Below are positions 1 to 64,000 of a stretch of 64,000 nt of DNA, piece after piece. Location of the stretch: positions 107 to 64,106 of the forward strand of contig NZ_JBEVAL010000010.1 of NCBI RefSeq assembly GCF_051297115.1, read 5' to 3'. Below the pieces are notes generated by a model, which searched no databases, had not been told where the DNA came from, and saw nothing but the letters and a program-made list of their open reading frames with translations. Origin of the DNA: Meiothermus cerbereus (GTDB lineage Bacteria > Deinococcota > Deinococci > Deinococcales > Thermaceae). Position 1 is the first letter of the stretch. The number at the start of each line of letters is the position of its first letter. A program made the position numbers and the translations under genes.

Positions 1-117
1 ATCCGGTTGGCGCTGGCCGCCCAGCCGCTGGTGCTACGCCCACCCGAACAGCGCCACCAGGAAGCTGCCATCGCTGCCCTGCAGGCCCTACTTCAAAAAA
101 GCGAGAACTCCAGATAG
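1..117 (+). CDS. 3' end of an unidentified protein-coding gene (partial, enters from the left window edge)
   Basis: Frame 1 is open from the edge to TAG at 115-117 and is followed by a hairpin plus T-run. The 38 aa show no recognisable domain. Confidence 0.3.
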   Translation: MRLALAAQPLVLRPPEQRHQEAAIAALQALLQKSENSR

Positions 118-141
118 CCAACTATCTGGGGGCTATCTTTT
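112..141 (+). terminator. Intrinsic terminator of the upstream partial CDS
   Basis: Perfect 8-bp stem agatagcc(112-119)/ggctatct(131-138) followed by TTT. An alternative stem is ccagatag/ctatctgg at 110-129. Confidence 0.5.
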
Positions 142-205
142 AGTTACCTGAAGATGTCCTCGAGTGCAGCAACGCAGCAGTTTGTGCATAGTTGCTCGAG
201 CCAAC

Positions 206-227
206 AAAAAACCCGGCACAGCCGGGG
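206..227 (-). terminator. Intrinsic terminator downstream of the tRNA-His/tRNA-Leu pair
   Basis: The minus strand reads ccccggc-tgt-gccggg followed by TTTTTT, immediately 3' of tRNA-Leu. Confidence 0.7.
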
Positions 228-232
228 TTATG

Positions 233-317
233 TGGTGCGCGGAGGGGGACTTGAACCCCCACACCTTGCGGCACAAGATCCTAAGTCTTGCGTGTCTACC
301 AGTTCCACCATCCGCGC
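233..317 (-). tRNA. tRNA-Leu (anticodon UAG), class II with long variable arm, CCA encoded
   Basis: The reverse complement folds as a cloverleaf. Acceptor is gcgcgga/tccgcgc, the D-arm is GGTGGAACTGGTAGACAC-like, and the anticodon stem caaga/tcttg carries loop cTTAGga. The T-arm is gggggTTCAAGTccccc and the 3' end is ACCA. Confidence 0.9.
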
Positions 318-383
318 ACGGTAGAAGGGCTTGCGATTGGGGCCAGACTTTTTGTCCTGTGCCCCAATCATTTGCCCTGGTTT

Positions 384-461
384 TGGGGTGAGCGATGGGA
401 CTTGAACCCACGACCCCCGGTTCCACAGACCGGTGCTCTAACCTGCTGAGCTACGCTCACC
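384..461 (-). tRNA. tRNA-His (anticodon GUG) with encoded G-1 and CCA
   Basis: The reverse complement starts with G-1, which pairs with C73. Acceptor is gtgagcg/cgctcac, the anticodon stem ccggt/accgg carries loop cTGTGga, and the T-loop is GGTTCAAGT. Confidence 0.9.
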
Positions 462-481
462 ACGCCGCAACAGCAAAAGGT

Positions 482-510
482 ATTGTAGGCTTCGCTTAGG
501 TTATCGTCAA
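482..510 (-). promoter_or_regulatory. Sigma-A type promoter for the tRNA-His/tRNA-Leu operon
   Basis: Minus strand has TTGACG (505-510), a 17-nt spacer, and TACAAT (482-487), about 20 nt upstream of the tRNA-His 5' end. Confidence 0.55.
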
Positions 511-546
511 GCCAGATACGATGTGGTTCACTGTACAGGCGGGCAA

Positions 547-1206
547 ATGCGCCTGGCATTATTGACGCAGCCATGCTCAAATCCTATACTCTGCGCCAAG
601 GTGTCAAACAACCGTTCGTTTGAAGAGGCCAAAGGAGAAAAGGTAAACCGCCGCGACGAAATTCTGGATGCAGCCGGTCAGCTTTTCAGCCGACAGGGGT
701 TTCACGCCACCTCGATGCGGGATCTGGCTCGAGCCGTTAATTTGCAAGGTGGAAGCCTTTACGCCCATATCCAGTCGAAGGAAGAGGTGTTGTTTGAGCT
801 GGTAAATCGGGCTGCGGATGAGTTTTTGAGCAATGCTGAAGCGATACCTTCCGATCTATCACCCAAAGAGCAGCTCGAGCGCCTTGTGCACGGACACCTC
901 GAGGTAATCGTGCGCGAGCTGGATAATGCCACGGTCTTCTTTCACGAGTGGAAATTTCTGAACCCGGAGCTACAGCGCAAAATCACCGCCCGCCGGGATG
1001 CCTACGAGGCCCACTTTCGCCGGATTATCGAGGCGGGTGTTCAGCAGGGCCAGTTCCAGGTCGAGGATGTTCGGCTGGCGAGCCTGTTTATACTTTCGGC
1101 TCTGAACTGGACGTATCACTGGTACCGACCCGGCGGCAAGCTGACCCTCGAGTCCCTCTCGAGCCACTACTGCACGCTCATTTTCAAAACTTTAGGAGCT
1201 TCTTGA
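547..1206 (+). CDS. TetR/AcrR family transcriptional regulator
   Basis: N-terminal HTH signature RRDEILDAAGQLFSRQGFHATSMRDLARAVNLQGGSLYAHIQSKEEVL. The start is ambiguous between GTG 523, ATG 547 and GTG 601; the stop at 1204-1206 is firm. Confidence 0.85.
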   Translation: MRLALLTQPCSNPILCAKVSNNRSFEEAKGEKVNRRDEILDAAGQLFSRQGFHATSMRDLARAVNLQGGSLYAHIQSKEEVLFELVNRAADEFLSNAEAIPSDLSPKEQLERLVHGHLEVIVRELDNATVFFHEWKFLNPELQRKITARRDAYEAHFRRIIEAGVQQGQFQVEDVRLASLFILSALNWTYHWYRPGGKLTLESLSSHYCTLIFKTLGAS

Positions 1207-1259
1207 GCCCACACAAACCATACCCTAGCCCTGGCTGCCTCGGGTAAAATCGGGTTCAA

Positions 1260-1946
1260 ATGCCCTATCTTCATCAGCCAGGCTTCCTAGAGGGCCTTAG
1301 CGATTACGAACGCGAAAGGCTTGCGCAGATTTGCCCACCCCGAATCTTCCAGCCCGGCGAGCTGCTGCACCGCATGGGCGACCCCTGTCAGAGTTTGATA
1401 ATCTTGATTGAGGGCCAGGTAAAGCTGCTGAGGGTGGTTGCCGGAGGCCAGGAACGCATTGTTTATGTGGCCGGCAGCGGCGACCTGCTGGGCATTAACT
1501 TTTTGGATCAGGACGCGACCCATACCAGCAACGCGGTCTGCCTGAGCCGCGTGATGATCTGTCCGGTGGGAAAAAGCCAGGTCGAGCAGGTCTCGCGTGA
1601 GTTGCCCAATGTGCCACTGCGGCTGGCCCAGGTGCTGGCACAACGCGCGGCTTTGCTTGAGGGCCAGCTCGAGGTGGCTTCAGCTCCGGTGGCCTTCCGC
1701 CTGGGGCGTGCCCTAGCCTGGCTTGCACAGCGCTTTAGCACGCCCGATTTTTCGGCCTGGCGTGATTTACCCATAGAGCTCAAGCAAGAAGACCTGGCAG
1801 CCATGTGCGCAACCACTCGGGTTTCGGTTACCAATAGCCTGGGCGAGCTTAGAAACCTGGGGCTGGTGCAAGGTACCCGAGGTCGGTACCGGGTAAATCT
1901 AAAAGCCCTCGAGGGTTGGCTCGAGGGCTTTGGTGAAATGGCCTAG
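1260..1946 (+). CDS. Crp/Fnr family transcriptional regulator (cNMP-binding-like domain plus C-terminal HTH)
   Basis: The beta-roll region is followed by the HTH EDLAAMCATTRVSVTNSLGELRNLGLV. Size is 228 aa. Confidence 0.85.
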   Translation: MPYLHQPGFLEGLSDYERERLAQICPPRIFQPGELLHRMGDPCQSLIILIEGQVKLLRVVAGGQERIVYVAGSGDLLGINFLDQDATHTSNAVCLSRVMICPVGKSQVEQVSRELPNVPLRLAQVLAQRAALLEGQLEVASAPVAFRLGRALAWLAQRFSTPDFSAWRDLPIELKQEDLAAMCATTRVSVTNSLGELRNLGLVQGTRGRYRVNLKALEGWLEGFGEMA

Positions 1947-2399
1947 TTATCTGCGGCCCCAGGGTGTAAATACCAGGTCAGATGCACTGGCTTGGCGGTG
2001 GCAATCCACACACATGGCCGGGTTGGCCAGCGCTCCACCTTGGAGGGTGTCGCCTTTACGCTCGTAGGCTGCCCAGGCCCAGTCGCCAGCAGTGTTGCTG
2101 CGCTTTTGCATCACCCATACATTGGTAACCTGCAGGCTTTGGGGATCAACCCGCTCCTTAACGAAAATAGTGCCCTGGGCAAAGGGCAGGTTGTAGCTTC
2201 CATTCGCGCCCAGCAGCCGATCGGGGGCCAGGTTGACATACACATCTTTCCCCATGGGGTGTGCGCCAGACGTGTTGATCTTGTTCACATTGACCCGGGT
2301 CCAGCTCGCGTAAGCACGGATATTTTCCGCCAGGCTGGTCACCTGTCCCAAAACCACCCCAACAAGCAGCAATCCCACTAATGCCATCCACTTTTTCAT
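1947..2399 (-). CDS. Secreted c-type haem protein, cytochrome P460-like family
   Basis: Signal peptide MKKWMALVGLLLVGVVLG and a single CxxCH (CVDCH) near the C-terminus. The roughly 150-aa beta-rich architecture is typical of P460-fold proteins. Confidence 0.65.
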   Translation of the reverse strand: MKKWMALVGLLLVGVVLGQVTSLAENIRAYASWTRVNVNKINTSGAHPMGKDVYVNLAPDRLLGANGSYNLPFAQGTIFVKERVDPQSLQVTNVWVMQKRSNTAGDWAWAAYERKGDTLQGGALANPAMCVDCHRQASASDLVFTPWGRR

Positions 2400-2671
2400 A
2401 AGCTTCCTCCCAGGTTGAGCCTACGTCCTATCCCAGGGGGGCTGTGTATTGCGCATAACCTAAGCGCGTTTGTGTTCGTGAACATCGGGGGTGTTGTGCT
2501 TGGGCCAGCGAATGGGCCATGGCCCAGGAAGCCTGCTCGAGCTGTAGCGCTTTGGCTACCAGGCGATTGATTTGCGCCCCAGGAGCCTGTTCACCGACCT
2601 CGAGAGCCAGGCTACCTAGGTGGTGCCATAACCCCTACACCTCAGGGCCAGCGGGTGGGGTTCATATAAGC

Positions 2672-2786
2672 AAGTGTCTCCATAAGCGAAATGCAAGATG
2701 CCGTACCGAAAGTTCGCTTTAGGAATTGCGCCAGGTATGCATTGACCCATTCCGCTGGTTTTGCCAATCTGCCCTGGCGCAACTTA
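2672..2786 (+). repeat. 115-bp structured dispersed repeat, copy 1
   Basis: 112/115 identical to 34911-35025 in the same orientation. It contains inverted repeats aagcgaa/ttcgctt and ttgcgccagg/cctggcgcaa. Confidence 0.85.
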
Positions 2787-2830
2787 GTCCTTCTCCCAAG
2801 GGGTCTTTTGCAATTTCTCTGAAGAACGCC

Positions 2831-3700
2831 CTATTGCAGGTTTTGCAGAGCGTTTTGGAGCGCTTCTTCAAAGGCCTGGGGCTGGTCGATCCAGGCATAA
2901 TGGCCTGCACCTTCAATCAGCTCGAGCTGGCCGCCAACCAGGTCGGCAATGGTCTGGGCTTCGGGGTAACTGCTGGCATCCAGGGCACCCAGCAAAACCG
3001 CAGTGGCCGCCTGCACCTCGAGCACAAAGGGGGTATAGTCTAGCCGCCAAAGCCCGTTGAGCACAAACATTCGCCCTGGGGTATCGGCCCCCACCACGGT
3101 TGATCCCTCGGCTATCCATTCGTATTCCATGCGGCTGTGCGGGCTGGGAAACAGCAGACGATCAAAAGCTGCTTTTGGCTCTACCGTAGCAAAAGCCTCC
3201 TGCAGCAGCCGGGTTCCGTCTTCGGGAATCTCTAGGTCTGCGTTTTCGTCCATGCCCCTCAGTGCCAGCGAGGCCCGGTATAGCTGGCGGGCCAGCCAGG
3301 GAAAGTTGGTCCAGGGGTTGATGAGCACCAGCTGCTCGGTGGTGTCGGGCGAGCGGCGGGCATAATCCAGGGCCAACAGCCCACCAAACCCATGCCCCAG
3401 CAGTGTCCAGGAATTAAGCCCCAGGTGGTCGCGCAGGTGGAAAAGGTCGCTCACCAGCGCATCAATGGTAAAAAGTCCGGGTTCTTCTGGAAGGGCTGGG
3501 CTGCGCCCACCACCGCGCTGATCCAGGTAAATCACCCTGAAGCCCTCCAGGTACTCCTCCAGGCCCTCCCGCAGGGTATAGCTGCTACCCCCCGGCCCGC
3601 CGTGGAGCACCACGATGGCCGGTGCATCAGGTGGGCCGGTGTCCTCGAGGTAGACCTCTACCCCATCGTCAACTGCAATCAAATCGATTTCTTCACGCAT
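2831..3700 (-). CDS. Alpha/beta hydrolase, proline-iminopeptidase-like, with Gly in place of the nucleophile Ser
   Basis: HGGPGGSS oxyanion motif and a nucleophile elbow that reads G-H-G-F-G-G. The C-terminal GAGHY histidine is retained. Confidence 0.8.
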   Translation of the reverse strand: MREEIDLIAVDDGVEVYLEDTGPPDAPAIVVLHGGPGGSSYTLREGLEEYLEGFRVIYLDQRGGGRSPALPEEPGLFTIDALVSDLFHLRDHLGLNSWTLLGHGFGGLLALDYARRSPDTTEQLVLINPWTNFPWLARQLYRASLALRGMDENADLEIPEDGTRLLQEAFATVEPKAAFDRLLFPSPHSRMEYEWIAEGSTVVGADTPGRMFVLNGLWRLDYTPFVLEVQAATAVLLGALDASSYPEAQTIADLVGGQLELIEGAGHYAWIDQPQAFEEALQNALQNLQ

Positions 3701-3726
3701 ACCTTACCTGACAGATCCGCCACCGG

Positions 3727-3951
3727 CTAAGAGACGGTATCCCGTCTCCCCTCCTCGAGCAGCTCAAAACTCCAGCTACGATAACCCTCGAGCCTCAGGG
3801 CAGCAGCCTCCATCTCGGGGCCAAAAGCCCAGACCTCGAGCAGGAAAAGGGCCTGTTCGGGACGGTGCAGCAGCCGGTAGGGGTGTGGATACCGCCGGGC
3901 CAGGGCCCGCAGGGGCTCTGGGTACTTGCCTTCCACAAATAGCACCTTCAT
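3727..3951 (-). CDS. Small hypothetical protein (74 aa)
   Basis: ORF packed between the aldolase-like and hydrolase genes on the same strand. No motif recognised. Confidence 0.45.
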   Translation of the reverse strand: MKVLFVEGKYPEPLRALARRYPHPYRLLHRPEQALFLLEVWAFGPEMEAAALRLEGYRSWSFELLEEGRRDTVS

Positions 3952-4054
3952 CGGCCTTCAGTCTACCCTTTCGTTTAATGTCGCACTCTTCTCCGACGTG
4001 GCCTCCCAGCCGAGAGGCAACTTCGAGGCGTTTTCGCCAGCCCGGTTGAGCTGC

Positions 4055-4657
4055 TTAGGTATGGGGAGCTCCACCCCCGCCACGCCACAGGCGCTCCAAA
4101 AACAGCACCTCACAAGCTTCCTCCAGGCTGGTCATGAGCGAGTAGGCCTGCAGCAGCGCTTTTTCCGGAAGGTTCAAGCTGCTCTTAACAAAGGCCCCGT
4201 GGCCGCGCACCACGCAAGCAGGGTGATGCTGTAGCACCCTGGCTACAGCATCAGCGGCTTCCTGGGTGGCCGAGAGGGTTGTGGGAGCCACCACCGGAAT
4301 CTGGTCAAAGTAATAGCGGCCCTCGAGGTCAATGGGCACGATGGCCTCGAGGTGAAACGACAGCGCAATGGCGTGGCGGGGGTGGGCGTGTACCACCGCT
4401 GTGGCGTCGGTTTGTTGGTATATGGCCCGGTGAATCACCCGCTCAACCGAGGCCCCCTGGTCCCGCTTTGGGTCGGGCAAAAGCGGCAGAAACATCACAT
4501 CCTCGGGGGTCAGGTGGGCCTTCTGCACACCCGAGCGGGTAATCCAGAGCCCTTCCCCCTCCCGCACCGAGTAGTTGCCCGAGGTGGCCGAGGCCAGCCC
4601 AGCAGCAAACAAATCAGCGCCAACTTGCTGAAAGGCAAGATAAAGCTTGGCTTTCAT
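4055..4657 (-). CDS. Class II aldolase/adducin family protein (fuculose-phosphate aldolase / MtnB-like)
   Basis: Motifs SGNYSVREGEGLWITRSG and VVHAHPRHAIALS (zinc-binding His cluster). A TGgTATAAG extended -10 lies upstream. Confidence 0.85.
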   Translation of the reverse strand: MKAKLYLAFQQVGADLFAAGLASATSGNYSVREGEGLWITRSGVQKAHLTPEDVMFLPLLPDPKRDQGASVERVIHRAIYQQTDATAVVHAHPRHAIALSFHLEAIVPIDLEGRYYFDQIPVVAPTTLSATQEAADAVARVLQHHPACVVRGHGAFVKSSLNLPEKALLQAYSLMTSLEEACEVLFLERLWRGGGGAPHT

Positions 4658-4943
4658 GAGCTATCTGCCCCTAGCAGCCCGGAAGTCTGCCAATCCTTAG
4701 GTTCTTATACCAGACTCGATTCATCTGTTTCCAGTCAGAAAAAAACCGGCGAGCGCAGAGCCTGCCCCAAACAATCGGCACCCGGGCCTCTTTTTGAAGA
4801 TTGTCTGTGTGAAGCCGGTATTAGGGTGCTCTTCATCCTCACCAACATTACTACCCGGAAAGTGGCCTGTTGGCGTCCTCGAGGGCACATTAGGCCATGG
4901 GCTGCAAGCACAAAGCCTACAGCCCATAGGGAGGCGTTCTGCT

Positions 4944-9524
<4,581 letters not shown>

Positions 9525-9581
9525 TTTTTCCCTCTTGGATAGCCAATGGCCCATCAATAGGGCCATCGGCTTTCACTGCTT

Positions 9582-12956
<3,375 letters not shown>

Positions 12957-13204
12957 CAAAACACCTCATAACCCGTACGCTCTTATCTGCCCGCACTGGT
13001 GCAGAAACGGCTTGCCTGGGGTCGTTTGGGGGTTTTCGTAAGCTAACAGGGTTCTTCCGCAGGCGAAAATTCCCTGCGGCGGCTGGCTCTTACGCTTTTT
13101 GTGGGGCACACCTGGGGTGCAGGCCACAAAACACAAACGCCAGTGTACCACACCTACACGTGAAGGCACAATATGCACCCCGAATCTTCAAGCTGCTAGA
13201 GGCG

Positions 13205-13213
13205 AGTGTAACA
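13205..13213 (-). promoter_or_regulatory. Candidate extended -10 promoter (TGTTACACT) for rpoBC
   Basis: Minus strand reads tgTGTTACACTcgcc about 245 nt upstream of the rpoB start. The same box occurs at the mglB promoter. Confidence 0.35.
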
Positions 13214-13286
13214 CAGAATGAGATTTTTGAGGAGTAGCCGGGCCCTCCGTCACAACCGGGCTGCGACCCCCAAAGCAAGAGGGGTT

Positions 13287-14609
<1,323 letters not shown>

Positions 14610-14684
14610 TTAGCGCCGCATCCGAGCTCGAGGTGCTTTCTGCGTGAGCCCGCGCGGTGTTCAGGCCCTTTGGGATCGCATTAG

Positions 14685-14972
14685 CTATTCGATGACCCTG
14701 GGCACTTTGAACTGCCCCTCGAGCTGCTCAATGGCTACCGAGAGGGCTTCCTGCTGCGAAAGCGATGGGCCAACCTGGTCGGCCCGCAGGCGGTTGGTGA
14801 TCTCTACCGGTCGGGCCATCTCGGGAAGCCCCTGGGTATCAAGCTCGCTCAGCTTCTCAAAAAAACCCACAATCGAGCGCAGTTCGCCCTCGAGCCGGGT
14901 CTCTTCTTCGGGCGTGAGTGCAAGCCTTGAAAGCCTGCCCAGATTTTTCACCAGCTCAGGCGTAATCTCCAT
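14685..14972 (-). CDS. gatC: Asp/Glu-tRNA amidotransferase subunit C
   Basis: MEITPELVKNLGRLSRLALTPEEE...ADQV is the GatC signature. The second ATG (14972) is chosen because TGgTATTAG (14983-14991) lies only 10 nt upstream, which leaves the first ATG at 14981 too close to be transcribed. Confidence 0.88.
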   Translation of the reverse strand: MEITPELVKNLGRLSRLALTPEEETRLEGELRSIVGFFEKLSELDTQGLPEMARPVEITNRLRADQVGPSLSQQEALSVAIEQLEGQFKVPRVIE

Positions 14973-15119
14973 AGCTGTCATTCTAATACCAGATTCGCCC
15001 GGTTCGTTAGCAAAGGCGAGCAGAGGGGGCTAATAAAAAATGTCTTTGCTTTGTTCTTTTTGCTGAGGCCCCCGCTGTGTGGCTGCTCGCCCGGTGAAGG
15101 CATCGAAGCGGCCTGGCCC

Positions 15120-16259
15120 CTACAGGAAATCCCCCAGAATACGCTCAACCTGGTCGGTCTCAATCAGAAAGGCATCGTGGCCATGCGGGCTGTGAATCTC
15201 GCGGTACATGGCGCCGCTCAAAGCAGCCATTTCACGAACCTCCTGGGCGGTGTACAGCACGTCGGTGTTGATGCCGACAAACAAGCTGGGGATGCCCTTT
15301 AGGCGGTTTAGTGCGGCCTCGAGGCCTCCGCGCCCACGGCCCACATCGTGGGTATCCATGGCCTCCGAGAGGGTAAGGTAGGCGTTGGCGTCGAAGCGTT
15401 TGGCAAATTTTTCTCCCTGGTACAGCACATAACTCTCGCCCCGCTCAGGGTGCTGTTGCCAGCGCAGGCGGAAGGAGTCGGGTGAGCGGAAGGAAAGCAT
15501 CGCGATGGCCCGGCCCAGTTGAAGCCCCAGGGGCTGTTCGGTGTAGTAGCCACCCCGATAGCCGGGGTCGGCCAGCACCGCTTCGCGCGAGAGTCGGTTA
15601 AAAGCCCGGGCCCAGGGGCTATGCACTGCGGGTGCGGCCAGCACCACCATCTTATGCACCCGGTGTGGGTACAGCAGGGCGAACTCCAGCGCTACCATCC
15701 CGCCCAGGCTGCCCCCCAGCAAGGTCACCTTTTCGATGCCCAGGAAGTCCAGGAGCTTGGCCTGGGCTCGAGCCAGGTCACGCACGGTGAGCTTGGGAAA
15801 TTCCGGCCCATAGGGCCGGCCTGTGGCCGGGTTGAGCGAAAGGGGGCCGGTAGAGCCATAGCAACTGCCAATGTGGTTGGCACAAATGACAAAATACTTC
15901 TCCGTATCCAGCATCCGGCCCGGCCCGGCCAGCGCGTCCCACCAGCCGTCCGGCCCGAAGGCCTGGTCGAGCCTGGGCAGGCTGCTGAGGGTTTCTTTGC
16001 TATAGGTTCCGGCCAGGTGTGCAGAGCCCGTCCAGGCGTGGAAAACCAGCACCGCGTTGCTGCGCTCGAGGTTGAGCTGACCATAGGTTTCGTAGCGCAT
16101 GCGCAGCTCGGGCAAGGTACCGCCGTACTCGAGGTGAAACCCACCCGCTACCAGGGCCTGGGCCGGTACCGGAGGCGGTACCCGGCCCCGGCTCTTGGGG
16201 GGCTTGATGAGCAGGGCCTCGTGATCGCCCCAGGCCTCTTGAATCAGCAGATCGGTCAT
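15120..16259 (-). CDS. metX: Homoserine O-acetyltransferase
   Basis: Alpha/beta-hydrolase fold with GGSLGG nucleophile elbow. 379 aa, immediately downstream of metY. Confidence 0.9.
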   Translation of the reverse strand: MTDLLIQEAWGDHEALLIKPPKSRGRVPPPVPAQALVAGGFHLEYGGTLPELRMRYETYGQLNLERSNAVLVFHAWTGSAHLAGTYSKETLSSLPRLDQAFGPDGWWDALAGPGRMLDTEKYFVICANHIGSCYGSTGPLSLNPATGRPYGPEFPKLTVRDLARAQAKLLDFLGIEKVTLLGGSLGGMVALEFALLYPHRVHKMVVLAAPAVHSPWARAFNRLSREAVLADPGYRGGYYTEQPLGLQLGRAIAMLSFRSPDSFRLRWQQHPERGESYVLYQGEKFAKRFDANAYLTLSEAMDTHDVGRGRGGLEAALNRLKGIPSLFVGINTDVLYTAQEVREMAALSGAMYREIHSPHGHDAFLIETDQVERILGDFL

Positions 16260-16306
16260 TTCTGGTTATCCCCGGTTGTGAATTGCCAAGCCTAAGGCTA
16301 TGCGCC

Positions 16307-17608
<1,302 letters not shown>

Positions 17609-17610
17609 CT

Positions 17611-17733
17611 ACCGTCTATCCCGAAAGGGATCGTCCGCTTGGTGAACATCCGCTTTAGCGGTCTGTCCCAAAGGGGATCGTCCGCCCGGTGAACAGCCGC
17701 GCCAGCGGTCTGTCCCAAAGGGGATCGTCCGCG
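17611..17733. repeat. Tandem 46-47 bp double-hairpin repeats, cluster A (about 2.6 units)
   Basis: Units ggtgaacaNccgcNNNagcggtctgtcccaaaggggatcgtccgcNN start at 17641 and 17688, with a partial unit at 17611-17640. The cluster lies in the metY 5' UTR. Confidence 0.85.
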
Positions 17734-17772
17734 TGGGATTTGGGGCGCTGTTGGTAGGAGTTTTGCTATAGC

Positions 17773-17812
17773 AAAACCCCCTACCAGACGTTCTTTTATG
17801 GCTGGAAGGGGG
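17773..17812 (-). terminator. Riboswitch expression-platform terminator
   Basis: Minus strand has cccccttccag ... ctggtaggggg followed by TTTT. The 5' arm can alternatively pair with the P1 3' strand (gagaaggg), forming an antiterminator. Confidence 0.75.
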
Positions 17813-17830
17813 TACGGCTTGCGCATTCCC

Positions 17831-18010
17831 TTCTCTTATCTTTCCCAACCGCCAAGCTATGCCTAGCTTCGAACGTCGTGTGCCTACAACGTTCAGCGGA
17901 TGGGCCGGAATTAGCACCGTGCAAAAAGCTTTCTGGTAATGAGCAGAAGCTTTTTGTGGGTTGCTGCGACTTCACAGGGCCGAATCCCTCCGTCGCTCTC
18001 GATAAAAGAA
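17831..18010 (-). promoter_or_regulatory. SAM-I (S-box) riboswitch aptamer controlling metY-metX
   Basis: Minus strand reads TTCTTTTATC-GAGAGCGACGGAGGGATTCGGCCCTGTGAAGTCGCAGCAACCC, a long P3 hairpin, GGTGCTAATTCC, P4, then AAAGATAAGAGAA. All the core S-box motifs I recognise are present in canonical order. Confidence 0.85.
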
Positions 18011-18048
18011 CTTTTGATTGTGGCCGCGCCCCAGCGCGGATAAAAGTG

Positions 18049-18077
18049 AGTGTAGTTAGAAGGTATGGTTATGTCAA
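18049..18077 (-). promoter_or_regulatory. Promoter of the SAM riboswitch-metYX transcript
   Basis: Minus strand has TTGACA (18072-18077), a 17-nt spacer, and TACACT (18049-18054), about 40 nt upstream of P1. Confidence 0.65.
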
Positions 18078-18090
18078 GCCCAGTGCAAAC

Positions 18091-18250
18091 CAGGCCCAGA
18101 GGGAATCATCCTGCTGGTGAACAGCGGCTTCAGCCGTCTGTCCCGAAGGGGATCGTCCACCGGTGAACAGCCGCGCCAGCGGTCTGTCCCGAAGGGGATC
18201 GTCCGCCCGGTGAACAGCCGCGCCAGCAGTCTGTCCCAACAGGGGCCAAC
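18091..18250. repeat. Tandem 46-47 bp double-hairpin repeats, cluster B (2 good units plus degenerate flanks)
   Basis: Units start at 18116, 18162 and 18209 (the last degenerate), with a degenerate partial unit at 18091-18115. The cluster lies between the gcvP stop and the riboswitch promoter. Confidence 0.85.
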
Positions 18251-18296
18251 TGGCACCGCTCAGCCAGGCCGCCACGGCAAGCGCCCTGGACGCCGA

Positions 18297-21188
<2,892 letters not shown>

Positions 21189-21261
21189 GGGGTCTCCTCT
21201 CTTCGCTGTTGCAGTGGTAGCAAGCACACCCATTGCAGTCTTTGAAGAATCTTGACCCCAT

Positions 21262-21398
21262 CTGTCCTTTTGCCTGAGAGTGTTATCCCGTCGGCGGGCG
21301 GTGTTCGCCTCTCTCCAGATTGCACTGCTGTGGTCCTTTTGCCTGAGAGTTTCCGGGGTGGTTGCTCCTTCGGCGTGGGGCTGGCCCATCTCTCCCAT
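21262..21398 (-). promoter_or_regulatory. Tandem glycine riboswitch (two aptamers)
   Basis: Minus-strand aptamer 1 is GGGAGAG...ACGCCGAAGGAGCAA...CTCTCAGGCAAAAGGACC. Aptamer 2 is CTGGAGAG...CGCCGACGGGATAA...CTCTCAGGCAAAAGGACAG. Confidence 0.9.
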
Positions 21399-21422
21399 CA
21401 GCAGCCTGCTGCATGTACCTCG

Positions 21423-21452
21423 ATTATCATAGCCCAAACAGGCCTGGCTCAA
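21423..21452 (-). promoter_or_regulatory. Promoter driving the glycine riboswitch-gcvP transcript
   Basis: Minus strand has TTGAGC (21447-21452), an 18-nt spacer, and GATAAT (21423-21428), about 25 nt upstream of aptamer 1. Confidence 0.55.
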
Positions 21453-21484
21453 AAAGTGACACTTGTACAGTTTCTGATACCGAC

Positions 21485-21517
21485 GAAATCGGGATGGGGC
21501 CGTATTACCCCATCCCC
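21485..21517 (-). terminator. Hairpin downstream of gcvH (possible terminator/attenuator)
   Basis: 9-bp stem gggatgggg/ccccatccc followed by a weak T-run (gATTTcg) on the minus strand. Confidence 0.4.
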
Positions 21518-21543
21518 AGCCTGGCAGTGCGCCCGCTCGAGCG

Positions 21544-21927
21544 TTACTGGCTTTCTGCCACAGCCTGATACTCCGCCGCCGACAAAAGCCCATTGGCGCT
21601 TTCTGGGTTAACTTTCATTTTGAACAACCAGCCCTCGCCGTAGGGCGACTGATTAATAAGCTCGGGCTTGTCCGTCAGGGCGCTATTAACTTCAATGATT
21701 TCGCCGCTCAGTGGCGCATAGATGTCGGAAGCCGTCTTGACCGATTCCACCACCGCCACCGCTGCAGCGGCTTCTACCTTCTTGCCCACCTGTGGCAGAT
21801 CCACAAAAACCACATCCCCAAGGGCATCCTGGGCAAAGTCGGTGATGCCAACCACGGCCACGTCGCCCTCGAGGCGAACCCATTCATGCGTCTTGGTGTA
21901 CTTGAGCTCGGAAGGATAGTTCATCAT
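21544..21927 (-). CDS. gcvH: Glycine cleavage system H protein
   Basis: [11 protein letters not shown]...[16 protein letters not shown] lipoyl-lysine motif. The start is one of GTG 21930, ATG 21927 or ATG 21924, all after GAGG. Confidence 0.93.
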
Positions 21928-22000
21928 CACACCTCGGTTGTGAGTGTATCGCCAAAAAGCTCTGGTCGCACAGGGAGCAATTTACCTCATGCACCCTGGG

Positions 22001-23056
22001 TTATAGCTTCACGAAAGGGGTCTCGGTCACTGTTGCAGCCGCCATCTTGCCGCGAATTTCGACCTCGAGCGGCGTGCCAGGGTCACTTAAATCTGCCTCG
22101 ACATAGCCCATCCCGATGCCCTTTTTGAGCACCGGCGAGTGCGTGCCCGAAGTCAGGAATCCCACCTCCCGCCCGTCTCGGAGCACCCGGTAGCCCTCGC
22201 GGGGAATGCCCCCTTCGACCAGCAAGCCCACCAACCGGCGCTCACATACGCCCTGGAGCATAGCGCTTTTACCAAAGAACTCCTTCTGGTCTTTGACCAC
22301 CCAGCTAAAGGGGGTACACCGGGGGTTAGTCTCATCGGTTAACTCGTGGCCGTAGAGCGGAAATCCGGCCTCGAGCCGCAAGGTATCGCGTGCCCCCAGG
22401 CCACAGGGGGTTACCCCAGCAGCCAGCAAAGCCTCCCAGACTGCCTGGGCATCCTCAGGGGCAATAAACACCTCGTAGCCATCCTCTCCGGTGTAGCCTG
22501 TCCGGGCAAAGCGCACCCATTTGCCCGCCAGCTTGCCCATGAAGGTATCGTTCTTTTTACGCGAGGCCAGGTCGGTATCGGTGAGTTTTTGCATCACGGC
22601 CACCGCGTTGGGGCCCTGCACAGCGATCAGGGCAAATAGATCGGAAGCGTTCTTTAGCTCTACTGCAAAGCCCTCCGCCAGCCGCTGGAGGTGACCCCAG
22701 TCTTTCTCGATGTTGGCTGCGTTCACCACCATCAAATACTCTTGCTCGCCGGTTCGATAAACATAAATGTCGTCCACCACGCCCCCCCGCGCGTTGGGCA
22801 GCATGGAGTACTGGGCCCGTCCTTCCTTAAGCTTGGAGACATCGTTCAGGGTTGCGTACTGCAAAAAATCCAGTGCACCTGGCCCCCGTATCCAGAACTC
22901 GCCCATATGGCTCACATCAAACATACCCACCAGCCCCCGCACCGCCAGGTGCTCCGAGGTGATGGAGGTGTACTGGATGGGCATCTCGTAACCCGCAAAA
23001 GGCACCATCCGGGCTCCTTGTGCCAGGTGGGCTTGATGTAGTGGAGTGGTTTTCAT
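22001..23056 (-). CDS. gcvT: Glycine cleavage system T protein (aminomethyltransferase)
   Basis: MKTTPLHQAHLAQGARMVPFAGYEMPIQY is the canonical GcvT N-terminus. The ATG at 23056 lies 8 nt after TGgTATGCT (23065-23073). Confidence 0.93.
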   Translation of the reverse strand: MKTTPLHQAHLAQGARMVPFAGYEMPIQYTSITSEHLAVRGLVGMFDVSHMGEFWIRGPGALDFLQYATLNDVSKLKEGRAQYSMLPNARGGVVDDIYVYRTGEQEYLMVVNAANIEKDWGHLQRLAEGFAVELKNASDLFALIAVQGPNAVAVMQKLTDTDLASRKKNDTFMGKLAGKWVRFARTGYTGEDGYEVFIAPEDAQAVWEALLAAGVTPCGLGARDTLRLEAGFPLYGHELTDETNPRCTPFSWVVKDQKEFFGKSAMLQGVCERRLVGLLVEGGIPREGYRVLRDGREVGFLTSGTHSPVLKKGIGMGYVEADLSDPGTPLEVEIRGKMAAATVTETPFVKL

Positions 23057-23263
23057 GCCCCAATAGCATACCAATGCCAGGGCCAATGGCTGCAAATTGC
23101 CGTAGGGCTGCGTAGTCAAAAATCAACCTGCCAGGCCAATCCCCACAAAAGTGAGCTGGAATGCGCGACGCAGGTGCCAGGGTGGTCGAGAAGGCCCCCT
23201 ACAACCCTCAGCTATTTGCTTGTGGAGCACAGTAAACTGCGTATCCGTCTTTAACTTACGCCA

Positions 23264-23854
23264 CTAGCTGGCAGCCGCAACCCTTGAAAGCACCTGGCGG
23301 CTCACAGCCTTGAGGGTTTCGAAAACCCCCATACCGGTGGTGGCTACCGCCTCGAAGATGGGCAGGCGCATCTCGGGGTCAATAACGGCCTGAATCATCT
23401 CGAGCGGTAGGGCATCCGGGGCGTCGCGTTTGTTGGCCTGAAGCACGATGGGGATGTCTTCTAGTTTTATGCCGTACTCGGCCAGGTTTTCACGCAAGTT
23501 GCGCATGGACTCGGCGTTGGCACGCAAGCGGTTGGGGGCCGAGTCGGCCACAAACACAATGCCGTCTACGCCGCGCAGAATTAACTTGCGGCTGGCGTTA
23601 TAAAAGACCTGGCCCGGCACCGTGTACAGGTGAAAGCGGGTCTTGAAGCCCTTAACTTCACCCAGATCCACAGGCAAAAAGTCGAAAAACAGGGTGCGCT
23701 CGTCCTCGGTAGCCAGCGAGACCATCTCGCCTTTGCGGTTTTGCGGCACCTGCTGGAAAACCCACTTGAGGTTGGTGGTCTTTCCAGACATGCCGGGGCC
23801 ATAGTAGACAATTTTGAAATTGATTTCCCTGGCAGCAAAGTTAATCGTGCTCAT
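23264..23854 (-). CDS. mglA: Ras-like small GTPase MglA
   Basis: [16 protein letters not shown]-loop, the LYTVPGQ switch II region and QANKRD. Confidence 0.88.
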
Positions 23855-23856
23855 AG

Positions 23857-24348
23857 TTAGTTACCAAATAGCTCGTCCAAGAGGGCACTGGCCCCATCGC
23901 GGTACTCGTGGTCAATCCCAAGGGTTCTGGGCTGCACCAGAGCATCTTTGGTGATGACCTCGAGCAATTGCACCGCCCGCTTGCCAAACAGCTTAACCCG
24001 CCCCACCGGGGCCGAGTTATCAAAGATGACCGCCAGCAGGGCCAGATCGCCCACTTCTTCTGCGTAGAGGCCGTAGGTGGCACCCTGGTGCAATAACTCG
24101 TTGAAGCGAGGCTCCCCCAGCATTTTTGCTAAGGCCTGGGTGGCTGCTGCGTTGCCGGCAATAAGGGTTGCCAGCGAGTCCAGGGCTGGAGGCCGGGGTG
24201 CCCACAAGGCTTCTTTGTGGGCCAGCACAAAGCCCTTACGATCGAGCAGCAGCACGTAACGGGCCCCACTCTCTCGCAGTAACTCCTCGAGGACATGCGC
24301 AGCCTTCTCGTAGGCGCCCCCAAAGAGTGCGATTGCAGGCTCAACCAT
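23857..24348 (-). CDS. mglB: Roadblock/LC7-domain protein MglB (MglA GAP)
   Basis: Roadblock/LC7-size protein 2 nt upstream of mglA. TGTTACACT lies 9 nt upstream of its ATG. Confidence 0.8.
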
Positions 24349-24508
24349 AATGGGCCCAGTGTAACACGCACACCTTACCTACCCCTGTGACCAATTACGC
24401 TAAAGCCACGCCACCAGCGGTCGGACGTCCCGGCTTGGACTTCTACCCCAGGGCGCTAAACTAAGCCGTGCGCGGCCTCGAGCTGGCCCAAACAAGGGAG
24501 ACCCGCTT

Positions 24509-25624
24509 TTGAAACACCTCTACGTTCACGTTCCTTTCTGCCCTACCATCTGCCCTTACTGCGACTTTCATGTGGTTCGGCGGTATGGGGGGATGGTGGG
24601 GGCCTATCTAAAGCGGCTGGCCCAGGAGGCCCAGGCCCTCTTCGCGCAGCACCCTGGCAAGCTCAACACGCTGTACCTGGGTGGGGGCACACCGAGCTTT
24701 TTACGAAACCGCGAGCTCGAACTGCTTTTTAGCGCTTTACCATGGAACCTCGAGGGGGCCGAGGTGACCCTCGAGGCCAACCCCGGTACGCTCAACCCCG
24801 AGCGCCTCCAGCTGCTGCGCGAGCTGGGGGTCAACCGCCTTTCGCTGGGGGTGCAAAGTTTTCAGGATGATGTGCTCAAGGCCCTGGGCCGGGCTCACGG
24901 ACAAAAAGGGGCTTTGCGGGCGGTAGAGATGAGCCTCGAGGCCGGGTTTCGTACCTCCATTGACCTTATTCTGGGCCTGCCCGGACAGGATGCCCTGGCC
25001 GACCTCGAGCAGGCTGTGGCTTTGGGCGTGGGGCACGTTTCGGCCTACACCCTGCAAATCGAGCCCGGTACGCCATTTGCCCTGGCAGGCCTTGTGCCCG
25101 ACCCGGATGCCGAGGCCCAGGCTTTTGAGCTGGCACAAGCCGTGCTGGGGCAGGCCGGTCTGGTACGCTACGAGGTATCCAACTTTGCCCGCCCCGGCCA
25201 GGAGAGCCAGCACAACCTGGCCTACTGGCACAACGCCACCTGGGGAGGGCTGGGGCCTGGGGCTACCGGCCAGCTCACTGGGGCTGGCAATGGCGGCTTT
25301 CTCACCTGGCGCTACACCAATCCTCCGCTACCGCGCTGGCTTCAGGGCGAAGGGCCCTGGGTTGAGCAGGTAAGTGCGCTCGAGCACGCCAGAGAGTCCC
25401 TGATGCTGGGCCTGCGGCTGGCCCAGGGGGTGGATGTGGGGCAGATCGAGCTGCGCTGTGGGCTAAAGCTGTGGCAGGCCCTGGAGCCTGCGGTGCAGGC
25501 CTTGAGCCTCGAGGGGGTGCTCGAGGTGCAGCAAAAGCGCATCCGCGCTTTGGACCTCAGCACCCTGCACCCCATAATTCTGCAGCTTTGGGCAGCGTTA
25601 GAGGCAGCGCAAATTGAATGCTGA
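24509..25624 (+). CDS. hemW: Radical SAM haem chaperone HemW (HemN-like, oxygen-independent coproporphyrinogen oxidase family)
   Basis: YVHVPFCPTICPYCDF CxxxCxxC radical-SAM motif. TTG start after GGGAG. Confidence 0.85.
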   Translation: MKHLYVHVPFCPTICPYCDFHVVRRYGGMVGAYLKRLAQEAQALFAQHPGKLNTLYLGGGTPSFLRNRELELLFSALPWNLEGAEVTLEANPGTLNPERLQLLRELGVNRLSLGVQSFQDDVLKALGRAHGQKGALRAVEMSLEAGFRTSIDLILGLPGQDALADLEQAVALGVGHVSAYTLQIEPGTPFALAGLVPDPDAEAQAFELAQAVLGQAGLVRYEVSNFARPGQESQHNLAYWHNATWGGLGPGATGQLTGAGNGGFLTWRYTNPPLPRWLQGEGPWVEQVSALEHARESLMLGLRLAQGVDVGQIELRCGLKLWQALEPAVQALSLEGVLEVQQKRIRALDLSTLHPIILQLWAALEAAQIEC

Positions 25625-25633
25625 CCATGCGTA

Positions 25634-26455
25634 TCAGTCCAGCGCTGAGAAGTTCAGGGCTTCAAAGTCCCGCAGGGCCTCGAGGGCATTCTGGTAGCGC
25701 TTACTGGCATCTTTGGAAATGAGTCGGCTTATAAAGCCCCGTAGCTCTGTGGTAACCAACAAGCCCGAATCCGGGGCAGCTATCAGCGGTGGGGGGGACA
25801 GGTTTAGGTGGGCATTCATCACTTCGGCAGGCTCCCCTACAAACGGCAACTCGCCCGCAATTGCCCAGTACAAAAGGATTCCCGCCGAGTACATGTCCGA
25901 TGCCGGGGTAGGCGACTGCCCCCGGATCTGTTCTGGGGCGATATAAGCTATGGTTCCCAGGCGAACTTTCTGGCTAAAGCGCTCACCCAGTGGGCCGGAG
26001 AGGTCGAAGTCCACCAGGCGGGCCTCTCCAGTGCCGTCTACAACAAGGTTATCGGGCTTAACATCGCGGTGCACCAGGTTCAGGCCGTGCATGTGGGCGA
26101 GGGCCTCGAGCAGGTGTCGAAACACCCCCAACACCTTGGCGGGATTATCTTTTCGCCACTCCGAGAGGCGGCTGCCAGGCGCAAAAGCCAGCAGCACCGC
26201 CGGGTGTTCACCCCCCTCATGGGGTACGCTTAGCCGTGCCAGAACAGGGTTGATGTGCGGATGCTTGAGCCTCTGACCCACCCTCCACTCGCGGTCGGCC
26301 CGCCCTTCAAAGCCCTTGGGAAAGACCTTTAAGGCATAGGGGGTGCCGTGTATGTCGAAAGCCAGGTATACCGTAGCCAATGCCCCACGGGCAATCGGTC
26401 GGATGACCTTGTAGCGGCCTTCCAGGGTGATTCCGGCTAACCCCACAACCATCAC
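25634..26455 (-). CDS. Stand-alone Ser/Thr protein kinase (Hanks type)
   Basis: ALKVF lysine, HRDVKPDNLV catalytic loop, DFD (a DFG variant) and APE. No extra domains; 273 aa. Confidence 0.8.
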   Translation of the reverse strand: MMVVGLAGITLEGRYKVIRPIARGALATVYLAFDIHGTPYALKVFPKGFEGRADREWRVGQRLKHPHINPVLARLSVPHEGGEHPAVLLAFAPGSRLSEWRKDNPAKVLGVFRHLLEALAHMHGLNLVHRDVKPDNLVVDGTGEARLVDFDLSGPLGERFSQKVRLGTIAYIAPEQIRGQSPTPASDMYSAGILLYWAIAGELPFVGEPAEVMNAHLNLSPPPLIAAPDSGLLVTTELRGFISRLISKDASKRYQNALEALRDFEALNFSALD

Positions 26456-26603
26456 TATACCGATTTTGACCAGCCATCAGAGGTAATTTCAGGATGCAGG
26501 TGCCGGGCCGTACCGGGCTGCCTTGTTTGGGTAGTGCCAGGTCAGGGCAGGGGTGGGTGGCTCAGGTTAGAATTACCCTGGCCCAGGCTGGGGAGGTTGC
26601 AAC

Positions 26604-27347
26604 GTGCGTGGTTTAGTGTTGTCAGGAGGCGGAGCCAGAGGGTTGGCCCATATTGGGGTACTGGAGGTACTCGAGGCCCAGGGATTCCAGGCCGAGGTGG
26701 TAGCCGGGACCAGCATGGGAGCAGTGGTAGGGGCTCTTTATGCCTCCGGCAAAAAGCCCCATGAAATCCTGGAAATTGCCCGCTCTACACCCTGGCTGCG
26801 CCTGCTGGATCTGGTACCTCGCCCAGGGCTCATTTCCCAGCGTGGCCTGCGGGACTTCCTGGCCAAATACCTGCCGGCGCGGTTCGAGCAACTGCCCATT
26901 CGGCTGGTTGTTACTGCAGTGGACCTCGAGGCTGGTAAGGTGGCTTACTTCTCCGAGGGCGACCTGACCGGGGCGGTGCTGGCCTCGGTGGCCTACCCCG
27001 GCCTGGTGGCTCCGGTGCACTTCGAGGGTCGAACCTATGTGGATGGCGGGGTGCTCGACAACCTGCCGGTAGATGCTGCCCGCTTTATGCGGGCCAAATA
27101 CGTGCTGGCGGTGGATGTGACCCCGGAGATGCACTTACCTGGGGTTCCACGCTCCTCCATCGGACAGGTGCGCCGGGCCATAGACATCATGCAAAACCAC
27201 CTGACCGCAGCCCGCCGTTCGCTCTACCCGCCCGAGCTTTATATTCGCCCAGAGCTGCCTGGGGTAGGTATCGAGCAGTTTGGCCGGCTCGAGGAGATTG
27301 TTGAGGCTGGCCGCAAAGCAGCCTCACAGGCACAGCTCAGATTTTAG
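26604..27347 (+). CDS. Patatin-like phospholipase
   Basis: GGGARG oxyanion motif, GTSMG nucleophile and a DGG aspartate motif. Confidence 0.85.
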   Translation: MRGLVLSGGGARGLAHIGVLEVLEAQGFQAEVVAGTSMGAVVGALYASGKKPHEILEIARSTPWLRLLDLVPRPGLISQRGLRDFLAKYLPARFEQLPIRLVVTAVDLEAGKVAYFSEGDLTGAVLASVAYPGLVAPVHFEGRTYVDGGVLDNLPVDAARFMRAKYVLAVDVTPEMHLPGVPRSSIGQVRRAIDIMQNHLTAARRSLYPPELYIRPELPGVGIEQFGRLEEIVEAGRKAASQAQLRF

Positions 27348-27542
27348 GACTATCCTGGTGCCGGCCAACCAGGGTAAATCGAGGTTTGGCCGGTGTTTAT
27401 GCCGGGCTGTCGGCACAGCTCCGCTATGCAACATAGCCAGCACTCGATGCCAGAAGGTTTTTTGAAGTGAACTGCCGGGGCAGGTCGGCCGTGCGTTATG
27501 CTATGGGCCGGGCCTTGGCTACCACGAAAGGGACTTTTTGCG

Positions 27543-28325
27543 ATGCACAGGTTTTTGGACTATCTCTTCAAAGAATGGTTTCGTCAAGTGGGCGAAGCGC
27601 TTTTGCTGGCCTTCCTGGTTACTACGTTCCTGTTTACCACAGTAGGCGTGGTAGGCAGCTCGATGAACCCCACCTTGCTCAACGGTGAGCGGGTGTTTGT
27701 ACCCAAATATGAGACCTGGTTGGTGCGCTTTGGCCTTATGCAGTGGCGGCGGGGCGAGATCGCCATTGTCAAGCCGCCCGAGGGAACGCCCAACGCGGTA
27801 GCCCAGTTCCCGGTGCTGGGTTTTCAGTTTCGGGCTTTTTTCATCAAGCGCATTGTTGGCCTGCCGGGCGACGAAATAAGCCTGCGGGAAGGGGTGGTTT
27901 ACCTCAACGGCAAACCCCTCAACGAAGTCCACATCACGGCCTCGCTGAGCCCCTACCCCGATAGCTATCCGGTGGTCTGCTACGAGAATGAAAGGTTAAC
28001 AGCCCTCTTTACCCAGCAGCAGGTGCGTTTTGCCCCAGAACAGCTCCCCGAATACCTCAAACCCACCCTCGAGATGCTCGCACCCCCCAGCCCCCAAGAC
28101 CTGGCAAAAAGCCTGGCTGGCGAGCACTGCTTTACTGGCTCGCTTAGGCTCAAGCCTGGCTACTACTTCGTGATGGGTGATAACCGCACCTTTGGAGGCT
28201 CGGAGGATTCGCGCACCTTCGGCCCGGTGCCCACGGAGGCAATCGCGGGCCGGGCCAATGCAGTCTGGTGGCCCCTCAACCGCATTCGGGGCCTGGACAT
28301 TCCCGAGGGTTTCAAAGGCCTATAG
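27543..28325 (+). CDS. lepB: Signal peptidase I
   Basis: GSSMNPTL (catalytic Ser), KRIVGLPGD (catalytic Lys) and GDNRTFGGSEDSR. The ATG at 27543 is preferred over the ORF-track start at 27498. Confidence 0.85.
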   Translation: MHRFLDYLFKEWFRQVGEALLLAFLVTTFLFTTVGVVGSSMNPTLLNGERVFVPKYETWLVRFGLMQWRRGEIAIVKPPEGTPNAVAQFPVLGFQFRAFFIKRIVGLPGDEISLREGVVYLNGKPLNEVHITASLSPYPDSYPVVCYENERLTALFTQQQVRFAPEQLPEYLKPTLEMLAPPSPQDLAKSLAGEHCFTGSLRLKPGYYFVMGDNRTFGGSEDSRTFGPVPTEAIAGRANAVWWPLNRIRGLDIPEGFKGL

Positions 28326-28394
28326 GGCTTGAGCAGGTCGGGGCTTTCTGGCTTCTCATACCAGCTTCACCGTGCGGCGCTAGATTCCTTAGGA

Positions 28395-28946
28395 ATGGAG
28401 CGAATGCACGGCACCACCATTGTGGCAGTTCGTCGAGACGGTGTCACGGCAATCGCAGGCGACGGACAGGTCACCCTGGGTCAGACCATCATGAAGACCG
28501 GGGCGGTTAAGGTTCGCCGCCTGGAGCAGGGCGAGGGCATCCTGGTTGGTTTTGCCGGCGCTGTGGCCGATGCCCTGGTGCTTCTGGAAAAGTTTGAGGG
28601 TGCGCTGTCGGGGGCAAAAGGAAACTTGCAGCGAGCCGCCATAGAAACCGCCAAACTATGGCGTAGCGACCGGATACTGCGGAACCTCGAGGCCATGCTG
28701 GTGCTCGCCGACCGCGACAGCCTGCTGCTTTTGTCTGGCAACGGCGAGGTGTTGAGCCCGGATGAGCCGGTAATGGCCGTCGGCTCTGGCGGCCCCTATG
28801 CCCTTGCTGCTGCAAAAGCCTTGCTACGGCACTCGAGCCTCCCTGCCCCCCAGATAGCCGAACAGGCCATCCGGATTGCCGGAGAGATAGACCTTTACAC
28901 CAGTGGCCAGGCCACCCAGGTCTTGAGCGTAGGGGGTGAAGGATGA
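28395..28946 (+). CDS. hslV: ATP-dependent protease subunit HslV
   Basis: HGTTIVAVRRDG N-terminal Thr nucleophile region. Start is ATG 28395 or 28404. The stop overlaps the hslU start (ATGA). Confidence 0.9.
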   Translation: MERMHGTTIVAVRRDGVTAIAGDGQVTLGQTIMKTGAVKVRRLEQGEGILVGFAGAVADALVLLEKFEGALSGAKGNLQRAAIETAKLWRSDRILRNLEAMLVLADRDSLLLLSGNGEVLSPDEPVMAVGSGGPYALAAAKALLRHSSLPAPQIAEQAIRIAGEIDLYTSGQATQVLSVGGEG

Positions 28947-30196
28947 CCCTGACCCCAGCCGAAATTGTGCGCGAGCTGGACAAACACATCGTGGGTCAGG
29001 CCGCCGCCAAGCGGGCTGTGGCGGTTGCCTTGCGCAACCGTATACGCCGGAAGAAGCTACCGCCCGAGCTGGCTCGAGAGGTCACGCCCAAAAACATCCT
29101 GATGATTGGCCCCACCGGAGTCGGCAAAACCGAGATCGCCCGGCGCCTGGCCCGCCTGGCAGGGGCACCCTTTTTGAAGGTCGAGGCCACCAAGTTTACC
29201 GAGGTGGGCTATGTGGGTCGGGATGTGGACTCCATTGTGCGCGACCTGGCCGAGGCTTCCTACCAACTGGTCATGCAGGAGATGAAGGCCAAAGTGGAGG
29301 GGCGGGCCCAGAGCCTGGCCGAGGACGAGGTGGCCTCGCTCTTGCGCATCCAGCCTTTTGAATTGCGCACGGGCCGTTACAACGACCAGATGGTGGAAAT
29401 CGAGGTGGCCGAGGAGGCCCGCCTGCCCATGATGGGTATGTTTGGCGGCGAGCAGATGCAAGGCCTGCAGGACATGCTCAAAGGGCTGATGCCGCAGCGT
29501 AAAGTACGGCGCAAAGTGCGGGTCAAAGAGGCCCTGGAAATCCTGAAAAACCAGGAGGCTGAACGCCTGGTGGACAAGGAGGAGGCCACCCAGGAAGCCC
29601 TGCGTCGTGCCCAGGAAGAGGGCATTGTGTTTATTGACGAGATGGACAAGATCGCCCGGAGCAAAGGTGGTGTCGGCGGCCCGGACGTCTCGGGCGAGGG
29701 GGTGCAACGCGACTTGCTGCCCATCGTGGAGGGCACGGTGGTCTCGACCCGCTTAGGGCCGGTCTCGACCGATCATGTGCTATTTATTGCTGCGGGGGCC
29801 TTTCATGTTTCCAAGCCTTCAGACCTTATCCCGGAGTTGCAGGGCAGGTTCCCCATTCGGGTCGAGCTCGAGCCCCTCGGGCCCCAGGAGTTCGAGCGCA
29901 TCTTGCGCGAGCCAGAAAACTCGCTCATCAAACAGTACCAGGCCTTGCTTGCTGCCGACGAGACCGAGCTGCACTTTACCCCCGAGGCCATCCAGGCCGT
30001 AGCCCGATTTGCTCACCAAGCTAACCAAGAGTTGGAGGATATTGGCGCCAGGCGACTCGCTACGGTGTTGGAACGGCTTTTGGAAGAAGTTTCCTTTCAA
30101 ACCAGCCTGGGGCGGGTTGAAGTAACCAAGGAGTATGTGGAAGCGCGGCTCAAAGATATACTTGCCTCCCCCGACCTTTCCCGCTACATCCTATGA
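28943..30196 (+). CDS. hslU: ATP-dependent protease ATPase subunit HslU
   Basis: IVGQAAAKRAVAVALRNR, Walker A GPTGVGKT and Walker B IVFIDEMDK. Confidence 0.95.
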   Translation: MTLTPAEIVRELDKHIVGQAAAKRAVAVALRNRIRRKKLPPELAREVTPKNILMIGPTGVGKTEIARRLARLAGAPFLKVEATKFTEVGYVGRDVDSIVRDLAEASYQLVMQEMKAKVEGRAQSLAEDEVASLLRIQPFELRTGRYNDQMVEIEVAEEARLPMMGMFGGEQMQGLQDMLKGLMPQRKVRRKVRVKEALEILKNQEAERLVDKEEATQEALRRAQEEGIVFIDEMDKIARSKGGVGGPDVSGEGVQRDLLPIVEGTVVSTRLGPVSTDHVLFIAAGAFHVSKPSDLIPELQGRFPIRVELEPLGPQEFERILREPENSLIKQYQALLAADETELHFTPEAIQAVARFAHQANQELEDIGARRLATVLERLLEEVSFQTSLGRVEVTKEYVEARLKDILASPDLSRYIL

Positions 30197-30299
30197 AGAC
30201 CGGGGGCCTTCTATGAAATCCAGGCAAACAAGACCTGTTTTGGCAACACCTTACTGCCAGGTGAGCAACGGCCAACAAGTTGAAACATTTAGGAGGAAG

Positions 30300-31367
30300 A
30301 TGATGCGTTTTTGGTTCTTTATGCTGGTGCTGTCGATGGGGGGCGTGCTGGCGCAACAAAACCCTGCCCAGCCTGCCTCAAAGCCGCAGTCCCAGGCCAG
30401 CTTATGCGTCGTGCTGTACGAGGCTGGGCGTCCCGAGGCAGCGCTTCCGGCCTGCGAGCGGGCGGTAAAAGATGCTCCCAGCGCTGAAAATCTTTACCTG
30501 CTGGCAAGGGTACAGTCCGAGCTAAACCGCTTTACCGCAGCCATTGAGAACCTGCGCCGTTCGATTACCCTCAACAGCAGCTTTACCCAGTCTTATGTGG
30601 CCCTGGCCCAGGTGTATGTGCGCCAGTACCTGCTGTCAGAAAACCGAGAAGCCTCTAAGGGTTTGCTGGATCAGGCCCTGAACATTCTGCGCGAAGCCGA
30701 GCGAGTCAACCCCAGGTATGCCCCCATTTATGCCACCCGCGGGGCAGTTCTCGCATATCAAAACAGGCTAGACCAGGCCATTGAATCCATCAACCGCTCA
30801 CTGACCATCAAAGATGAGCCGGTTGTGCGGGCTCTGCTGGCCGATATTTATATCCGCCAGGGCAAATGGGATGAAGCCCTCAAGAACTACGATGAAGCGG
30901 TCAAGGCGGCCCCCAAAAACTCTAATCTGCGGGTCAAGTACGGCAGCTTGCTGCTGCTGCGGGGCAACGTCGATCTGGCCATTGAGCACCTAGACCAGGC
31001 CGTTATTCTGAGCCCCGGTAACGCTGAGGCCTGGCTGCGCCGCGGTGATGCCTACTACGAAAAGAAAGACTGGCAGCAGGCCGGGGTTTCTTACCAGCAA
31101 ACCGTAGCCCTTTCACCGGTTCGTTATCCGGATGCCTATATCGGTTTGGGACAGGTTTTGATCGAACTTAAGGATTACCAGAAGGCCCGTTTCAACTTTA
31201 CCAAGGCGGTGGCCCTGGAGCAGGACAACCCGGTTTACCGCTTCTGGTTATGCCGTGCCAACGAGCTGTTGGGTGACAAGGCTGGGGCTAAGGCGCAGTG
31301 CGAACAGGCCCTCAAGCTGCGGCCCGATTTCAAAGAAGCCCAGGATGTGCTCAATCGCCTGAAATAA
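30300..31367 (+). CDS. Secreted TPR-repeat protein
   Basis: AGGAGG followed by ATG at 30300, signal peptide MMRFWFFMLVLSMGGVLA, and multiple TPR-like A/Y/L repeats. The ORF-track start at 30135 overlaps hslU. Confidence 0.75.
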   Translation: MMRFWFFMLVLSMGGVLAQQNPAQPASKPQSQASLCVVLYEAGRPEAALPACERAVKDAPSAENLYLLARVQSELNRFTAAIENLRRSITLNSSFTQSYVALAQVYVRQYLLSENREASKGLLDQALNILREAERVNPRYAPIYATRGAVLAYQNRLDQAIESINRSLTIKDEPVVRALLADIYIRQGKWDEALKNYDEAVKAAPKNSNLRVKYGSLLLLRGNVDLAIEHLDQAVILSPGNAEAWLRRGDAYYEKKDWQQAGVSYQQTVALSPVRYPDAYIGLGQVLIELKDYQKARFNFTKAVALEQDNPVYRFWLCRANELLGDKAGAKAQCEQALKLRPDFKEAQDVLNRLK

Positions 31368-31394
31368 AGCGGCGCTTACGAATAGTTTTTAGCT

Positions 31395-31433
31395 CCAGCC
31401 CTGACCCCACAAGGAAGGGCTGGGGGTTTTTTT
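31395..31433 (+). terminator. Intrinsic terminator after the TPR gene
   Basis: Stem ccagccc/gggctgg followed by ggg and TTTTTTT. Confidence 0.75.
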
Positions 31434-31514
31434 GCTAAGCGCGGCAGGCTTTTCTGATGAAAACTTTTTGTAGTTGATATTTACGTCTAAAACAAAATAG
31501 TGTAGATTGTGTCC

Positions 31515-32450
31515 ATGAGCTGGAAGCTGGAAGCCTGGAATCCTGAGTATGCCCTGCCGGACAGGCTAGAAGAAGGTGAGGGCCTCGAGGATATCAAAGC
31601 GCACTACGAAGGTGACTGGACGGCCCGTACCCCAAAAAGGCAAGCACCCAACGACTGGCCCATTGTGTACCTGGTGGATGGCCGCCAGCGCATAGATGCT
31701 CAGATTGCCAACTCGCGGGGCCGCCGAGCCCTGCTGGCTACCGTGATAGCAGGGGCCGTGCTGCGCGATGGCGCAGGTATCCGCCCGGTGGGGGAGCCCC
31801 TAAAACGCCATATTTTGCTGCACAGCGGCGACCTCGAGGAGCCTCTGCCCCAAGGCCTGGGCCACTACCAGCCGGTGGAGACTAAAAAATCCGACCCCGC
31901 CAGCATGCGCTCCAGGGTAACCGAGGAGATGCGGCGCCTGGAGGCCAGCCTGGTGAATGAGCTAGAGGGGGGGCTAGTGATTGTGGACGGGCAGATATAC
32001 CAAGGTGAAACGTCGTACACCGCACCAGAGCGAGTTCTGGGCTACACCAAGACCCAGGCCGCCATCTATCTGGGCGCAGAGCAACAAGCCCTGTTGTACG
32101 AACTCAAACCCTACCAGCGCACGCCCATTTTTAAGATTCCTGGCAAAGCCATCAACCGTCCGCTGGATGTTTTCTCCTGGTACGTGCGGCTGCCCCTAAA
32201 GCCAACGGCCACCTTCTACACCGGCGCTTCGCTCTTGCGCGTCGAGACCATCAGCCCGGAGGCTTACGAGGCCATCCGTCTGGCCGACCTTTCGGTAAAC
32301 ATCTTTTGTGATATGGCCTCTTCCCCCGCGAAAGACCCCCGTGCCCCCCAGAACCTGATTCCCATTGGAGGGCTCGAGCAGTGGCTGGGTCGTCATCTGG
32401 GCCAGGGGGAAGTGGCGCGGCGTAGAATCATGCAAGCGCTATTTAACTAA
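31515..32450 (+). CDS. nurA: NurA-like nuclease (HerA partner)
   Basis: About 310 aa and translationally adjacent to HerA, with Asp-Gly motifs (YLVDGR, VIVDGQ). Called mainly from the conserved NurA-HerA pairing in Deinococcus-Thermus. TAGATT lies 6 nt before the ATG. Confidence 0.6.
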   Translation: MSWKLEAWNPEYALPDRLEEGEGLEDIKAHYEGDWTARTPKRQAPNDWPIVYLVDGRQRIDAQIANSRGRRALLATVIAGAVLRDGAGIRPVGEPLKRHILLHSGDLEEPLPQGLGHYQPVETKKSDPASMRSRVTEEMRRLEASLVNELEGGLVIVDGQIYQGETSYTAPERVLGYTKTQAAIYLGAEQQALLYELKPYQRTPIFKIPGKAINRPLDVFSWYVRLPLKPTATFYTGASLLRVETISPEAYEAIRLADLSVNIFCDMASSPAKDPRAPQNLIPIGGLEQWLGRHLGQGEVARRRIMQALFN

Positions 32451-32464
32451 TTTGGGAGGAAGTT

Positions 32465-34234
32465 GTGAAACAAGTGGGAATGGTACTGGGTAGCCGTGAG
32501 GCAGGTGCGTTGGATTTTTGGGTTGCCGTAGAAGAGGGCCAGTACCTGCGCCTCGACGACCTGGTCTACGTCGAATTTCGCCACCCCGACCCGCGCAAGG
32601 GCGATGCTAGTGGCAATGTGCGCTATTACGGCATGGTAGACCACGTCATCAAGCTCTACGAGGGCTCGCAATTCGACACCGACGTGTTTCTGGCCCGGCG
32701 CGACCTGTTGCCGGTAAGCCTCTCCTACGCAGCACACGTGCAGGTTACCCGCCTGCTGCCGGAGGAGTACCTGCCACCCGACCCCGGCTCACCGGTCTAT
32801 CTGGCCCAGGAAGAGGCCCTGGGCTTGGCCCTTTATTACGACCGGATGCAAGAGCAAAAACTGCCGGTAGGGCTACTCAAGAATGGCGAGGTGGCCTACA
32901 TCAACTTCGAATTCCTAAATGGCTTCAAAGGCGGGCACGTTAACATTTCGGGGGTCTCGGGGGTAGCAGCCAAGACCAGCTACGCTACCTTCTTGCTGCA
33001 CAGCATTTTCCAGTCGCCCGCCAACCAGCAAAAAGCCAACTCCAAGGCCCTGATTTTCAACGTGAAGGGCGAAGACCTGTTCTATCTCGACAAGGACAAC
33101 AGCGGCCTAAACGACGAGGCCAGGGAAACCTATCGCAGGCTGGGCCTTCCGGCCAAAGCCTTCCAGAGCGTGGCTTTTTTGGCCCCCCCTCGCAAAACGC
33201 CCGGCGACATCCTGGCCGATGTGGCCCGCCCTGATGCCCCGGCTTACTACTGGGACCTGGTGCAGTTTTGTCGTGATGGCCTGCTTCCATTTCTATTTAC
33301 CGACCGGGGGGCCATGAGCAACCTGGGGTTCCTGATTGACCAGGTTACCGAGCGCCTGCGCCGTCTGGTAGGCGACGAAAACGACAAAGACGGCCAGAAA
33401 GGCCCCCATCTGGTTGTAGACGACTGGTTCGATGAGCAGTCGGCTGCGGATGCCAGCGTCACCTTTAGCGAGCTGGGCAAACTCAAGATTACCAGCTTCG
33501 CTCAGCTAGTACGCTACATCGAGTACAAGCTGCTGGGGCCCGAGTCGGCTGAAGACGAGGAAAAGCAAAAGGGCGACCCGCGCTGGACAGCCCGCCAGGC
33601 CAGGGGAACCCTCGAGGCCTTTGTGCGTCGTTTGCGCGCAGCCATTGGCAACGTAGAACACCTGATTCGTGGTGACAAAGCCGGTAAACGCCCCAACCCC
33701 CTGGGAAGCCAGGCGCAGGTGAGCGTGGTGGACATTCACCAGCTCTCGGCGCAGGGGCAGATGTTTGTGGTGGGCTCCATTTTGCGCGAGGTTTTCGGGC
33801 GCAAGGAGCGCGGCGATTACCAGGGTCGGGTATTTGTGGTGCTGGACGAGCTCAACAAATATGCCCCCCGCGATGGCGAAAGCCCCATCAAGGACATCTT
33901 GCTTGACATCGCCGAGCGCGGGCGTAGCCTGGGCGTGATTCTGATTGGAGCCCAGCAGACCGCCTCTGAGGTAGAAAGCCGGGTGGTGGGAAACGCCGCC
34001 ATTCGGGTGGTGGGCCGGCTCGATGCAGCCGAAGCTGAACGGCCCGAGTACCGCTACCTTCCTCCTTCCTTCCGTCAGCGGGCCATGATCCTGCCGCAAG
34101 GAACGATGATTCTGCACCAGCCTGAAATTCCCGTACCCCTACCCCTCACCTTTCCGCTGCCGGCCTGGGCGATGAAAAAAGACGAGGTACGTGAGGACAT
34201 CTCAGCAGAAAGGCTTTCCAAGCTGATAGATTAA
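32465..34234 (+). CDS. herA: HerA-type (FtsK/HerA superfamily, DUF87-like) hexameric ATPase/helicase
   Basis: P-loop GVSGVAAKTS and Walker B RVFVVLDELNKYAP, then GRSLGVILIGAQQTASEV. GTG start after GGGAGGAAG. Confidence 0.82.
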   Translation: MKQVGMVLGSREAGALDFWVAVEEGQYLRLDDLVYVEFRHPDPRKGDASGNVRYYGMVDHVIKLYEGSQFDTDVFLARRDLLPVSLSYAAHVQVTRLLPEEYLPPDPGSPVYLAQEEALGLALYYDRMQEQKLPVGLLKNGEVAYINFEFLNGFKGGHVNISGVSGVAAKTSYATFLLHSIFQSPANQQKANSKALIFNVKGEDLFYLDKDNSGLNDEARETYRRLGLPAKAFQSVAFLAPPRKTPGDILADVARPDAPAYYWDLVQFCRDGLLPFLFTDRGAMSNLGFLIDQVTERLRRLVGDENDKDGQKGPHLVVDDWFDEQSAADASVTFSELGKLKITSFAQLVRYIEYKLLGPESAEDEEKQKGDPRWTARQARGTLEAFVRRLRAAIGNVEHLIRGDKAGKRPNPLGSQAQVSVVDIHQLSAQGQMFVVGSILREVFGRKERGDYQGRVFVVLDELNKYAPRDGESPIKDILLDIAERGRSLGVILIGAQQTASEVESRVVGNAAIRVVGRLDAAEAERPEYRYLPPSFRQRAMILPQGTMILHQPEIPVPLPLTFPLPAWAMKKDEVREDISAERLSKLID

Positions 34235-34303
34235 GATGGTCGGCGGCCTTCTGCGGGCATTCTTCGGTATCAGACCGGGTGCCGGCCCTCGAGATTATCG
34301 TTT

Positions 34304-34912
34304 GTGGATAGGAAAAACTTGCAAGCCGTGCTGCGTATGTACGCCCAGGGGTACTTTCCCCTGGGAATGGAGCACGGCATTGGCTGGTTCGATCAGCGGG
34401 CCTATGGCACGCCCTACCGCGCCCTAATGCCCCTCGACGAGCGCTTTCACATTCCGCGCAGCCTGCGCCGGGTGCTGAACAGCAGGCGTTTTGAAGTGCA
34501 TATCAACCGCAATTTTGCTGGGGTTCTGCAAGGCTGTGCGACTCGAGGCGGGTCGTATTCAAGTGAAACCTGGCTCACCCCAGAGGTAGCCCAGCTATAC
34601 CTGAGCCTTCACCAGTACGGGTTTGCCCACAGCTTTGAGGCCTGGCACCAGGGCAGGCTGGCAGGTGGCATTCTGGGTGTAGCGCTGGGGGCAGCCTTTA
34701 TTGGCGACAGCATGTTCTATAGCGTTCCCGATGCCTCCAAGGTGGCCCTGGTGCAGCTGGTGGAACACCTGCGGGTACGGGGTTTTGAAATTTTTGATGT
34801 GCAGGTGCAAAACCCCCACCTGGCCAGATTCGGGGCCATAGAGGTAGACCCCCTCGAGTTTCGCCAGCAGCTTTTTCAGGCCATCCAGAAACCGGCCCGG
34901 TTTGTAGACTAA
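34304..34912 (+). CDS. aat: Leucyl/phenylalanyl-tRNA-protein transferase
   Basis: YAQGYFP, ...PRSLRRVLN.. and GESMFS-like (GDSMFY) motifs of L/F-transferase. Confidence 0.85.
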   Translation: MDRKNLQAVLRMYAQGYFPLGMEHGIGWFDQRAYGTPYRALMPLDERFHIPRSLRRVLNSRRFEVHINRNFAGVLQGCATRGGSYSSETWLTPEVAQLYLSLHQYGFAHSFEAWHQGRLAGGILGVALGAAFIGDSMFYSVPDASKVALVQLVEHLRVRGFEIFDVQVQNPHLARFGAIEVDPLEFRQQLFQAIQKPARFVD

Positions 34913-35025
34913 GTGTCTCCATAAGCGAAATGCGAGATGCCGTACCGGAAGTTCGCTTTAGGAATTGCGCCAGGTATGCATTGACTCATTCCGCTGGTTT
35001 TGCCAATCTGCCCTGGCGCAACTTA
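34911..35025 (+). repeat. 115-bp structured dispersed repeat, copy 2
   Basis: 112/115 identical to 2672-2786. It begins inside the aat TAA stop codon. Confidence 0.85.
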
Positions 35026-35202
35026 AACCCAGGGAGGTGTCGCGGGCCAGGTGCTGCTGAGGAAGCTCCAGCAAATGCCAGATTCCCACGGGTGCCCCCA
35101 TTCAGGCCCTGGAATCCGTGGGAATCCCGGCTATTTACCACAACGCATCTTTGTTCCCTTCGGTCGGGGCGGTCTAAACGATCTTGCCAACCCTGGCGTT
35201 GG

Positions 35203-36345
35203 CTAGCGCTTGGACAGGGGCTTATAGGGCAGATCCAGCTTGCCGGTGTAGTGGGAGTCTGGGCGCAGCAGGCGGTTATCCACTTTGGTGTACTCGAGGA
35301 TGTGTGCACACCAGCCCGAGATACGGGCCACCGCAAAAATGGGCGTGAAGAACTCGAGGGGATAGCCCAGGTCGGAGTACACCACCCCGGAGTAGAAGTC
35401 GACGTTCGGGTAGATGCCCTTGGGGTTGTAGATTGCACCAGCCTGGCGCTCGAGCTCCTTCAAAATGCCGTACTCTTTGCTGTGCCCGTGCTTGTGCGCA
35501 ACCTCACCCGCATACTTATCGAGCACCCCGGCCCTGGGGTCATAGGACTTGTACACCCGGTGGCCCATGCCCATCACGCGGCCTTTCTTAGCCTGGAGCT
35601 CAGCCAGCCAGGCTGAGACGTTCTCCGGTTCGCCAATCTCGGCAATCATCTTCATCACTGCCTCGTTGGCCCCGCCGTGCCGAGGCCCTTTAAGGGCGCC
35701 CACCGCCGCCACAATGGAGCTATAAATGTCGGCCTGGGTAGAGTAGGTCGCAATGGCGGTAAAGGTAGAGGCATTAAAGCCGTGTTCGGCCTGCAAAATC
35801 AGGGCTACGTCCATCAGCTTGGTCTCTTCCTTGCTGGGCAGCTTGCCGTTGGACATGTAGAGGAAGTTGGCCGCGTGGGACAAGCCTTTGCGGGGGGCAA
35901 GAATTTTTTGCCCCTCGCGGTGGCGCTTGGTGGCCGCTACGATGGTGGCAAACTTGGCTATGAGCGAGAGCGATTTCTCGTAAAGCGCCTCGGGCGATAC
36001 GTCGCCTTCGGTGGGGTCGGTCATGCCCAGCTCGCTCACCGCCGTACGGAGCATGGACATGGGGTGTGCGTCGCGGGGGAACTGTTTGATTTGCTTGATG
36101 ACGGAAGGCGGCAAAGCCCGCAGCGAGGCCAGCCTGGCACTGAAGGCCTTGAGCTCCGCTTTGTTGGGTAGGTGGCCGTGCAGAAGTAGGTAGGTTACCT
36201 CCTCGAAAGTGGAGTACTCGGCCAGATCCTGGATTTTGTAGCCAGCATAGTACAGGCGACCCTGATCGCCATCGATAAAGCACAGGCTGCTTTCGGTGAA
36301 AATGACGTCTTCCAGACCTCGAGCAATGGTTACGGTTGCACTCAT
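35203..36345 (-). CDS. gltA: Citrate synthase
   Basis: GYKIQDLAE..., [19 protein letters not shown] active-site motifs. Confidence 0.95.
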
Positions 36346-36406
36346 AGACTCTCCTTAAGCTCGCCCGACCGCAGTCGGCTATAGCCTGTGTATTGTATCG
36401 CGCTTT

Positions 36407-37207
36407 TTACACCGAAATACCGCACCAAAGCTCATAATCTTGCAGTGTAGTTACACTAGGGTGTTCGCCACACACCCCGCAGTCCGGGCGGCGGGGAAAA
36501 CCAAGGCGGTGGAAGCGCGCCTGCAAGCCGTCGTACAGCAGAAGCTGGCCGGACAGCACCTCCCCCAGCCCCAGCAGCACCTTGAGCGCCTCGGTGGCCA
36601 TCAGGCTGCCAATCACACCGGGAAGCACCCCAAACACCCCGGCTTCCGCACAGTTGGGAACCGTTCCAGGCCTGGGCGGCTGGGGAAACAAACAGCGGTA
36701 ACAGGGTCCTCCCTGGTAATGAAAAACCGAGAGCTGGCCCTCAAACTGGTGAATGGCCCCGTAAACCAGCGGTTTATCCAGCAAAACACAGGCGTCGTTG
36801 ATCAGGTAGCGGGTAGGAAAGTTGTCGGTGCAGTCGATGATGAGATCGTAGGGCTCCAGCAGCCCTAAGGCGTTTTCAGCGGTAATGCGCTGGGCATAGG
36901 CTTCTACCCGGAGGTGGGGGTTAAGGCTTTCCAGCCGACTTTTAGCTATCTCGGCCTTGCGCTGTCCGATGGATGCGGTATCGAACAGTACCTGCCGCTG
37001 CAGGTTGGAGAGGTCTACCCTATCCATTTCTACCAGGCCCAGGCGGCCCACCCCCGCTGCGGCCAGGTACATGAGCACCGGCGAGCCCAGGCCCCCTGCG
37101 CCCACCACCAGCACGGAGCTTTGCTTGAGCCTGGCCTGGCCTGCGCCACCCACCCCTGGCAGCACAATGTGGCGGGCGTAACGGTCCAGCTCCTCTTTGG
37201 TCCACAT
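36407..37207 (-). CDS. moeB: MoeB/ThiF/TtuC-type E1-like adenylyltransferase
   Basis: RYARHIVLPGVGGAGQARL, the VVGAGGLGSP nucleotide loop and two CxxC pairs (CYRC, CGVC). No rhodanese domain. Confidence 0.85.
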   Translation of the reverse strand: MWTKEELDRYARHIVLPGVGGAGQARLKQSSVLVVGAGGLGSPVLMYLAAAGVGRLGLVEMDRVDLSNLQRQVLFDTASIGQRKAEIAKSRLESLNPHLRVEAYAQRITAENALGLLEPYDLIIDCTDNFPTRYLINDACVLLDKPLVYGAIHQFEGQLSVFHYQGGPCYRCLFPQPPRPGTVPNCAEAGVFGVLPGVIGSLMATEALKVLLGLGEVLSGQLLLYDGLQARFHRLGFPRRPDCGVCGEHPSVTTLQDYELWCGISV

Positions 37208-37240
37208 ACCAGCACTATAGCAACCCTGCGCCTGAAGCGT

Positions 37241-37633
37241 TCAGTCTTCCTCGAGCCAGACCAGCACCTCTTCCCCTTGCGGTAGCCAAAAAGCCCGCAG
37301 GTGTTCTGTGCGCATATCGAAGATTACGTAAGGGACACGCCAGAAGGCCTGGGCGCGGTCAGTTTCACTGGGCTGCGCGGGCCCATTGGGGTGGGAGTGA
37401 AAAATTGCCACGAGCTCGAGGCCCGCCCGTTCGCTATACCGAACTGCTTCGATGAGGGACTGGGGTTCTGCCTGGTAGCGTTCCCAGGGTCGGGCGTGAA
37501 CGTTATGCAAGGGCCAGACCTCAGAGACCCGCCTTGCCCGGCCCAGCCATAGCCCCACCCCTTCGTGGGGCATGGCCGCCCGCAGGTGGGAAAGGGTTTG
37601 CTCGAGGCATGTCCTGGGCAGGCGCACAATCAT
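37241..37633 (-). CDS. JAMM/MPN+ family metalloprotease (Mov34/Mec+-like)
   Basis: PHEGVG glutamate plus HSHPNGPAQPSETD (the HxHx7Sx2D JAMM motif). 130 aa. Confidence 0.82.
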   Translation of the reverse strand: MIVRLPRTCLEQTLSHLRAAMPHEGVGLWLGRARRVSEVWPLHNVHARPWERYQAEPQSLIEAVRYSERAGLELVAIFHSHPNGPAQPSETDRAQAFWRVPYVIFDMRTEHLRAFWLPQGEEVLVWLEED

Positions 37634-38313
37634 GTCTGCGTGGGAAGCAACAAGACCTCACTCAAAAACCGATTGAGCGGCAGCAGCCTGCGAAAGGTCT
37701 TTTCTACTGTATCGCTAAACTCTTCCGAAACAACTATTTCCTCGGACAGGTTGTACGAGACTGTAAAACTACGCTGCTTCAGGTCTTCGATAAGTGGGTG
37801 ATGGGGGTCAAAGCCTTTGGGCGGGCGGGTTAGTTTGCCCTCTCCATCGAGCTTTAGCTTCTTGCGGAGCATCAACCAGCGGGGATCCTGGCGGGCAATG
37901 GCCGCACGGATGCGCCGCAGGTTTTCGGGCTCAGGCATCCACATTCCGGCTCCCAGAAAGCAGTTGTCGGGCTCGAGGTGGATGTAAAAACCCGGCATGT
38001 GCACATCTTGCCCCAGGCGGTGGCGAAACTGAGCCGCGGCATGGGTCTTGTAGGGGGCTTTGTTGGCGCTAAAGCGGGTATCGCGGTGGATGCGAAAGAG
38101 ACTTTGGGGGCCCGCTACATAGTCCGGGTTTATTTTCTCCAGGCGCGGAGCAAAATCTGCAATAAAGCGCAGAAACGGCTGCCGAACCCAGGCCTCGTAG
38201 CGGGGCTTGTTGGCCTTGAACCATTCCCGTTGGTTGTTGTAACGCAGCTCAATCAGAAACTGGAAAAGTTCGGAGGAAAAATAGGCTTGCTTCGTACCCT
38301 TGACAGCGGCCAT
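37630..38313 (-). CDS. DUF2461 (TIGR02453) family protein
   Basis: FQFLIELRYNNQREWF...RIHRDTRFSANKAPYKTH signature. The stop overlaps the JAMM start (ATGA). ATG 38313 is preferred. Confidence 0.78.
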   Translation of the reverse strand: MAAVKGTKQAYFSSELFQFLIELRYNNQREWFKANKPRYEAWVRQPFLRFIADFAPRLEKINPDYVAGPQSLFRIHRDTRFSANKAPYKTHAAAQFRHRLGQDVHMPGFYIHLEPDNCFLGAGMWMPEPENLRRIRAAIARQDPRWLMLRKKLKLDGEGKLTRPPKGFDPHHPLIEDLKQRSFTVSYNLSEEIVVSEEFSDTVEKTFRRLLPLNRFLSEVLLLPTQT

Positions 38314-38374
38314 TGGCGTAACGTTAACGGTTGTAGGAATTGTTGCCAAGGCTCGAGCCGGCGCCAAATCAACG

Positions 38375-38881
38375 CTAGTTGAGCTTCGCCAGCGCAGCCT
38401 GAAGTTGCTCCGGGCTCATGTAGCCTGGTACCGCCCCCACCAACTTGCCCTTGGAGTCGTAAAAATAGTTGGCGGGGTAGCCATTTACCCTCAGCGACCT
38501 GGAAACCATGCGCAAGGCATCCTGATACACCGCTGCACTGGCAAAACCCCGGGTGTCGTGGAACTGGCGTATCAGCTGGGCCGGCTCGCCGTCGTTCACA
38601 AAGGCGAACTGAACGTCTGGACGCTGGCGGGCTATCGCTTCAAACTCGGGGAGCTGCCGCTGGCAGTACGAGCACCAGGTGACCCAGACGGTGAGCACGG
38701 TGGGCTTTCCACTCTGGAGCTGTACGCTGCTCCCGTCGAGGCGGACCAACTGGGCCTGTGGCAAATCCCCGCTTCTTTGCGGTGGTGAGGAAAACAAGGC
38801 CAGCACAAGCAGGCCAACTGCAATAAGGCCAACGATGCCCAGTTGCAAAGCAGGGGAAAGTTTTTTGGGTGCAGCTTCCAT
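38375..38881 (-). CDS. TlpA/ResA-like membrane-anchored thiol-disulfide oxidoreductase
   Basis: Transmembrane anchor then WVTWCSYCQRQ (CxxC thioredoxin fold). ATG 38881 lies 7 nt after TGcTAGACT. The ORF-track start is 38911. Confidence 0.8.
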   Translation of the reverse strand: MEAAPKKLSPALQLGIVGLIAVGLLVLALFSSPPQRSGDLPQAQLVRLDGSSVQLQSGKPTVLTVWVTWCSYCQRQLPEFEAIARQRPDVQFAFVNDGEPAQLIRQFHDTRGFASAAVYQDALRMVSRSLRVNGYPANYFYDSKGKLVGAVPGYMSPEQLQAALAKLN

Positions 38882-39329
38882 CCAGATAAGTCTAGCAGGG
38901 CACCCGCCCATAATGTGTTTACCGCTTCCAAAGTGCTTGCGGCGATACTATCGCGGTCTTCGTTTTTTTGCCGCCGTACGAAAACGTGAGTGCGTCGGCT
39001 AGGGGGTGGCGTGAGTCATAGCCACAACGTGGTTATCCTGGCCTAGACGTAGGTTACGTCCTGGGGCGTGGGCCGGGCGCAGCCCGCCGGGGCTTGGGCT
39101 TCGAGTTACGAAAACGAGAAGCGACAAGCAGACGTGCCTCACCGAAGTGATGCGCTTTCTTCGCCGCGAAGCGGGGTCAGGCTGGTCTGCGTTGCTAGGC
39201 CCAGAGGCATGTTTTCGAGCGCCCCAGCAGCAAGAAACAAGCCTGAGGTTGCTCTTTTTTATCAATAACCGGCCTCGAGGGGGTGGGCGGTGAGAAAAGC
39301 CTGCACTGAATCAAGCGTATACTGCCCTT

Positions 39330-40607
39330 GTGTCCGCCTGGCCCCAGGTACCCTCCGATACCAAGCAAGTGGCGATTCCCCCCCTGGTGCGAAAAAACAC
39401 CTGGCTGCTGGCCATCACCCAGGCCGTCAACGGAGCAGGTATGCAGCTCGTACCCACCTTCGGGGCCATCCAGGTGGTGCTGTTGCTGGGCAATGCCACA
39501 TTCGCGGGCCTGGCCACCAGTCTTCTGGCCCTGTCCAGGGTCATGACGGCGTATTTTGTGGGCCGCATGACCGACCGGCGGGGAAGGAAGGCCGGGCTAT
39601 ACCTGGGATTGTGGCTGGCGCTGGTGGGGGCCTTGCTCATCGGCACCGCCACCCTATTGGGATCGTTTGCCCTGTTTTGTGTGGGGGTGCTGGTGTTTGG
39701 CAGTGGGGTGGGGGCCGTACAGCAGATGCGGGTGGCGGCAGCCGATATGTACCCTCCCAGCCGACGGGCCGAGGGGCTGAGCCTGGTGGCAATGGGTTCT
39801 TTGTTGGGGGCGGGCCTCTCGCCGTTGCTGGTTTGGACCGCCGAACGGCTGGGGCTGGCCCTGGGGGTGAGCGAGATTGCCCTGGCCTGGCTGATGGTGC
39901 CGTTGCTCATACTGCCAAGTTTTTTGCTGATTAGGAGTATTCGGCCCGACCCCAAGCAGATGGCCCTCGAGCTCAACCGCTATTACCCGGCCTGGGCCTT
40001 GCAGGGCAACGCCTCAAACACGGACAACCTCGAGCAAAAAGACCTGGCCCGCATCCGGGTTGCCGCCATCCTCACCGCGGTCACGGTGCAGGGGCAGATG
40101 GTCATGATGATGGCCATGACGGCGCTGGCGCTCAAGGCCCTCGATTGCAGCCTTTCGCAAATCTCTTTTTCGGTAGCGCTGCACGTAATGGGCATGTTTG
40201 CTTTTTCCTGGCCCATTGGCCGCCTGGCCGACCGCCTGGGCCGCAAGCCGGTGATTATGGCGGGGCTGGTAGTAGCGGGGCTGGGGGCCTTGCTGGTGGG
40301 GCTGGGCGAGGGTTACTGGGTGATTACCGCCGGCACTTTTTTGGTGGGGCTGGGCTGGTCGGGGGCTTTTTTGAGCGCCAACACCATGCTGACCGATGTG
40401 ACGCCACCCACCCGGCGCGGCCAGGCCATCGGGGTGCTCGACCTGTGGTCCAACGCCGCCGGCATGAGCCTGCCCATCCTGGGGGGGCTGATTGTAGAAG
40501 GGTTCGATTTACAAGCACTGGGCTTTTTTGGTGCACTTTTGGTGCTGGTTCCACTTTACAATTTGTCTCAGGTGCGGGAACAAAAACCCGGAGACTACCG
40601 CCCCTAA
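39330..40607 (+). CDS. MFS transporter
   Basis: 12 predicted hydrophobic segments and a GRMTDRRGRK loop 2-3 motif, repeated as GRLADRLGRK in the second half. Confidence 0.82.
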   Translation: MSAWPQVPSDTKQVAIPPLVRKNTWLLAITQAVNGAGMQLVPTFGAIQVVLLLGNATFAGLATSLLALSRVMTAYFVGRMTDRRGRKAGLYLGLWLALVGALLIGTATLLGSFALFCVGVLVFGSGVGAVQQMRVAAADMYPPSRRAEGLSLVAMGSLLGAGLSPLLVWTAERLGLALGVSEIALAWLMVPLLILPSFLLIRSIRPDPKQMALELNRYYPAWALQGNASNTDNLEQKDLARIRVAAILTAVTVQGQMVMMMAMTALALKALDCSLSQISFSVALHVMGMFAFSWPIGRLADRLGRKPVIMAGLVVAGLGALLVGLGEGYWVITAGTFLVGLGWSGAFLSANTMLTDVTPPTRRGQAIGVLDLWSNAAGMSLPILGGLIVEGFDLQALGFFGALLVLVPLYNLSQVREQKPGDYRP

Positions 40608-40616
40608 CCCTAAAGC

Positions 40617-42902
40617 ATGTCGTTGCCCAAAGAACTCCTCCCCTACCCTAGCTACGCCGAATGGCTGCGCGACCTTGAAGGCTATGCCGGGCAGCTCACC
40701 TTTGTGCGGGTACTGCCCCCAAAACCTCCGGAAAAGGTGCCCTATGACGGTATTTTCTCGGGCGTGCTGATGGCCTTAAGGCTGCACCCCTATCGCTTTC
40801 AGGCCGAGGCCTTTGCCCAGCTCGAGCAGGGCCAGCACCTGGTGATGAGCACCTCTACGGCCTCGGGCAAGAGCCTGGTCTTCCAGGTTCCGGTGCTAAA
40901 GGCTTTGCTCGAGGGCCAGACTTCGCTGTTGCTCTACCCCACCAAGGCCCTGGCCCACGACCAGCTTTTGCGCTTGAGGCAGATGGGCAGGGCGCTCGAG
41001 GTCGCCGACAAAATCTACGCCTACGACGGTGATACACGCGATTCGGAGCGCAAAAAGGCCAGGGAACTTGGGCAGGCCCTCCTCACCAACCCCGACATGC
41101 TGCACTTTGGCCTGCTGCCCCGCCACGGCGAGTGGGCCGGGTTTTTGTCCAAACTGCGGTACATCGTGCTGGACGAACTGCACGCCTACCGGGGGGTATT
41201 TGGCACACATACCGCGCTGATTCTGCAAAGGCTGTTGCGGCTGGCCTGGCACTACGGGGCCAGCCCCCAGGTGATTGCAGCCAGCGCCACCATCGCCAAC
41301 CCTGCCGAACACGCCCAGAGCCTGACCGGCCTGGAGTTTGTGCAGATCACCGCCAGCCCCCGGGGGGCCGAGCGCGAGTTTGCGGTCTGGGTACCTAAAG
41401 CCCTGGATAAGGAAGGCAAGAACCGCCGCAGCCCCAACCTCGAGGCGGCCTTGCTGGCCCGCCATGCCGCAGAACAGGGGCTGCGCACCCTGATTTTTAC
41501 CAACGCCCGGCGCACCGCCGAGCTGGTCGCCCGCTATGCCGCCGACGAGCGGGTACGGCCCTACCGGGCGGGTTATACCGCCGCCGAGCGGCGCAAGCTG
41601 GAGCAAGCCCTGCAAGAGGGCACGGTGCGGGTGCTGGTGAGCACCAGCGCGCTCGAGCTGGGGGTGGACATTGGGGGGCTGGACGCGGTCATTCTGTTGG
41701 GTTATCCGGGCTCGGTGAGCTCCTTCTGGCAGCGGGCCGGGCGGGCCGGGCGGGGAAGCAGGCGCGCACTGGTGCTCTGGATTCCCCGCGAAGACCCCAT
41801 GGATGCCTATTTTGAACAACACCCCGAACTGCTCCTGGCAGGCGCTCCCGAGGCGGCCATTGCCGACCCCGATAACCCCACGCTCTACCCCCTACACGCC
41901 CACTGCGCCGCACGGGAGCTGCCCATTGCGCTGCCCGGCACTCTGCAGGCCTCCGACCCTTTTTACAAACCCTGGCACAACATCCAGCCCCCCCTCATCG
42001 AAAAATACGGGCGGCTTTACTCCCCGGTGCGAAACCCGCACCAGGCCCTGGTTTTGCGGGGGTTTGGCAAGAGCTTTAGCCTGCGCGACAACAGCGGGAA
42101 GCTCCTGGGCACCCTGGACGAGCGCCAGGCCTACTGGGAGGCCCATCCCGGCGCAGTTTATCTGCACCAGGGCGAAACTTACCTGGTTCGCAACCTCGAC
42201 CCCGAGCGGCGGGAGATTGTGCTCTTGCCGGGCCTCGAGGACTACTACACCCAGCCCCGGGCCGAGACCGAGATCGAGGTGCTGGAGGGCGAGGAGGTTC
42301 TAGACGGGGTCTGGGTGGGAACGGTGATGCTGCGGGAGCGGGTTAGCGGGTACGTGAAAAAGCGCTTCCTAACCGAGACGGTGCTGGAAGAGGTGGCCCT
42401 CCTGATGCCCGAGCTGACCTTCCAGACCGAGGCCGTCTGGTTTCATCCCTGCGAAGGCCTGGAGGTACTACCCACCCTGGAAGAAGCCCGCCAGCCCGAC
42501 GAGATTTTTCTGACCCAGGCCCTGGTGCCCGCGGCCATTCACGCCCTCGAGCACACCCTGATTGGTTTGCTGCCGCTTTTTGTGCTGGCCGAGCGGCAGG
42601 ACATCGGCGGGGTTTCCTACCCCTTCTATCCCCGGCCCCTGCCCTCAGGTAGCGGCCCGACCATCTTCATCTACGATGGTTATCCGGGTGGGGTGGGGTA
42701 TGCTCGTGCGGCGGCACGGCAATTCCCCCGCTGGATAGCCGCCGCCCGCGAGCTGCTAAAGCGCTGCCCTTGCCAGGAAGGCTGCCCGCGTTGCATCCTG
42801 TCTCCCAAGTGCGGCAATGGCAACCAGTATCTGGACAAACAAGCCGCCTTACTGCTGGCTGAGTCACTTAGTACCCGTTACCACACCCGAAAGCCCAACT
42901 GA
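40617..42902 (+). CDS. DEAD/DEAH-box helicase with C-terminal DUF1998 zinc domain (MrfA/YprA-like)
   Basis: Walker A TASGKS, DELH box and SALELGVD, with a C-terminal Cys cluster CPCQEGCPRCILSPKCGNGN. Confidence 0.85.
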   Translation: MSLPKELLPYPSYAEWLRDLEGYAGQLTFVRVLPPKPPEKVPYDGIFSGVLMALRLHPYRFQAEAFAQLEQGQHLVMSTSTASGKSLVFQVPVLKALLEGQTSLLLYPTKALAHDQLLRLRQMGRALEVADKIYAYDGDTRDSERKKARELGQALLTNPDMLHFGLLPRHGEWAGFLSKLRYIVLDELHAYRGVFGTHTALILQRLLRLAWHYGASPQVIAASATIANPAEHAQSLTGLEFVQITASPRGAEREFAVWVPKALDKEGKNRRSPNLEAALLARHAAEQGLRTLIFTNARRTAELVARYAADERVRPYRAGYTAAERRKLEQALQEGTVRVLVSTSALELGVDIGGLDAVILLGYPGSVSSFWQRAGRAGRGSRRALVLWIPREDPMDAYFEQHPELLLAGAPEAAIADPDNPTLYPLHAHCAARELPIALPGTLQASDPFYKPWHNIQPPLIEKYGRLYSPVRNPHQALVLRGFGKSFSLRDNSGKLLGTLDERQAYWEAHPGAVYLHQGETYLVRNLDPERREIVLLPGLEDYYTQPRAETEIEVLEGEEVLDGVWVGTVMLRERVSGYVKKRFLTETVLEEVALLMPELTFQTEAVWFHPCEGLEVLPTLEEARQPDEIFLTQALVPAAIHALEHTLIGLLPLFVLAERQDIGGVSYPFYPRPLPSGSGPTIFIYDGYPGGVGYARAAARQFPRWIAAARELLKRCPCQEGCPRCILSPKCGNGNQYLDKQAALLLAESLSTRYHTRKPN

Positions 42903-43027
42903 TGGATGAACTGTTTGCCCAGATGGTAGGTTCGCTCGAGTCCGACCTCAAGGTGATGGGGGTGCTGCTAACCGGCTCCCGCGCACAGGGCAATGCCACC
43001 CCCTCAGCCGCAGCAAAACTGCCTTAA
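42902..43027 (+). pseudogene. Truncated nucleotidyltransferase-like remnant (41 codons)
   Basis: The ATG overlaps the helicase TGA. The peptide ...VMGVLLTGSRAQGNATP resembles the GSxAxG start of MNT/pol-beta nucleotidyltransferases but stops before the catalytic Asp pair. Confidence 0.3.
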
Positions 43028-43068
43028 CCCTCATTGACTGGATTCTGCCGAGAATAGACTAAACCCCT

Positions 43069-44382
43069 GTGGGCCTGCCTTCGCTAAACGATGTGATTGC
43101 CGCCATCGCCACCCCGCCCGGCAAGGGCGCGGTGGGGATTGTGCGGGTCTCGGGCAACGGCGCTCTAGAACTGGTCTCTAGGCTCTGGCAGGGCAAAAAT
43201 CCCTACAGACTGGCCGGCGGGCGCTTCACCTACGGTAAAATCTGCGACCCGAACACCCAGGAAGTGCTGGACGAGGCGCTGTTGCTGGTTTTCCGCAGGC
43301 CCCATTCCTACACCGGCCAGGACAGCGCCGAGCTGCACACCCACGGCTCGCCTGCGGTGTTGCGCCGGGTTTTGCAGGCGCTGTTTGAGCTAGGGGCCCG
43401 CCCGGCCCAGCCCGGTGAGTTCACGCTGCGGGCCTACCTGAACGGAAAAATGGACCTGGCCCAGGCCGAGGCGGTGCTGAGCTTGGTAGAGGCCGAGTCG
43501 GACGCCGCCCGGCGTCAGGCCTTGCGGGGCCTGAGCGCGGGGTTGTCGCAGAAGATCGCGCACCTCTCCGAGCAATTGTTCGACCTGCTGGCGCACATCC
43601 AGGCCTGGCTGGACTACCCCGAAGAAGGGGTCGAACCCGCCCAGATTCAGGAAACCCTCGAGCCCGTTTTGCAGGAAATCGGCCACCTGCTGGCCACCGC
43701 CCCCGCCGGGCGCATCGCCCAGAAAGGGGCCCGGATTGCCCTGGTGGGGGCCCCCAATGCCGGCAAGTCCAGCCTGCTCAATGCGCTCTTGGGCTACGAG
43801 CGGGCCATCGTTACCCCCATCCCGGGCACCACCCGCGACTACCTGGAAGCCCCTATGGAGATTGCCGGGGTGCCCATTGTGGCCGTGGACACCGCCGGAG
43901 TCCGGGAAACCCACGACCCAATCGAGAAAAGCGGGGTGGAACGGGCCTTACAGATCGCACAGGAAGCCGACCTGGTGCTCTACCTGGCCGACCAGAGCCA
44001 GCCCCACCCCACCCCGCCACCGCTGCCCTGGGAGCGCACCCTGAAGGTAGCCACCAAGGCCGACCTGGCCCCCGCCTGGACAGCGGATTCGTACCTGCGG
44101 GTCTCGAGCCAGACCGGCCTGGGCCTGCACGAGCTACGCCAGCAAATCCACCAGCGGCTTCTGGGCCAGGCCCCCGAGGGGGAGCTTTGGGTCAGCAACG
44201 AGCGGCATGTGGAGGCCCTGCGCCGGGCCCAAACCCACCTGCACGAAGCCCTGCAAGCCCCCCAGGACCTGGCCGCCCTCTCGATCGAGATGGCCCTGGA
44301 CGCGCTGGCCGAAATCCTGGGCAAAGACGTTTCGGAAGAGGTGATTGACCGAGTATTCCGTAACTTTTGCGTGGGCAAGTGA
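43069..44382 (+). CDS. mnmE: tRNA modification GTPase MnmE
   Basis: IAAIATPPGKGAVGIVRVSG, G-domain GAPNAGKSS and the C-terminal FCVGK motif. Confidence 0.93.
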   Translation: MGLPSLNDVIAAIATPPGKGAVGIVRVSGNGALELVSRLWQGKNPYRLAGGRFTYGKICDPNTQEVLDEALLLVFRRPHSYTGQDSAELHTHGSPAVLRRVLQALFELGARPAQPGEFTLRAYLNGKMDLAQAEAVLSLVEAESDAARRQALRGLSAGLSQKIAHLSEQLFDLLAHIQAWLDYPEEGVEPAQIQETLEPVLQEIGHLLATAPAGRIAQKGARIALVGAPNAGKSSLLNALLGYERAIVTPIPGTTRDYLEAPMEIAGVPIVAVDTAGVRETHDPIEKSGVERALQIAQEADLVLYLADQSQPHPTPPPLPWERTLKVATKADLAPAWTADSYLRVSSQTGLGLHELRQQIHQRLLGQAPEGELWVSNERHVEALRRAQTHLHEALQAPQDLAALSIEMALDALAEILGKDVSEEVIDRVFRNFCVGK

Positions 44383-44454
44383 AAAGTCGAAGGCAAAAAG
44401 CCAAGCACCCCTCGAGCTTTGTCCTTGAACTTCCCACCCTGATGGCGCGCATTC

Positions 44455-44685
44455 GTTGAAAAGCGGCTTCTGTCGTCTGTCCCGAGGGTAATCGTCCCCT
44501 GGGTGAACAGCGGCGCCAGCCGTCTGTCCCGAAGGGGATCGTCCCTGGGTGAACAGCGGCGCCAGCCGTCTGTCCCGAAGGGGATCGTCCGCTTGGTGAA
44601 CAGCCGCTTTAGCGGTCTGTCCCGAAGGGGATCGTCCCTAGGTGAACAGGCTGGTCGGGGCTATGTCCCAAAAGACCGTCCCCTG
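44455..44685. repeat. Tandem 46-47 bp double-hairpin repeats, cluster C (5 units)
   Basis: Unit starts are 44455, 44502, 44548, 44595 and 44641; the outer units are degenerate. Same orientation as clusters A and B. Confidence 0.88.
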
Positions 44686-44724
44686 CACTTGTACGGTGCT
44701 GGCAGCCCACGTAAACTTGCCGCC

Positions 44725-45243
44725 ATGGAGGAGCCCAAAGCGGTAGTCTCAAAACGCAGCCTGCAGACCTATGTGGTTGCGGTAGGGCTGATGGTCATGG
44801 GCCTGGCCCTGGTAGCTTTATGCAGCGCCGCCTGGCTACAGGGCGTCGAGCCGCGCTGGTCGGTGATTCTGTTTGGGCTGCTGGGGGTTTACATGGTGCT
44901 ACTCGGGGTGGATGAAGGCTGGCTGAGCGGGCTCGAGGTCACCCCCACCCACCTGCGCATCCAGAGCTTTGGCCGCTGGACGGAACACCCGCTGCCCCGC
45001 GTTGAGGCCGTGGATGGCCTGCGGGACATCCTGGGCGGTGGAATCCAGCTGGTTCTGATAGCCAGCGAAGGCGAGGCCATCCGGGTTCCGCTGCGCCGCT
45101 ACGCCAACGCTGGCCCCCTGGCCCAGGGCTTGCTGGATGCGCTGTGGTTGAAAAACCCCCAGCTTATCCTGATGCCCCGTTTGGCCAGGCGGCTGGGCCA
45201 GCCCCCCTTCGGGGTTTTGGCCGCTAAGAAATCCAGGCGTTAG
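44725..45243 (+). CDS. Hypothetical membrane protein (two TM segments plus soluble C-terminal domain)
   Basis: MEEPKAVV..., then two hydrophobic helices. The ORF-track N-terminus (44503-44724) is translation of the repeats. Confidence 0.55.
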   Translation: MEEPKAVVSKRSLQTYVVAVGLMVMGLALVALCSAAWLQGVEPRWSVILFGLLGVYMVLLGVDEGWLSGLEVTPTHLRIQSFGRWTEHPLPRVEAVDGLRDILGGGIQLVLIASEGEAIRVPLRRYANAGPLAQGLLDALWLKNPQLILMPRLARRLGQPPFGVLAAKKSRR

Positions 45244-45259
45244 CCTCTATGATTGAGGT

Positions 45260-46837
45260 ATGGAGCTGGCGTGGGTAGGGGCCGCCTATGGGCTGGGGTT
45301 GCTGGCGAGCCGCTTTGGCCTGCCACCCCTGGTGGGCTATCTGGGGGCGGGTTTTGCGCTCTGGGGGTTTGGCTACCAGGACAGCCGCTTGCTGGGAGAA
45401 ATCGCCGATGTGGGCGTGCTGCTGCTTTTGTTTACGGTGGGCCTGAAGCTCCGCTTTGCCAGCTTAGTGCGCCGGGAAGTGCTGGGCGTGGGGGGGATCC
45501 ATCTGGTGCTTTTCGCCCTGCTGCTGGGCCTGATCACCCTTTTGCTGGGCATGAGCACCGATGCGGCGCTTTTTGTAGGGGTGGGGCTGGCCTTCTCGAG
45601 CACCGTACTGGCCGTCAAGCTGCTGGATGACCGGCGGGAGCTCTCCACCTTCCACGGGCGGGTGGCGGTAGGCATCCTGGTTTTGCAGGACTTGGTCGCG
45701 GTTGGGCTACTGGCCTATGCCGGCGTCAAAAATCCAACGCCCTGGGCCTTGCTCCTTCTGGCCCTGCCTCTGCTGCGCCCTGTTGTGGGCTGGATTCTGG
45801 AAAAAAGCGGCCACGACGAGCTTTTGTTGCTGTACGGCCTGGGCTTGTCCCTAGGGGGTGCTAGCCTGGCCCAAAGCCTGGGGGTATCGCCGGAGCTGGG
45901 GGCTTTGCTGATGGGCGCGGTTCTGGCAGGACACCCGCAAACCTCCGAGCTTTCGCGTACCCTGTGGGGCCTGAAAGAGGCTTTCCTGGTGGCCTTTTTC
46001 CTGGATATTGGGCTGATGGGCCTACCCTCGGCCTCGGCGCTGCCGCTGGCGCTGGGTTTTATCCTGCTCATACCGCTTAAGGCCGTCTTGTTCTTCGCTC
46101 TCTTCATCGCCTTTGGCTTGCGGGCTCGCACTGCCTTTGTAACCAGCGTTTCGCTCGCCAGCTACAGTGAATTCGCCCTGATTACCAGTGTGGCCGCCGT
46201 AGAGGGGGGTCTGTTACCGGAGTCCTGGGGCCAGCTGGTGGGGCTGGTGGTGGCGGTCTCGCTGGCCCTGGCCGCCCCCCTCAACCGCTCGGTGCATAGC
46301 CTGTTTCAGCGCTACGAGCATTTCTTGTTGCGCTTCGAGCGTAAGGTACAGCACGCCGACGACGAGCCTACCAGCCTGGGCGGGGCCGAGTGGCTGGTGG
46401 TGGGCATGGGCCGCACGGGTGGGGCCGCCTACAAGATGCTGGCCAGCCACGGCTACCGGGTGTTGGGCCTGGATGCGGACGAAGGCAAGCTGGACTTCCA
46501 CCGGGCTAAAATGCGTCAGGTGCGCTACGGCGACGCCGAAGACCCCGAGCTATGGGAGCGCTTGGACTTGACGGGACTCAGGGGCGTATTGCTGACCCTG
46601 CCCGACCTCGAGGCCAAGCTTCGGGCCGCCCGTGGCCTTAAGCAGCGGGGCTTTAGTGGAATCATTGCCGCTACCGGCTACCACCGCGAAGAAGACCCGA
46701 TCCTGCTCGAGGCCGGCGTAACCCTCATCTCGCACCCCTTCGCCGAGGCCGGAGAACGGCTGGCCGAACGGGCTATGGGCCTGAACATTATCCCTGAGTC
46801 GGATGACCCCAAGCTGGCCGATACGCGAACAGCTTGA
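45260..46837 (+). CDS. CPA2 family cation:proton antiporter with C-terminal TrkA-N/RCK domain (Kef/YbaL-like)
   Basis: Na+/H+ exchanger membrane domain followed by the VVGMGRTGG Rossmann motif. Confidence 0.85.
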   Translation: MELAWVGAAYGLGLLASRFGLPPLVGYLGAGFALWGFGYQDSRLLGEIADVGVLLLLFTVGLKLRFASLVRREVLGVGGIHLVLFALLLGLITLLLGMSTDAALFVGVGLAFSSTVLAVKLLDDRRELSTFHGRVAVGILVLQDLVAVGLLAYAGVKNPTPWALLLLALPLLRPVVGWILEKSGHDELLLLYGLGLSLGGASLAQSLGVSPELGALLMGAVLAGHPQTSELSRTLWGLKEAFLVAFFLDIGLMGLPSASALPLALGFILLIPLKAVLFFALFIAFGLRARTAFVTSVSLASYSEFALITSVAAVEGGLLPESWGQLVGLVVAVSLALAAPLNRSVHSLFQRYEHFLLRFERKVQHADDEPTSLGGAEWLVVGMGRTGGAAYKMLASHGYRVLGLDADEGKLDFHRAKMRQVRYGDAEDPELWERLDLTGLRGVLLTLPDLEAKLRAARGLKQRGFSGIIAATGYHREEDPILLEAGVTLISHPFAEAGERLAERAMGLNIIPESDDPKLADTRTA

Positions 46838-46838
46838 T

Positions 46839-47516
46839 TTAGGGGTGTTCTGCCAGCGTCCAGGCTTTCTTGCCTACACCCGGAACCTTACTTACCACAA
46901 AACCGGCCGCTGCCAGGTCGCGCCGAAAACGTCCAGAAACCGAGTAGGTTGCCAGCCGTGCGCCACTACTGGCGGCCAAAAATAGCTTTTCCAGCACGCG
47001 GGGCTGCCAGGGCTCGGGGTTAACCCGGGGGCTAAAGGGGTCGAAATAGATAGCGCTGGCCCACCCCGCCGGAAAAAGCGCAGCCGTTACGTCCTCGAAA
47101 CGAACCTCGAGGCGGCCCCAGGGGCCCTTTAGGCAGAGTGAACCCTGCGGATGGGCCGGCCAGCGCTTTAGCAGGCTGGCCCATATCCGCTGGGATGGCG
47201 CCGAAAGGGGAAGCTCCACCGAGGCCAGAACCCCGCGGGATACCGGAAAGCCCTCATAGCTTATGTACTCCAGAAAAACCCCGCGCTTCAGGCAGTCTTC
47301 CAGCGTGGCCCGGAAATTGACCCCCAGTCCAAAGCCCACCTCCAGCACCCTGGGGGCCGGGTGCTGATGGGTCTGGGTCAGCTTCAGGTAAAGCTCGTTG
47401 GCCTGCATCCAGGCCCCATGCCGCGAGCTGTAGGCCTCGCCGAATACCGGGTGCACCAGGGTGAGCGAGCCATCCTGGGTTTGCAGGGGCTGGTAGGGTT
47501 TCAGCTCAGGTCTCAA
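46839..47516 (-). CDS. MnmC-type SAM-dependent methyltransferase domain protein (MnmD/DUF752-like)
   Basis: DGSLTLVHPVFGEAYSSRHGA..., VLEVGFGLGVNF and IYFDPFSPRVNPEPW motifs. Confidence 0.72.
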   Translation of the reverse strand: MRPELKPYQPLQTQDGSLTLVHPVFGEAYSSRHGAWMQANELYLKLTQTHQHPAPRVLEVGFGLGVNFRATLEDCLKRGVFLEYISYEGFPVSRGVLASVELPLSAPSQRIWASLLKRWPAHPQGSLCLKGPWGRLEVRFEDVTAALFPAGWASAIYFDPFSPRVNPEPWQPRVLEKLFLAASSGARLATYSVSGRFRRDLAAAGFVVSKVPGVGKKAWTLAEHP

Positions 47517-48930
47517 TCTCCACCTTCTGGGCTTCCTGCTGCATTAGGTGCCACAACGCCTCCACGTGGCTGCGTTCGGTGCTTTCGACCCCAATCGAAA
47601 CCCGCACCATCCAGCGCCCTTTCAGCAAGGCTGGGGTGAGGAAGGCCCGGCCCGAGCGGTTGATGCGGGCCACCCAGTTTTGCGTGTGCTGATCGAGCTG
47701 CTCGGGCGAGAGGTGGCCCGGATTGTAGCGCACACAGAGCGTCTGGAAGGGCACCGGGGCCAGCAGTTCCCAGCCGGGGGTCTGCCGCACCTGGGCCTCG
47801 AGCCACCTGGCATTGGCTATGTCGCGCCGCAGGCGGGCTTGCAGTCCCTGAACCCCCTGGTCGCGCAGGGTGAACCAGAGTTTGAGGGCTCTGAAGCGCC
47901 GCCCCAGCGGGATGCCCCAGTCCTTGTAGTTTTTGACCTGCCCATCGGCGGCGGAGTGCAGGTAGGAGGGGTTGGTGGACATGGCCCGAATCAGGTGCTC
48001 CGGCTCACGCACGTAATAAAGCGAGCAATCGAAGGCTACCCCCAGCCATTTGTGGGGGTTGATGGCGATGGAATCGGCCTGTTCGATTCCGTCCCACAGG
48101 TGGCGGCACTCCGGCAAAATCATGGCGGAGCCGGCCATAGCGGCGTCCACGTGCAGCCAGAGGCCATAGCGCTGGCACAGTTTGGCAATTTCGCGCAGGG
48201 GGTCGATGGCGGTGGTATTGGTAGTGCCTACCGCCGCCACCACCGCGCAGGGCTTGCGGCCTTCGGCCAGGTCGCGCTTTAGGGCGGCCTCGAGCTGGTC
48301 TGGACACATGGCGTGGTTGTCATCGGTGCCGATGAGGCGCAGGTTCTCGCGGCCAAAGCCCGCCAGCAGCACGGCCTTGGGTACGGAGCTATGGGCCTGA
48401 TCGGAGGCGTAGACCGTTAGGGGTTGCGGCTCGGCCTGGAGCCCGCCCCGATCCTGGGACTGGCCGGTGGCCCACTCCCGGGCCGTAAGCAGCGCAACCA
48501 GCGTACCGCTGGAGGCGGTGTCCTGAATTACCCCTTGAAAATACTCGGGCAGGCCCAACATCTGCCGCAACCAGTCGGTCGTGACCTCCTCGAGCTCGGT
48601 CAGGGCTGGACTAGCCTGCCAGGTGATGCCGGTCTGGCCCAACCCAGTAGCTACCAGATCGGCCAGTACCGAAGACAGCGGGGCATTGGAAGGAAACCAG
48701 GCGAAGAAATTGGGGCTTTGCCAGTGGGTCAGGCCGGGAAAAAGGGCCATGAGGTCTTGCCGCACCTCTTCAAAGCCCACCGGCTGCTCGGGAGGTGTAG
48801 GGGAAAACAGGGCTTTGATGGCCCCAGGCTGCACTTGCGCCATCACGGGCTTGGCCTCGAGCCCGGCGCGGTACTCGGCTATAAAGTCAATCAGCTGGTA
48901 TCCCAGGCGCTTGAACTCTTCTGGCGTCAT
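47506..48930 (-). CDS. Group II PLP-dependent (aromatic-L-amino-acid/glutamate type) decarboxylase
   Basis: SGTLVALLTA, LHVDAAMAG and INPHKW (PLP lysine). Overlaps the downstream methyltransferase gene by 11 nt. Confidence 0.85.
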   Translation of the reverse strand: MTPEEFKRLGYQLIDFIAEYRAGLEAKPVMAQVQPGAIKALFSPTPPEQPVGFEEVRQDLMALFPGLTHWQSPNFFAWFPSNAPLSSVLADLVATGLGQTGITWQASPALTELEEVTTDWLRQMLGLPEYFQGVIQDTASSGTLVALLTAREWATGQSQDRGGLQAEPQPLTVYASDQAHSSVPKAVLLAGFGRENLRLIGTDDNHAMCPDQLEAALKRDLAEGRKPCAVVAAVGTTNTTAIDPLREIAKLCQRYGLWLHVDAAMAGSAMILPECRHLWDGIEQADSIAINPHKWLGVAFDCSLYYVREPEHLIRAMSTNPSYLHSAADGQVKNYKDWGIPLGRRFRALKLWFTLRDQGVQGLQARLRRDIANARWLEAQVRQTPGWELLAPVPFQTLCVRYNPGHLSPEQLDQHTQNWVARINRSGRAFLTPALLKGRWMVRVSIGVESTERSHVEALWHLMQQEAQKVEIET

Positions 48931-49114
48931 ACCCCAAGACTACCTGATCGTGCGCTTCACAGAGGTTGCTATGGCTTCAATCCCAACCAGACGGGCCTTT
49001 GCGACAGGTCAACCCGACCATTGCCGGGTAGATAAAGCCAGGCTCAAGGTCTATCCCAAGATTTCTTTAGTTTTCGCTCAAACTCAGATCCATAGCGCTG
49101 CCTAGCCTGAAGGC

Positions 49115-50770
49115 ATGGTGTTATTAAGACTGCTCATCCCGATTCTTCTGGCATTGCTGGCCCCAGTCACGCTGGCCGCACCTGCCCTGGTAGAAGTAAT
49201 TGTGGAACTTGATGGGCCACAACTACCCAAAGGGCAGGCCCGGGCCGAACTCACGCGTCTGCTCAAAGCCCACCTGGGCCAGATGCAAGGGCGGCTTAGC
49301 GTCAAGGCTAGCAAGGGGTTCTGGGCCAGTCAGAGCTTCCTGGTGCGCTTACCGGAGTCGCAGGTAAGTCGCCTGGCCCAGATTCCCGGGGTGCGACGGG
49401 TCTACCCAAACCGCCCGGTACATATCAGCCAGCCCGTAGCCTCGGCCCTTGCTAACCCGGTCAACAGTGGAAGCAACTGGGCCTTACAGCACATCGGCGT
49501 GCCTGGCCTGTGGGCGGCTGGGATGCGGGGTCAGGGCATCCGCATTGGCCACCTGGACACTGGGGTAGATGCATCCCACCCCGACCTGCGTGGGAAAATA
49601 GCCGCCTTTGCAGAGGTTGACACCGACGGCACAGCCCGCCCCAGCGACCCCTACGACTCCTCGCTGCACGGAACCTTTACTGCCGGTCTGCTGGTGGCCA
49701 ACAATGTGGGTGTGGCCCCAGAGGCACGCCTGGTTTCAGCTCTGGTCTTGCCGGGCGGCTACGGCACGCTGGCCCAGGTGCTGGGCGGCCTGGACTGGGT
49801 GCTCGAGCAAAACGTGCAAATCGTTTCGATGTCGCTGGGCCTCGAGGGGAGCTGGAGCGAGTTTGTGCCTGTGGTCGAACGCATGAAGCAAATGGGGGTA
49901 TTGCCAGTGTTTGCGGTAGGGAACTCCGGCGGCGCCCCGGCCTCCCCTGGCAACATGCCGGGGGTGCTGGCGGTAGGAGCCAGCAACCCCGCCAATCAGA
50001 TTGCTGGATTCAGCAGCCGCGGCGAGGTGCGCTGGGGCGCACCCTACCACACCGTGGTGAGCAAGCCCGACCTGGTTGCCCCGGGGGTGGACGTGCACTC
50101 AACCATTCCCGGCGGGCGCTATATGGCCATGAGTGGAACCTCCGTCAGCACCGCCATTGCTGCCGGCAGTGCGGCCTTGCTGATGTCCGGGGGCTTCAAG
50201 GCCGAGCAGGTGCGGCAAGCCCTGCTTAGTGCAGCGCTGCCCCTGTCATCTGCTGGCAGCGGCAGGGGCCTGATTCGGCTGGCAGAAGCGCTGGCTGCGC
50301 TAAAGCCCGCACCGCCCAGCAGCCCTCAGGTCGGCCAGCCAGCCCCAAACACCCCAGCAGATAGCCCGCCCATCCCCAAAAAATCCGCCCTTCTGGTGGT
50401 CGAAGCCTCCGAGGTAGACGCCGTAAAAAAGGCCCTGGATGGCCTGGGTTTTAGCAGTACCCTGGTTCAGGCAAGCCCTACAAAGCGGCCTGAGGCCGGA
50501 AAAGTGGCAGAATACCCACTGGTCGTCTGGGTTCTGCCGCCCGACTGGAGCAACCACTGGCCAGAAACCCAGCGCAAGATGCTGCGGGCCTACGTGGAGC
50601 AGGGCGGCAGGCTGATGCTCATAACCAACGACCCCAGCCAGCGCCCCCTGGCCGAGTCCAGCACCTTTGGTAAAGGCAAGGCCAGCTTTGTCAGCGGCGA
50701 CCTGGGCCGTATGGGCCTCGAGCAGCAGGCGCAGGTTTTGCAGGGCCTCATCCAGCAGCTCCTGCGCTAA
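49115..50770 (+). CDS. Secreted S8 (subtilisin-like) serine peptidase with C-terminal extra domain
   Basis: Signal peptide, then catalytic triad motifs HLDTGVD, HGT and GTSVSTA. Confidence 0.85.
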   Translation: MVLLRLLIPILLALLAPVTLAAPALVEVIVELDGPQLPKGQARAELTRLLKAHLGQMQGRLSVKASKGFWASQSFLVRLPESQVSRLAQIPGVRRVYPNRPVHISQPVASALANPVNSGSNWALQHIGVPGLWAAGMRGQGIRIGHLDTGVDASHPDLRGKIAAFAEVDTDGTARPSDPYDSSLHGTFTAGLLVANNVGVAPEARLVSALVLPGGYGTLAQVLGGLDWVLEQNVQIVSMSLGLEGSWSEFVPVVERMKQMGVLPVFAVGNSGGAPASPGNMPGVLAVGASNPANQIAGFSSRGEVRWGAPYHTVVSKPDLVAPGVDVHSTIPGGRYMAMSGTSVSTAIAAGSAALLMSGGFKAEQVRQALLSAALPLSSAGSGRGLIRLAEALAALKPAPPSSPQVGQPAPNTPADSPPIPKKSALLVVEASEVDAVKKALDGLGFSSTLVQASPTKRPEAGKVAEYPLVVWVLPPDWSNHWPETQRKMLRAYVEQGGRLMLITNDPSQRPLAESSTFGKGKASFVSGDLGRMGLEQQAQVLQGLIQQLLR

Positions 50771-50913
50771 GGCTGGCCCAGTTAAGCCGAAGAAAACCTT
50801 GCGCCCTTGATGCGTTCCTTTTGCTTTGGCCTTGGCGCGAGCATTTTTCAGACTGGGTCGGTTTCGTCCTATACCGTTAGCCCGGTTTTTGTGATTTTGG
50901 CATGAAAACTCAG

Positions 50914-50938
50914 GTCACAGTAGTCTGCAATCTGTGAC
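50914..50938. promoter_or_regulatory. Palindromic operator candidate GTCACAG-N11-CTGTGAC
   Basis: Perfect 7-bp arms in the AT-richer intergenic region upstream of the racemase cluster. Confidence 0.4.
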
Positions 50939-51017
50939 TTTGTTCACTATACTGACGCTTGTGAAAACCGTCTACACCGACCATCCGGTACACTTACTGG
51001 GCTTTTCGCATCCAGCG

Positions 51018-51026
51018 TGTTAGCAT
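51018..51026 (+). promoter_or_regulatory. Extended -10 box (TGtTAGCAT) 6 nt before the ATG, implying a leaderless transcript
   Basis: The sequence gcgTGTTAGCATacaggcATG has no SD. Confidence 0.5.
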
Positions 51027-51032
51027 ACAGGC

Positions 51033-52145
51033 ATGAAAATCGAAGCAGCCGACCTCCGCCTGATCTCGCTACCACTCAAGTTTCGCTTCGAGACCTCCTT
51101 TGGGGTGCAGACCATGCGTCACCTTATCGTCCTGACGCTCTACGGCGAGGGCCTCGAGGGCTACGCCGAGACCGTGATGGAGTTCACACCCCACTACCGC
51201 GAGGAGACCATCCCAGGGGCCTGGGCGCTGTTGGAAGAGCTGCTGCTTCCCAAAGTGCTGGGCAAAGACTTCGCCAACCCCGAGCAGCTCTGGGGCGAGA
51301 TTGCCGGCTTTAGGGGCAACAAGATGACCAAGGCGGCCCTCGAGATGGCCTTCTGGGACCTCTGGTGCAAAAGCCTGGGACAGCCCCTCTGGAAGGTGTT
51401 GGGCGGTGTGCGAACCGAGATTCCGGTGGGCATCAGCCTGGGGATAGAACCCAGCCTCGAGGCCACTCTCGAGAAGGTGGGCCGGGGACTGGCGGAAGGT
51501 TATAAGCGCATCAAGCTGAAAATAAAGCCCGGCTGGGACGTCAAGGTGGTGATGGCGGTGCGCGAAGCCTACCCCGAGGCCAGCCTCACCGTAGACGCCA
51601 ACTCGGCCTACAGCCTAAACGATATTGCCACCTTCAAGGCCCTGGACGCCGCCGGGCTGGACTATATCGAGCAGCCCCTGGCCTTCGACGACATCCTGGA
51701 CCACGCCAAGTTGCAGGCGGCCATCTCCACCTCCATCTGCTTAGACGAGTCCATCACCTCGCCCGAGGACGCCCGCAAAGCCCTGGAAATTGGGGCCGGG
51801 CGGGTGATTAACCTCAAGCCGGGGCGGGTGGGCGGTATCCTGGCCAGCCGCAAGATTCACGACATCACCCAGAGCTACGGCCTGCCGGTCTGGATGGGCG
51901 GGATGCTGGAGGCCGGCATTGGCCGCGCCGCCAACATCCACGTGGCCACGTTGCCCATGTTCATCAAGCCAGGCGATACCAGCAGCGCCAGCCGCTACTG
52001 GCAGGAGGACATCATCGAGGAGGCCCTCGAGGCCACCAGCGGCCTGATGCCTGTGCCGCAAGGCCCCGGCCTGGGCATCACGCTGAAGCGCGACCTGATT
52101 CAAAGCCTGACCGAGAAATCGGCCTATGTGACCCCCCGGAGCTAA
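51033..52145 (+). CDS. Enolase-superfamily o-succinylbenzoate synthase / N-acylamino-acid racemase family enzyme
   Basis: MLE-subgroup architecture with KLKIKPG and DANSAY..., IEQPL, LDES metal-ligand spacing. Confidence 0.85.
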   Translation: MKIEAADLRLISLPLKFRFETSFGVQTMRHLIVLTLYGEGLEGYAETVMEFTPHYREETIPGAWALLEELLLPKVLGKDFANPEQLWGEIAGFRGNKMTKAALEMAFWDLWCKSLGQPLWKVLGGVRTEIPVGISLGIEPSLEATLEKVGRGLAEGYKRIKLKIKPGWDVKVVMAVREAYPEASLTVDANSAYSLNDIATFKALDAAGLDYIEQPLAFDDILDHAKLQAAISTSICLDESITSPEDARKALEIGAGRVINLKPGRVGGILASRKIHDITQSYGLPVWMGGMLEAGIGRAANIHVATLPMFIKPGDTSSASRYWQEDIIEEALEATSGLMPVPQGPGLGITLKRDLIQSLTEKSAYVTPRS

Positions 52146-52166
52146 AACGCCCAACGCCCTCGCCTT

Positions 52167-52961
52167 ATGAACGTTGTGATTCGTGAACTGCACGAACCCG
52201 AGGAAATAGCACAAATTCCCCGGCTCGAGCAGGCCATCTGGAACGACCCCAGCGACACCATCCGCCCCGGCACCCTGATGGCCCTGGTGCATGAGGGAGC
52301 TTTGCTGGCAGGGGCCTATGTGCCCGAGCCCAACGCCACCGAGCGCCTGGTGGGCTTCATCTTCGGCTTCCCCACCGACCGCCCGAGCGAACACCACTCC
52401 CACATGGCCGGGGTCTTGCCGGAGTTTCAGGGCAGCCAGATTGGCCTCCTGCTCAAGCGTTACCAGCGCGACTGGGCCTTGAGCAAGGGCTACCTGCGGG
52501 TGGTCTGGACCTTCGACCCGTTGCGGAGCCTCAACGCCCATTTCAACCTTCGCAAGCTGGGGGCTACTTTCAACCGCTATATCCCCAACTGCTACGGCAC
52601 TATGGGCGGCATCAATGCGGGCGCACCTTCCGACCGGGCCTACGCGGTATGGGAGCTCTGCTCCCCCAGGGTTTTTCAGCGCATCTACGCCCCCGCCCCT
52701 GCCTTTGACCCCAGGGGCCTGCCCCAGGCCAACCAGATCGAAAGAGAGGTGCCAGTAGGGCTCGAGCTGAGCCTGACCGAAAAGCACGTCCTGGTACAGA
52801 TACCCGAGAACTGGGGCCAGATCTTGCAAACCAACCCGCCCCTGGCCCAGCTTTGGCGCACCCACAGCCGCGAGGTCTTCGAGCACTACTTCCAGCAGGG
52901 CTACCGGGCGGTGGACTTTGTGCGAAACCCCAACCGCTACGTGCTGGAACGGGACGATTGA
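52167..52961 (+). CDS. GNAT-fold acyltransferase-like protein (possible amino-acid N-succinyl/acetyltransferase)
   Basis: 264 aa, 21 nt downstream of the racemase-like gene. The Q/RxxGxG-like stretch is EFQGSQIG. The functional assignment is inference from context. Confidence 0.6.
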   Translation: MNVVIRELHEPEEIAQIPRLEQAIWNDPSDTIRPGTLMALVHEGALLAGAYVPEPNATERLVGFIFGFPTDRPSEHHSHMAGVLPEFQGSQIGLLLKRYQRDWALSKGYLRVVWTFDPLRSLNAHFNLRKLGATFNRYIPNCYGTMGGINAGAPSDRAYAVWELCSPRVFQRIYAPAPAFDPRGLPQANQIEREVPVGLELSLTEKHVLVQIPENWGQILQTNPPLAQLWRTHSREVFEHYFQQGYRAVDFVRNPNRYVLERDD

Positions 52962-53018
52962 GCCAGACATCATCGGGAGGATAACCTGATACTCAAGCCT
53001 GAAATCTGGACTGCTGAG

Positions 53019-54095
53019 GTGGTGTATGCGGGCTTTGGCACGCCCATGCTCGAGGGGGGCCTGGTGGTGGTGGGCCAGCATGTAGCGGCAGTGGGTCAAC
53101 TGGCCGAGCTGCAGCAAGCCTATCCTGATACGCCATTGGTGCACAAAGGCAAAGCCCTCACGCCGCCGGTGGTGAACGCCCACACCCACCTGGATCTGTC
53201 CACGGTTCCATATTTTCGAGGAAGCTACAGCAGCTTCATCAGGCACGTGATTGACCACGCTTCCGAACGCAACGTAAAGGCTGCCGAACGAGGCCTGCGC
53301 GAACTTCAGGCGCTCGGTGTAGGCGGCTTTGGCGACATCGTGTACAAGCCCGAGGTGCTCACATGGCTCCTAGAACATAGCCCACTCCCAGGGGTGCTTT
53401 ACCTGGAAGTGATCAACCGAAACCCCAGTCAGGCAGATTCGGTGGCGAAAAAAGTCGCCCAGCAGTTATCGGACTGGAGGCAGCAGAATAGTCAAGTTGG
53501 GGTGGGCATTTCGCCCCACACCCCGTACAACGTGAGCGCGGCTCTGCTCAAAAAGCTGGTGGAGATTGCCCGGCTGGAGGGCTTCCCCCTGCAGATGCAC
53601 GTGGCCGAAAGCCCCGAGGAGACCGAGCTGATGACCCAGGGCAGCGGGGCGCTACAGGAAGTACCCCTGCAGTATGGCTTTCCCGCTTATCAGGACTGGC
53701 CTGGCCTCACCCCCGTGCGCTATCTGGCCGAACTGGGGGTGCTGGGGCCGCACCTAACCATCGTGCACGGGGTTCAGGTAGACGAAGAGGAGGTGCAGAT
53801 GCTGGCCCAGTCGGGAACCCGCCTGGTTTCCTGCCCGCGCAGCAACGAGGGCCTGGCCTGTGGCTCGCTGCCCTGGACGCTGTACCTGAAGCATCGCCTC
53901 GAGCCCGCCCTGGGCACCGACTCAAAGAGCAGCAGCCCCGACCTGGACGTGCGAAAGGAGGCGCTTTTCTTGTGGAAACAGGTAGACCCCAGGGTGCTGG
54001 TGCGGGCTGCAACCCGCAACGGCTACCGGGTGCTGGGCCTCGAGGCCCCGCGCATCACCCGCGGAACACCAATTTCCCAAGTACAATCCTGGTAG
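53019..54095 (+). CDS. Amidohydrolase-superfamily metal-dependent hydrolase
   Basis: VNAHTHLD metal-binding HxH motif, then downstream MHVAES and GTDS motifs. Confidence 0.75.
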   Translation: MVYAGFGTPMLEGGLVVVGQHVAAVGQLAELQQAYPDTPLVHKGKALTPPVVNAHTHLDLSTVPYFRGSYSSFIRHVIDHASERNVKAAERGLRELQALGVGGFGDIVYKPEVLTWLLEHSPLPGVLYLEVINRNPSQADSVAKKVAQQLSDWRQQNSQVGVGISPHTPYNVSAALLKKLVEIARLEGFPLQMHVAESPEETELMTQGSGALQEVPLQYGFPAYQDWPGLTPVRYLAELGVLGPHLTIVHGVQVDEEEVQMLAQSGTRLVSCPRSNEGLACGSLPWTLYLKHRLEPALGTDSKSSSPDLDVRKEALFLWKQVDPRVLVRAATRNGYRVLGLEAPRITRGTPISQVQSW

Positions 54096-54138
54096 TGAGC
54101 ACAGCGGTTGCAAAACACCGCGCAACGCCCAAAACACT

Positions 54139-55470
54139 ATGCAGATTGGTTCACTCATCCTCTATAGCGCATTCGTCGGGGCTTTAACCGGCGTTTTTGC
54201 TGCTGGGTTTGTATTCATCTTGCAGCTGATCGAGCGCTACCTGCTGGGTGAAACCCTGGGCTACCTGCCGCCCGGCCTGCCCGGCGAGGGTGGGCTGTCC
54301 CAGGTTTTTCGTGGGCCGACCTTCTGGTGGCTGGCCCTGCTGCTGCCCCTGGCCTTCGCAGCCTCGAGCTATCTGGGTTCGGGCCGAGGGCTGGGCTGGC
54401 TTTTAGCGGCCTACCGGGCAGGCCGCCCGGTACGGGCCATTGAGTACTTTCGGGGCATTATCGGTTCGCTGGTTCAGTTAGGGGCAGGCTCACCCCTGGG
54501 TCGTGAAGGGCCCATGGCCGCCCTGGGCTTGTGGGTAGGCGGTGCGCTGGGGCGGCGCATCCCGTTGGGGGAGTCGAGCCGGTTCCTGCCATTTGCGGGG
54601 ATGGCTGCAGGGTTCGCCGCAGCCTTTCATGCACCCATGGCCGGCGCCCTGCTGGCTAGTGAAATTGTCTACCGGGGGCTGGCCCTCGAGGTCGGTGCCT
54701 TGGCCCCAGCGCTGATTGGGGCCCTGGCCGGCTTTACCGTGTATGGGCTTTTTCATGGCTACGGGCCGCTGCTCGAGCTGCCCCCAGGACCACTGGAATG
54801 GCCCCAGCTCTTGTTTGGCCTGGCCATCGGGCTGGTGTGCGCCGGGGTAGGGACGCTCTGGCTCGAGTCCGAGCGGGTTTTGCAGCGCTACTTAAGGCGC
54901 ATCGGGTTTGGCCTACGCCACGCCCTGTTCGGCCTGGTGCTGGCAGTGGTGTTGCTGCTCATGCCCGAGGCCATCGGCAATGGGCTGCCCTGGGTACAGC
55001 TCGGCACCTCACCCATCCTGACGCTGCCTTTTTTGGGTGTGCTGTTCCTGGTACAGCTGGCCTTGCTGATACTGGGTGGCGGTGTGCGGGCCTACGGCGG
55101 TCGGCTAACCCCGGCCCTGACCCTGGGCGGCCTTAGCGGGCTGATTCTGGCCCAGCTTCTGGGCGAGGTTTTTCCCTCCATTGCCCCCTCGCCCCAGACC
55201 GCTGCGCTGGTGGGTATGGCCTCGCTTCTGGCCGGTATCGCCCGTGCACCCTTTGCCGCAGTGGTGCTGGCAGGCGAAATTGGCGGGTATAGCCTGTTGC
55301 CGCTCACGCTGATTGGCGCATTCGCGGCCTATACCTTTACCAGCCCACGGGGAAGTTTTGAGGATGTGGAGCTCAACCAAGATAAGGAAGCGCCAGCGGA
55401 GCCTCCGCTTGAAAACGCTCCGCAAACTTTACTGAAGCCTCCGCCCCCAGCCTCGAGCGATTCGCCCTGA
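54139..55470 (+). CDS. ClC family voltage-gated chloride channel / H+-Cl- antiporter
   Basis: GREGP selectivity-filter motif, the GxFxP-like stretch FHAPMAG, and multiple TM helices. Confidence 0.85.
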   Translation: MQIGSLILYSAFVGALTGVFAAGFVFILQLIERYLLGETLGYLPPGLPGEGGLSQVFRGPTFWWLALLLPLAFAASSYLGSGRGLGWLLAAYRAGRPVRAIEYFRGIIGSLVQLGAGSPLGREGPMAALGLWVGGALGRRIPLGESSRFLPFAGMAAGFAAAFHAPMAGALLASEIVYRGLALEVGALAPALIGALAGFTVYGLFHGYGPLLELPPGPLEWPQLLFGLAIGLVCAGVGTLWLESERVLQRYLRRIGFGLRHALFGLVLAVVLLLMPEAIGNGLPWVQLGTSPILTLPFLGVLFLVQLALLILGGGVRAYGGRLTPALTLGGLSGLILAQLLGEVFPSIAPSPQTAALVGMASLLAGIARAPFAAVVLAGEIGGYSLLPLTLIGAFAAYTFTSPRGSFEDVELNQDKEAPAEPPLENAPQTLLKPPPPASSDSP

Positions 55471-56038
55471 AGGCCTCCAGGCTGTACTCCCACTGGTAAA
55501 AGTCGCGGTAAAAACTGAACACCTGTTCGGCCACCGCCTGACCCTCCTCGCCCACATCCACATACACCGCTGGCCTGGGAATATCACTGCGGTAGTAGTG
55601 CAGCAACCGCACCGGCTTGCGGTGTGGCTGCCCCACCAGCTTGGGAATGCGGCAGAACTTAAGCGCCGAGAGGGTAGCCCAGTAGGCGGCCCGGTGGTCG
55701 GGGTGGACATCGTAGGGGTTCCAGGTAAAGACCACATCGGGCTTCCAGGCCGCCATCACCTGGGCGATGGCCAGGGCCTCTTCGCGGCCTCCGGTCAGGC
55801 TCGAGTCGGCAAAGTCGAGAAACTGCGCCTCTGCGCCAATCATCTGGGCCACGGTACGCCCGTGCCCCTCGCGGATACGCGCGACCTCTTCGGGGGACAT
55901 CTGGCCAAACTGGCTGGCCAGCTCCCCCCGGGTAAGCCAGAGAATCCTGGCTGCGTCGCCCCGCATTACATGCTTGGCCAGTGTGCCACAAACGCCTATT
56001 TCATCGTCTGGATGAGGAAAGACAGCTAGCAAGCGCAC
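55373..56038 (-). CDS. PIG-L/LmbE family deacetylase (BshB-like)
   Basis: LAVFPHPDDEIG and HPDH zinc-ligand motifs. GTG 56038 is preferred because the ORF-track N-terminus (to 56089) overlies the tRNA-Ser promoter. Confidence 0.78.
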   Translation of the reverse strand: MRLLAVFPHPDDEIGVCGTLAKHVMRGDAARILWLTRGELASQFGQMSPEEVARIREGHGRTVAQMIGAEAQFLDFADSSLTGGREEALAIAQVMAAWKPDVVFTWNPYDVHPDHRAAYWATLSALKFCRIPKLVGQPHRKPVRLLHYYRSDIPRPAVYVDVGEEGQAVAEQVFSFYRDFYQWEYSLEAFRANRSRLGAEASVKFAERFQAEAPLALPYLG

Positions 56039-56061
56039 GCACAAGAGTATATCGCCAAAGC

Positions 56062-56090
56062 TTGACGCTCCTAATACTGCCCTGTACACT
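56062..56090 (+). promoter_or_regulatory. Promoter of tRNA-Ser
   Basis: TTGACG (56062-56067), a 17-nt spacer, and TACACT (56085-56090), 12 nt upstream of the tRNA 5' end. Confidence 0.65.
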
Positions 56091-56102
56091 CAACGTTGCC
56101 CT

Positions 56103-56193
<91 letters not shown>

Positions 56194-56194
56194 G

Positions 56195-56224
56195 AAAAGC
56201 CATCCGCTAGCGGATGGCTTTTTT
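56195..56224. terminator. Bidirectional intrinsic terminator (tRNA-Ser and the convergent aminotransferase gene)
   Basis: AAAA, then stem agccatccg, loop ctag, stem cggatggct, then TTTTT. The perfect 9-bp stem is flanked by A-run and T-run. Confidence 0.8.
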
Positions 56225-57416
56225 ATTTGTAGGCCTCGAGGGCCAAAGCCAGGGCCTCCACATCCTCCAGGCTGTTGTACACCTGGGCCGAAATCCGCAC
56301 CCATAAACGCCCGCCAAGGCACAGGATGGGGGCTTCAATCCGGTGTTCGTACAGCAGCGCATACTGCAGGCGCAGGGCCTCCTGGCGGGTACTGCCCAGT
56401 GCGGCGGGTAGCGGCAACGTAACCATAGAGCCCAGCATGGCTTCGGGGGCTGGAGGTTCAAACCCCCAGCGTGCGCTCAGCCAGGCCAGGGCCTGCCGGG
56501 CCAGGTGGTGGTTATAGGCCTGCATGGCTTCCAGGCCCCATTCTTGCATCAAGGCCAGCGCCGCCGGGGCGGCCAGAAAGGGGGTGGGGTCTTTGGTGCC
56601 GACCCAGTCAAACTCCTGCACAAAGCCCTGCCCCAAACCCCAGGAGATGACCGGAGGATGCAGGCCCTGCTGCCGCTCGGGAGCCACCCACAAAAAACCG
56701 CAGCCTTTGGGGGCCAGGGCCCATTTGTGCAGGTTGCCGGTGTAGTAGTCCACCCCCAGGCGGGGGATATCCAGGGGAATGGCCCCCGGCGCGTGGGCGC
56801 CATCGGCCAGCACCGGCACGCCCGCCGCCCGGCAGCAAGCGGCCATCTCGGCCAGGGGCAGCACCAGGGCGGTCTCGGAGGTGATGTGGTCGAGGATGAC
56901 CAGGCGGGTGCGGGGGGTAAGGGCCTGGGAAAGCCGGTTTATGTACAGCGCAGGCTCGGCTCCCGGAAAGGGCAGCTCGAGCGTAACCAAGCGGGCTCCT
57001 CGGCGCTCGGCGGAAAAGGCCGCCGCGTTGCGTACCGCACCATAGGCCAGGTTGGTAATCAGGATCTGGTCGCCGGGGTTGAGCTCGAGCGAACCCAGCA
57101 CCGCATTGACCCCGGCGGTGGCGTTGTCCACAAACACCAGGTCTGGCCCCTGGGCCCCCATAAAACGGGCTACCGCAGAAGCGGCCTCCCGCAACCGGGG
57201 AACAGCCCGGTCGGAGGGGCCCGAGAGGCCACACAGCTCCCGCAGCAAGAAGCGAGCGGGCTGCTGCTCCATCTCTTCGCGCAGGGCCTGCTGCGCTGCC
57301 AGCACCCGCCGGGGGGTGGCGCCCACCGTGCCGTGGTTGAGGTAGATGACTCCGGTCTCGAGCGGCCAATGGGCCAGCATCTCCCGACCAAAACCGGCCT
57401 GCAGCGCGGGGTTCAT
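56223..57416 (-). CDS. Class V aminotransferase-fold PLP enzyme (isopenicillin-N-epimerase / cysteine-desulfurase-like)
   Basis: IYLNHGTVGATP..., HITSETA and YYTGNLHKW (PLP lysine). The ATG at 57416 overlaps the upstream stop (ATGA). The ORF-track start at 57632 is an extension. Confidence 0.85.
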   Translation of the reverse strand: MNPALQAGFGREMLAHWPLETGVIYLNHGTVGATPRRVLAAQQALREEMEQQPARFLLRELCGLSGPSDRAVPRLREAASAVARFMGAQGPDLVFVDNATAGVNAVLGSLELNPGDQILITNLAYGAVRNAAAFSAERRGARLVTLELPFPGAEPALYINRLSQALTPRTRLVILDHITSETALVLPLAEMAACCRAAGVPVLADGAHAPGAIPLDIPRLGVDYYTGNLHKWALAPKGCGFLWVAPERQQGLHPPVISWGLGQGFVQEFDWVGTKDPTPFLAAPAALALMQEWGLEAMQAYNHHLARQALAWLSARWGFEPPAPEAMLGSMVTLPLPAALGSTRQEALRLQYALLYEHRIEAPILCLGGRLWVRISAQVYNSLEDVEALALALEAYK

Positions 57417-57904
57417 GGGTCTAAGGCCAGCTCCTCGTAGGGCAGCTTCAGGTAGTCCGCCAGCACCTCCACCACCAGCTCGTGGTCTTCGCGCTGGGGC
57501 AGCCCCGAGACCGTAATGGCCCCGATGCAGCCCGCCCCCTGCACGAAGATGGGAAAGCCACCCCCGTGGGCGGCATACTCGCGGGCATCCAGTCCACGTT
57601 CCTCGAGGCTGCTCTCCTTCTGCTTGAGCCAAAGCCCCACCGCATAGGAGCTGCGGTGAAAGCGCTGCACCACGTTGCGCTTGCGCCGAACCCAGTCGGC
57701 GTTGTCGGGGGTGGCGCCGGGCATGGCGTAGTAGAAGATGGGCTGGACAAAAAGGCTGATGTCCATGGCAATCGCGCTGTGAAGGCGCTCGGCGGTCGCT
57801 TTGAGCCGCTGCCCCAGCCTCCAGGCCACCTCTGCGTCGAAGCGCTCGAAGCGCAGGCGGGCCTCTTGTTCGGCAATAACCTTCAGATCCTGTTCGATAT
57901 TCAT
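57413..57904 (-). CDS. UPF0303 / GlcG-like haem-degrading-domain family protein
   Basis: 163 aa with the AHGGGFPI...GCIGAITVSGLPQREDHELVV signature. Confidence 0.7.
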   Translation of the reverse strand: MNIEQDLKVIAEQEARLRFERFDAEVAWRLGQRLKATAERLHSAIAMDISLFVQPIFYYAMPGATPDNADWVRRKRNVVQRFHRSSYAVGLWLKQKESSLEERGLDAREYAAHGGGFPIFVQGAGCIGAITVSGLPQREDHELVVEVLADYLKLPYEELALDP

Positions 57905-58941
57905 ATCTGACCCTCCAGGGAAACCTCTCGGCGCTCGAGCGCGCTTATATGGGCGGCCTCGAGCAGCTCCATCAGCCGCACGGCCTGCTCGGGCGGCACC
58001 GGGTTGGGCCCTTGGCCCCGAATCGCGTCCCGCACCCCCTCGTAGTAACGCCGGTAATCGCCGGCCTCGACAAAAACAGGCTCCGGGGCCTGCTCGGGCC
58101 GGTAGAGCCAGGCCTCGCTTCCCTCGGGCTTCCAGCCCGGCGCACCCGGACGCAGACCCTCCTTAAGGGCTTTTTCCTGGGTGTCCAGGCCGTACTGCAC
58201 CAGGCTGCCCTGGGTTCCATGGACCACAAAGCGGGGGCTACCCCCTGGCACCAGGGCGCTGGCGTGCAGCACCACCCGCAGCCTAGGGTAGCGCAGCAGC
58301 ACGTGAAAGTAATCGGGGGCCTGGGCGCCCTGCCGCTGCATGCCGATGTCGGCAAAGATTCCCTGGGGCCAGCCAAAAAGCAGCAGGGCCTGGTCGGCCA
58401 GGTGGGGCCCCAGGTCGTACCAGATGCCGCTGCCGGGGCCAGCCTGCTCGCGCCAGCGGTTCTGCACCTCTGGGCGGTAGCGGTCAAAGTGCGACTCAAA
58501 GTAGACCACCTCCCCCAGGGTTCCGGCTTCCACAATTCTGCGTAGGGTCAAAAAATCGCCGTCCCAACGGCGGTTCTGAAAAACCGAGAGCACCCGCCCC
58601 TGGGCTTCGGCCAGTTCGGCCAGGGTGCGGGCCTGGTAGGCATCGAGGGTAAAGGGCTTGTCCACCACCACATGTTTGCCCGCTTCCAGGGCGCGCCGCG
58701 CCAGCTCGAAGTGGGTGGGGTTGGGGGTGGCGATCACCACCAGGTCAATGGGGGGGCTGGTAACAACCTCCTCGAAAGTAGCGCTCACCCAAACCTCGGG
58801 CCAGTCGGCGCGTACTTTTGCAGGCTGGCTGCTCTGGATGGTCACCAGGTGCAGGCCTGGCACGGCCTGAATCAGCGGCGCATGAAAGGCTTTTCCGGCC
58901 ATGCCGTAGCCAATGAGCGCAACATGAATGGGTAGGGTCAT
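57901..58941 (-). CDS. Gfo/Idh/MocA family NAD(P)-dependent oxidoreductase
   Basis: N-terminal Rossmann VALIGYGMAGKAFH and the EKP-like motif VDKPF. The stop overlaps the next start (ATGA). Confidence 0.85.
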   Translation of the reverse strand: MTLPIHVALIGYGMAGKAFHAPLIQAVPGLHLVTIQSSQPAKVRADWPEVWVSATFEEVVTSPPIDLVVIATPNPTHFELARRALEAGKHVVVDKPFTLDAYQARTLAELAEAQGRVLSVFQNRRWDGDFLTLRRIVEAGTLGEVVYFESHFDRYRPEVQNRWREQAGPGSGIWYDLGPHLADQALLLFGWPQGIFADIGMQRQGAQAPDYFHVLLRYPRLRVVLHASALVPGGSPRFVVHGTQGSLVQYGLDTQEKALKEGLRPGAPGWKPEGSEAWLYRPEQAPEPVFVEAGDYRRYYEGVRDAIRGQGPNPVPPEQAVRLMELLEAAHISALERREVSLEGQI

Positions 58942-59093
58942 AGCACCTCTTCTACCTGAAAAACCGCACGATCCATCATTTGCTCTAGCCTAACGTGCTG
59001 GGGCCCCAACTTGCCAGCGTTATCGGGTAAGCAGTAATGTGGTAGCCACAACCGATAACATCGGGTTGAAAGGCTTGATCCTGTGAGGTCGCT

Positions 59094-60137
59094 GTGAGGA
59101 TTGGAATCGCAGGTGCCGGCTGGTGGGCCGGGTTTGCCCACCTGCCCGCATTCAGAGATGCTGGGGCGCAGATTGCGGGCATCTACAGCCGCACCCCCGC
59201 CCATGCCCAAAAACTGGCCGCAGCCTTTGGAACCCAGGCCTTTGCGCGCTACGAGGATCTGTTGCCGCACTGTGATGCGGTAGCCATCTCCACCACCGAC
59301 GACACCCACGCCCCGCTGGGCATCCAGGCCCTCGAGGCCGGGAAGCACCTTTTTATGGACAAGCCCCTGGCCCGCACAGCAGAAGAGGGACAGGCCCTGG
59401 TGGAAGCGGCCCAAAAGCACCAGCGCATAGGCCTGACAGCCTTCACCAGCCGGGGCGACCTGGCCGCCGAGACCGCCCAGGCCCTGGTGCGCTCGGGTGA
59501 GATTGGGGAAGTCCTGTACCTGCGGGGCTACTTTCACGGAGGCTACATGGGCGACCCCGGCGGCCCCACCACCTGGCGGGCCAGAGCCGAGACCGGCGGG
59601 GCGGGGGGCGCCGTGGCCGACCTGGGGGCCCATCTTTTCGACCTGGTGCGGATGGTAACGGGCCTCGAGTTCACCCAGGTGATGGCCCAGGGCCAGATTC
59701 ATCTGCAGCGGCCCGACCCGGTCAGCAACTACGACGAAGGGGCGGTGCTGGCCCGTTTGGGAGATGCCAGCGGAATGTTCTCGCTCTCGAGGGTGCACAT
59801 CGGCGCCGATCAACGGCTCGAGCTCGAAGTCCAGGGCACCAAAGGGGCGCTCAAGCTCTCCCCTGCCCTGTGGGGCACCGGACAGAGCGCCCAACTTTTG
59901 TTCGCGAAGCGCCCTGGTCTGTACCAGGAAGTACCCCCCGACCCAGGCCTGCTCAGGGGGCGCGACCCCAAGACTTCCTGGGGACACTTTCAGTTCATCG
60001 AGCTGGCCCGGCGCTTCCTGGAGGGCATCGCCAAAAACCAGCAACCCACCCCGAGCCTCGAGGACGGCCTCATGGCCCAACAAGTGATTGAGGCATGCGT
60101 GCTAAGCAGCCAGCAAAACACCTGGGCATCGGTTTGA
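59094..60137 (+). CDS. Gfo/Idh/MocA family oxidoreductase (second, divergent copy)
   Basis: MRIGIAGAGWWAGFAHLP Rossmann start and MDKPL motif. GTG start. Confidence 0.85.
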   Translation: MRIGIAGAGWWAGFAHLPAFRDAGAQIAGIYSRTPAHAQKLAAAFGTQAFARYEDLLPHCDAVAISTTDDTHAPLGIQALEAGKHLFMDKPLARTAEEGQALVEAAQKHQRIGLTAFTSRGDLAAETAQALVRSGEIGEVLYLRGYFHGGYMGDPGGPTTWRARAETGGAGGAVADLGAHLFDLVRMVTGLEFTQVMAQGQIHLQRPDPVSNYDEGAVLARLGDASGMFSLSRVHIGADQRLELEVQGTKGALKLSPALWGTGQSAQLLFAKRPGLYQEVPPDPGLLRGRDPKTSWGHFQFIELARRFLEGIAKNQQPTPSLEDGLMAQQVIEACVLSSQQNTWASV

Positions 60138-60301
60138 GCTGGCCCAAACCACAAGCCGCAGGGCATGTTCGGAACGTTATTTGATGCCGGCAGGCTCCGA
60201 CATCAACATAGTTTGCCGGGGTCATTGCCGGATGAATGGGGTCTGCTTGAGGGGACTACTTGGGCCTGGTGTATAAGGCAGTGTATTCTTTGCATGTTGG
60301 C

Positions 60302-62677
60302 ATGAGCACTTCTACGAACAAACCCCGCCTGGTAAGCCCTAACTTCATCACCGAAATTATCGATGAAGACCTGAAAGCTGGTCGCTACCAGAAAATCGTG
60401 ACCCGCTTTCCCCCCGAGCCCAACGGCTACGCCCACCTGGGGCACGCCATTGCCAGCTACATTGACTTTGGCATCGCCCACGATTACGGTGGGGAGTGCC
60501 GCTTGCGCATGGACGACACCAACCCCGAGGCCGAAAAGGCCGAGTACGCCGAGGCCCTGATCGCCGACATGCGCTGGCTGGGCTGGGACTGGGGGCCAGA
60601 GGTAAGCTATGCTTCTAACTACTTCGAGCAGCTTTACCAGATGGCCGAGCGGCTCATCCAGAAGGGCCTGGCCTATGTGGACAGCGTCTCGCCCGAGGAG
60701 ATGGCCCGGCTGCGCGGCACGGTGGACAAGCCCGGCATCCCCAGCCCCTACCGCAACCGCAGTGTGGAAGAGAACCTGGATTTTTTCCGCCGTATGCGGG
60801 CCGGAGAGTTCCCCAATGGCGCCCACGTGCTCCGGGCCAAGATAGACCTCTCGAGCCCCAACATGAAACTGCGCGACCCGGTGCTGTACCGCATCGTACA
60901 CGCCGAGCACTACCGCACCGGCAAGGCCTGGTGCATCTACCCTTCCTACGATTTCGCCCAGGCCACCACCGACGCCCTGGATGGGGTGACGCACAGCCTG
61001 TGCAGCCTCGAGTTCGTGGACAACCGGGCCATCTACGACTGGCTGATGGATCACCTTTGGGGTGAGCCACCCCTTCACCAAACCCCCCGTCCGCATCAGT
61101 ATGAGTTTGGCCGCCGGAGCCTCGAGTACACCGTGGTCTCCAAGCGCAAACTACGCAAGCTGGTAGAAGGGGGCTATGTGCGGGGCTGGGACGACCCCCG
61201 CATGCCCACCCTGGCCGGGCAGCGGCGCAGGGGGGTGCGGCCCCAGGCCATCCGGCGCTTTGCCGGGCAGGTCGGTATTTCTCGTACCAACCGCACGGTG
61301 GACATTGCCCTGCTGGAAGGGGCCATCCGCGACGACCTGAACACCACCGCCCCACGGGTCATGGCAGTGCTGCGCCCTCTAAAGGTGGTGCTCACCAACC
61401 TGGCCGAGCCCAAAAGCGTTACCCTGCCCTACTGGCCCCACGATGTAATCGAGGAGTCCCCCGACGGCCTGGTGGCCCTGCCCAGTGGCGAGCGCGTCAA
61501 GCCTGAGGAAGCTGTGCGCCAGGTGACCCTCACCCGCGAAATTTACATCGAGGCCGATGACTTCGCCCTAAAGCCGCCCAAAGGCTTCAAGCGTTTAGCG
61601 CCCGGCGGCACCGTGCGCCTGAAAATGGCCGGGGTGATTCGCTGCGAGACCTACAAAACCGACGAGACCGGCCAGGTGACCGAGCTTCACTGCACCCTGC
61701 TGGAAGAGACCAAAGCCGCCGGGGTGATTCACTGGGTGAGCGCGAGCGAGGCCGTGCCCGCCGAGTTTCGCCTCTACGACCGGCTTTTTACTGTTCCGCA
61801 CCCCGAGGCCGAGGCCAAAGAGCTCGAGGACGAGCACGAGACCCCCGAAGACCACGACTTCCTTCGCTTTGTGAACCCCAAAAGCCTCGAGGTCGCCCAC
61901 GGCTACATCGAGCCGAGCGTGCTCAAAGACCCCAAGGAGACCCGTTACCAGCTCGAGCGCAACGGCTACTTCTGGCAAGACCCCCTCGACTCCAAGCCCG
62001 AAGCGCTGGTCTTCAACCGCATCGTAACCCTCAAGGACACCTGGGCACGTACCGCTGCACGCGAGCAGGAAGCAAAACACACTGGGGAAGCCAGAACCCC
62101 GGCCAGCGCCAAAGTCTCCAGCCCCGCCGCCCCCCAGTCCGAACCGCAACTAACCCCAAAGCAGCAGTCCGTCCTGCAAAACTTTATGGCCCAGGGCATC
62201 CACGAGGCCGAAGCATGGATACTGGCCCGCGAGCCCCGGCTGGCTGACTTCCTGCTGCAAGCGGCCCAGTCGGCCCCGTTGTCGGCGCTGGCCCACTGGG
62301 TCGTCAACGACCTGGGCGCGGCCCTGCGCTCCGGCGAAGCCAAAATTACCCCCGCTGGGCTGGCCGGACTGGTCAGGCTCCTCGAGGCCGGGGAAATCAA
62401 TACCCGCATCGCCAAGGATGTGCTGGCCGAGGCCCTGCAAACGGGCCAAGACCCGGTGGAAATCGTCCAACAGAAAGGGCTAAGGCAGGTGAGCGACCTG
62501 GGGGCCCTCGAGCCCATCGTAGAGCGCATCCTGGCCGAAAACCCCGACAAAGTGGCAGCCTACCGTGCTGGCAAGACCGGTCTGATGGGCTTTTTTGTGG
62601 GCCAGGTCATGCGCGAAACCCAGGGGCAGGCCAACCCCCAGCGGGTGCAGGAGCTAATAAGCCAAAAGCTGGGCTAG
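60302..62677 (+). CDS. glnS: Glutaminyl-tRNA synthetase with C-terminal YqeY/GatB-like appended domain
   Basis: [11 protein letters not shown] (HIGH) and VVSKRKL (KMSKS-like). About 230 extra C-terminal residues end in ...[33 protein letters not shown], the GatB/YqeY signature. Confidence 0.93.
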
Positions 62678-62755
62678 GGCTTCATGCAAATGAGGTACCC
62701 GGCAGTTCTTCGATGATTCCGGGCCCTCGCCCGACCAATGGTTTGTACCCACGCC

Positions 62756-63970
62756 TCAGTGGCCCCTGTACCAGATGCGGTAAACCCGCCCGCCCCTGGC
62801 GTCCGAGACGTACATCGCACCGTCCGCGCCGATCACCAGCCCTACCGGGCGGCCCCAGGCATCACGGCACATCTGGCCGGGCTCGCGCCAGCCGGTCGCA
62901 AACACCTCCGCACGCACCGGCAGCCCGTTTTGAATCACAAAGCGTTCAATTTTGCAGTCGCGGTACTTGGCCGGATCCTGCACCCCCAGCGAGCCGTGGT
63001 AGGCAATAAAGAGGCTATTGCGGTACTCCAGGGGAAAGTGGCTCTTGGAACCCCAGGTCATCCCCAGCGGTGCAGAATGGGCCGGCGCGGTAAAGAGCGC
63101 CGGGACGGCTTTACGGCAGTCGAAGCCCTGGGTGCGGGGGTCGGGAACTTCGGCCCGCTCGGCCTTCAGGTTCAGGCCCAAACCCGGCGTGTAGCAGTAG
63201 GGCCAGCCATGAAAGCCCCCCGGCTGCACCGCCACAATCACCTCCTCGGGCGGCAGCTCGTCGCCCAGGTGGTCAGTGCCGTTGTGGGTGGCCCAGAGTT
63301 CGCCCCTGGGGGTCCAGGTAAAGTCCACGCTGTTTCTAAGGCCCTCGGCCCAGACCGCCCGGCGGCGGGGGTCGGGGTCTTGCACAAAGGGGTTGTCGGC
63401 AGGCAGGCTTCCATCGGGGTTGAAGCGCAAAATGGCTGCTCGACGTGGGTCGCGCTCGGGGCCAAAGTTGGTCTCGGAGCCCACCGCAACATAAAGTTTG
63501 CCGTCCGGCCCGAAGTGCAGGGTTCGGGTAAAGTGCCCGGAAGGACCCGGAAGGTCCGATAGGATTGTTTTCTGCTCCCACCCACTTCCTTTTGGCCGCA
63601 ACCGAACCACCGTGGTGCTGGCCGCCACGTACAGCCAGCCCTGGTGCCACTCGATTCCGTGGGGCAATTCCAGATTGTTCGCAACAACCTCTACCCGATC
63701 GGCCCGACCATCGCGGTTCTGGTCGGGCAAACGCACCACCTGGCCCCCGTACATCAGGGTCAGGTACAGTTGCCCATCGGGCCCCACGCTCATCATGCGG
63801 GGAGCGCCATCGAAGTTTTCGGCAAAAATCTGAATGGCAAATCCGGGCGGAAGTCGAATGCGGCGGGCAGCCTCGTCGGGTGCAGGTTCTGGTGGGGGCC
63901 TCGAGGCAAACCACACGGCCCCGGCCACGGCCAGTACAAGTACCAACCCCAGTCTGCCCCAGTGGGTCAT
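62756..63970 (-). CDS. PQQ-dependent soluble sugar (glucose/sorbosone) dehydrogenase, beta-propeller
   Basis: Signal/TM anchor, GFHGWPYCY, and GRPVGLVIGADGAMYVSDARGGRVYRI motifs. Confidence 0.85.
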   Translation of the reverse strand: MTHWGRLGLVLVLAVAGAVWFASRPPPEPAPDEAARRIRLPPGFAIQIFAENFDGAPRMMSVGPDGQLYLTLMYGGQVVRLPDQNRDGRADRVEVVANNLELPHGIEWHQGWLYVAASTTVVRLRPKGSGWEQKTILSDLPGPSGHFTRTLHFGPDGKLYVAVGSETNFGPERDPRRAAILRFNPDGSLPADNPFVQDPDPRRRAVWAEGLRNSVDFTWTPRGELWATHNGTDHLGDELPPEEVIVAVQPGGFHGWPYCYTPGLGLNLKAERAEVPDPRTQGFDCRKAVPALFTAPAHSAPLGMTWGSKSHFPLEYRNSLFIAYHGSLGVQDPAKYRDCKIERFVIQNGLPVRAEVFATGWREPGQMCRDAWGRPVGLVIGADGAMYVSDARGGRVYRIWYRGH

Positions 63971-64000
63971 CTGAGGTTCAGGGTAGCAAATCCAGGAAAA

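Follow-up and report, generated by a model that had tools for sequence, protein, structure and literature searches.

The leader of metY in the 64,000-nucleotide stretch of Meiothermus cerbereus DNA analyzed here (hereafter, the window) carries a tandem array of hairpin repeats, array A, which is most plausibly (probability of about 0.68) an insertion that is confined to one clade and tolerated there, derived from a new REP/MIRU-like repeat family and lodged as a passenger in the loop of a native helix that involves the Shine-Dalgarno sequence (SD). The family is a previously undescribed small interspersed hairpin repeat of Meiothermus and Allomeiothermus: it is dispersed over distinct insertion sites, is absent from the same leader in sister lineages, is polymorphic in copy number, and is built on a hairpin that covaries. 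The insertion appears to be nearly neutral, and the position of the array inside a riboswitch expression platform is unusual and probably inconsequential. The original prediction on this DNA had left two outcomes open, a tolerated insertion hotspot or an added layer of control; the former is borne out by the empty sites of sister lineages, the copy-number differences, the presence of other inserts in the same loop, and the existence of a dispersed family with mixed orientation.

Organization of the metY leader

Read on the minus strand and numbered by window positions, the leader comprises the elements listed below; promoter, SAM-I aptamer, terminator, palindrome, repeats, AGGAG, and ATG are all present in the order originally predicted, with small corrections.

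18297, minus strand: stop codon at the 3' end of gcvP (Pfam GDC-P)
18078..18256, minus strand: array B, with three scoring units (18247-18112) and a degenerate unit touching the -35 box (TRF 18116-18245; covariance model)
18049..18077, minus strand: metY promoter-like site TTGACA-17-TACACT, sigma-70-like (sequence scan)
17831..18010, minus strand: SAM-I (S-box) aptamer (RF00162 and direct reading of the P1 strands)
17773..17812, minus strand: putative terminator hairpin (direct reading; RNA fold of -17.9 kcal/mol)
17761..17776, minus strand: perfect 16-nt palindrome TTTTGCTATAGCAAAA, overlapping the T-tract by 4 nt (direct reading)
17753..17760, minus strand: anti-SD CTCCTACC, which pairs with GGUAGGAG in the folds
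17731..17752, minus strand: 22 unique nt of the native anti-SD/SD loop, aacagcgccccaaatcccacgc
17684..17730, minus strand: array A, unit 1 (47 nt; covariance model 72.5 bits, E ~7e-19)
17637..17683, minus strand: array A, unit 2 (47 nt; covariance model 66.5 bits)
17614..17636, minus strand: array A, terminal half unit, the first hairpin module alone (core motif with 2 mismatches)
17606..17613, minus strand: GGTAGGAG, containing the SD and serving as 3' strand of the anti-SD:SD helix (unchanged or covarying in relatives)
16307..17599, minus strand: metY, O-acetylhomoserine sulfhydrylase (translation; homologues are O-acetylhomoserine (thiol)-lyases, PF01053)
15120..16259, downstream of metY: metX (Abhydrolase_1 match)

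The promoter-like site is the only one between 17500 and 18350, where 0.1 would be expected from shuffles, and its TTGACA and TACACT-like boxes are kept in the relatives. The assignment of the aptamer to SAM-I relies on the Rfam RF00162 match at 17883-18008(-), whose 51.8 bits exceed the gathering score of 44.4, and on a P1 helix that closes a four-way junction and shares its 3' strand with the antiterminator. Specifically, P1 pairs UUCUUUUAUC (18010-18001) with GAUAAGAGAA (17840-17831) and is kept in 13/13 leaders. The Rfam SAM alignment puts the P1 3' strand at GAACGUUGUAGG, with non-canonical pairs, whereas the true strand GAUAAGAGAA lies about 45 nt beyond, past a conserved P4-side region that adds an extra hairpin; the misplacement is due to a large P4-side insert. 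Since the P1 strands are kept at 18010-18001 and 17840-17831 in all relatives, 17831-18010 is a better aptamer boundary than that of Rfam, as had been correctly proposed, and automated annotation would truncate the metY SAM-I aptamer.

In the putative terminator, the 5' arm CCCCCTTCCAG (17812-17802) pairs with the 3' arm CTGGTAGGGGG (17787-17777), which is followed by TTTT (17776-17773), resulting in an 11-bp stem with one mismatch and a U4 tract; stem and T-tract are kept in every relative, with a covarying change from C-G to U-A in L136. A strict terminator scan of the leader did not flag this hairpin, because its loop measures 14 nt and only four T follow the stem. The 5' arm can alternatively pair, through its CCCUUC, with the complementary GAAGGG (17833-17828) as an antiterminator. 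At the other end of the leader, AGGAG (17610-17606) lies inside the native GGTAGGAG, followed by the metY ATG at 17599, and in repeat-free relatives the conserved stretch 'gccccaaatcc..cgc' directly precedes GGTAGGAG. The closest MetY matches come from Meiothermus sp. MAGs. Further upstream, ahead of gcvP, a glycine riboswitch aptamer (RF00504, 63.4 bits) is found at 21322-21407(-), detected as a single aptamer and not as the usual tandem pair.

The repeat unit and its arrays in the window

The unit is 46-47 nt long and consists of two hairpins, and units are always joined head to tail. Its 5' module is conserved (GGACGATCCCCTTCGGGAC, a small CCC/GGG hairpin). Next comes a second hairpin, rich in G+C and variable, with the layout ACAG-A-SSSS-loop-SSSS-CTGT (8 bp and a bulge), and then TTCACC and a linker of 3-4 nt. 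In an alignment of 62 distinct units, which was fitted to the covariance model and whose counts lean towards structure, pairing in the second hairpin reaches 98%, and both sides are changed in 34 cells, a result reached by 0/500 shuffles; at alignment columns 24/33, 15 units have C-G, 11 have G-C, and none is unpaired. The second hairpin is under structural constraint, and RNA folding predicts it to be still stable at 60-70 C.

Besides arrays A and B, the latter situated between the gcvP stop (18297) and the metY promoter, the window contains a third array:

44451..44681, minus strand: array C, with four scoring units and one degenerate unit (TRF 44474-44669; covariance model)

Array C lies between mnmE (43069-44382, plus strand) and the next plus-strand gene and is antisense to both, so that the metY mRNA carries the orientation opposite to the one transcribed at the mnmE cluster, as had been noted from the outset. 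The TRF periods of the three arrays are 46-47 nt; for array A, TRF reports 17614-17732 with a period of 47, 2.5 copies, and a score of 175. Nine copies of the 23-nt core GGACGATCCCCTTCGGGACAGAC, all of them on the minus strand, are present in the window, versus none in 100 shuffles, and the unit covariance model gives E-values of ~1e-17 to 1e-19; with filters off, its search of the whole window returned arrays A, B, and C and nothing else. Taken as a whole, array A has a weakly unusual stability (z = -1.9 vs shuffles).

The core alternates with a more variable segment of 23-24 nt, a layout that superficially resembles repeats and spacers and that could identify the arrays as degenerate CRISPR-like arrays or as binding sites for a protein such as a nucleoid protein or a regulator. 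This origin is highly improbable: the arrays hold 1-6 units at many loci, some of which lie inside genes, and no Rfam family matches the repeats in an E-value scan of 17550-18300. A CRISPR array in the proper sense, with identical repeats and unique spacers, was rejected, since what would be the spacers is conserved sequence that forms, along with part of the core, a covarying hairpin. Separately, a second and unrelated intergenic repeat of ~115 nt has two copies, at 2672-2786 and 34911-35025, with 97% identity; it is less G+C-rich than the surroundings, it is predicted to be structured (z = -3.65 vs shuffles), and it is possibly a MITE or a small RNA.

Orthologous leaders and history of the insertion

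A check of orthologous leaders for presence or absence of the repeats and for their copy number, proposed along with the original prediction, was run on 13 distinct metY leaders, namely that of the window (to which L081 is identical) and those of its relatives. Eight of them are empty, four are occupied (1, 2.5, 3.4, and 3.5 units), and one carries a different insert; all 13 keep the promoter, the aptamer, the terminator, CTCC(T/G/A)(A/G)CC, and GGT(A/T)GGAG. In the eight distinct empty leaders (L128, L129-L132, L133-L135, L136, L143, L144, L140 from Calidithermus, and L002), cgc or ACGC is joined directly to GGT(A/T)GGAG or GGTAGGAG. Aligned with these empty sites, the array A insert corresponds to 17614-17730, 117 nt in length (47+47+23), and is placed exactly between ...CCCACGC and GGTAGGAG, with the flanking CGC and GGT being native. 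The repeats had been assigned to 17611-17733 with 2.6 units, the last of which was thought to adjoin the SD: their presence holds and their extent is reduced to 2.5 units, and the array does abut the native GGTAGGAG, but the GGT before AGGAG belongs to the leader and not to the repeat.

The occupied leaders are those of the window (2.5 units), L113 (3.5 units, also ending in a half unit like the terminal one of array A), L082 (three units and a degenerate partial one, 3.4 in total), and L001 (one degenerate unit, 41 bits vs ~72). The remaining leader, L141, harbors an unrelated 25-nt insert, ggcagctccctgcaccgggagcaaa, at exactly the repeat insertion point; it resembles a relic half unit and receives no score from the unit covariance model. 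Other inserts in the anti-SD/SD loop are likewise unrelated and lineage-specific, being found in L128 (~1130-1165), L129 and L133 (~1120-1165), and L143 (~690-770) in addition to L141 (~750-775), and several of them form hairpins, such as tcgctggcctgggccagcga in L128.

The window, L113, L082, and L001 form one clade in neighbor-joining trees of both metY DNA and protein, with the repeat-free leaders as sisters. This clade spans ~13% metY nucleotide divergence, which makes the insertion clade-old and not strain-recent. A recent insertion had been considered, since the MetY proteins of repeat-free relatives are 95% identical, but it was discarded because nucleotide identity is ~85% and the occupied leaders form a clade. 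The simplest history would be a single insertion in the ancestor of this small clade, followed by copy-number change, which would occur most simply via slippage or unequal recombination, and by decay in L001. L113 has one unit more than the window even though the two share 99.5% identity in the leader and 96% in metY.

All four sampled members of the clade keep units, and in three of them the units are near the family consensus. Near-consensus, retained units fit turnover or homogenization, but they also fit selection, under which the repeats would be a selected part of the metY leader, acting as a structured spacer, an mRNA stabilizer or standby-site modulator, or a VNTR-type rheostat in which the number of units would determine how strong or how leaky metY translation is. 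This functional reading is unlikely: retention in 4/4 clade members and the stability of the unit hairpin at 60-70 C argue for it, but sister lineages have the same riboswitch architecture without the array, the single unit of L001 is decayed, and unrelated inserts occupy the same loop in other lineages.

The surroundings of the leader have been rearranged. Relative to gcvP, the metYX block has opposite orientations in the window (18078-18297) and in L001 (5709-6862): L001 has gcvP downstream of metYX, on the other strand, which places array B at an inversion breakpoint. In nearly every lineage a different gene lies upstream of metY (gcvP, a small divergent gene, TPR/GGDEF, ribD, aconitase, and others). 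Arrays A and B have the same orientation, are ~380 bp apart, and share units that are 83-87% identical; as direct repeats, they might recombine to delete the riboswitch and fuse metY to gcvP read-through, or promote local rearrangement more generally, and repeats flank the cassette in L082 (6070-6200) too, despite a different upstream neighbor. That the arrays owe their significance to such recombination is nevertheless very unlikely, given that no contig with the predicted deletion was seen, that L001 has no upstream array, that the far end of the inverted block is free of units in the window, and that the association may reflect intergenic DNA that accepts both repeats and breakpoints.

The anti-SD:SD helix and the predicted switch

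The repeats lie in the loop of a helix that belongs to the native leader. CUCCUACC has two complementary partners, the SD strand GGUAGGAG and the terminator 3' arm GGUAGGGG, and in the minimum-energy and centroid folds of the platform CUCCUACC is paired with GGUAGGAG while the repeats are folded inside the loop. In 11 distinct leaders, 8/8 pairs of this anti-SD:SD helix are always paired; one pair varies among U-A, A-U, and G-U, with changes on both sides, and another between A-U and G-U. The covariation is modest, a score as high being obtained in 15/500 shuffles, because the function of the SD fixes most positions. The length of the loop enclosed by the helix ranges from 20 to 185 nt across leaders. 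Furthermore, a hairpin formed by CUGGUAGGGGG...CUCCUACC, with the palindrome as its apical part, folds at -20.4 kcal/mol and is seen in antiterminator-forced folds.

In the proposed mechanism, SAM binding would lead to the formation of P1 and of the terminator, and in the transcripts that read through, the free anti-SD would sequester the SD. In the absence of SAM, the antiterminator would release GGUAGGGGG, the 3' arm of the terminator, which resembles the SD strand, and this freed arm would capture the anti-SD via the palindrome hairpin, so that the SD would open. The native leader would accordingly be a dual platform, with SD sequestration as the backup of termination. Each repeat unit is expected to fold on itself, and array A would therefore only enlarge the already length-variable loop of the native anti-SD:SD helix.

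Constrained folding, with the P1 3' strand blocked as a proxy for the SAM-bound state and with the repeats deleted in silico as a comparison, gave the following predicted probabilities that the SD is unpaired.

P1 strand blocked, 37 C: 0.005 with repeats; 0.004 with repeats deleted
Antiterminator forced, 37 C: 0.76 with repeats; 0.34 with repeats deleted
Antiterminator forced, 60 C: 0.75 with repeats; 0.56 with repeats deleted (a trend similar to that at 37 C)

The switch is thus predicted to survive with the repeats in place, and the second control layer is probably the native helix and not the repeats. The proposal that the repeats themselves add a second layer of translational or stability control is not supported, since the native anti-SD:SD helix is also present in repeat-free relatives and the folds keep the switch. 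The higher accessibility of the SD in the ON state (0.76 vs 0.34) could nonetheless be a real quantitative effect, and this predicted rise is among the points in favor of the repeats as a selected part of the leader.

Dispersal of the family across genomes and plasmids

The core motif was sought in one exact-motif scan of metagenomes, for which contig taxonomy is inferred and gene calls in the loci are heuristic, and it matches 46 metagenome (hot-spring) contigs that represent ~20 distinct insertion sites. Arrays hold 1-6 units, and all the units of an array are on one strand (47 sources). Variant units are carried by the Allomeiothermus silvanus plasmids pMESIL01 and pMESIL02 and by a Meiothermus taiwanensis plasmid. 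Copy number differs between contigs, with 0, 1, 2.5, 3.4, or 3.5 units at metY, 2 to 4 at mnmE, 1 or 2 at ychF, and 2 or 3 at two other loci.

The genes that adjoin the arrays are ordinary housekeeping genes, and the orientation of the arrays relative to them is mixed, with no evident bias among ~16 intergenic sites (heuristic GC3 gene calls): arrays are antisense downstream of mnmE and at three other sites, and some lie between convergent genes. This mixed orientation makes an RNA-strand-dependent role less likely and, together with the units found in frame inside CDSs, weighs against a selected function in the metY leader. In favor of such a function, arrays abut SD and ATG in the sense orientation at at least two other loci, which could reflect function rather than target preference. 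At these loci, namely the ychF-like GTPase locus (L083/L086/L112/L126) and L085 2337-2524, the arrays end 9-20 nt before the SD and ATG. The 3' flank of the arrays mostly starts with GG(G), a possible target preference. A more elaborate scenario, quite doubtful on the present evidence, would have the family land preferentially 5' of GG-rich SD-like sequences, with metY copy number serving as a mutable spacer that retunes ON-level translation, and with A/B recombination able to excise the cassette; if true, it would represent a VNTR rheostat or switch inside a dual SAM-I riboswitch, driven by a mobile element without a recognizable transposase.

Some units also lie in frame within genes. A precise 42-nt insertion occurs in an ISMesi2-type IS701 transposase, where the A. 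silvanus protein WP_013156564.1, which lacks it, has GQALIP directly followed by CDFRVYDKP and the metagenomic proteins read GQALIP[LVYRRQSVPKGIVL]CDFRVYDKP, the extra 42 nt being the repeat unit. This insertion is found at L111 5958-6695(-), L107 9459-10340(-), and ~15 other metagenome loci, in a multi-copy transposase; the empty reference is L145 (A. silvanus pMESIL01, 36589-37620 in the record). Transposase homologues within the motif-selected loci were uninformative, because all of them had been selected by the motif, and the plasmid copy resolved the question. The 38 unit nucleotides are the same in two transposase subfamilies whose proteins share only ~58% identity. Judged against the empty A. 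silvanus copy, the precise 42-nt insertion is evidence of family mobility. In addition, two 48-nt units extend an ORF at L106 343-438, where VDDPLRDRRPPAAVHQ is apparently translated twice, one unit lies in an agmatine-deiminase-like ORF (L102 3646-3693), and an array is contained in an annotated secretin CDS (L138 1517-1640, pMESIL02). Another unit is apparently in frame within an ORF at L122 3791-3837, and one of these apparently in-frame units translates to RPSVPKGIDH. Intragenic units measure 42 or 48 nt, both divisible by three, vs 46-47 nt for intergenic ones.

As regards the means of dispersal, no transposase, terminal inverted repeats, or target-site duplication was found for the family. 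At metY and in the ISMesi2 transposase, filled sites set against empty ones revealed no inverted termini and no unambiguous duplication, with an ambiguous GG only.

Implications

A tolerated selfish repeat is the most likely explanation of array A, and current understanding is not overturned by it. For mobile-DNA biology, the family inserts precisely, lacks inverted termini, target duplications, and a linked transposase, and grows head to tail. For riboswitch biology, the orthologous leaders are a natural experiment in which one platform holds 0, 1, 2.5, or 3.5 structured inserts in its sequestering loop, a series that allows a test of how much strand separation an SD-sequestering helix tolerates before control fails. 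For annotation, the arrays can pass for CRISPRs and extend spurious ORFs, the units add 14-16 residues to real proteins, and metagenome assemblies break at the arrays. L081 ends inside array B and L113 also breaks within an array; since the metagenome contigs of the metY locus start or stop inside arrays, the family fragments short-read assemblies.

Comparison with known systems

Searches of the literature on Meiothermus and Thermus repeats, REP, and RAYT returned no description of the family, and the REP surveys did not include Meiothermus. The closest parallels are shared among several classes of repeats. Like the REP/BIME elements of Enterobacteria and Pseudomonas, the Meiothermus units have a short, G+C-rich covarying hairpin beside a conserved unpaired motif and occur in many copies that are mainly extragenic, often clustered, and transcribed within mRNAs; the second hairpin has the form expected of a REP, an imperfect palindrome of 20-40 nt with compensatory changes. 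Unlike REPs, the Meiothermus units are 46-47 nt long with two hairpins and occupy 5' leaders, promoter regions, and in-frame positions within genes. Orientation alternates within BIME clusters, whereas the Meiothermus arrays are strictly head to tail, an arrangement that is rare among REP dimers in a published survey (PMC3733652). REPs also have a GTAG or CGTC tetranucleotide directly flanking the palindrome (PMC3733652). Beside the Meiothermus palindrome there is no GTAG, and the CGTC of the complementary strand (GATCGTCC) is 12 nt away, across the first hairpin. REPs are mobilized by RAYT transposases, none of which was identified here among the genes adjoining the arrays. Membership in the MITEs is not indicated either, as neither terminal inverted repeats nor an unambiguous target-site duplication is present at the metY or ISMesi2 sites.

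The MIRU and other VNTR-type repeats share with the Meiothermus family a unit of ~50 bp, direct tandem arrays, dispersed intergenic loci, and a strain-polymorphic copy number, and as dispersed direct tandem arrays with copy-number polymorphism the Meiothermus repeats are of the VNTR type. MIRUs lie within operons in sense orientation and contain small coupled ORFs; the Meiothermus arrays differ in having mixed orientation and a covarying hairpin as their defining feature. The BOX elements of Streptococcus pneumoniae (boxA-boxB(n)-boxC) likewise repeat a hairpin module of ~45 nt a variable number of times; they are found in untranslated regions beside genes and can alter expression. Unlike BOX, the Meiothermus arrays have no terminal boxA or boxC and end in degenerate or truncated units. 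Lastly, the in-frame units of 42 and 48 nt, in the transposase, the secretin-annotated CDS, and others, recall the Rickettsia palindromic elements (RPEs), small palindromic repeats that insert in frame into genes. RPEs are ~100-150 nt long, form no tandem arrays, and have no sequence similarity to the Meiothermus units.

With respect to the host platform, an interspersed repeat array inside an SD-sequestering loop was not described in the literature searched. The SAM-I riboswitch of Xanthomonas campestris is a precedent for an expression platform of the translational or dual type that acts by SD sequestration (PMC7270179). The metY leader resembles it in coupling the aptamer to a predicted sequestration of the SD and adds a putative terminator, with a putative relay, read here from sequence and folding, that would run from the terminator 3' arm to the anti-SD and from the anti-SD to the SD.

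Follow-up and report, generated by a model that had tools for sequence, protein, structure and literature searches.

Head-to-tail hairpin units in three spacers of Meiothermus cerbereus, probably copies of a selfish short repeat family

Three spacers in a 64-kb stretch of Meiothermus cerbereus DNA (hereafter the window, 64,000 nucleotides in all) carry tandem units of 46 to 47 nt that can fold into hairpins, raising the question of whether these arrays are structures kept for the benefit of the host or DNA that maintains itself. The original prediction, made from the sequence of the window, counted about 11 units in three clusters, all on the + strand. Two covariance models built from relatives and run over the window without filters recover exactly 11 units in three arrays on that strand, where 0 are expected by chance, and no further match above noise. 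Consistent with this, a 23-nt core (GTCTGTCCCGAAGGGGATCGTCC) has nine matches at up to three mismatches, all on the + strand and none expected from 100 dinucleotide shuffles; Tandem Repeats Finder reports arrays of period 46-47 at 17614-17732, 18116-18245, and 44474-44669; and a repeat-family search of the window yields one 10-copy family that covers the arrays. The arrays and their parts are as follows.

44455-44681, + strand: array A, five units (covariance-model matches and sequence)
44455-44497 (degenerate), 44502-44544, 44548-44590, 44595-44637, and 44641-44681 (degenerate), + strand: units of array A
17614-17730, + strand: array B, a 117-nt insertion (sequence, core search, and covariance models)
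17614-17636 (tail only; model match from 17599), 17641-17683, and 17688-17730, + strand: units of array B
18093-18247, + strand: array C (sequence, core search, and covariance models)
18093-18111, + strand: tail-like remnant in array C
18116-18158, 18162-18204, and 18209-18247 (degenerate), + strand: units of array C

Regularly spaced direct repeats with a palindromic part could suggest a degenerate or orphan CRISPR-like array, or else a coding repeat. In the window arrays the units adjoin with linkers of 3 to 4 nt and have no unique spacers, the variable part is itself a palindrome of 12 to 17 nt, and no cas genes lie near the arrays, whose neighbors are mnmE, metY, and gcvP. The 46/47-nt periods rule out a constant reading frame, and terminal inverted repeats are absent from the window arrays. 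The chance that these arrays are CRISPR-like or coding is accordingly negligible, and the earlier description of a dispersed head-to-tail hairpin family, distinct from a CRISPR array, a gene, or a MITE, is borne out. The associated claim that the repeats have no protein-like reading frame holds for the window but fails for the family as a whole, in which units occur in frame inside genes. The arrays have no Rfam match at the gathering threshold, with only noise over array A at E values up to 10. Because GC skew across the window is too slight to identify the lagging-strand template, the common + orientation of the three arrays cannot be tied to replication.

Each unit consists of a 3-4 nt linker, the sequence GGTG-N-AC, a hairpin of varying sequence (hairpin 1), and an invariant 19-nt box, GTCCCGAAGGGGATCGTCC. 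Hairpin 1 has a 6-8 bp stem and a loop of 3 to 5 nt, follows GGTG-N and precedes CCCGAAGG, and is free in sequence while its pairing is kept. Two size classes can be distinguished. The L class, to which the window units belong, has GGTGAAC followed by AG-NNNN-loop-NNNN-T-CT and measures 46-47 nt; the S class has GGTG[C/T]AC followed by NNNN-loop4-NNNN and measures 41-42 nt. Over both classes there are at least 14 different stems, all paired: the inner stem of the L class takes at least six forms (CCGC, CGGC, GCCC, GCGC, ACCC, and CGAC) and that of the S class at least eight, each with a matching 3' arm. Higher-order periods of 92-93 nt are also present in arrays. At two loci (L005, after about 1810, in - orientation, and L029, after 2460), a head at the array end, GGGTGAACAG, is followed about 15-25 nt on by an inverted copy, CTGTTCACCC; head and inverted head form a long terminal hairpin and may be a distinct end module.

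The pairing of these hairpins was examined in ungapped alignments of distinct units, 30 of the L class and 24 of the S class. In the two alignments, 98% of the hairpin 1 cells are paired, and three pairs per class carry changes on both sides. None of 500 column shuffles reached the observed covariation score or percentage of paired cells, and pairing falls to 26-57% when the partner is slid by one to three columns. Within the window, the covariation noted at one stem position is real, with CGGC/GCCG in the units starting at 44502, 44548, and 18116 and CCGC/GCGG in those starting at 44595, 18162, 17641, and 17688; so are the 1-nt bulge (a T) in the first stem and the free variation of its loop (GCCA, TTTA, TTCA). 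Two hairpins per unit had been proposed, and the evidence divides between them. The first covaries, whereas hairpin 2 (CCC/GGG) shows rare C-to-U changes only, a loop varying in sequence and length, and no compensatory change in the 30 L and 24 S units; T26 had moreover been drawn into both hairpins. Part of the invariance of hairpin 2 is due to ascertainment, since the box served as the search word, and its formation is plausible, if unproven.

Among the non-Watson-Crick cells, G-T/T-G combinations outnumber A-C/C-A combinations by 12 to 2 (two-sided binomial probability about 0.01, with events that are not all independent), an asymmetry that favors folding of the written (+) strand. Minimum free energy predictions also give a longer alternative fold, in which the tail of one unit pairs with the tail of the next; since this involves invariant positions only, it is beyond the reach of covariation. 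The original prediction read the compensatory changes as selection on structure. Stem covariation does lie far above the controls, and is much better supported by the relatives than it could have been by the window by itself, but it does not speak to a service to the host. In palindromic DNA, template-switch correction of quasi-palindromes can also yield compensatory changes, so that covariation shows that the hairpins are maintained and not by which force.

The constancy of GTCCCGAAGGGGATCGTCC-N3-4-GGTGNAC across species and in every reading frame suggests another reading, in which a protein of the host (gyrase, a methylase, a nucleoid protein, or an IHF-like factor, for example) would bind the arrays as double-stranded DNA, at the invariant 30-nt box with its GATC. 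The regular 41-47 bp phasing would fit such sites, and BIMEs of E. coli bind IHF and gyrase. This reading is nevertheless quite improbable, because binding to duplex DNA explains neither the self-complementarity of the variable segment nor the wobble asymmetry, the units are patchily present among sister genomes, and no candidate protein was found.

The genes and regulatory features around the arrays, together with ordinary features elsewhere in the window, are listed here.

43069-44382, + strand: mnmE (Pfam TrmE_N, MnmE_helical, MMR_HSR1), upstream of array A
44725-45243, + strand: orf172, encoding a hypothetical 172-aa protein, downstream of array A; query for strain variants
16307-17605, - strand: metY, O-acetylhomoserine sulfhydrylase family (Pfam Cys_Met_Meta_PP, E = 2.9e-126)
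17883-18008, - strand: SAM-I riboswitch aptamer of the metY leader (Rfam RF00162, 51.8 bits)
18077-18049, - strand: promoter-like site of metY, TTGACA-17-TACACT (sequence)
18297-21203, - strand: gcvP, glycine dehydrogenase (Pfam GDC-P, E = 9e-200), its 3' end facing array C
21322-21407, - strand: glycine riboswitch upstream of gcvP, an ordinary feature
236-460 (- strand) and 56103-56190 (+ strand): three tRNA genes, ordinary features

Array A occupies the spacer between mnmE and orf172, in sense orientation relative to the two genes. The metY 5' leader contains array B, which is antisense to that gene, downstream of the SAM-I riboswitch, and adjacent to the Shine-Dalgarno sequence and start codon. 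Array C is upstream of the riboswitch's promoter. It lies in the interval from the gcvP stop codon (18297, - strand) to the metY promoter and is antisense to both. Relative to local transcription, one array (A) is therefore sense and two (B and C) are antisense. Such positions raise the possibility that the arrays are host-selected cis-acting RNA structures, in which stacks of hairpins in 3' or 5' untranslated regions would guard mRNA against exonucleases, attenuate or terminate transcription, or tune translation, as has been proposed for REP/BIME sequences. The location of array B inside a regulatory leader is consistent with this, as are the strong stem covariation, the preference of wobble pairs for one strand, and the folding of array sequences, both strands of which fold better than shuffles (z about -3.9 as RNA). 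In addition, the upstream gene is on the array strand in roughly 16 of 24 intergenic arrays, orientation counts that are approximate because flank clustering was partly confounded by units within the flanks. Against a cis-acting RNA role, arrays B and C run antisense to local transcription, no intrinsic (U-tract) terminators are predicted in either array region of the window, there is no Rfam match, units occur in frame and in both orientations in coding regions, and the arrays at 44455 and 17614 are missing from the orthologous sites of close relatives, and copy number floats between strains. A host-selected RNA function is therefore unlikely. In our best reading, the window arrays are passengers in transcribed spacers, namely the 3' regions of mnmE and gcvP and that part of the metY leader which separates the riboswitch platform from the Shine-Dalgarno sequence; consequences for mRNA stability or translation, if any, would be secondary.

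The metY leader (17599-17800, - strand) also contains a hairpin, GGTAGGGGGTTTTGC...GCAAAACTCCTACC, that is kept in four species. The Shine-Dalgarno region, GGUAGGAG, is exactly complementary to the 3' arm of this hairpin, CUCCUACC, and from this complementarity the hairpin looks like an anti-SD/SD translational expression platform of the SAM-I riboswitch. The 117 nt of array B sit between the anti-SD and the SD.

The family is known so far from Meiothermus and Calidithermus, within the DNA that was sampled. A search with the core in one genome per species returned eight loci in Meiothermus metagenome-assembled genomes and one chance match, and a search of metagenomes with the 19-nt box returned 97 loci; no copy of the box was found in viral contigs. 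A permissive regular expression for non-exact tails was tried and set aside, as it gave mostly chance matches. The 11 units in the 64-kb window compare with none in 85 kb from four other Thermaceae genomes. Neighboring units are always head-to-tail, in the window and in the relatives, where units occur in both orientations relative to genes. Literature searches by organism, element type, and sequence words returned no description of these repeats, and the hairpin family of Meiothermus and Calidithermus is apparently undescribed so far.

Unit number differs between strains and samples, so that the arrays behave as variable-number tandem repeats (VNTRs). Contigs encoding an identical 172-aa protein have 2, 3, 5, or at least 6 units in array A, and these variants always keep both degenerate end units; the window is identical at this array to GCA_000620065.1 (contig KK211062.1). 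Elsewhere, one site (seen in loci L040, L053, and L106) has one, two, or three units in different samples, and dnaX has three to five. In one metagenome-assembled genome covering the array A region (GCA_036778495.1, locus L110) a run of N lies inside the array.

Comparison with sister lineages locates sites at which arrays A and B are absent. The spacer between mnmE and orf172 measures 60 nt in M. taiwanensis (CP021130) and 47 and 3 nt in two further species, and none of these three orthologous spacers (L122, L123, and L124, respectively) contains a unit of array A. Array B is missing from the leaders of metY orthologues with protein identities of 95%, 89%, and 87%, although promoter, riboswitch, and downstream hairpin are all retained there. 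These metY loci (L118, L119, and L121) contain no units, and alignment with their leaders places the 117-nt array B between ...CCCAAATCCCACGC and GGTAGGAG(N6)ATG on the - strand. Array C has no comparable sister site, as the sister loci have a different gene upstream of the metY promoter. As judged from these alignments, arrays A and B are lineage-specific insertions. Array A is also preceded, after the mnmE stop codon, by a non-repeat stretch of about 72 nt (44383-44454); this stretch is likewise absent from the L122 and L123 spacers and may have been acquired with the array. In one Meiothermus lineage (L119, 3296-3583; L120, 2064-2351) the spacer between metY and metX measures 286 nt, compared with 47-81 nt elsewhere; it is without a unit of the hairpin family, other DNA having been inserted there.

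Variation in copy number between strains and the higher-order periods of 92-93 nt would both be expected of local minisatellites, each of independent origin and changing by slippage alone, with no mobility. The same 38-47 nt unit, however, is present in several species at some 30-40 unrelated sites, with identical stem and loop variants among them, and there are clean insertions opposite empty orthologous sites, even within genes. These observations already contradict a purely local origin, which we regard as very improbable.

Units inside genes were found in several hosts, which were named by Pfam or NCBIfam.

DnaX: three to five units of 42 nt after the DnaX_C domain
Acyl-CoA dehydrogenase: three units of 42 nt
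Phosphoglucomutase (pgm): two units of 48 nt
Glutamyl-tRNA reductase (GlutR, hemA-type): in-frame unit or units
Three transposase-type genes with units: an IS4-family transposase, a TnpB-like protein, and an IS701-family transposase

PanC at one locus (L004) has exactly 30 extra residues after residue 19, corresponding to units of 48 and 42 nt, and orthologues of 281 aa that are 86-98% identical are without them; the adjacent PanB has a C-terminal insertion of 60 nt. In another case (P0004) PanC was called from a downstream start, giving a protein of 253 aa in which the inserted units are skipped. All intragenic insertions are multiples of 3 nt (42, 48, 60, and 90), and units of 46-47 nt are found only between genes. 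On one strand the unit DNA encodes VPKGIV, RPEGDRP, or WCTG..RRGSS, and on the other DDPLRD..VHP; with several frames and both strands read, conservation is at the nucleotide level.

The IS701-family transposase contains a 14-aa unit that is absent from ISMesi2 of Allomeiothermus silvanus and from a Gloeocapsa homologue. We considered this copy as the progenitor of the family and ruled it out, since ISMesi2 and the cyanobacterial homologue are without the 14 residues. The copy of this transposase on an M. taiwanensis plasmid has the 14 residues with a different stem. Across 14 IS701 loci (L007, L022, L026, L039, L044, L047, L055, L061, L062, L071, L075, L076, L092, and L095), 13 sequences share an identical 38-nt unit, including the 19 nt outside the search word, and the flanks around it are about 70% identical between lineages. 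A purely neutral passenger fails to explain an invariant unit amid such flanks; nucleotide-level constraint and gene conversion are possibilities.

Empty sister sites, copy-number variation between strains, and in-frame units in unrelated genes together form the pattern of selfish or mobile DNA. We consider it probable, though with some reserve, that the window arrays belong to a family of selfish, non-autonomous short repeats in Meiothermus and Calidithermus, one that resembles REP sequences and Rickettsia palindromic elements (RPEs) and behaves in tandem as MIRUs do.

To ask where such units insert, filled and empty alleles were compared at five sites: IS701, panC, panB, the metY leader, and a sequence that we call element-2. 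Element-2 is about 117 nt long and is present as two 97%-identical intergenic copies in the window (2672-2786 and 34911-35025) and also at another locus (L060, 8030-8150); it has an inverted repeat, TTGCGCCAGG...CCTGGCGCAA, and no Rfam match. At two loci (L001 and L006) an array of hairpin units lies inside element-2, after ...CGCAATTTCCCT. The native flanks at the five junctions are GATCCCC, GCTCCCGGC, GACCTCC, TCTCCTACC, and AATTCCT. In unit orientation, a TCC ends 0-4 nt before the junction on the 5' side at all five empty sites, compared with 6% of window positions as background (probability about 1e-6, for a rule formulated post hoc, after the sites had been seen). The 3' end of the unit, ...ATCGTCC-N3-4 before the next GGTG, resembles this TCC target. 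No target-site duplication was found at the five filled-versus-empty junctions, and array ends are not uniform, some arrays beginning with a tail-only unit and some finishing with a head-only unit. Given these uneven ends and the lack of target-site duplication, a precise cut-and-paste model is unproven.

Under the selfish-repeat interpretation, new sites would be seeded rarely by insertion of one or a few units, the insertions themselves being observed. The written strand may then fold as single-stranded DNA, with an enzyme acting in trans that would recognize the hairpin and its flanking boxes, in a manner akin to REP/RAYT systems or to HUH tyrosine transposases of the IS200/IS605 type. The five empty sites suggest, post hoc, that insertion would occur just 3' of TCC-N0-4. 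If that rule is real, each unit remakes the TCC motif at its 3' end, and further insertions would land head-to-tail. Arrays then expand and contract by slippage or unequal recombination, as the strain polymorphism shows, and the insertions observed inside genes are only those of a multiple of 3 nt.

The units combine a strand-biased hairpin whose sequence is free with invariant boxes left unpaired, a patchy distribution, and a target resembling the element end, a combination reminiscent of the workings of REP/RAYT and IS200/IS605 systems. This likeness bears on a possible mechanism and does not imply membership. A low-power tblastn search of the 0.96 Mb of fetched DNA, with IS608 TnpA and E. 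coli RAYT queries, gave no match to an IS200/RAYT-like protein, and a regular-expression screen of 775 crude gene calls in the same DNA, also of low power, found no HUH-Y motif. More speculatively, the units may be substrates of an unrecognized single-stranded DNA mobilization system in Thermaceae, in which a hairpin between GGTGNAC and GTCCCGAAGGGGATCGTCC would be inserted 3' of TCC-N0-4 and arrays would grow head-to-tail by self-targeting; we put this forward tentatively, as an idea that could well be wrong. If true, array formation would be unlike that of REP/BIME sequences, MITEs, or CRISPR, and essential proteins such as DnaX and PanC could be lengthened in steps of 14-16 residues.

Several consequences follow for work on these organisms. 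The arrays are ready VNTR markers for strain typing of hot-spring Meiothermus, and the addition of 14-16 residue modules to proteins is a natural experiment. They also raise a testable question, namely the identity of the enzyme that mobilizes a hairpin bounded by such boxes. A caveat for genome analysis is that the arrays break assemblies, as in the N gap within array A at L110, and mislead gene callers on start codons, as in PanC (P0004).

REP/BIME sequences, named in the original prediction as the closest analogue, are indeed among the closest, being short stem-loops with conserved unpaired flanks. REPs have been defined as imperfect palindromes with a stem of 5-13 bp and a loop of 2-20 nt, with a GTAG or CGTC tag abutting the stem; they occur mostly as inverted dimers, head-to-tail arrangement being rare or negligible, and those with GTAG have an associated RAYT, a Y1 HUH tyrosine transposase by which REPs are mobilized (PMC3733652). 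The present units share with REP, BIME, and REPIN sequences GC-rich short stem-loops and stems that differ between subfamilies, a mainly intergenic location with occasional in-frame intragenic copies that include replication genes (here dnaX), and lineage-specific abundance. Hairpin 1, with its 6-8 bp, 3-5 nt loop, and 98% pairing, fits the REP stem-loop definition. In contrast to REPs, no GTAG or CGTC abuts the stem, the only CGTC falling within the 3' box, 8-10 nt short of the following stem; the units are exclusively head-to-tail and not inverted pairs; and conservation extends over a long 3' box of 19 nt together with a 5' box of 7 nt.

Mycobacterial MIRU-VNTR loci are numerous and dispersed, mostly between genes, and consist of direct tandem units of 40-100 bp whose copy number varies between strains. 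An obvious palindrome is lacking from MIRUs, which keep a fixed orientation to transcription and contain small ORFs coupled to the flanking genes (PMC5056196). The dispersed tandem units described here, with copy number that varies between strains, behave in the same way, but differ in their covarying hairpin, their occurrence in both orientations, and an intergenic length of 46-47 nt that is not a multiple of 3. The units of the relatives, though not those of the window, further resemble the Rickettsia palindromic elements, selfish palindromic repeats that lie in frame in protein genes without destroying the host gene. Those elements are single insertions of about 100-150 bp in Rickettsia, whereas the present units are 41-48 nt long, often tandem, and mostly intergenic, and unit size and host taxon set them apart from RPE-1 to RPE-10.

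The BOX elements of pneumococci (boxA-boxB(n)-boxC) have an internal module of about 45 nt that is repeated head-to-tail in variable number and can form hairpins, between terminal modules that are distinct or degenerate. The units described here are similar tandem modules of that size, without established A and C end modules and in another taxon and sequence. Elements of the IS200/IS605 group (IS608, ISDra2) would be comparable in their strand-specific hairpin with conserved flanks and their insertion beside a motif resembling the element end; the units differ in having neither a transposase gene nor defined left and right ends. CRISPR arrays are distinguished by unique spacers and cas neighbors, here replaced by abutting units with 3-4 nt linkers and other genes, MITEs by terminal inverted repeats and the duplication that is absent from the five junctions, and Rfam families by the lack of a covariance-model match. 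The family is one of small selfish palindromic repeats, a known kind and not a categorically new one. If it is as described, a Thermaceae repeat joins the covarying hairpin of REPs, the tandem VNTR behavior of MIRUs, and the in-frame gene colonization of RPEs, features that have so far been seen separately.
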